From an uncultured virus (IMG/VR IMGVR_UViG_3300042289_000700) (Duplodnaviria; Heunggongvirae; Uroviricota; Caudoviricetes): a stretch of DNA of 20,000 nucleotides. Where the stretch lies: the IMG/VR virus record IMGVR_UViG_3300042289_000700. One strand, written 5' to 3'. This document shows, one piece after another, positions 1-20,000 of this stretch; the stretch's first letter is position 1; the number at the start of each line of letters is the position of its first letter. The position numbers and the translations under genes were made by a program. The notes below the pieces were generated by a model. It was not told the DNA's origin. It worked only from the letters and a program-made list of their open reading frames with translations, and ran no database searches.

Positions 1-929
1 AAGGCGTCTCTCGCGGAAGTCAGACTTGCGCGTTGTGTATCAGAAAGAGATTCGCGGCCAGCCAACGAATCGTTAACCTTGCGAAGATCTTCGGTGGCCT
101 TGCGAATGTTTCTTTGAATTTCGCGCTGCTGAGATTCTTTGGTTTTTTTCTCGGAAACTCCAGCCGCCGCTTCAGCCCTACGTTTCTCGGTTCGGATAAC
201 TCTCTCCTCTTGTTTAGCTTCTTCACCAGCTTTAACTTCCTGTTCTGCCGCAATCACGCCTTCCATTTTCGGCTGGAACATTCCCTGCTCGTCGTAGGTT
301 CCGAACTCTTCAAATGGCTTGCCAGTGCGAATAGAAAGACTTGAGGCAAGGCGCTCGTTTTCTTCGCTATCCTTCATGCGTTCTTCGCGGAATTTTAGAG
401 CATCATTGTAAAGTTGGGTAAACATGCCAGCGGCTGCTTTATTTTCGACTCCGTATTTAAATTCTTTAGCCAATCCATTTAGCCTTTCAATGGCATTGGG
501 ATCTTCGGGACGAATGGGGTTGGCGATGACGTTGCCATCGTTATCCACGGCTCCGCGCATGGCGTCGATCATCAGCCCAGCTTCGTCTTGAACCCTGCCT
601 TCGCGCTCTGCTCTTGTTTTTGCTTCTTCAAATTGGAAAATCTGATCCCTCTGTTGTCGTATTTCCGCTTCTCTGGCAAGCTCCATGGCCTGCAAGGCGC
701 TTTGCATCTTAATTTGATTTGCCTGATACTGCTGAAACTCGGCCTCCATTCGCATCTTCCTGCGACTTTTGGGATAGGCTGTTCCTAATTCACCTTGAGG
801 AACATTGTAACGCCAAGATTGGAAGTCTTGCCCAAACCCATCTCCGCCACCACCAATACGCTCTTGGACAGACCCTCTTATTTCAGAAGGCGTCATCATG
901 GATGGTTCTGCTGTAAGTCCGTTAGCCAT
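1..929 (-). CDS. Putative internal virion/ejection protein (3'-truncated; absent from the ORF track)
   Basis: Hand translation from ATG 929 (MANGLTAEPSMMTPSEIRGSVQERIGGGG...EAEFQQYQANQIKMQSALQAMELAREAEIRQQRDQ...) stays open to the window edge. It is helical and E/Q/R/A-rich, and starts 3 nt after the stop of the 933-2063 gene. Function is inferred from composition and position. Confidence 0.7.
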   Translation of the reverse strand, partial: MANGLTAEPSMMTPSEIRGSVQERIGGGGDGFGQDFQSWRYNVPQGELGTAYPKSRRKMRMEAEFQQYQANQIKMQSALQAMELAREAEIRQQRDQIFQFEEAKTRAEREGRVQDEAGLMIDAMRGAVDNDGNVIANPIRPEDPNAIERLNGLAKEFKYGVENKAAAGMFTQLYNDALKFREERMKDSEENERLASSLSIRTGKPFEEFGTYDEQGMFQPKMEGVIAAEQEVKAGEEAKQEERVIRTEKRRAEAAAGVSEKKTKESQQREIQRNIRKATEDLRKVNDSLAGRESLSDTQRASLTSARDA

Positions 930-932
930 ATA

Positions 933-2063
933 TTACATCAATCCCCTGCGACGAAAGTAATCTTCCTGTTCATCTTGAATTTGGCGACTATATGCTGGTT
1001 GTAGTCCTTGTGATCTTGCGATATCTCGCGTCCTGCGCCTTTGTTCAGACCTTACATTTGAATAAGGATTGGATGAACCTCTAGCCATACGTTGTTGTTC
1101 AGCCAAAGCATAGCCGCTCGGGCCAAGGGGCCCAGATGGAAGCGGGCGACTTCCCTCAGAAGGAAGTCCGCGATTAAATCCCGAAACAACATTAGCTACC
1201 AATGTGCTGGTTGGGGCCATTGGGCCAATCTGTGGCTGATAATTTTGAAAATCACTGCGAATCCCAGCCATTGTAGAAGGCCCGCCTCCTCGCGCCCTCA
1301 TGATATCCATAGAACTAATACCGCCAGCCCTTGCCTCGCTTTCCGCAAGTCTTAATGCGTCACGCTCTGCACGTTTTTGAGTAAAGAATTGTTCCTGTCT
1401 TTGGATGCCCTGTTGGCCCAATGCCGCACCACGTTCACGCATTTGTGCGATAGCTGCATTGCGTTGGGCTTGTTCTCCAATATTTGCCAGCCGCGCAGAT
1501 TGCTCTGGGAGATATCCCATTTCCATGACTCTTTGATTACTGGCTTGAGAAGGTCCGCCCTCTTTAGGAGCCTCGGTTGGGGCAAAAACCATACCATAAG
1601 GAGTCTGAATTTGATTATACGATGGTCTATCTGGAATAACGCGATTTTGTGTCAGCGTTGCGGTAAGGACAGGATTGCGAATCGGCTGCTGCGTAACAAG
1701 ATTTTGACCAACAGAAGCACCGCTAGGCATTGGCGGCATTGGTATCGGAGTTGTAGACGCCGTTCTCGTCTGTCTTGCATCCCATTGCAGAGCGGGATCA
1801 CGATATTCGGGGCGCTCACTGGGAGGAAGTCCATAGTCGGTTCTAACAAGAGGACCAAGTCGCGAAGGAAAGGCTGGAACATTAGTAGCTGTTAAGGGAT
1901 TAACACCAGCAGACCCCGCCATCATTGCTGGAGTTTGGGCAGAAGTAATTGCCCGTCTTACATTTGAAAGTGTTTCACCTACAGGACGAAAGGCCGCGCC
2001 ACCAAATAACCCAGATGCAACAGCATCAGCTTCCATCATTTTTTTAAGTTCTTCTTCGTCCAT
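933..2063 (-). CDS. Low-complexity P/Q/G/M-rich protein, putative ejection/internal virion protein
   Basis: 376-aa ORF tightly coupled to both neighbours, with largely disordered-looking composition. It lies downstream of the putative tail adaptor. Confidence 0.6.
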   Translation of the reverse strand: MDEEELKKMMEADAVASGLFGGAAFRPVGETLSNVRRAITSAQTPAMMAGSAGVNPLTATNVPAFPSRLGPLVRTDYGLPPSERPEYRDPALQWDARQTRTASTTPIPMPPMPSGASVGQNLVTQQPIRNPVLTATLTQNRVIPDRPSYNQIQTPYGMVFAPTEAPKEGGPSQASNQRVMEMGYLPEQSARLANIGEQAQRNAAIAQMRERGAALGQQGIQRQEQFFTQKRAERDALRLAESEARAGGISSMDIMRARGGGPSTMAGIRSDFQNYQPQIGPMAPTSTLVANVVSGFNRGLPSEGSRPLPSGPLGPSGYALAEQQRMARGSSNPYSNVRSEQRRRTRDIARSQGLQPAYSRQIQDEQEDYFRRRGLM

Positions 2064-2064
2064 A

Positions 2065-3045
2065 TCAGGTCATGTTTACAAGTCTGCGGGAAAGCCAAGG
2101 GGCAATTTGCATAACCCCTTCTTGGCCTGAGTTATACTCTTTTAGTTCGGCGTTGAGAAGGAGAATCGCACGGTCCATGTAATACTGACCCCTTTCGACA
2201 TCGGCCTTCTCTTCGGCGTTAATGGCCATAAGGCCAAGCTTGATAGCCTCCAGAGAGTCGGGGTAGAGGGGGTCGTTGTCGGAGATGGCCCAGCAGTGGC
2301 GGCGTTTGAAGATGCCTTGGACGGCGTCCCAATTGCGATCCACGATGTAACGACGATAGCTTATCGCCCGCTCCCCAGCCTCGTATTTGGCCAGAGTAAC
2401 CGAACCCGTGGTTGCCGATAGAGTGATGGTGCCCGTGGTAGGGGTTTTCTCGACGCTATAGATCTCCTTGAGCGTCTGTGAGGTGGTTTGGGTTCCGTCT
2501 CCAAGGTCAAGACGAATGCCCTCCACTCGGTCTCCATCCACTGTAGAAAAGATCTTATCTCCATTGTTGTCCTTTCCGCGAATCCAGATGTAGCTTCCAG
2601 CACACTCTGTTTCGCTGCTACTCAGGGTCAGGGTTGAGGCGGTCTCAATGTCCCTGAATGTGACAAACCCCTCTCCAATGTCCTGCAATGGCCCACTGTA
2701 GGCTTGGTCTGCTTTGCGGATGCCGCGTCCTTGGGGCAAATACTGATACCACTCACTCTGGACTGCGGTGGTCTTGTATCCTGCCTTCCCACCCCGCAAA
2801 CAGGTCTCCAGATGGCGGGGGAGGGTGATGAATTTATTGTCGTTAATGTCCTCGTAGGCCGTAATGGTAGCCTGCTGGATAGTTCCCGTGAATTTCCCCT
2901 CACAGATGAACCTCTCTAAAACACGATTGATATTGTTTCGGAGTTCGGCTTGCGCGTCAAATCCCGCCAGATCGGGGGGATCGGGGACGGGAACAACCGA
3001 GTTCGGTAATCGCTCTACGCAGAGGCCAAGGGTCAATGAGGACAT
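2065..3045 (-). CDS. Putative head-tail adaptor / tail tubular protein A-like
   Basis: 326 aa from ATG 3045 (MSSLTLG...). The track's TTG 3084 is the -35 box of the upstream promoter. Layout is an N-terminal helix, a beta-rich middle and a C-terminal helix pair (LEAIKLGLMAINAEE...YMDRAILLLNAELKEY), resembling podovirus adaptors. Confidence 0.55.
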   Translation of the reverse strand: MSSLTLGLCVERLPNSVVPVPDPPDLAGFDAQAELRNNINRVLERFICEGKFTGTIQQATITAYEDINDNKFITLPRHLETCLRGGKAGYKTTAVQSEWYQYLPQGRGIRKADQAYSGPLQDIGEGFVTFRDIETASTLTLSSSETECAGSYIWIRGKDNNGDKIFSTVDGDRVEGIRLDLGDGTQTTSQTLKEIYSVEKTPTTGTITLSATTGSVTLAKYEAGERAISYRRYIVDRNWDAVQGIFKRRHCWAISDNDPLYPDSLEAIKLGLMAINAEEKADVERGQYYMDRAILLLNAELKEYNSGQEGVMQIAPWLSRRLVNMT

Positions 3046-3055
3046 TTTGCCCGAA

Positions 3056-3084
3056 AAACTACCACCTTCCTCATAGAAGGTCAA
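3056..3084 (-). promoter_or_regulatory. Sigma70-like promoter TTGACC-N17-TAGTTT
   Basis: -35 at 3084-3079 and -10 at 3061-3056, with a TG before the -10. The ATG is 10 nt downstream. An inverted repeat ACCTTC-N6-GAAGGT spans the -35 and spacer. Confidence 0.7.
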
Positions 3085-3093
3085 TAGTAGAGA

Positions 3094-3315
3094 TTACAAA
3101 CCTTCCCAGAGTTCGCCGCGCTTCATGCGGTCCAGATACTCTCCGAAGGTCAGGGGATCTCTCTCGTTGAAAATGTAGTCAAAGAGATAGTCTTCGGTCT
3201 CCTTGGGGAGATCCAGCTTGCGGCACAACTTCTTGAAATACCGATCTTGCACCTTGGACAACTCATTAATGAAGTCCTTGGTTGCGAGGATTCGGTCATC
3301 GGGATGCTTGCTCAT
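3094..3315 (-). CDS. Hypothetical protein (73 aa)
   Basis: ATGA overlap with the upstream gene's stop; plausible helical protein. Confidence 0.7.
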   Translation of the reverse strand: MSKHPDDRILATKDFINELSKVQDRYFKKLCRKLDLPKETEDYLFDYIFNERDPLTFGEYLDRMKRGELWEGL

Positions 3316-3449
3316 TTTTCTTTGAACCCACCTTTTTTGCTCTTCATCTTCTTGTAGACCTTGGGGTCAATGGTGGATTTGGATTTCGGGCGGCTAGTGC
3401 CAGCCTTCTTCCGTGCGTTGATATTATCGTATAGTCCTTTTTTCTTCAT
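3312..3449 (-). CDS. Small lysine-rich phage protein (45 aa)
   Basis: MKKKGLYDNINARKKAGTSRPKSKSTI... starting at ATG 3449, 2 nt after the upstream stop. It resembles the 'GLYxNI' small basic proteins recalled from aquatic phages. Confidence 0.7.
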   Translation of the reverse strand: MKKKGLYDNINARKKAGTSRPKSKSTIDPKVYKKMKSKKGGFKEK

Positions 3450-3451
3450 GG

Positions 3452-3688
3452 CTATTTTCCTTTCTTTACTGATTTGCTTCCACTGCATCCCCACTTCTTG
3501 CGGGAAAGTTTGTTCGGTGAATTTGGGTCACTCCGCCAATCGCCTTTGATTTTGTTGCTGCGGGCACAGTAGGCATCGGCTCGCGGGCTTCCAATCGGCC
3601 CGATCTTACTTCCCTTCTCCCCATACTTCACGGTTTTCTTGCGCCCCGTGTCGGGGTTGGTTACTGTTTTGCTGAATTTCTTTTTCAT
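3452..3688 (-). CDS. Small basic protein, DUF6321-like
   Basis: Motif R-x-x-x-Y/F-C-A-R...DPNS...SRKKWGC in a 78-aa K-rich protein. Family label is from memory. Confidence 0.7.
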   Translation of the reverse strand: MKKKFSKTVTNPDTGRKKTVKYGEKGSKIGPIGSPRADAYCARSNKIKGDWRSDPNSPNKLSRKKWGCSGSKSVKKGK

Positions 3689-3692
3689 AGTA

Positions 3693-4565
3693 TTATTTAG
3701 TTGTTAGGTTTCTTCCATAGCTGCACCACTGACGCACCTGACAGAAGTGGAGGCAACGCGTATCCTCCCCGTCCCTTCTCTCGACGGCACCACCGATTCT
3801 TTTGGCGTGTGCAAGAGCCTCAGATTCAAGCTGATAGACCCCTCCATTGACGGCACGTTTCGCTCCTTTTTCTTTGAGGACAGCCCACGTTGTGGGTTTA
3901 GACCAACGTTCTTCCTCGGTGCAGACGGGGATGTCATCCTCCTTTTCTACCAGCTTTGCCGCGTTGTGCAAGGCGATACGAGAGCGGATGTATGCCATTG
4001 TCTCGGCCTCATGCCAAATCTGGAGTGGGATTTCTTGGATGGCGCATTTAGGATAGTCGGCCTTGAATTCGGCGTCTTTTCGTCTCCAGTCCTTCATAAC
4101 AAGAAGAATAGCAATCTTCTTAGGGTGGATTCCGTTGTGTTCGCACAGGAGCTTGTTGACGTTGGCTTGCTTTGTCCACTCAAGCTTATCATCGCTCATG
4201 GCCTTGTAGACGCTGGAGACCTTGTAGTCCCAAAGAGTTTCGGTCTCCCCGTCATAGAGGTCGATCTGTCCCCCTAGCTTAACCCCGTCGATATCAATGT
4301 AGAAACGTTGCTCACAGACGTAGCGTTCGGGATTGCGTTTCGCCACTTGCTCCAAAACGTGGTGGTTGGCTGTCCCCAACATCGTCCATACTTTCTCGGA
4401 ACAGTCCATGGTGATCTCGTTGCTGTGGCGTTTCCAGAGTTCGGAGATCTTTGGAGGTTGAGCTAATCCTGTAGTAGTGATGTCTGACTCGCCCTTGCTG
4501 TAGGTTTCCTCGCTAACGAGGTCTACGAAAGGCTGGGGTAAAGAAAATCGGTTGGTTATGATCAT
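3693..4565 (-). CDS. PD-(D/E)XK exonuclease, Cas4/RecB-like
   Basis: Motifs GTANH, CEQRF, GQID, DYK and Q-x-N-x-N. C-terminal cysteines (PVCTEEERW...RCLHFCQVRQWC) could bind Fe-S or Zn. Confidence 0.85.
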   Translation of the reverse strand: MIITNRFSLPQPFVDLVSEETYSKGESDITTTGLAQPPKISELWKRHSNEITMDCSEKVWTMLGTANHHVLEQVAKRNPERYVCEQRFYIDIDGVKLGGQIDLYDGETETLWDYKVSSVYKAMSDDKLEWTKQANVNKLLCEHNGIHPKKIAILLVMKDWRRKDAEFKADYPKCAIQEIPLQIWHEAETMAYIRSRIALHNAAKLVEKEDDIPVCTEEERWSKPTTWAVLKEKGAKRAVNGGVYQLESEALAHAKRIGGAVERRDGEDTRCLHFCQVRQWCSYGRNLTTK

Positions 4566-4568
4566 GGT

Positions 4569-4602
4569 GTTGTTATGAATCTGACGCTGTTTTTATAACA
4601 AC
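4569..4602 (-). promoter_or_regulatory. Hairpin occluding the translation initiation region of the nuclease gene
   Basis: Perfect 8-bp inverted repeat GTTGTTAT (4569-4576) / ATAACAAC (4595-4602), ending 3 nt before ATG 4565. Confidence 0.45.
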
Positions 4603-4614
4603 GTTTAAGGAAAG

Positions 4615-4692
4615 TAGCGGGGCTGGGCGATCCCATATTTGGCTGAACCTGACGGTTAGATGTAAGATCTGCCGTTTTCGGCCACCCCGCCA
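4615..4692. ncRNA. Candidate structured RNA (multi-stem, superficially tRNA-like)
   Basis: A closing stem AGCGGGG (4616-4622) / CCCCGCC (4685-4691) encloses several internal hairpins in a GC-rich intergenic island. Confidence 0.5.
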
Positions 4693-4697
4693 AAGGA

Positions 4698-4853
4698 TTA
4701 CTTGCCCTTTTTCTTTTTGCTCATGCCAGCTTCGCTAAGAGCGATTGCGATGGCCTGTTTGGGGTTCTTGACCTTCTGGCCAGAGCTACTTTTAAGTTTG
4801 CCCTTGCCGTATTCTTTCATCACTTTTGAGACTTTCTTTTTACCGTTTTTCAT
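4698..4853 (-). CDS. Small basic protein, DUF6496-like (51 aa; absent from the ORF track)
   Basis: MKNGKKKVSKVMKEYGKGKLKSSSGQKVKNPKQAIAIALSEAGMSKKKKGK. TAATG coupling with the upstream stop; carries the KVMxE...GKLKS...KQAIAIALSEA motif. Confidence 0.85.
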   Translation of the reverse strand: MKNGKKKVSKVMKEYGKGKLKSSSGQKVKNPKQAIAIALSEAGMSKKKKGK

Positions 4854-5089
4854 TATGCTGCTTTTTCTAGTTGGTTGTTGTTTGACTTCGGCGTTTTGAC
4901 GCCCAAGAGTTTACAGATGTATCGGATGTGGAAGCACTCCTTGCGGAATTGATAGCTTGGACAAGTGCAGGTAATTGGGGTTTCTCCAACGTCAACGAGG
5001 TAGAAGTCTTCTCGGTTGGTGCGTGACTGGACAAGAAATGTGAGCGGATCATGTGGCAGAACTTCGATGCCGCGTCCATAGCTAGTCAT
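4853..5089 (-). CDS. SWIM-type zinc finger protein (78 aa)
   Basis: Motif Y-x-V...CTCPSYQFRKECFHI (CxC...CxH). Likely start is ATG 5089, overlapping the upstream stop. Confidence 0.8.
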   Translation of the reverse strand: MTSYGRGIEVLPHDPLTFLVQSRTNREDFYLVDVGETPITCTCPSYQFRKECFHIRYICKLLGVKTPKSNNNQLEKAA

Positions 5090-5729
5090 TAGCCTCCTCT
5101 GGTTGCGGGGTTTTGAGAGACTCGGCCTTGCTTGCCCCATAGCCCAAATCTTCGGGAGTGTAGGGCTGGATGGGCATCTTGAAGGTGTGGCCAGAGCGGT
5201 CTGCTTGGATGAAGAGCGAGGTGGCTATGCCCTGACGATGCTCATTCGGAAGGTCTAGCTCAATAGCAATATCGTTGGCCTTCTTGACGCACAGCCTCAT
5301 CAGGTTTGCCGCCTGACAGAGGAACACCTTTACTTCGCGGTCTTTGGGTTCGGGATTCTTGACGGCCTCTCCCGTGGGCTTCTGGGGCTCGCGAGGGGTG
5401 TCATTCACCAACGTGGAGCCCTTGACCATCGCGGCTTGGATCTCCATCGTAGCAGTTCCCTGCTTGTCGTTGCCCGAAGCAATCAAGACTACGGTCTTAC
5501 CGACATACTCTTTAAAAGAGTCTTCGATATCTTTGTTTGGGATAAAATAAGTGTGGTCTACTCCGCCGACTTCGACGGTCACCAGATGGAACTTCTTTTG
5601 ATCGGCCTTGCGGACAATGACCTTGGGAACTGATTTGATTGTGACCAGCTTCGGCCCGTTCTTGACTAGGTCAGAGTGGTTAAGGCTGGGCGTCTTTTCG
5701 CGGTTTTGATTGGGTTTTTGGAATGACAT
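5082..5729 (-). CDS. Hypothetical DNA-metabolism protein (possible SSB/recombination accessory)
   Basis: Beta-rich, OB-like N-terminal half and helical C-terminal domain (RQGIATSLFIQ) with an acidic tail, close to the exonuclease. ATG 5729 is preferred because GTG 5759 lies inside a promoter spacer. Confidence 0.55.
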   Translation of the reverse strand: MSFQKPNQNREKTPSLNHSDLVKNGPKLVTIKSVPKVIVRKADQKKFHLVTVEVGGVDHTYFIPNKDIEDSFKEYVGKTVVLIASGNDKQGTATMEIQAAMVKGSTLVNDTPREPQKPTGEAVKNPEPKDREVKVFLCQAANLMRLCVKKANDIAIELDLPNEHRQGIATSLFIQADRSGHTFKMPIQPYTPEDLGYGASKAESLKTPQPEEAND

Positions 5730-5743
5730 ATAGGTTTTGTTGT

Positions 5744-5772
5744 TCTCTATCTCCGACACTCGGCTTTGTCAA
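5744..5772 (-). promoter_or_regulatory. Putative promoter TTGACA-N17-TAGAGA
   Basis: Perfect -35 at 5772-5767 and a weak -10, located just downstream of the terminator. The spacer holds CCGA-gtg-TCGG. Confidence 0.45.
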
Positions 5773-5789
5773 ACGTTCAAAGTATTTTT

Positions 5790-5832
5790 AAAAAAGGCGG
5801 GGGGCAGGAAAAACCACTAACCTACCCCCCGC
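5790..5832 (-). terminator. Rho-independent terminator
   Basis: Minus strand reads GCGGGGGGUAGG, 12-nt loop, CCUGCCCCCCGC, then C-UUUUUU. The 12-bp stem includes a U-G pair that forms only on the minus strand. Confidence 0.8.
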
Positions 5833-5880
5833 GAACTATCACACATGAAAACGAGGGACAACATATACCCTCAGACCCCG
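5790..5880 (-). ncRNA. Candidate ~85-nt phage small RNA
   Basis: Bounded by promoter 5908-5881 and terminator 5832-5790, with an internal GAGGG/CCCUC hairpin and no meaningful ORF on this strand. Confidence 0.55.
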
Positions 5881-5908
5881 AACCTACCACAATCGTTCAA
5901 TCTTGCAA
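5881..5908 (-). promoter_or_regulatory. Promoter TTGCAA-N16-(TG)TAGGTT driving the candidate sRNA
   Basis: -35 at 5908-5903 and extended -10 TGgTAGGTT ending at 5881. It shares its -10 hexamer with the divergent promoter. Confidence 0.55.
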
Positions 5909-5921
5909 GGGGAAAATGACC

Positions 5922-5950
5922 TTGCTAGGATAGGTCTTTTAGAGTAGGTT
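5922..5950 (+). promoter_or_regulatory. Promoter TTGCTA-N17-TAGGTT, predicted leaderless mRNA
   Basis: -35 at 5922-5927 and -10 at 5945-5950; ATG 5958 follows after 7 nt with no SD. An inverted repeat GACCT/AGGTC overlaps the -35. Confidence 0.6.
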
Positions 5951-5957
5951 CTCCGAA

Positions 5958-8900
5958 ATGGCAGAGCAACCACCCCTCTCTAGAATTCATGTCGTTGGCT
6001 ATTCGGCCAATGACCGCGATTTTCCGATCCTTAATCTGGTTTTAGATCCGCGTGTTGCGGGCTATCAGGTTCCCAAGGATCTTTCGGCCTGTCCCGATAA
6101 ACGCTATCCCAACCATGTATTTACGGGAGCCCAGCCGATCTCTGGGGATCAACGTGTCCGCCATGTCTGGGAGATTCTCCCCTCTCCTTATGTCCCCTTT
6201 ACCCGCTATGATGATGACCTCGGTCCTGTTCAGGGGCGGAGGCGGTCTGTTAAAAATGAGGGGCAAGTCGCAAGTCTAGCTGCTGATAAAAGAGTAACCT
6301 ACGAAGCCCGAGAAGGATCGGCTATTGTCTATACCGAACTGGAGGAGTCTTGGTCGGTTGCCACTGACGAGGATGGTAATTCCCTTTTTCCTTTTAAGGA
6401 TCGGGATTTTTATGATGCCTCACGCGGCCCCGTCCAAGAACGCCGCCAACTTTTTGTCCCCACAGGAGAGGAGGTTGGCTCTTTGGAGAACATCAACGGA
6501 GTCATCACCCAGACCAGCTACGAGCCCTACAACGAATTTCTTTCGGTCAAGATTGTCCAGACCTACAAGGTGGACGGCCCACAACTGATTGGTAAGGCCA
6601 CGGACAATGACGGCCAGCTAGTCACGGTTACCACCCAGCGCAAGGGGGCCAATGGATATATCCCTCCGAATCCAACCGCAACCAGAACGGTTGAGGTTAA
6701 CCGCGAGGACGCCGAAGCCCTAATCGAACGGACTGTCGATACCCCCGAAGTTTTTAAAGCCAACACGTTTTCTGTTGAACGCCCCGACCCCATTCCCCAG
6801 AAGTTCCGCGTAGCAGTCCCAATCCAGTCCTCACAAGAGATTGTTGAAGGAATCGCCGTTACGCCAACCCTTGAAGAGGGGGAGATCTCTAAGAGCGAAG
6901 AACAGCGTAATAAGTTTATCAAGCGGGTGTCTTCTACTTCGCGGGATCAAGCCGTTCTACCTCAAACACTTACTGGCAAAGCGACCAACAACGAAAGACA
7001 GGAGGTTACAGTTACTGAGACCTTGCAGTTCGGCAACACCGACGAAGGCCCAACCGCAACAAAGACAATAGAGTCTGAGGCATTGGGTGATGGAAACTAT
7101 GTCATTACAAAGACAGAGGTTCCCGAAGTTTTTGGAGCCGAAACCTATCGCAAGATCCGCGAAGACATTACTCCGCAAAAATTCAAAGCCGCCCAAGAGG
7201 ACCTTACCACCGAACAGAATGTTGCTGGTATTGCCGATTCAAACATTAGCCTAGCAACTGGAGAGTTCGCCAAGAGCGAACAACAGGTAAACAAATTTGT
7301 AAAACGGGTATCGACAACATCGCGAGCCATTAGTGAGGCTGTTGTTTTGGTTGAACGAGTCTTGACCAACGAGGGGCAGATAGGCACCAGAACCCTGCGA
7401 CTGCAAGTGGGAGACCAGACCTTTACCCCATCGGCAACCTTGGTGGATGCCAATGTTGAGGCTTTGGGAGACGGGCGCACAGTCAAGACGGAAGTTGTAG
7501 TGCCAAATGTGTTCACTGGGAAATCTGTAGTCAAAACCAAGGTTGACCTTACCCCTGAAAAATTCCGAGCCGCGCAGCAAGACACCACCACGGAAGAGAG
7601 CATAGAGGGGGCCGTCAATCCCGCCATCAACTTGGGAACTGGAGAATTCCGAAAATCCGAGCAGCAAGTTACAGAATTTGTTAAAAGAATTTCATCCACC
7701 ACTAGGGACATCAGTGCTTCGACGGACCTAACTGAAACAGTTATCACCAATCAAGGACAGGTGGCTACCCGCACGCTCCGTCTTTCGGCCACACCGCAAG
7801 TCATTATTCCTGACGCACTTTTGGTGGACGGATCTATCGAAGCTTTGGGTGATGGCAGGACGATCAAAACTGAAGTAAGGGTTCCAGAGATTTTTGATGA
7901 AAAATCAAATACTATTGAAGCTGTCATTACTGTCCCCGAAAGGTTTTTGGTTAACAGCCCGATTAGCAGTCAGGCAATAGTTGAAGCTGGAGACAATACT
8001 TCAGTCGAGCTTTCTGGCGGATTTATATCCCAACAGAAACAAAGGATTTCAGACTTTAAGATACGGACAATTAATAGGTCGCAAAATATTGATCCTTCGG
8101 AAATTTTAAGAGGCGCTGATTACGACGACACCCTTGATGCTCAAATTCCTTTTGAAGAATATATATCTGGTACAGTTCCTAGTGGTAAATGCGAAGTTGA
8201 TCCAATCGGTGGAGGTCGTCATCTTGTTAAAGAGTATGACACTATTGGACTTGAACAAAAATTAGATGCAATCAAATACGTTTTCCCGTCTCGCTCAACA
8301 ATCACGGGCGTCCCCCCAGTGTTGCGTAATTTCAAGGTTGAATGGGAAAAGACGGAAATAGACTCTGATTCTTCGTCTAGTTCATCTGGAGTTGGTGATG
8401 GACAAACTGGATCTGTTTCTGGATCTTCCAATTCAAGCTCTACGGCAACGGGATCTGTTACTCCGATATTTGTTATTGATTTGGAAGAGGTAAATACTTC
8501 AAATATTCCGACAACATCTTATTTCTTTTTCTTAAAATATCCAGTCACAACAGCTAATATTATAAGTAAAATTGGAGGATCTGTTCAACTTTGGCCCATT
8601 TTTAAACCCAAATCGCACATCATAACCGCAACTGGACAAAAACTTAAGGTTGATCTTGGTAGAAATATTTCATTCAATTCAAACTGGGGTGAAAACTCTT
8701 CTTCAAATTCAATATCTCTTGGTCAAACAAGGGGGATTGAAACAACAGATCAGATTTTTACAGTAAGAATTCCTCCGTGTCTTCATGGTTCATTTTCGGA
8801 TATTAACAAAGAAGAAAAACAAGAAGTTAAAGCTTCTGTTAGCGCGACAGTAAATATTAGGGGAAACGTAACCGAGGTTCCAACTATTTCATTTGATGAA

Positions 8901-9059
8901 GATGCCGTTGGAAAAGTGAATTACAATCTTGGAACAACTACGCCGACAAACATTCCAAGAACTGGAATATATCTTATTGATTATCGTGTGGAGCCCTATA
9001 AATTCGGCTATGCAAAAGTATTTGCAGAAACAGTAGATGCATCAATATTTCAATCTTAA
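5958..9059 (+). CDS. Large beta-rich repeat protein (1033 aa), putative virion tail/structural protein
   Basis: Long T/V/E/S-rich ORF with internal 127-aa repeats. Structural role is inferred. Confidence 0.65.
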   Translation: MAEQPPLSRIHVVGYSANDRDFPILNLVLDPRVAGYQVPKDLSACPDKRYPNHVFTGAQPISGDQRVRHVWEILPSPYVPFTRYDDDLGPVQGRRRSVKNEGQVASLAADKRVTYEAREGSAIVYTELEESWSVATDEDGNSLFPFKDRDFYDASRGPVQERRQLFVPTGEEVGSLENINGVITQTSYEPYNEFLSVKIVQTYKVDGPQLIGKATDNDGQLVTVTTQRKGANGYIPPNPTATRTVEVNREDAEALIERTVDTPEVFKANTFSVERPDPIPQKFRVAVPIQSSQEIVEGIAVTPTLEEGEISKSEEQRNKFIKRVSSTSRDQAVLPQTLTGKATNNERQEVTVTETLQFGNTDEGPTATKTIESEALGDGNYVITKTEVPEVFGAETYRKIREDITPQKFKAAQEDLTTEQNVAGIADSNISLATGEFAKSEQQVNKFVKRVSTTSRAISEAVVLVERVLTNEGQIGTRTLRLQVGDQTFTPSATLVDANVEALGDGRTVKTEVVVPNVFTGKSVVKTKVDLTPEKFRAAQQDTTTEESIEGAVNPAINLGTGEFRKSEQQVTEFVKRISSTTRDISASTDLTETVITNQGQVATRTLRLSATPQVIIPDALLVDGSIEALGDGRTIKTEVRVPEIFDEKSNTIEAVITVPERFLVNSPISSQAIVEAGDNTSVELSGGFISQQKQRISDFKIRTINRSQNIDPSEILRGADYDDTLDAQIPFEEYISGTVPSGKCEVDPIGGGRHLVKEYDTIGLEQKLDAIKYVFPSRSTITGVPPVLRNFKVEWEKTEIDSDSSSSSSGVGDGQTGSVSGSSNSSSTATGSVTPIFVIDLEEVNTSNIPTTSYFFFLKYPVTTANIISKIGGSVQLWPIFKPKSHIITATGQKLKVDLGRNISFNSNWGENSSSNSISLGQTRGIETTDQIFTVRIPPCLHGSFSDINKEEKQEVKASVSATVNIRGNVTEVPTISFDEDAVGKVNYNLGTTTPTNIPRTGIYLIDYRVEPYKFGYAKVFAETVDASIFQS
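6740..8090 (+). repeat. About 3.5 tandem degenerate 381-bp (127-aa) intragenic repeats
   Basis: KSE(E/Q)Q codons start at 6891, 7272 and 7653; EALGDG codons start at 7077, 7458 and 7839. The period is exactly 381 nt. (T/V)PxxF and PxKF motifs recur as well. Confidence 0.85.
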
Positions 9060-9061
9060 TT

Positions 9062-9487
9062 ATGGCGTCACAATTAAATGATCCAAATTTTGGCTCACAA
9101 AGAAGCCCTGATCCGTATGGACAAACTAAAGAAACTATTGGTTCGGGAGCGGCGCGAAGGTTGGAGTCTCAAATAAAAAGAGACCAAAAAAGAGGAAGGC
9201 TTTCGGAAAGAACAAAATCGGCCATTGCCGCTCAAGCCCTTGAAGAATTTGCTCAATCTATCGCCCAACAAAAAATAAGCCAAGTTCAACAATCACTGGA
9301 AAATGATTCAAAAGCAAAATCTAATCAGCCAGAAATTTCAGTAGAAACAACTGTCAGCCAAGAAGCAACCCCAAGCTCGTCAAAAATTGCGCCGTCAGTC
9401 CCGCAAGACCTTCCCTCATTTATGATCGATGTATGCAATAACGGGGTGGTGGCAAGATACAGGGTTTACGGCGGAAGAGATTTGTAA
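9062..9487 (+). CDS. Hypothetical protein (141 aa)
   Basis: Coupled by 2-nt gaps within the plus-strand cassette. Helical/disordered with a short C-terminal beta hairpin (FMIDVCNNGVVARYRVYG). Confidence 0.75.
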   Translation: MASQLNDPNFGSQRSPDPYGQTKETIGSGAARRLESQIKRDQKRGRLSERTKSAIAAQALEEFAQSIAQQKISQVQQSLENDSKAKSNQPEISVETTVSQEATPSSSKIAPSVPQDLPSFMIDVCNNGVVARYRVYGGRDL

Positions 9488-9489
9488 CA

Positions 9490-10329
9490 ATGGCCGAAGC
9501 AAGAAATCTTGGACTTTTCCCATTTTGTGTTCCGCTTGGCCCGCCAATGGTTGATTTTGGGGATGGGCCAGTTGTTCTTCCTGTTGGTCAGGGAACATTT
9601 TATCCAATACTCATGCCAATTGAGGATGCGATAAAAATGTGGTGGAGGGTAAAAGATTGGCAGTTTTCATTTGATTATTATTATTATGAAGAAATTGATG
9701 ATGGCGGAAGCGGAAGCTATGCGGAAGTTTTACAAACATCACTATCAACAAGAATTTCACAAATTGCTGGAACATCAACTCCAGCAACAAGGATGGCCAT
9801 TCAAGGGGAAAACTATCTCGTCTGTGAGACTGACCCGCTTTATGCTGGAATAACAACATCAGATTGGCAGCCCCAAGTAACACAAAATTTTGTTATAACA
9901 GACGATCCAGAAACCCCATTTGACGAAACAAATTCTGGATCATTTTCAAGAATCGCCACAACAATGGGATGGAATCAGGGGCCATTTCAAACTGGGGAGG
10001 CCCCCCCGCTGTTTGTTTATTCTGATGACACATTTAAAAATGTGTGGATGAGCAACGACATTCGTGTTGGTGCGGCCTCAAGCTCTAAAACAAATGGAGA
10101 ATTTGTTACAAATGTTCAATTAATATTACAAGACAGTATATATACTATACCAATTTATCAATTTATATTTGATCCAGAAATACCACAATCTCCTTGGCTT
10201 GGAGAAGTGACCAATATAACCATACAACCAGCAGAATGGTGGCCATATGATCCTCTGGATGGCGGCGGACCAATTTATGATAGTGCAACTGGCGCTGTGC
10301 TTCGCCCAGACTATGTTGGACTATCCTAA
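9490..10329 (+). CDS. Hypothetical acidic, aromatic-rich beta protein (possible tail/receptor-binding component)
   Basis: 279-aa AT-rich ORF with MWWRVKDW and WWPYDPLDGGGPIYDSATG motifs; last gene of the cassette. Confidence 0.7.
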   Translation: MAEARNLGLFPFCVPLGPPMVDFGDGPVVLPVGQGTFYPILMPIEDAIKMWWRVKDWQFSFDYYYYEEIDDGGSGSYAEVLQTSLSTRISQIAGTSTPATRMAIQGENYLVCETDPLYAGITTSDWQPQVTQNFVITDDPETPFDETNSGSFSRIATTMGWNQGPFQTGEAPPLFVYSDDTFKNVWMSNDIRVGAASSSKTNGEFVTNVQLILQDSIYTIPIYQFIFDPEIPQSPWLGEVTNITIQPAEWWPYDPLDGGGPIYDSATGAVLRPDYVGLS

Positions 10330-10625
10330 CAGCACTTCGGCCTGACAAAGTTGATTGTTCTAACACATCCACTACTGCACTTAACTTTGGCTTTTTGTAG
10401 TTCCATTTTTATTCCGCGATTGCCAAGGGCATTGATGTAGTTTTCGGCGTATCCGCTTTCTTCAGCGGCCTGCTTAACCGTTTTCCATCCTTTAGCGTTC
10501 ATGGCCTCAATTGTGGTTGTTCCGTTGCTTTCACGAAACGACCGCCAAACGCTATCCCACTCTGGGACTACAATTTGAGCATTGGGGCTTTTTGTTCTGC
10601 TAGTTTTGCTATGATGGGTTGCCAT
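10326..10625 (-). CDS. Small HTH-like DNA-binding protein (~99 aa)
   Basis: WKTVKQAAEESGYAENYI resembles an excisionase/MerR-type HTH. Likely start is ATG 10625, overlapping the phosphoesterase 3' end. Its stop overlaps the convergent stop at 10329. Confidence 0.55.
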   Translation of the reverse strand: MATHHSKTSRTKSPNAQIVVPEWDSVWRSFRESNGTTTIEAMNAKGWKTVKQAAEESGYAENYINALGNRGIKMELQKAKVKCSSGCVRTINFVRPKCC

Positions 10626-11353
10626 GTGTAGGTTCCTTTGTTGACGGTAAAGATGACGAATCCAAAGTCCACTAATCCCGTGCATCGGCGGGCTCCGTAG
10701 CGGCTCCCGAATCCCTGAAGGGCTGGGGTGGTCATGGCCAGCCAGTCGGGGCCTCCCGCATAGTTGTGGTAGTGGACATGGCTTCGGATGAAGATGTCGG
10801 CCTTGGGCTGTAGCTCCCTTTCGGCCCACATGATGTTCCACATGCGATCTCTGGCCACCGCTGTATGCCGCCCATGGGGGAGGTTGCTTGATCCTGCTGG
10901 GTGGTGTTTGAGGTCGAAAATAACGTCTTCAACGTTGACCCATTCATGCTCTCCAATTCGGGCATCCACCCGCTGGGCCACGTTGTTTTCCCAATCCTCC
11001 TCATTTCCCGTATGGTAGGGAGTGCCTCTTGTGATAACAATCTTGCAATTCTTTGCTTTCGGGATTTCGCGGATAAGCTTAACGGCCATATCACACTGCT
11101 CCTCCATGTCGGTGGTTATAAGCTCCGTGCCGCCGCTTTTGGCACCTCGCCCGTCCACCAGATCTCCGTTGAGGAAAATGATGTCGTAGGGGCCATTACG
11201 CGCAATCTGGAGGGCATACCAGTTGTAGTAGGCTCTGTTAGCCGTCACCCATTCAGCCCGCTCTTTGACGGGTTGTTCTGGGAGGTAGCCCTTGGGGGTT
11301 AGGCCAACTTTGTGGCCGCAGTGGAAGTCCGAAAGGACCGCTATTTTTTTCAT
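10568..11353 (-). CDS. Calcineurin-like metallophosphoesterase
   Basis: Metal-binding motifs SDFH, NGDLVDG, GTPYH (variant of GNH), KHH and SHVH in canonical order. Confidence 0.85.
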   Translation of the reverse strand: MKKIAVLSDFHCGHKVGLTPKGYLPEQPVKERAEWVTANRAYYNWYALQIARNGPYDIIFLNGDLVDGRGAKSGGTELITTDMEEQCDMAVKLIREIPKAKNCKIVITRGTPYHTGNEEDWENNVAQRVDARIGEHEWVNVEDVIFDLKHHPAGSSNLPHGRHTAVARDRMWNIMWAERELQPKADIFIRSHVHYHNYAGGPDWLAMTTPALQGFGSRYGARRCTGLVDFGFVIFTVNKGTYTWQPIIAKLAEQKAPMLKL

Positions 11354-11357
11354 AAGA

Positions 11358-11579
11358 TTAGCTAAAATTTACATTTCGCTCGTTGACCATCTCCCACAGA
11401 AGCTGTCGAATTTCTTCAACAGTAGTGCTGTCCCAATTGGGATGAGAATCATAGCGGAGATGATTGCGAAGCTCATCGCTAAGATCGGTAATGATGCTAT
11501 GAAGATCGACTGCCTTACAAGCCATCTCAAACTCGACTTGTTCTTCTGGCAGGTTGAAGGATAGTGTGCCATTGGCCAT
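11358..11579 (-). CDS. Hypothetical protein (73 aa)
   Basis: Starts TLSFNLPEE and has an A/C-rich leader; lies within the operon. Confidence 0.75.
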   Translation of the reverse strand: MANGTLSFNLPEEQVEFEMACKAVDLHSIITDLSDELRNHLRYDSHPNWDSTTVEEIRQLLWEMVNERNVNFS

Positions 11580-11618
11580 TGGGTGTGGTTTTGGTTGTGT
11601 TTATGGTTTCGGGATTGC

Positions 11619-11882
11619 TTACAGGTCTTTGAGAACTTTCTTCAAGTCTCCGTCATCTAAGTCGTCGTCATCGTCTTCGTCCTCGTCTTGCCCATAGAGG
11701 ATGTCATGGATGTTCGATACAATACCTTCAATAGCATAATCATTGCCAAATTTGAGAAAGGCGTTCTTGGTTTCGGTGCCATCTTGAAATGTAGCCACCA
11801 CAAAGCCAGAGTCAAAATATTCAACAAGTTCTGAGCAAAGCTTGTCCAGCACCTCTTGTAGCCGTTTGTCATGGACGGCCAT
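11619..11882 (-). CDS. Hypothetical protein with acidic tail (87 aa)
   Basis: In the operon, with a DEDEDDDDDLDD tract. Confidence 0.75.
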   Translation of the reverse strand: MAVHDKRLQEVLDKLCSELVEYFDSGFVVATFQDGTETKNAFLKFGNDYAIEGIVSNIHDILYGQDEDEDDDDDLDDGDLKKVLKDL

Positions 11883-11883
11883 T

Positions 11884-12030
11884 TTAGTCTTGGGTTTCTC
11901 CGCAGGTTTTGCATCTGAGGATATGGACTACCCCATGATCAATCCGTTCAATCTTTTCCGATCCACAGTAGAAACAGGTCTTGGATTGCGGCTTGCGGTA
12001 AACCTTTTTCTTCTTTTTTTCTTCGCTCAT
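11884..12030 (-). CDS. Small Zn-ribbon protein (48 aa)
   Basis: MSEEKKKKK...CFYC...CKTC. ATG 12030 overlaps the endolysin stop (ATGA). Confidence 0.7.
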   Translation of the reverse strand: MSEEKKKKKVYRKPQSKTCFYCGSEKIERIDHGVVHILRCKTCGETQD

Positions 12031-12707
12031 TTTTTGACTGTTGATGGGTTGATTCGCACAAAGTTGCGTACTAGCGAGGCAGACCGTGTTTTGAGCCACA
12101 CCCCGTCCCCAGACTTGCTGTCCCGCGTCCCCCTGCCGTTTGTGTTGCCCTCGACACATTGGAACCTTCCGTTGGGAAGGACCTTGGTCACAATCCCGAT
12201 ATGGGAGAAGTCAAAAATAACAAAGTCCCCAACATGGGGCTTGGCCTTGTTAGAAAGAACCTTGGCCGTAGCTGGTCTTTCTTTAGCCCAAGAGATATAG
12301 CCAAACGCCGCCGCTGTCCTCGGTCTCCACTTCTCAGGGATCATTACCTTGAGCCCCAACCACTCAACATTTTCGGGGTCTTTGAGCCACTCGCGAACTA
12401 CCCATGAAGTCAGGGCGGCACACCATGGCCAAGAAGCGGGCTTGAGGTTGGTGGCGGCTTGATACTTCCGCACCTGTGGACCGTTGTTGTTGCCCCCCAC
12501 TTCTTTGACTCCCACTTGGGACAGGGCAATCTTGGCTAGGTTCTCAAGAGCCTTGGGAGTCTTCTGTTTCGGGGTTTCCCTCTTCTTTTCGACGGGCAAC
12601 TCTGGCTTTGAGTTCTCCTTGGATTCGGATGGCAAGCTCGGCAAGGACGGCGCTTGGCCACCTTCTGATTCTATCCCAAGTAGTTTCTGGATTAACTGCC
12701 AAATCAT
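12027..12707 (-). CDS. CHAP-domain endolysin (peptidoglycan amidase/endopeptidase)
   Basis: Motifs QVGVKE..NNG, PWCAA (catalytic Cys), GDFVIF, SHIGIV (His) and VEGNT. N-terminal amphipathic helix followed by a linker. Confidence 0.9.
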   Translation of the reverse strand: MIWQLIQKLLGIESEGGQAPSLPSLPSESKENSKPELPVEKKRETPKQKTPKALENLAKIALSQVGVKEVGGNNNGPQVRKYQAATNLKPASWPWCAALTSWVVREWLKDPENVEWLGLKVMIPEKWRPRTAAAFGYISWAKERPATAKVLSNKAKPHVGDFVIFDFSHIGIVTKVLPNGRFQCVEGNTNGRGTRDSKSGDGVWLKTRSASLVRNFVRINPSTVKK

Positions 12708-12729
12708 CTGGGTTACTGCTCACCCATCA

Positions 12730-12758
12730 ATTATAACAACGGCAAACTCGTTTGCCAA
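12730..12758 (-). promoter_or_regulatory. Promoter TTGGCA-N17-(TG)TATAAT upstream of the endolysin
   Basis: -35 at 12758-12753 and perfect extended -10 TGtTATAAT (-10 at 12735-12730). An inverted repeat GGCAAAC-ga-GTTTGCC covers the -35 and spacer. Confidence 0.75.
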
Positions 12759-12769
12759 TATCCCAATTC

Positions 12770-12949
12770 CTAGAAATCCGCTCCACCTCGGACTCCAACG
12801 GAGACGCCTGTTTTTCCATCATGGCCCCGCTTGGTGATTTTTGCGGTGAAGCGGAGGGAACCGAATAAACGGACAAGGAAATGTCTGCGATCTTCTTGGT
12901 TCCCCTTGGTAAATATTGCTTTGAGAGTTTCATTGTTGATCTTTTTCAC
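12770..12949 (-). CDS. 59-aa cationic peptide in the lysis cassette (absent from the ORF track)
   Basis: The GTG start overlaps the upstream TGA (GTGA). Sequence MKKINNETLKAIFTKGNQEDRRHFLVRLFGSLRFTAKITKRGHDGKTGVSVGVRGGADF. It ends just before the endolysin promoter. Confidence 0.65.
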   Translation of the reverse strand: MKKINNETLKAIFTKGNQEDRRHFLVRLFGSLRFTAKITKRGHDGKTGVSVGVRGGADF

Positions 12950-13293
12950 TTGCGCTTGCGCTTTGTTGCGGGCTTTTTGACTTCAATGGCCCTGCGAATC
13001 TCGGTGTAGGTCACGGGACCAGCAACCCCATCTTCATCGGTATTGACCAAGGCTTGGATCTTCTTGACTCCCTTGACGTTGATTTCGTTGGTAACGTAGT
13101 TAACAATGGCGAGAATCAAAGCAACGACAAATCCCGTAAGGCTCACTTGGTCTACGGACTCGGCCAGCTTGGGGTCAATCATGGCCAGCTTGCTAACCAC
13201 GGCGGCAATCCCCATGGCAATGAACGGGGTGATGACCCCGCCCATCTTGGAAACCAGAAAAGCCAGAAGTTTGTCTTTGGTTGTCGCGATCAT
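12946..13293 (-). CDS. Two-TM holin-like protein with C-terminal peptidoglycan-binding-like motif
   Basis: Two hydrophobic segments followed by VKKIQALVNTDEDGVAGPVT (DGxxGPxT) and a basic tail. Confidence 0.65.
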   Translation of the reverse strand: MIATTKDKLLAFLVSKMGGVITPFIAMGIAAVVSKLAMIDPKLAESVDQVSLTGFVVALILAIVNYVTNEINVKGVKKIQALVNTDEDGVAGPVTYTEIRRAIEVKKPATKRKRK

Positions 13294-13574
13294 TGGTCGA
13301 TTTTAACCCGCTGAACGGCGGATTCAACCGTAAAACGAATCAAGGATTCAGAGGCATCAATGCCATTACGCAGGGCCGCGCTGGTGAGTTTTTTGACAGC
13401 GGCTTCGCGCTTTTGTGCGCCAGTTTTGCTGGTGTCGGCCAACTCGCGGACGATGTCCAAGGCAAGTGGGAGGAGGGACGCGGCGGCATCCACAAAGAGT
13501 TCGCGGAGGATCGGCCCGTAGAAGGCCCAAATCTTGGAAGGAATACCCAGAAGGGTGGCGAAGAATGATTTCAT
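13290..13574 (-). CDS. LL-H-type holin-like protein
   Basis: Hydrophobic N-terminus plus a TGAQKREAAV...IRFTVESAV motif resembling the LL-H holin family. Confidence 0.6.
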   Translation of the reverse strand: MKSFFATLLGIPSKIWAFYGPILRELFVDAAASLLPLALDIVRELADTSKTGAQKREAAVKKLTSAALRNGIDASESLIRFTVESAVQRVKIDQ

Positions 13575-13588
13575 AGATTAAAGCTAGA

Positions 13589-13873
13589 CTAGAATCCTTT
13601 GGATTTCAAGTAATCTTCGATTCTTTTTGTGCGCTCGTCAATTCGGGCCAAGGTCTCGCTGCGGGTTTGGTTTTCTTTATTAATCATCTCAATTCGCGCA
13701 TCCTGCTTGGCATCATTGGTTTGTATATGTCTCATCTGCTCTGGTAGAACAATCCACCCATTAAGTGCCGAAAACAAAGTAATCATCAGAGCGATGCCAG
13801 CGACCAGTTCGCTCATGGTCAGCTTTACTCCGCGCTCCAGACCTCTGCGTCTTGGTATTTCTTCGATACTCAT
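13589..13873 (-). CDS. Single-TM coiled-coil membrane protein (lysis-associated)
   Basis: ATG 13873 overlaps the upstream TGA. TM segment LVAGIALMITLFSALNGWIVL is followed by a coiled coil ending LARIDERTKRIE. Confidence 0.7.
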   Translation of the reverse strand: MSIEEIPRRRGLERGVKLTMSELVAGIALMITLFSALNGWIVLPEQMRHIQTNDAKQDARIEMINKENQTRSETLARIDERTKRIEDYLKSKGF

Positions 13874-14523
13874 AGTGCTGTAATAATGGAAGCCACTTGA
13901 TAGCGCCAAGGCCAATCGATATATGTGGCTAGGTTTGCGGGGTTAGCCGTGTCTCCACGATAGGCTGCTGCGATATGACCCAGAGCCTGCTTCTCGCTCC
14001 AGTCGATATGGTTCGGGGTTTCAGGAGTTAAGACAAGTCCAGTGGGATTAATTCCATCATCAAACCAATTTGTTGCCAGCCATGGATAAGCGACATCTGA
14101 TTCAGATTTTGCAAAATCTCCATCATTAAACAATACCCAATGAATGGATTCCCAATAAATATAAATTGAACTTGTTAGTTTATATGATGGTTTTCCATTT
14201 AGATCTCCATCATACACATATCTTCCATTGTATTGTGTGGCGCTCAACCCCGAAACCACAACTGTAGATTCTGATATATCTCCAGATACAGCATTGTAGA
14301 TATCGCTCCACGCATACTGTTTAGGCAGAGAGATGTAGTCTGCTTCGGTCTTGGGTGCGCCTGCGGCTACGGCAATCTTGGCCCAGAGATAGCGTTCTGG
14401 GAGGGTAATGTAATCAGCGACCGACCCCGAACCCAACTCATTTACCAGCCACTTGGCAAGCATCACTCTTCGGGGCAGATCCGCCGCCGAAGCAAACACC
14501 GCATCTAAAGTAGGGAGAGCCAT
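13870..14523 (-). CDS. Putative virion protein with helical repeats and an inserted beta domain
   Basis: Five degenerate (A)DY(I)xLPxxY-type repeats, interrupted at about aa 83-168 by an AT-rich insert. Confidence 0.65.
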   Translation of the reverse strand: MALPTLDAVFASAADLPRRVMLAKWLVNELGSGSVADYITLPERYLWAKIAVAAGAPKTEADYISLPKQYAWSDIYNAVSGDISESTVVVSGLSATQYNGRYVYDGDLNGKPSYKLTSSIYIYWESIHWVLFNDGDFAKSESDVAYPWLATNWFDDGINPTGLVLTPETPNHIDWSEKQALGHIAAAYRGDTANPANLATYIDWPWRYQVASIITAL

Positions 14524-14542
14524 AGCCTATGGTCTCCGTCCT

Positions 14543-14788
14543 TTAAGCCATGCCCATGATTCGCTCGCCCATTCCAGCCATCGGGGACACGCCCGCTTCC
14601 ATTTCGTCAGCGGCCTCGTCCTCCATCTCGCCTTCGTCTTCGGCCTCTTCAGCCGCAATCTCGACGCCAGCCAACATGGTGGGGACAAGGGAGTCTCCCT
14701 CGACGCGAAAACTGACAAGCTCCTCAAATACGTCACCATCGGCAACGTCTTCGGGCAGGGTGTATCCTTCAGGTATAGTTAGTTTCAT
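14543..14788 (-). CDS. Small acidic protein (81 aa)
   Basis: Directly downstream of the capsid gene, E/D-rich, with GAGGAG upstream. Confidence 0.75.
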   Translation of the reverse strand: MKLTIPEGYTLPEDVADGDVFEELVSFRVEGDSLVPTMLAGVEIAAEEAEDEGEMEDEAADEMEAGVSPMAGMGERIMGMA

Positions 14789-14811
14789 AATAGTTATTCT
14801 CTCCTCATAGA

Positions 14812-14841
14812 GCTTGCCTTAGATTTTACTCCAAGGCAAGC
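14812..14841 (-). other. Stem-loop after the major capsid gene (stabiliser, processing site or attenuator)
   Basis: GCUUGCCUUGGA-GUAAAA-UCUAAGGCAAGC forms 12 bp with one G-U on the minus strand. There is no U-tract. Confidence 0.6.
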
Positions 14842-14863
14842 CTTGATGAATAGAGACTAGCTA

Positions 14864-16123
14864 TTAGGGAACCAAGTAGCCATATCCGCTACCGCTGGCG
14901 CAAGGAACAAGGTCGTTCGCAAGGCTGCAACGGAGGTGGATAATGTAGTATCCCCACTCAGGGAAGATCTGCTTGACGGCACAGGCCATCTTCGCCCGCC
15001 AGTAACCCGAGTTCTTGTCAGGATTGCACTGTTTATCATACTCGTTGATCCAGCGGAAATCTCCGCGATAGTTCTGAGCATCATAGACCAGCTTGCCGAC
15101 TTTGAGGTTAGGATTCGGGACGAGCCACTCCAGCGCCTTCGGATGGAAGATAACCGTGGAGGTGTACTTCGCATTCTTGTAGGCGGGGTTGACGATAGCT
15201 TTGGTGCCTTTGAAGGCCGAATCCGTGATATACGGAGGGACTTCGACAAGGGTGCCGCCAGCGCCATCGTTGAAGCGTTTCGGGAACGGACGGCTGTGGA
15301 ACACATAACCAGCGTAGCTCTTCTTGGGAAGAAGCATCTGGCCATTGGTGCCCAACAGATCGTTCACGCGATCACTCCAGCGGATGTCCTGACGGATGTC
15401 CTCGTTGATCTTGATCATCTGTTCGATGGTGGCACGATCCGACATCACGTTGAAGACGGGAGCGCCGTCATCGGTGACCGCATCGCCGTCATCTCCAGCG
15501 TTGTCCGAGTAGAGGCTGTCGTAGATCTGACGCAGAACGCCAGTCGTGAGAACGCTCGTCGGGGCCGTGAGACCAGTGATCGTGGCATTGTCACCACTAA
15601 AGGTGACGCCAGTTCCAATCTGGGTGTCAAAGCCAGCTTCGACGCTCAAGATATTGACGTTGGACAGATAGTCGTTGTCGTAACGCTTAATCCACTCGAC
15701 GTTGACGTTGTCGGCCAAGATCTTGATGTAGTTGTTGACATCATCAATCGGGAAAGCCGAAGTACGAACGTCTTCCAAGCAGATCCAATCCGACTCCACA
15801 GCCTGATGGCGGAGCGAGAAGTTTTTCTGGTCGAAGGCGTAGCCGACTTTCTTGACGGGAGCCAAGCAGGAGTTGTCCTGACCAGCTTCGCCAGTGACAC
15901 CGATGGACTCCCAACCACTGCCAGAGGCGATGGTACGGCGAGCAATAGTGTTGGTGATCGTTTTGCCCATGTTGTCGGGGAAGGCCGACTGGGTAACAAG
16001 ACGAAGGTAGGGATCTTTATAAAGACCCAAGCGATGGGTGCCAAGGGCAATACGTCCAGTCTCTCTCTGGAAATTGTCGTTAATGCTCTCGCAAGTAACT
16101 GAAGCAGCGTTAGGTGCTGACAT
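14864..16123 (-). CDS. Major capsid protein
   Basis: 419 aa, located after portal and scaffold, with strongly biased codons, its own promoter and a downstream hairpin. Size and composition are compatible with an HK97-type fold. Confidence 0.8.
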   Translation of the reverse strand: MSAPNAASVTCESINDNFQRETGRIALGTHRLGLYKDPYLRLVTQSAFPDNMGKTITNTIARRTIASGSGWESIGVTGEAGQDNSCLAPVKKVGYAFDQKNFSLRHQAVESDWICLEDVRTSAFPIDDVNNYIKILADNVNVEWIKRYDNDYLSNVNILSVEAGFDTQIGTGVTFSGDNATITGLTAPTSVLTTGVLRQIYDSLYSDNAGDDGDAVTDDGAPVFNVMSDRATIEQMIKINEDIRQDIRWSDRVNDLLGTNGQMLLPKKSYAGYVFHSRPFPKRFNDGAGGTLVEVPPYITDSAFKGTKAIVNPAYKNAKYTSTVIFHPKALEWLVPNPNLKVGKLVYDAQNYRGDFRWINEYDKQCNPDKNSGYWRAKMACAVKQIFPEWGYYIIHLRCSLANDLVPCASGSGYGYLVP

Positions 16124-16289
16124 AATATTTTATTTCTTTCTAGTTAAATAGGGTTAGATTTTGATTTCGGGATTTTAGGCCCTAAATCGGTTAAGTTCTG
16201 GGCCGCGACCAGAGATTTACGGCTACAAATTGTGAAGGCGCTAACTCGCCAGCAGAGTGTCCGCGACCAACTCGGACTCAAGTCTTGAG
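16124..16289 (-). promoter_or_regulatory. Structured 5' leader of the capsid mRNA
   Basis: Hairpins GUCCG/CGGAC, GGCG/CGCC and UCUGG/CCAGA, the last nested in UAAAUC/GAUUUA. TGGTCGCGG is duplicated at 16269-16261 and 16211-16203. Confidence 0.55.
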
Positions 16290-16292
16290 CGC

Positions 16293-16321
16293 AAACTATT
16301 ACATTTGCGTTAAATTGTCAA
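16293..16321 (-). promoter_or_regulatory. Promoter TTGACA-N17-TAGTTT for the capsid operon
   Basis: -35 at 16321-16316 and -10 at 16298-16293. An inverted repeat CGCAAA-N8-TTTGCG (16290-16309) overlaps the -10. Confidence 0.75.
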
Positions 16322-16331
16322 TAGCAGAATT

Positions 16332-17645
16332 TTAGCGGAAGATAGATTTTCCGAAATTCATCAGGCTGTCGGGATTTTCGTCATCCCCGTCATTGGTGTC
16401 GGTTTCGGTGGCCTTGCCCAAGCTTGGGGTGGCTCCGACCAAGCCTTCTAGCTGAGTCTGGAGTTCTTTGATCTTGCCGTCTTTTTCGGCGTTCACCCGT
16501 TCCATTTGGGTGGTGTAGTGGTTGATGGCACTCTCAAGGAAGGGGACTACAGCAGCCCGTGCGAGGATGGCGCTGCGGTCTTCGACGCTCAAGCGGTCCA
16601 GATTGGTTTCGGCGGCGTTCTTCTTGGCGCTGCGGATATGGCCATTCCACTCATCCTGTCCTTCGACTTCTTGGAGGAAGTTATAACGATCTTCCAAATT
16701 AGTCCAAGTTTTGGCCGTGAAGGCTTTTTGGAGACGAAGATCGTTTTCAATAAACTCTTGTTCGGACTGGGCCTTGCGGGCGTTTTCGGCTTCGGCCAAG
16801 GTTTCGGCCTCCTTCTGGAACCGCTCATGGTATTGGGCCAACTCATGGTATTTGTCGGCCATTTTGACGATGGAGAGTTGCTCCATGCGCTTGAAGTCTC
16901 CCGTCAGGTCTTCAAGAGAGTCGATTCGTTTGCGGGCATCGGGCTCGGTGAGGGCTTGCCAGAGTTTGCTGAAGTCGGCGTCATTGGCTTCTGCAATGGC
17001 CTTTAAATCGCCCTGAAGGCCCGCCAGAGGCTTTTTGATGGCTTCGACATATTCTGGACTTCTTTCAAAGTTGGCGGTCTTTAGCTCGCGGCCTAGCTCT
17101 GCCAAGCGAGTCTTGTAGCCTTCCAGTTCTTCTTGGAGGGATTTGACGGTCTCCCCCTCATACTTGCCGACCTTCTCTTTGGTGGCTTCCAGTTCGGCCT
17201 TGAGGCGATCCCGCTCTTCACGGGCCTTTTTCATTTCGATTTTAATCTCTTTCCAGCTTGAGATACCCTTTTCAGAATCATCACCTTCAGGTTTATCAGA
17301 AACAGCTTTATCTTGAAAATGGGGATTGAGAGGGAGATCGTCTTCCGAAGCTTCGGCTTTCGGGGTCTCGTCCTTGGTCTCCTTGGAAACGCTCTCGGTG
17401 ATCTTCTCTACGGCCTTGGCCGTCTCTTCCTTGGTGGCCTTGGGCTTCTTTTCGGCCTTGGGTTCCGCTTTGACGGGAGCGACCTTCTCCTCTTTGGGAG
17501 CTTCTTCTTTCGGCGCTTCGGCTGGCTCTGGAGTGGCGGTTTCGACTGCGGGTGCTTCATTGACTTCAGGTTGGTTTTTACCACCAAAGATGGTTCCAGC
17601 AAAGTCTGCTTCGCCCGTGAGGGCTGAGTTGAGGATATCGGCCAT
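16332..17645 (-). CDS. Capsid scaffolding protein
   Basis: 437 aa with an E/K/A/P-rich disordered N-terminus and long coiled coils, immediately upstream of the capsid gene. Confidence 0.75.
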   Translation of the reverse strand: MADILNSALTGEADFAGTIFGGKNQPEVNEAPAVETATPEPAEAPKEEAPKEEKVAPVKAEPKAEKKPKATKEETAKAVEKITESVSKETKDETPKAEASEDDLPLNPHFQDKAVSDKPEGDDSEKGISSWKEIKIEMKKAREERDRLKAELEATKEKVGKYEGETVKSLQEELEGYKTRLAELGRELKTANFERSPEYVEAIKKPLAGLQGDLKAIAEANDADFSKLWQALTEPDARKRIDSLEDLTGDFKRMEQLSIVKMADKYHELAQYHERFQKEAETLAEAENARKAQSEQEFIENDLRLQKAFTAKTWTNLEDRYNFLQEVEGQDEWNGHIRSAKKNAAETNLDRLSVEDRSAILARAAVVPFLESAINHYTTQMERVNAEKDGKIKELQTQLEGLVGATPSLGKATETDTNDGDDENPDSLMNFGKSIFR

Positions 17646-17695
17646 AAGTGTATGTATCGTTAATAGTTACTTGTTTGTATAGATGCGCTTAATAA

Positions 17696-17998
17696 TTAAG
17701 CTGTTTGTGTTTTGTCTTCTAAATCTATATGGGAGAAGGGTTCTGGCAAGTCGAATCTGGGTTTGGTCTCTACCTTACCATCGGCCAAAATAGAAATGAG
17801 ATCAATGACCTCTTGAGAGCCCTCATAAAAACCCGCACTCTTGATAAACACGGGCGACAGATCAAAGCCTTGGGCCACGGGGCCTGTTGAACGTTTCGGC
17901 CTAACGCGCCTTGCAATGTGTCGCAAGCCTTTCTGCATATGGGGCATCGCCCACGTTTTACTCCATTCACGGGCGTCCTGATCGGTCCATTCAGTCAT
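17696..17998 (-). CDS. Small protein between portal and scaffold (100 aa)
   Basis: Position typical of podovirus head operons; WTDQDAREW and AGFYEG motifs. Confidence 0.7.
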   Translation of the reverse strand: MTEWTDQDAREWSKTWAMPHMQKGLRHIARRVRPKRSTGPVAQGFDLSPVFIKSAGFYEGSQEVIDLISILADGKVETKPRFDLPEPFSHIDLEDKTQTA

Positions 17999-18048
17999 TA
18001 GATATATACTACCGCTATACGCGGATCTATGGTTTGTCTAGAAGAAAA

Positions 18049-20000
18049 TTATGCTTCGGTCGCCATCGGGGGTCGGCCTGCGGGCCTAGCCGTTTTCTCC
18101 AATATAGAACTCCGCGTCTTGAGATCATTGAGAGCCATTTGCTGACGGATGGTTTCCATCTTCTGCGCGTGGGTCTCTTGATTCATCATCCGCTTCTCTT
18201 GCATTTCGGCCAGTTTAAGTTGCGCCTTTTGGAATTCCATTTCCATCTTGGGATCAATCTGCTGCTGTCCACCCTCCTGCGGGGACATAGCTTGTTCCTG
18301 CATTTGGCTTTGTTCGGCCATGGCACGATTGATGACCTGTTGTTCCAACTCGTCCACATAAGCTGTGACGTTTTGAAGCTGGCGCTTGAGTTCGTTGACT
18401 TCTTGTTTGCGGAAGCTGTTGGTTGAGAAAAGAACCAGATGTTCGGTGGTGTGGTCGGCGGTAGGGCGAAGGATAGCCATGGCTTGCTCGTCTGGAATTT
18501 GTTGCTGACGATGCATCTCAATAATCTCAGCCATGAGCGGAATGTGGGCTTCGATATGCACAGCGTGGTTTTGACTATCATGCACCATCTGTTGGATTCC
18601 GTTGCGGAGGTTGCCGTTTTCCAAATTAGCGATATCAAAGTCAATCGTACGGCGCGGGCCCTTCTCCGAAACGAAGAGGTTGACCTTCTGCCAACCCACT
18701 CCAGAGATACCAGCGATGACGGAACGAAGGGTGTTTTCTTTGCCCTTTTCATCCATCAGGGAATAAAGCTCCATCAACTGCTTGGAGGCCATCTCGGTCA
18801 TTACGGGGCTCCCATCTCCCATGGCTCGGAAGGCTGTAACCTTCAAGAACTGGCGCATCCGCTCCACACTTACTCCCCTGCGTAGACAACGTTTGCGGAA
18901 TTCTAAGGCTAGGCGTCCACCCTTATCGTTTGCCGTTAATAGCGGGCTTACCGCCCTACGATACTGCTCGGTCAGAAGTTTGTTATATGGAGTATAAAAG
19001 AGTTCCAGTGCTGCGGCGTTGAGCGTGGATTCTTGACGGGCCTGCTGGACAACTTCGGTAGCCGATCTTGCCTGTCCTTCGGGCGTGGTCTGGCGCGAGC
19101 GGTAACTACCTGTATTATTCTGCAACACCTGACTCATCAGGTTGTAAACAGGAAGCCCCTGAGTTGCTACTGCGGGAGGTTGAAGTTGGATCGGGGTCAG
19201 CCCACTAGGGATGAACGTATAAGGCCCGACCTCAATGTATTGAAAGTCTTGGATGGCTTCGGCGTCACCCTGCAACTGGATGAGACCAGAGGTGATGGCG
19301 GCTTGGGCAGCTTGGCACAACACGCGGTTAGAAATCTGGATCTGGTTGTAGATCTTCTGCTTGAGTCCGCGAATGGTATGGAATGTCCCCTGACCAACTC
19401 CGTAGGTGAAGATAACAAAGCACTGATTTACGTTTCCATAGCGGCTGTAGCGTTCGTAGAGGAAGTCCGAAGAATCCCGACTCCCAATTAGCTGGGTGAA
19501 CTTACCATCAAACTCCTTGTTATAACCATAGACCAACTGGGCTCTGTGGTAGGCCGACTCCCCAGCGTAAAGATCGTTCTCCTTGATTTCGCGCTCAAAG
19601 TCTTCCCAGTGAGCGGTATAGTTTTTCCACTGATCTCGCTTGGTTGAAGCCTTCCAAATCGCCTGCTTAACCGCATTAAGATTCCAACCAAGGGCTTTGG
19701 CCGCTTTAGGATTGCGGATGTAGTTGTAAAGCTCGCTCACACTCATGGAGCGTTGGACAATAGCTACTTCGATAGACTCATCTGAAACCTTGGTGTCGCG
19801 GGCCACCTTGAAGTCTTTTAGCCCACAGGGCTCCCAGAAGATGGAGCGTTCATCGGGCCACATGGCCACCCCAACCCCGTCACCCACAAACTCCCTAGAG
19901 AGGAGTTGCATGTTATAGGCGTGGTCGCTCCACTCTTTGAGCATCCAGTCGAATTCTTCAGAGATGATCTCAGAGTCCTCGTTGGAGTCTCCTTCGTAGG
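18049..20000 (-). CDS. Portal (head-tail connector) protein, 5'-truncated
   Basis: The frame stays open upstream of ATG 19944 to the window edge. It has a RSATEV motif typical of podovirus portals and a Q/M-rich C-terminal coiled-coil barrel. Confidence 0.8.
   Translation of the reverse strand, partial: YEGDSNEDSEIISEEFDWMLKEWSDHAYNMQLLSREFVGDGVGVAMWPDERSIFWEPCGLKDFKVARDTKVSDESIEVAIVQRSMSVSELYNYIRNPKAAKALGWNLNAVKQAIWKASTKRDQWKNYTAHWEDFEREIKENDLYAGESAYHRAQLVYGYNKEFDGKFTQLIGSRDSSDFLYERYSRYGNVNQCFVIFTYGVGQGTFHTIRGLKQKIYNQIQISNRVLCQAAQAAITSGLIQLQGDAEAIQDFQYIEVGPYTFIPSGLTPIQLQPPAVATQGLPVYNLMSQVLQNNTGSYRSRQTTPEGQARSATEVVQQARQESTLNAAALELFYTPYNKLLTEQYRRAVSPLLTANDKGGRLALEFRKRCLRRGVSVERMRQFLKVTAFRAMGDGSPVMTEMASKQLMELYSLMDEKGKENTLRSVIAGISGVGWQKVNLFVSEKGPRRTIDFDIANLENGNLRNGIQQMVHDSQNHAVHIEAHIPLMAEIIEMHRQQQIPDEQAMAILRPTADHTTEHLVLFSTNSFRKQEVNELKRQLQNVTAYVDELEQQVINRAMAEQSQMQEQAMSPQEGGQQQIDPKMEMEFQKAQLKLAEMQEKRMMNQETHAQKMETIRQQMALNDLKTRSSILEKTARPAGRPPMATEA

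Follow-up and report, generated by a model that had tools for sequence, protein, structure and literature searches.

A predicted small RNA with a conserved, open G/U-rich linker in a lineage of uncultured lake phages

Phages encode small RNAs of several designs, which we summarise here as far as the cited sources describe them. PreS of phage lambda, about 88 nt long, is a trans-acting small RNA that targets the host gene dnaN (PMC12197685), and VpdS of phage VP882 is likewise phage-encoded and acts in trans (PMC12197685; bioRxiv 10.1101/2024.10.31.621285). The sar RNA of P22 blocks initiation of ant translation, and the OOP RNA of lambda is antisense to cII (PMC12197685). Lambda 6S RNA and StxS (74 nt) are promoter-proximal, terminated transcripts of lambdoid late operons, and in the case of StxS the terminated leader product can also act in trans (PMC12197685). 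Autoregulatory leaders, as well as candidate structured RNAs, are described upstream of phage SSB (gp32) genes (PMC10690425).

In this paper we analyse a locus within 20,000 nt of DNA from an uncultured virus, the whole of which we refer to as the window. To our knowledge, hardly any small RNA has been described from virulent, uncultivated phages, and most known cases belong to temperate enterobacterial phages. The RNA predicted at this locus falls outside the families of Rfam (release 15) and has a design like that of known phage small RNAs; the comparative data suggest a well-supported new RNA family.

In the accounts given by the sources above, PreS and VpdS are small, independently transcribed phage RNAs with a single-stranded stretch and an intrinsic terminator, and from its sequence alone the lake RNA would be built in the same way. 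The action that we propose for it, on host mRNAs in the lytic cycle, is of the same type as well. Unlike PreS and VpdS, to which it has no sequence or Rfam relation, the lake RNA belongs to a phage that has no cultured relative detectable by tblastn and in whose lineage no integrase was seen. Moreover, relative to what is described for those two RNAs, its candidate seed is an unusual, near-pure G/U run, and its host is probably SD-poor. The sar and OOP RNAs, as described, share with it the size class of about 70-90 nt and the possession of their own promoter and terminator, and sar also acts at a start region. However, whereas sar and OOP overlap a real gene on the opposite strand, the ORF opposite the lake RNA is not conserved, and we found no phage gene with a conserved site complementary to the RNA. 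That is, the locus has neither the conserved opposite-strand gene of a cis-antisense RNA nor the conserved toxin ORF of a type I toxin-antitoxin system.

The lambda PR'-tR' region has the layout of promoter, short RNA and terminator upstream of the late operon. Similarly to 6S RNA and StxS in their published description, the lake unit immediately precedes an operon and is made up of a promoter, a short RNA and a strong terminator. It differs from them in that a separate, recurrent promoter-like motif, of putative activity, stands behind its terminator, in that no Q-like antiterminator was recognised in a lineage most of whose proteins are family-less, and in that the operon concerns replication and recombination rather than late functions. 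As in the gp32 leaders that the source presents, a structured RNA with an unstructured stretch lies immediately upstream of an SSB-like gene; yet the lake unit is separated from that gene by its own terminator and by the promoter-like motif, and, compared with the leaders described there, it is predicted to consist of two simple hairpins with no pseudoknot. Its linker was not found in the six supplementary files of PMC10690425 that the search covered.

Layout of the locus

The unit lies in an intergenic gap of 228 nt, between a gene for a 215-aa protein on the minus strand and a divergent gene for a 1033-aa protein on the plus strand. From 5909 to 5790 the minus strand carries, in turn, a promoter, a first hairpin, an open linker of 20 nt, a second, G+C-rich hairpin of 12 bp and six U residues. 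An earlier note on this DNA had described a promoter, an ORF-free stretch and a terminator on this strand, and every one of these elements is indeed there; its -35 hexamer, TTGCAA at 5908-5903, is one position off the CTTGCA at 5909-5904. The features, in coordinates of the window, are as follows.

5958 (ATG), plus strand: start of the 1033-aa gene, divergent neighbour of the small-RNA unit
5922..5950, plus strand: divergent promoter TTGCTA-17-TAGGTT ahead of the 1033-aa gene, kept in relatives as TTGCCG-17-TAAGTT
5904..5909, minus strand: -35 element CTTGCA, seen in the sequence, with T2, T3, G4, C5 and A6 invariant in 42 aligned variants from all clades
5881..5889, minus strand: extended -10 element TGgTAGGTT, family consensus TGnTAnnTT
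5790..5876, minus strand: predicted small RNA of about 85-88 nt, its 5' end placed by the onset of conservation and its 3' end by the U-tract
5853..5872, minus strand: stem-loop 1, GAGGG/CCCUC with loop UAUAUGUUGU, from predicted fold and covariation
5833..5852, minus strand: single-stranded linker GUUUUCAUGUGUGAUAGUUC with a conserved U-rich/CAUG/(UG)n core, a candidate seed or binding site
5797..5832, minus strand: terminator hairpin GCGGGGGGUAGG/CCUGCCCCCCGC, 12-bp G+C-rich stem with loop UUAGUGGUUUUU, from predicted fold and covariation
5790..5795, minus strand: U6 tract, after a single C (5796) behind the terminator stem
5755..5780, minus strand: promoter-like motif TTGAAC-N17-GTC before the 215-aa gene, outside the small RNA
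5082..5729, minus strand: 215-aa gene (ATG at 5729), whose product is modelled by AlphaFold as an SSB-like OB fold at the N terminus and a C-terminal part of two helices

The promoter spacer, between CTTGCA and TGgTAGGTT, measures 17 nt, and positions T21, G22, T24, A25, T28 and T29 of the -10 element are each at least 90% conserved in the 42 aligned variants. The -35 element is also one arm of a GCAAG...CTTGC inverted repeat common to it and the divergent promoter. The minus strand from 5885 to 5780 folds at -36.9 kcal/mol, compared with -27.2 +/- 3.3 for shuffled sequences (z -3.0; 2 of 200 shuffles equal or better). A simple consensus scan of the window missed both ends of the unit, promoter and terminator: the -10 element matches the consensus at only 3 of 6 letters, and the terminator loop exceeds the scan's 8-nt limit. 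The case from the window alone is therefore weak. On the plus strand there is no U-run behind the terminator hairpin, and so termination would be one-directional, on the minus strand. The whole window has no match in Rfam at gathering thresholds, the best sub-threshold scores being 16-17 bits against thresholds of 54-59 (window 5740-5960, and positions 2800-3000 of the related locus L017), and ARAGORN found nothing in it.

The unit had also been said to lie packed between two other promoters, and both can be found as motifs. On the plus side stands TTGCTA-17-TAGGTT (5922-5950), so closely followed by the ATG of the 1033-aa gene that the leader of this gene must be very short or absent. On the minus side, TTGAAC-N17-GTC overlaps TTGACA-17-TAGAGA at 5772-5744. 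The former motif has two exact copies in the window, the second of which (11926-11951, minus strand) precedes a gene starting at 11914; relatives of about 50 kb carry 4-10 copies, where the reversed control has 0-2, and these copies usually lie some 25-45 nt ahead of a start codon. A copy is present behind the terminator in every clade. Its shape presumably recalls that of ECF-sigma promoters. If the motif is a promoter, then the operon is independent of the small-RNA promoter, which would favour a separate RNA product.

The AlphaFold model of the 215-aa protein (pLDDT 71.5) matches PrgE and SSBs in Foldseek at E about 0.01, and VIA-align relates it to baculovirus LEF-3 (Z 7.3) and to RPA, Rim1 and Pf3 SSB (Z 5-6). 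The model thus points, with modest confidence, to an SSB-like OB fold, at scores below the level that would exclude a merely common fold. The window also encodes a PD-(D/E)XK-type exonuclease (3693-4565), a CHAP endolysin (12027-12707), a SWIM finger protein and a metallophosphatase. The small-RNA locus sits between divergent operons, beside replication and recombination genes.

Conservation and covariation across the lineage

The window is phage DNA. Its complete relatives measure 66.6-72.8 kb, with direct terminal repeats in three of them, and encode terminase, tail proteins, a holin, DnaB, DnaG and many HNH endonucleases; most of the 50-51 proteins of a complete relative belong to no Pfam or PHROGs family. 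Neither tblastn with the terminase and the 215-aa protein nor blastn detected a relative in 50,697 deposited phage genomes, the 215-aa protein has no relative in 185,579 species genomes, and a search of the sequence atlas with the DnaB protein returned viral clusters only. The window DNA is matched by 19 lake-water DNA runs, at half or more of its words in each, and by no RNA run. One run labelled 'RNA?', which is probably DNA, gave patchy contigs over the stretch, and three metatranscriptome runs gave nothing; these runs are uninformative on expression.

Searching with the 215-aa protein, we obtained 64 IMG/VR loci at 46-100% protein identity, together with 43 metagenome loci, 31 of them usable (at least 150 nt of upstream DNA). 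The small-RNA unit is present in 64/64 of the former and 31/31 of the latter, always in the same syntenic place, between the divergent large gene and the OB-fold (SSB-like) gene. The earlier note's proposal of a self-contained small-RNA unit with an exposed G/U-rich linker is supported by these loci, and also by the covarying stems described below. Simple anchors detected 59 of the IMG/VR units; L054, L058 and L059 were recognised as variants, L051 by a covariance model and L013 by reading. Insertion of an HNH endonuclease gene behind the unit has left it intact in both L013 and L051; L013 also carries a second copy of the promoter motif and of the opening codons of the 215-aa gene.

This covariance model, for which 23 main-clade variants served as input, yields exactly one match per genome, always at the syntenic place. 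Its sole match in the window lies at 5790-5879 on the minus strand (22.1 bits, E 0.1 over 580 kb), and it missed the variants in L011, L014 and L057 at E of 1 or less. The same 23 variants give the following pairwise identities, for which third codon positions of the next gene (66%) serve as the neutral yardstick.

-35 element: 100%
spacer (length always 17 nt): 69%
-10 element: 87%
6-7 nt after the -10 element: 64%
stem-loop 1: 93%
linker: 93%
terminator: 94%

This is the pattern that would be expected of a promoter followed by an RNA under selection, whose transcript would start some 6-7 nt after the -10 element, near 5876. The unit is a clean example of comparative data sufficing, by themselves, to delineate a promoter, a transcript start and an RNA body. 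Within the main clade the RNA body is 93-94% identical, compared with 55-59% for the neighbouring protein between clades; the RNA is kept more strictly than the lineage's proteins, which points to an important function. This one short RNA is retained throughout a lineage of abundant lake phages.

A T-run follows the terminator hairpin in 92 of the 95 parsed loci. Two of the exceptions, L061 and L210, read CCUUCCUUC at this place, and the third, L051, is a coordinate artefact.

We assessed covariation in 45 model matches (39 of them distinct), in an alignment that is fitted to the structure model and so favours pairing: 98% of cells are paired, both sides change in 17 of 18 pairs, and none of 500 shuffles reaches any of five measures. 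When the partners are slid by 1-3 columns, pairing falls to 51-63%. In helix 1, 6 of 7 pairs are changed on both sides and 94.9% of cells are paired; in helix 2, the terminator, the corresponding figures are 11 of 11 and 99.8%. The raw sequences display compensatory versions of stem 1 as well, namely GGAAGGC/GUCUUCC in the main clade, GGAGGGC/GUCCUCC in L243, GGAGGGC/GCCUUCC in L052 and GAGGG/CCCUC in the window clade. The terminator stems of L016, L021, L055 and L060 are wholly different in sequence; terminator stability is -20 to -28 kcal/mol. Stem 1 is absent in L016, L021, L055, L058, L244 and L245.

The conserved promoter pattern, together with the covarying stems, indicates that the unit is more than chance. 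A conserved promoter of its own and a covarying terminator with a U-tract are what one would look for in an independent small RNA, and on this comparative evidence the locus very probably encodes an independently transcribed RNA that is kept by selection.

The open linker and its possible partners

What is invariant throughout the family is the unpaired U-rich/CAUG/(UG)n linker that precedes the terminator. Its core of AUG plus a G/U run occurs in 52/52 distinct variants, in which the individual motifs are distributed as follows.

AUG: 52/52 distinct variants
(UG)3: 48/52 distinct variants
CAU in the linker: 47/52 distinct variants (lacking in L021, L023, L045, L046 and L230)
CAUG: 39/52 distinct variants

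In L046 the sole CAU sits in stem-loop 1 instead of the linker. The predicted mean unpaired probability of the linker core is 0.81, compared with 0.44 for the whole RNA, and it exceeds 0.5 in 40/40 scored sequences (two variants were not captured by the pattern). A conserved, accessible single-stranded stretch of the kind known from base-pairing small RNAs is thus present, at 93% identity for the linker versus 64-69% for neutral sequence. The length and register of the G/U run vary, from (UG)2 to (UG)7, with insertions, and the motif is split in L060 and L244. In lineages that lack stem 1 the 5' part is almost purely G/U save for the CA of CAUG (in L058 the whole 5' part is 93% G+U), and in L055 the UG run lies in a hairpin loop. 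A mini-ORF on the sense strand, beginning at the conserved AUG, was considered and rejected: its frame and length shift with (UG)n and the U-tract, L060 reads AUG-UAG, and an AUG is also expected wherever an A falls within a UG run.

According to the earlier note, the RNA would carry several seeds and relatives might keep its stems and CAU while varying the flanks. The first idea does not survive, since only the linker is conserved family-wide: the stem-1 loop changes from clade to clade (UAUAUGUUGU versus AUUC), and only the window super-clade retains the terminator loop UUAGUGGUUUUU, for which the main clade has CUAAAAA. The 8-nt match that had been seen between this terminator loop and AAAACCAC before the 11579 gene is real; it was compared only with one near-identical relative leader. 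The second idea holds for the covarying stems and for the CAU of most linkers, but five of the 52 have lost the CAU and several lineages have no stem 1.

How might such an RNA act? The reading that we favour, tentatively, is that of a trans-acting antisense RNA working through the G/U-rich linker. A host-type promoter (CTTGCA, 17 nt, TGnTAnnTT), arranged back to back with that of the large divergent gene, would drive a short transcript of about 85 nt, ending at a strong, one-directional intrinsic terminator just before the promoter-like motif of the OB-fold/exonuclease operon. The RNA would usually comprise a 5' hairpin, then the unpaired G/U-rich stretch with core UUUUCAUGUGUG, and then the terminator hairpin. 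The partner of the open stretch in trans could be a C/A-rich piece of RNA resembling CACACAUGAAAA, probably in the translation start region of a host mRNA, where pairing would block ribosome access. One consideration speaks against this reading: a seed so conserved across phages that presumably have different hosts would need an equally conserved target.

Are complementary sites found where this reading would place them? The earlier note had proposed silencing of host or phage mRNAs at their start codons, and for phage genes the results are negative, in tests that relied on gene starts from a crude longest-ORF caller, which blurs them. A lack of enrichment at start codons over shuffled controls is one of the outcomes by which the note itself said its proposal would be refuted. 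When the linker was paired with start regions of four genomes and of the window, the duplex energies did not differ consistently from those obtained with internal windows, antisense strands or shuffled seeds. For example, starts in G002 give -11.12, compared with -11.16 for internal sites and -11.12 +/- 0.58 for shuffled seeds, and starts in the window -8.51, compared with -8.77 and -9.30 +/- 0.70; starts are slightly better in G004 (p 0.014) and worse in G006. A score that holds CAU and AUG in register was no higher than for 500 shuffled flanks or for internal ATGs, with 0/46 window starts above threshold, and the two start regions that flank the unit pair with the linker at z of -0.8 to +2.0, which is nothing special. 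Among three complete genomes, scanned for runs of at least 9 nt, no complementary site of at least 11 nt is common to all save the small-RNA gene itself. Two candidates were discarded: a 15/16 match at a small G002 gene (about 30029) is not kept in G004, and twin CCACACAU boxes, which precede a DUF932 gene in G002 and G005, have decayed in G004 and are missing from G006. Hence the conserved or enriched complementary target that one expects of a base-pairing small RNA was not found among phage genes.

We also looked for the main-clade 17-mer in 185,579 species genomes. It has 50 exact occurrences, compared with about 70 expected under a uniform model, and so it is not enriched. In 31 of the 50, however, the ATG of the complement heads an ORF open for at least 40 codons, and in 17 of the 50 an in-frame stop also stands no more than 25 codons upstream. 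MKT and then a signal peptide form the beginning of many of these ORFs. Thus, the earlier note's remark that the linker is complementary to start regions stands in so far as the complement, judged by these ORFs, does look like genuine bacterial start regions, but not for the phage's own starts, which show no excess.

Twelve of the 50 occurrences fall in Verrucomicrobiota, and five of these twelve are one orthologous Chthoniobacterales gene with a perfect 17-nt match. A 13-mer is at chance level in Chthoniobacterales (8 matches in 81 genomes, versus 1 for the reversed control), and a 10-mer has about 93 matches in 41 Verrucomicrobiota genomes, or about 2 per genome, versus 41 for the control. 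We regard the Verrucomicrobiota matches as a lead, not as a host assignment.

That the genome makes little use of SD sequences, as had been noted, is correct: SD-like motifs precede 3 of 26 window genes and 15-24% of the genes in four complete relatives. The premise of an SD-poor system is therefore reasonable. In addition, G is depleted immediately upstream of start codons. A bolder version of the antisense reading, which we consider improbable, would make the RNA a weapon against SD-independent hosts, a G/U strand with CAU that would pair indiscriminately with many host mRNAs, at their AUG and their C/A-rich, G-poor leaders. The targets could include mRNAs of secreted MKT... proteins, G:U wobble would widen the reach of the strand beyond that of ordinary seeds, and host translation might be shut off or re-programmed early in infection. 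If it is true that a G/U strand pairs with SD-less start regions, then the RNA would represent a new route of host takeover and a natural tool for studies of SD-independent initiation.

Other explanations of the unit

The proximity of the OB-fold gene raises an alternative, which we consider unlikely: the promoter may feed the OB-fold/exonuclease operon, the terminator being a regulated stop and the short RNA a terminated by-product, as with the lambda PR'-tR' transcript. Binding of the hairpin and linker by a factor from phage or host would bring about read-through; in a variant of this scheme, the SSB-like product binds the open G/U-rich stretch and regulates its own operon in the manner of T4 gp32 and its leader. 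The unit does stand about 60 nt upstream of the operon's first gene, in the same direction, in 62/64 IMG/VR loci (in the other two, L013 and L051, an HNH gene comes first behind it), and that gene is predicted to have an OB fold like that of single-strand-binding proteins. It resembles the lambda nut sites too, in which a variable hairpin lies beside a conserved linear motif, and the poor U-tracts of L061 and L210 would suit a leader. Structured RNAs directly upstream of phage gp32 genes are among those described in PMC10690425. Such known leaders, together with the OB-fold neighbour, lend a cis-regulatory or SSB-binding role some probability. Against it, a promoter-like motif recurs between terminator and gene in all clades, and the terminator is very stable (-20 to -28 kcal/mol). 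The folds contain no recurring alternative, anti-terminator pairing, and Pfam and PHROGs reveal no antiterminator-like protein among the 50-51 proteins of a complete relative, most of which are family-less. Moreover, the SSB assignment is itself modest (Z 7.3; Foldseek E 0.01).

The variable length and register of the linker could instead mean that no RNA pairing takes place, and that the U-rich/(UG)n stretch is a decoy titrating an RNA- or single-strand-binding protein, candidates being the phage OB-fold protein and, on the host side, an RRM-type or other chaperone. We give this explanation a low probability. A low-complexity G/U run of shifting register is easier to reconcile with a protein that recognises a motif than with a fixed antisense register; UG repeats are bound by RRM proteins in eukaryotic work; the phage-genome tests found no RNA target; and an OB-fold gene is adjacent. 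Yet the same data fit a flexible seed, and the partner protein is only a candidate.

It is very improbable, in our judgement, that the locus yields no functional RNA, the terminator insulating the operon from the divergent promoters or the whole being a DNA-level element such as a replication origin or a protein-binding site. The position between divergent operons, beside replication and recombination genes, would suit such an element, as would the inverted repeat formed by the two -35 elements. However, neither a conserved promoter pointing towards it nor, between compensating hairpins, an unpaired linker of 93% identity would be required for an insulator, and the GC skew has no inflection at the locus.

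Finally, the 24-aa ORF on the plus strand (5845-5919, MKTRDN...), whose conservation the earlier note had named as one of the findings that would overturn its proposal, is hardly credible as a small protein gene or as a uORF of the 1033-aa gene with incidental hairpins: CACACAUGAAAAC does resemble a good start region, such 17-mers stand at real gene starts elsewhere and several small phage genes begin with AUGAAAAC, but the ORF is not conserved, ranging from 3 to 45 codons over 31 distinct versions (a survey that left out 16 unparsed loci, the window clade among them) with many stops at 10-18 codons, its sequence past the hairpin-encoded residues is unrelated between clades, its ATG is destroyed in L023, L045 and L046, the 24-aa ORF of the window and the 31-aa ORF of L010 diverge after about 8 residues, it crosses a hypervariable spacer with no conserved plus-strand promoter upstream, and the covarying stems and the one-directional U-tract fit the minus strand.

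Putative promoters and leaders of the phage operons

The small-RNA unit and the 1033-aa gene on the plus strand diverge from an inverted repeat, GCAAG-N10-11-CTTGC (window 5905-5925), whose arms are the -35 elements of both promoters. Because the ATG of the 1033-aa gene lies only 7 nt past its -10 element, the mRNA of this gene may be leaderless, or almost leaderless. The following promoter-like elements recur in the window and in the genomes of its relatives, of which G002 and G005 are two:

Window 5755-5780 (-): bipartite motif TTGAAC-N17-GTC
Window 11926-11951 (-): second window copy of the bipartite motif
Window 16293-16321 (-), G002 66884 (+), G005 54786 (+): strongly conserved sigma-70-like promoter TTGACA-17-TAGTTT
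Window 10606-10634 (+), G002 1124 (-), G005 60785 (-): conserved promoter-like string TTGCTATGATGGGTTGCCATGTGTAGGTT

The bipartite motif precedes operons on both strands, in the window as well as in relatives G007-G011, where each record of ~50 kb holds 4-10 copies, compared with 0-2 for the reversed control. It looks like a phage-specific promoter class of the ECF-sigma type; despite this appearance, neither a sigma factor nor an RNA polymerase was recognised by Pfam and PHROGs. Downstream of the sigma-70-like promoter comes a conserved leader hairpin, CUCAAGACUUGAG, and the two together precede a 419-aa gene (window 14864-16123). This gene, which also follows a scaffold-like 437-aa gene, may encode the capsid. 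The string TTGCTATGATGGGTTGCCATGTGTAGGTT sits within a metallophosphatase gene, on the opposite strand, and its conservation may simply reflect that of the metallophosphatase protein.

The 215-aa gene and its rearrangements

The protein encoded downstream of the small-RNA unit (215 aa, window 5082-5729 (-)) has no sequence match in Pfam, PHROG or PDB. It is predicted to have an SSB-like N-terminal OB fold that a disordered linker joins to two long helices, with an acidic end, and it may form a recombination module with the downstream SWIM protein and exonuclease. At two loci of relatives, an inserted HNH endonuclease gene separates the 215-aa gene from the small-RNA unit:

L013 2139-2996: inserted HNH endonuclease gene
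L051 2355-2939: inserted HNH endonuclease gene

The L013 insert bears the 215-aa gene's promoter motif and its first ~10 codons; at the displaced gene the motif stands in a new copy. This pattern is the footprint of a homing endonuclease. At the IMG/VR loci L061 and L062, the small RNA and leader are of the window type and almost identical to those of the window, and the 215-aa protein has only 47-48% identity to the window's, which is mosaicism with its breakpoint at the start of the 215-aa gene.

In G002, the operon opened by the OB-fold gene ends in a single ORF of ~3077 aa (15032-24265 (+)), whose residues 1-1656 match no Pfam family.

Linker complements and small genes

A perfect 17-nt complement to the small-RNA linker of the main clade of relatives occurs in the start region of one orthologous gene in Chthoniobacterales/Spartobacteria MAGs (L089, L097, L103, L116 and L136), whose product is a signal-peptide protein, MKTLIKAGAMLALIAGLGLA... 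This match may be due to chance among 185,579 genomes, and would be of interest if the phage host proves to be a verrucomicrobium.

Clusters of small genes (58-81 aa) that begin with AUGAAAAC (MKT...) lie in three relatives:

G002 ~29.5-30.1 kb (-): small-gene cluster
G005 ~18.4-20.3 kb (-): small-gene cluster
G004 ~18.9-19.7 kb (-): small-gene cluster

G002 and G005 share one promoter-leader-MKTKIQ module whose DNA sequence is conserved, and the proteins behind it differ.

Follow-up and report, generated by a model that had tools for sequence, protein, structure and literature searches.

The window, by which we mean the whole 20,000-nucleotide stretch of DNA that was analysed, carries a lysis cassette on its minus strand in which an LL-H-family holin-like gene is followed by a gene for a 115-aa protein, by ORF A and by a CHAP-domain endolysin gene. 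The holin-like protein (13290–13574) matches PF09682 above the cut-off (E 3e-7). The 115-aa protein (12946–13293) has two hydrophobic segments, no Pfam match and a C-terminal DGxxGP motif, which we take to resemble peptidoglycan-binding domains. The endolysin (12027–12707, 226 aa) matches PF05257 (E 6e-8) and is assigned to the endolysins by PHROG (E 8e-12). Beyond the holin-like gene, also on the minus strand, lies a gene (13589–13873) for a protein of 94 aa that has a hydrophobic segment at its N-terminus and probably a coiled coil; from its sequence it is holin-like or resembles an orphan i-spanin, and its PHROG matches are weak (E 0.02–0.26).

ORF A (12770–12949, minus strand) encodes 59 amino acids, and its GTG start shares bases with the TGA stop of the 115-aa gene, to which it is coupled (GTGA). 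The original prediction of a GTGA-coupled ORF of this length and sequence was borne out, and ORF A is a real, conserved gene of the lysis cassette. Its product comprises a helix, a linker, a second helix with the pattern D-x-R-x-F-L-x-R-L-x-x-S and a beta hairpin that ends in G-G-x-D-F. An AlphaFold2 model based on a 50-row alignment (mean pLDDT 70) places two short helices at residues 6–14 and 24–31 and the strands of the hairpin at residues 33–39 and 48–54, which gives 17 helical and 14 strand residues. The peptide had been described as a basic amphipathic helix followed by a beta hairpin. Its net charge of +8 (13 K/R, 5 D/E) and the predicted hairpin agree with this description, but the RRHFL helix is just moderately amphipathic (moment 0.42–0.50).

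Neither a hydrophobic segment (19-residue hydropathy maximum 0.32) nor a signal peptide was found in ORF A. The product contains no Cys, and so lacks the N-terminal lipobox Cys of u-spanins and o-spanins. The outline of an i-spanin, an N-terminal transmembrane domain followed by a periplasmic coiled coil, is absent from ORF A and from the overlapping ORF B described below. Tat signal peptides consist of a twin arginine followed by an uncharged h-region. A Tat signal at RRxFL was considered and rejected, because T, S, K, N, Q or P stands in place of the first Arg in distant members, and a charged stretch follows.

Overlapping frames in the cassette

ORF B (12727–12933, minus strand; 68 aa) lies over ORF A in the +1 frame, which is the frame of the upstream 115-aa gene. 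Its product is Ser/Pro-rich, with a C-terminal helix, a W-D-I-G-x-R-x-C-x-W tail and a conserved Cys near the C-terminus; no hydrophobic signal, transmembrane domain or lipobox was found in it, and its predicted structure is mostly coil (pLDDT 62). A set of 87 loci plus the window yielded 47 distinct copies by motif, 46 of them usable and one dropped for N. The 13 loci that gave no copy by motif include one pattern miss that has ORF A (L057) and 12 that lack it. Both frames are open in all 46 distinct close loci, and A is conserved in each of these as well as in distant representatives.

Several observations bear on selection in the two frames. The ORF B ATG is kept in 46/46 loci, though the ORF A residue above it may be H, D or N. 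Third positions are fixed in several codons for Gly and Ala in ORF A, which preserves ORF B residues. Across 78 distinct loci, ORF B is open throughout its overlap with ORF A. In the tail that runs past the ORF A stop (12727–12769, minus strand), the W, D, I and G residues are invariant in all 78, with the codons for D, I and G changing at third positions only. A site-class test with a codon bootstrap was applied to the 22 loci that yielded both control genes, giving 231 pairs that are not independent. Sites that are silent in A and non-silent in B have a divergence of 0.28 (0.21–0.36), compared with 0.62 and 0.66 in two flanking genes, and sites that are silent in B and non-silent in A have a divergence of 0.31, compared with 0.17–0.18 in the control genes. 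Change has therefore moved between codon positions and is not reduced overall. RNA structure was considered as the source of the constraint on silent sites of ORF A and rejected, since the 40 loci analysed out of 78 gave no signal (mean z -0.19 and +0.80), and it does not account for the conserved W-D-I-G tail either. The fixed start of B, the fixed third positions in codons of A, the site-class shifts and the retained W-D-I-G tail indicate that A and B are both under selection in the window clade.

These data can be set against the reading that ORF B, or a product of frameshifting or read-through from A into B, is the functional protein and A a shadow frame. We regard this as highly improbable. 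ORF B is selected along its whole length and shares the frame of the membrane gene before it, and the ORF A stop is TAG in 78/78 loci with a fixed context. However, the non-synonymous sites of ORF A are themselves constrained in the site-class test, ORF B is missing in 29 of the 95 distinct ORF A types (C-termini), and the +1 frame is interrupted by stops in a distant clade. In addition, the gene upstream of ORF A ends in TGA at 42 of 46 loci and in TAA at the other 4, and 40 loci gave no sign of folded RNA close to the ORF A stop (mean z -0.19). The reading is already largely ruled out for the A family as a whole. Because 29 of the 95 types lack B and only A persists outside the window clade, ORF A is probably the older gene and ORF B a younger overprint in this clade. 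Conservation in favour of the overlapping 12727–12933 frame had been named at the outset as an observation that would count against the interpretation of ORF A; the outcome is mixed, as this frame does prove to be selected in the window clade, but so does A, and elsewhere A alone is kept.

The second ATG of ORF B (region 12818–12820) is near-invariant (45/46), follows a G-rich stretch and could start a short form of ~30 aa. Long Ser/Pro-rich ORFs in alternative frames also lie under the probable capsid and portal genes (14857–15345, 15646–16050 and 18186–18752, minus strand), so an open shifted frame alone says little in this genome.

ORF C (12544–12723, minus strand; 59 aa) lies over the N-terminal extension of the endolysin and was compared in 44 distinct loci. 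Both frames of this overlap look constrained (silent-in-C divergence 0.36, 32/44 loci). A similar ORF is present in a distant clade, and in L068 and L069 ORF C is in frame with the CHAP domain. The cassette appears to hold two adjoining dual-coded stretches overlooked by standard annotation.

Spread and architectures of the ORF A family

A family profile search of 1.84 billion representatives (50% clustering) returned 30 at E<=0.001, most of them 50–68 aa long; the three long proteins among them (P0025, P0039 and P0040) look spurious. The family core consists of D-x-R-x-F-L-x-R-L-x-x-S followed by a hairpin with a variable loop, ending in G-G-x-D/E-F. Searches of Pfam and PHROG with 50 members gave no PHROG match and five single-member Pfam matches at E 0.014–0.04. 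A fold search with the ORF A model returned nothing at E<=0.001 in BFVD or the PDB, the ORF A profile had no match among PDB sequences, and the ESM Atlas gave no usable match for A or for a 157-aa fusion described below. No match for A, the capsid, the 115-aa protein or either fusion was found in a cultured-phage collection. A was not found in GTDB, where the endolysin matched one 36-kb contig in a MAG labelled Methylococcus; this contig has a lipoprotein cassette without A and is not treated as evidence for the host. No paper on such a family was found in a search of the openly accessible literature. The lipoproteins and signal peptides of these phages suggest a two-membrane host, and the gene content gives an impression, no more, of a PVC-type host. 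All runs listed from the study behind the window are freshwater metagenome runs, with no RNA run among them. On sequence grounds, A is a widespread, previously unnamed lysis-cassette family with an overprinted partner.

In the no-B lineages inspected, ORF A directly precedes the endolysin gene, and its stop codon often shares bases with the endolysin start. It keeps this position across phages that are not related to one another: in the close clade, in a different 71-kb phage (L252/L253), in terminase-adjacent cassettes (L314/L325/L351), in a lipoprotein clade (L215–L235) and in L273, L278 and L340. The endolysins that follow, leaving aside the downstream gene of L273, are of four profile types (CHAP, phrog_894, phrog_315 and phrog_7), and this diversity argues against binding of A to one particular endolysin.

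Four architectures were distinguished. In the window clade, A occurs with B; of its 66 types, 60 showed no lipobox in the 1.3 kb upstream, five were too short and one gave an out-of-frame lipobox match. A second architecture has A alone, for example in L252/L253, which belong to a complete 71-kb genome (G017). The third has the order holin, lipoprotein, A, and 20 of the 29 no-B types were flagged for a lipoprotein, of which 18 share one family (hairpin with GGADF or GGMDL), one is different (L323) and one is probably spurious (L278). The fourth is a fusion, found as a 157-aa protein in L327/L328 (two alleles) and as a 216-aa protein in L323.

In the fusions, a holin-like part with two hydrophobic segments is followed by a basic linker, a third hydrophobic segment ending in A-x-A, and an A domain that ends in F or W. 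The fusions were located by the helix motif, so their match to it is built in; their C-terminal motif and their place before the endolysin are independent of this choice. In L327/L328 the stretch from the holin part to the core of the A domain contains no start codon, and the fused A domains score only 24–26 bits. No longer fused form was found between 161 and 2000 aa, a result of little weight. The orientation of a membrane segment is set by its flanking positive charge (the positive-inside rule), and by this rule the fused A domain would be periplasmic, cleaved or not. In two lineages, whose holin parts are related, the A domain lies behind a segment judged by eye and hydropathy to be signal-like, and this placement suggests that the domain acts outside the cytoplasm.

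The C-terminal strand was tallied in 94 distinct C-termini, one of the 95 having been dropped for X. The last residue is hydrophobic in all 94 and aromatic in 84, mostly Phe as in the window copy, with Leu in the other 10. Gly(-5) and V/I/L(-7) are invariant in 94/94, position -9 is hydrophobic in 91/94, and the odd positions stay hydrophobic or Gly; a bulky residue at -3 occurs in 18/94 only. The beta-signal consensus is given in the available text of PMC10945584 as polar-x-G-x-x-hydrophobic-x-hydrophobic. This pattern is present in full in 11/94 C-termini, those of the RIGGRADF clade, which retains the odd-position register, and the window copy departs from it with Gly at -8 and Arg at -6. 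The C-terminus of A thus reads as a conserved one-faced strand and not as a textbook beta-signal. The terminal aromatic residue and alternating strand on which a beta-signal-like end had been proposed are conserved, but the canonical motif is missing from the window copy and from most of the family. The oligomeric barrel first suggested for the peptide gains no support from these data.

According to the available part of a report on Llp antibiotics (10.64898/2026.09.25.754295), these inhibit BamA through peptides in which just the register and a hydrophobic anchor are retained. Since register alone can suffice for BamA binding, a BamA route is left to A. We nevertheless think it very doubtful that A mimics a beta-signal, binds to strand 1 of BamA and, by jamming or subverting outer-membrane protein assembly, weakens the outer membrane before lysis. 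The conserved terminal aromatic residue and amphipathic register, the Llp example and the one clade with the full consensus are consistent with such a mimic, but most members have Ala or Thr at -3, which makes for a weak dyad, the end of A is tightly conserved whereas Llp C-termini are described there as hypervariable, and inhibition of BAM would probably be slow for timed lysis.

It is likewise quite unlikely that A is a plain cationic disruptin in the style of phiKT gp28 or LL-37, acting by charge and an amphipathic helix, with the hairpin and terminal Phe incidental. Free members (50–68 aa, median net charge +7 among 50 aligned) resemble gp28 as described in the available part of its preprint (bioRxiv 10.1101/515445; 56 aa, +7), and their type of cassette position is the same. 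Yet the C-terminal strand of A is conserved position by position, gp28 is predicted there to be mainly helical, and the fused A domains have net charges of -1 and 0. As these domains are not cationic, A is not a simple gp28-like peptide, contrary to the parallel first drawn.

Spanins and lipoproteins in the window and its relatives

The original prediction placed ORF A in a cassette that lacks a lipoprotein spanin. A lipobox scan of the six frames of the window found none, though it did pick up the lipoproteins of G010 and L219. In the complete genome G017, which has A, four lipobox scan matches were obtained, none a convincing gene. Three complete close relatives (G002, G003 and G005) carry a conserved Pro/Trp-rich lipoprotein (L243:15853–16143, plus strand, in G003) that lies 21–26 kb from the cassette among replication-type genes, two genes past a signal-peptide coiled-coil protein. 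No neighbour with a transmembrane domain plus coil was found for it among the G003 ORFs conserved in the three genomes, and neither it nor the 73 G003 ORFs scanned, out of 89 picked, matched a spanin family. This lipoprotein could be a superinfection-exclusion gene or a displaced spanin gene. The 94-aa protein of the window cassette has the i-spanin outline without an adjoining lipoprotein and could be an orphan i-spanin, so that an unusually split pair formed by it and the distant lipoprotein is possible. These two genes temper the label 'spanin-less' for the window clade: no spanin is recognised in the cassette, as claimed, or in the complete relatives, but the distant lipoprotein of the three genomes makes a complete absence less certain.

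Two large late-region proteins of G003 (L244:4230–6107 and L244:11155–12768) have signal-peptide-like N-termini, which is unusual for virion proteins, and one of them has weak tail-fibre matches. In the same genome, a LAGLIDADG intein splits a gene (L243:14246–15880) that is intein-free (215–216 aa) in G002 and G005.

Lipoproteins of two other, unnamed kinds occur in related cassettes. One is a 72-aa family with a Trp-rich beta hairpin containing GGADF, which is coupled to A (L219:4771–4989, plus strand; relatives in L258–L272 and L340). It has no i-spanin neighbour and no Pfam or PHROG match, and the likeness of its hairpin to A is confined to the GGADF motif (8 columns, hhalign probability 15%). 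The other (L250:5802–6050, plus strand, in G010; also L076–L087 and L237) is encoded by the only gene between those for the holin and the CHAP endolysin; it lacks a C-terminal transmembrane domain, a single strand-like stretch is predicted in it, and it is a candidate spanin substitute. In 12 loci with a related endolysin and without A (L076–L087), this lipoprotein occupies the holin-endolysin slot, and a search of the complete genome G010, which is of this type, found no A.

These contexts also bear on the idea that A leaves the outer membrane untouched and acts at the inner membrane as a regulator of lysis timing or endolysin release, as an antiholin or holin helper that could be compared to Lcc6 of LambdaSo or to a periplasmic antiholin. 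In two lineages A forms a single protein with a holin-like part, elsewhere it is coupled to the gene of a membrane protein, the tight conservation of D-x-R-x-F-L-x-R-L-x-x-S suggests a specific partner, and the available account of LambdaSo offers a precedent for an extra holin-level factor. However, the upstream membrane proteins differ between lineages (a 57-aa holin with a lipoprotein, the 115-aa two-segment protein or a 72-aa holin) while A is constant, and spanin-less genomes such as G017 would be left without an outer-membrane factor. We therefore consider an inner-membrane regulator improbable.

Proposed role of ORF A and comparison with known systems

We give about an even chance to the reading that A is a lysis factor for the outer-membrane step that works through its conserved helix and hairpin and not by charge alone. 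In phages without ordinary spanins, A would serve this step after reaching the periplasm, as it presumably must. Fused forms might arrive there by way of the Sec-type segment, and free cationic forms could pass through the lesion made by the holin or cross the inner membrane on their own. Release through the holin had been put forward as a requirement, but it need not be obligatory: the available part of the gp28 preprint states that holin function is not required (bioRxiv 10.1101/515445). In the periplasm, the helix would rest on the membrane surface, and the hairpin would pair by its edges with those of further copies or of a partner lipoprotein. After the wall has been cut, the paired hairpins would enter the outer membrane and make it unstable. 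In the window clade, ORF B would be a younger accessory that perhaps modulates A or the holin.

A more specific version is tentative and, on balance, unlikely in our estimate. It would make A a new class of outer-membrane lysis protein beside spanins and helical disruptins, whose beta-signal-like two-strand hairpin assembles in the outer membrane by itself or together with the hairpin of a partner lipoprotein, possibly via BamA. The protein would be either a free cationic peptide or an inner-membrane-tethered fusion, the latter resembling an inverted unimolecular spanin.

No spanin was recognised in 91 of the 677 genomes of a survey cited in the available part of the gp28 preprint (bioRxiv 10.1101/515445). 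How spanin-less phages breach the outer membrane is an open question, for which the A family gives a candidate of 50–60 residues. Its natural variants (free, lipoprotein-paired, signal-fused and overprinted) are directly testable in a lambda Rz/Rz1 complementation assay.

Disruptin gp28 of Escherichia phage phiKT, so far as the available text of its preprint describes it (bioRxiv 10.1101/515445), is the closest in size (56 aa, compared with 59 for A) and charge (+7, compared with +8). Both proteins have no signal or transmembrane domain and are encoded next to the endolysin in a lysis cassette with no recognised spanin. The description of gp28 as helical and like an antimicrobial peptide sets it apart from A, with its conserved beta hairpin and terminal aromatic residue, and A, unlike gp28, has neutral fused forms and an overprinted second gene. 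The window copy shares with disruptins the small, cationic form without signal or transmembrane domain, which its fused homologues do not, and it does not have a predominantly helical amphipathic fold.

The unimolecular spanin T1 gp11, as portrayed in the available part of PMC6139136, is a beta-rich outer-membrane lysis factor, as is proposed here for A, and an uncleaved A fusion would, like gp11, join an inner-membrane anchor to an outer-membrane element. However, T1 gp11 has an N-terminal lipobox and a C-terminal transmembrane domain, neither of which is present in A, and the fused forms of A have the reverse order. Rz/Rz1, from the same source (PMC6139136), resembles A/B as an overlapping gene pair in the 0 and +1 frames within a lysis cassette, and the conserved Cys near the C-terminus of ORF B adds to this likeness, but neither A nor B has a transmembrane domain or lipobox. 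Beta-signals and Llp C-terminal peptides share with A an amphipathic last strand and an aromatic end, as far as the available texts describe them (PMC10945584; 10.64898/2026.09.25.754295). In contrast to the beta-signal (PMC10945584), A mostly lacks Gly(-6) and a polar residue at -8, has the invariant Gly(-5) instead and forms only two strands. ORF A therefore differs from spanins, from the helical fold of disruptins and from canonical beta-signals, yet it may work like a disruptin or a spanin.
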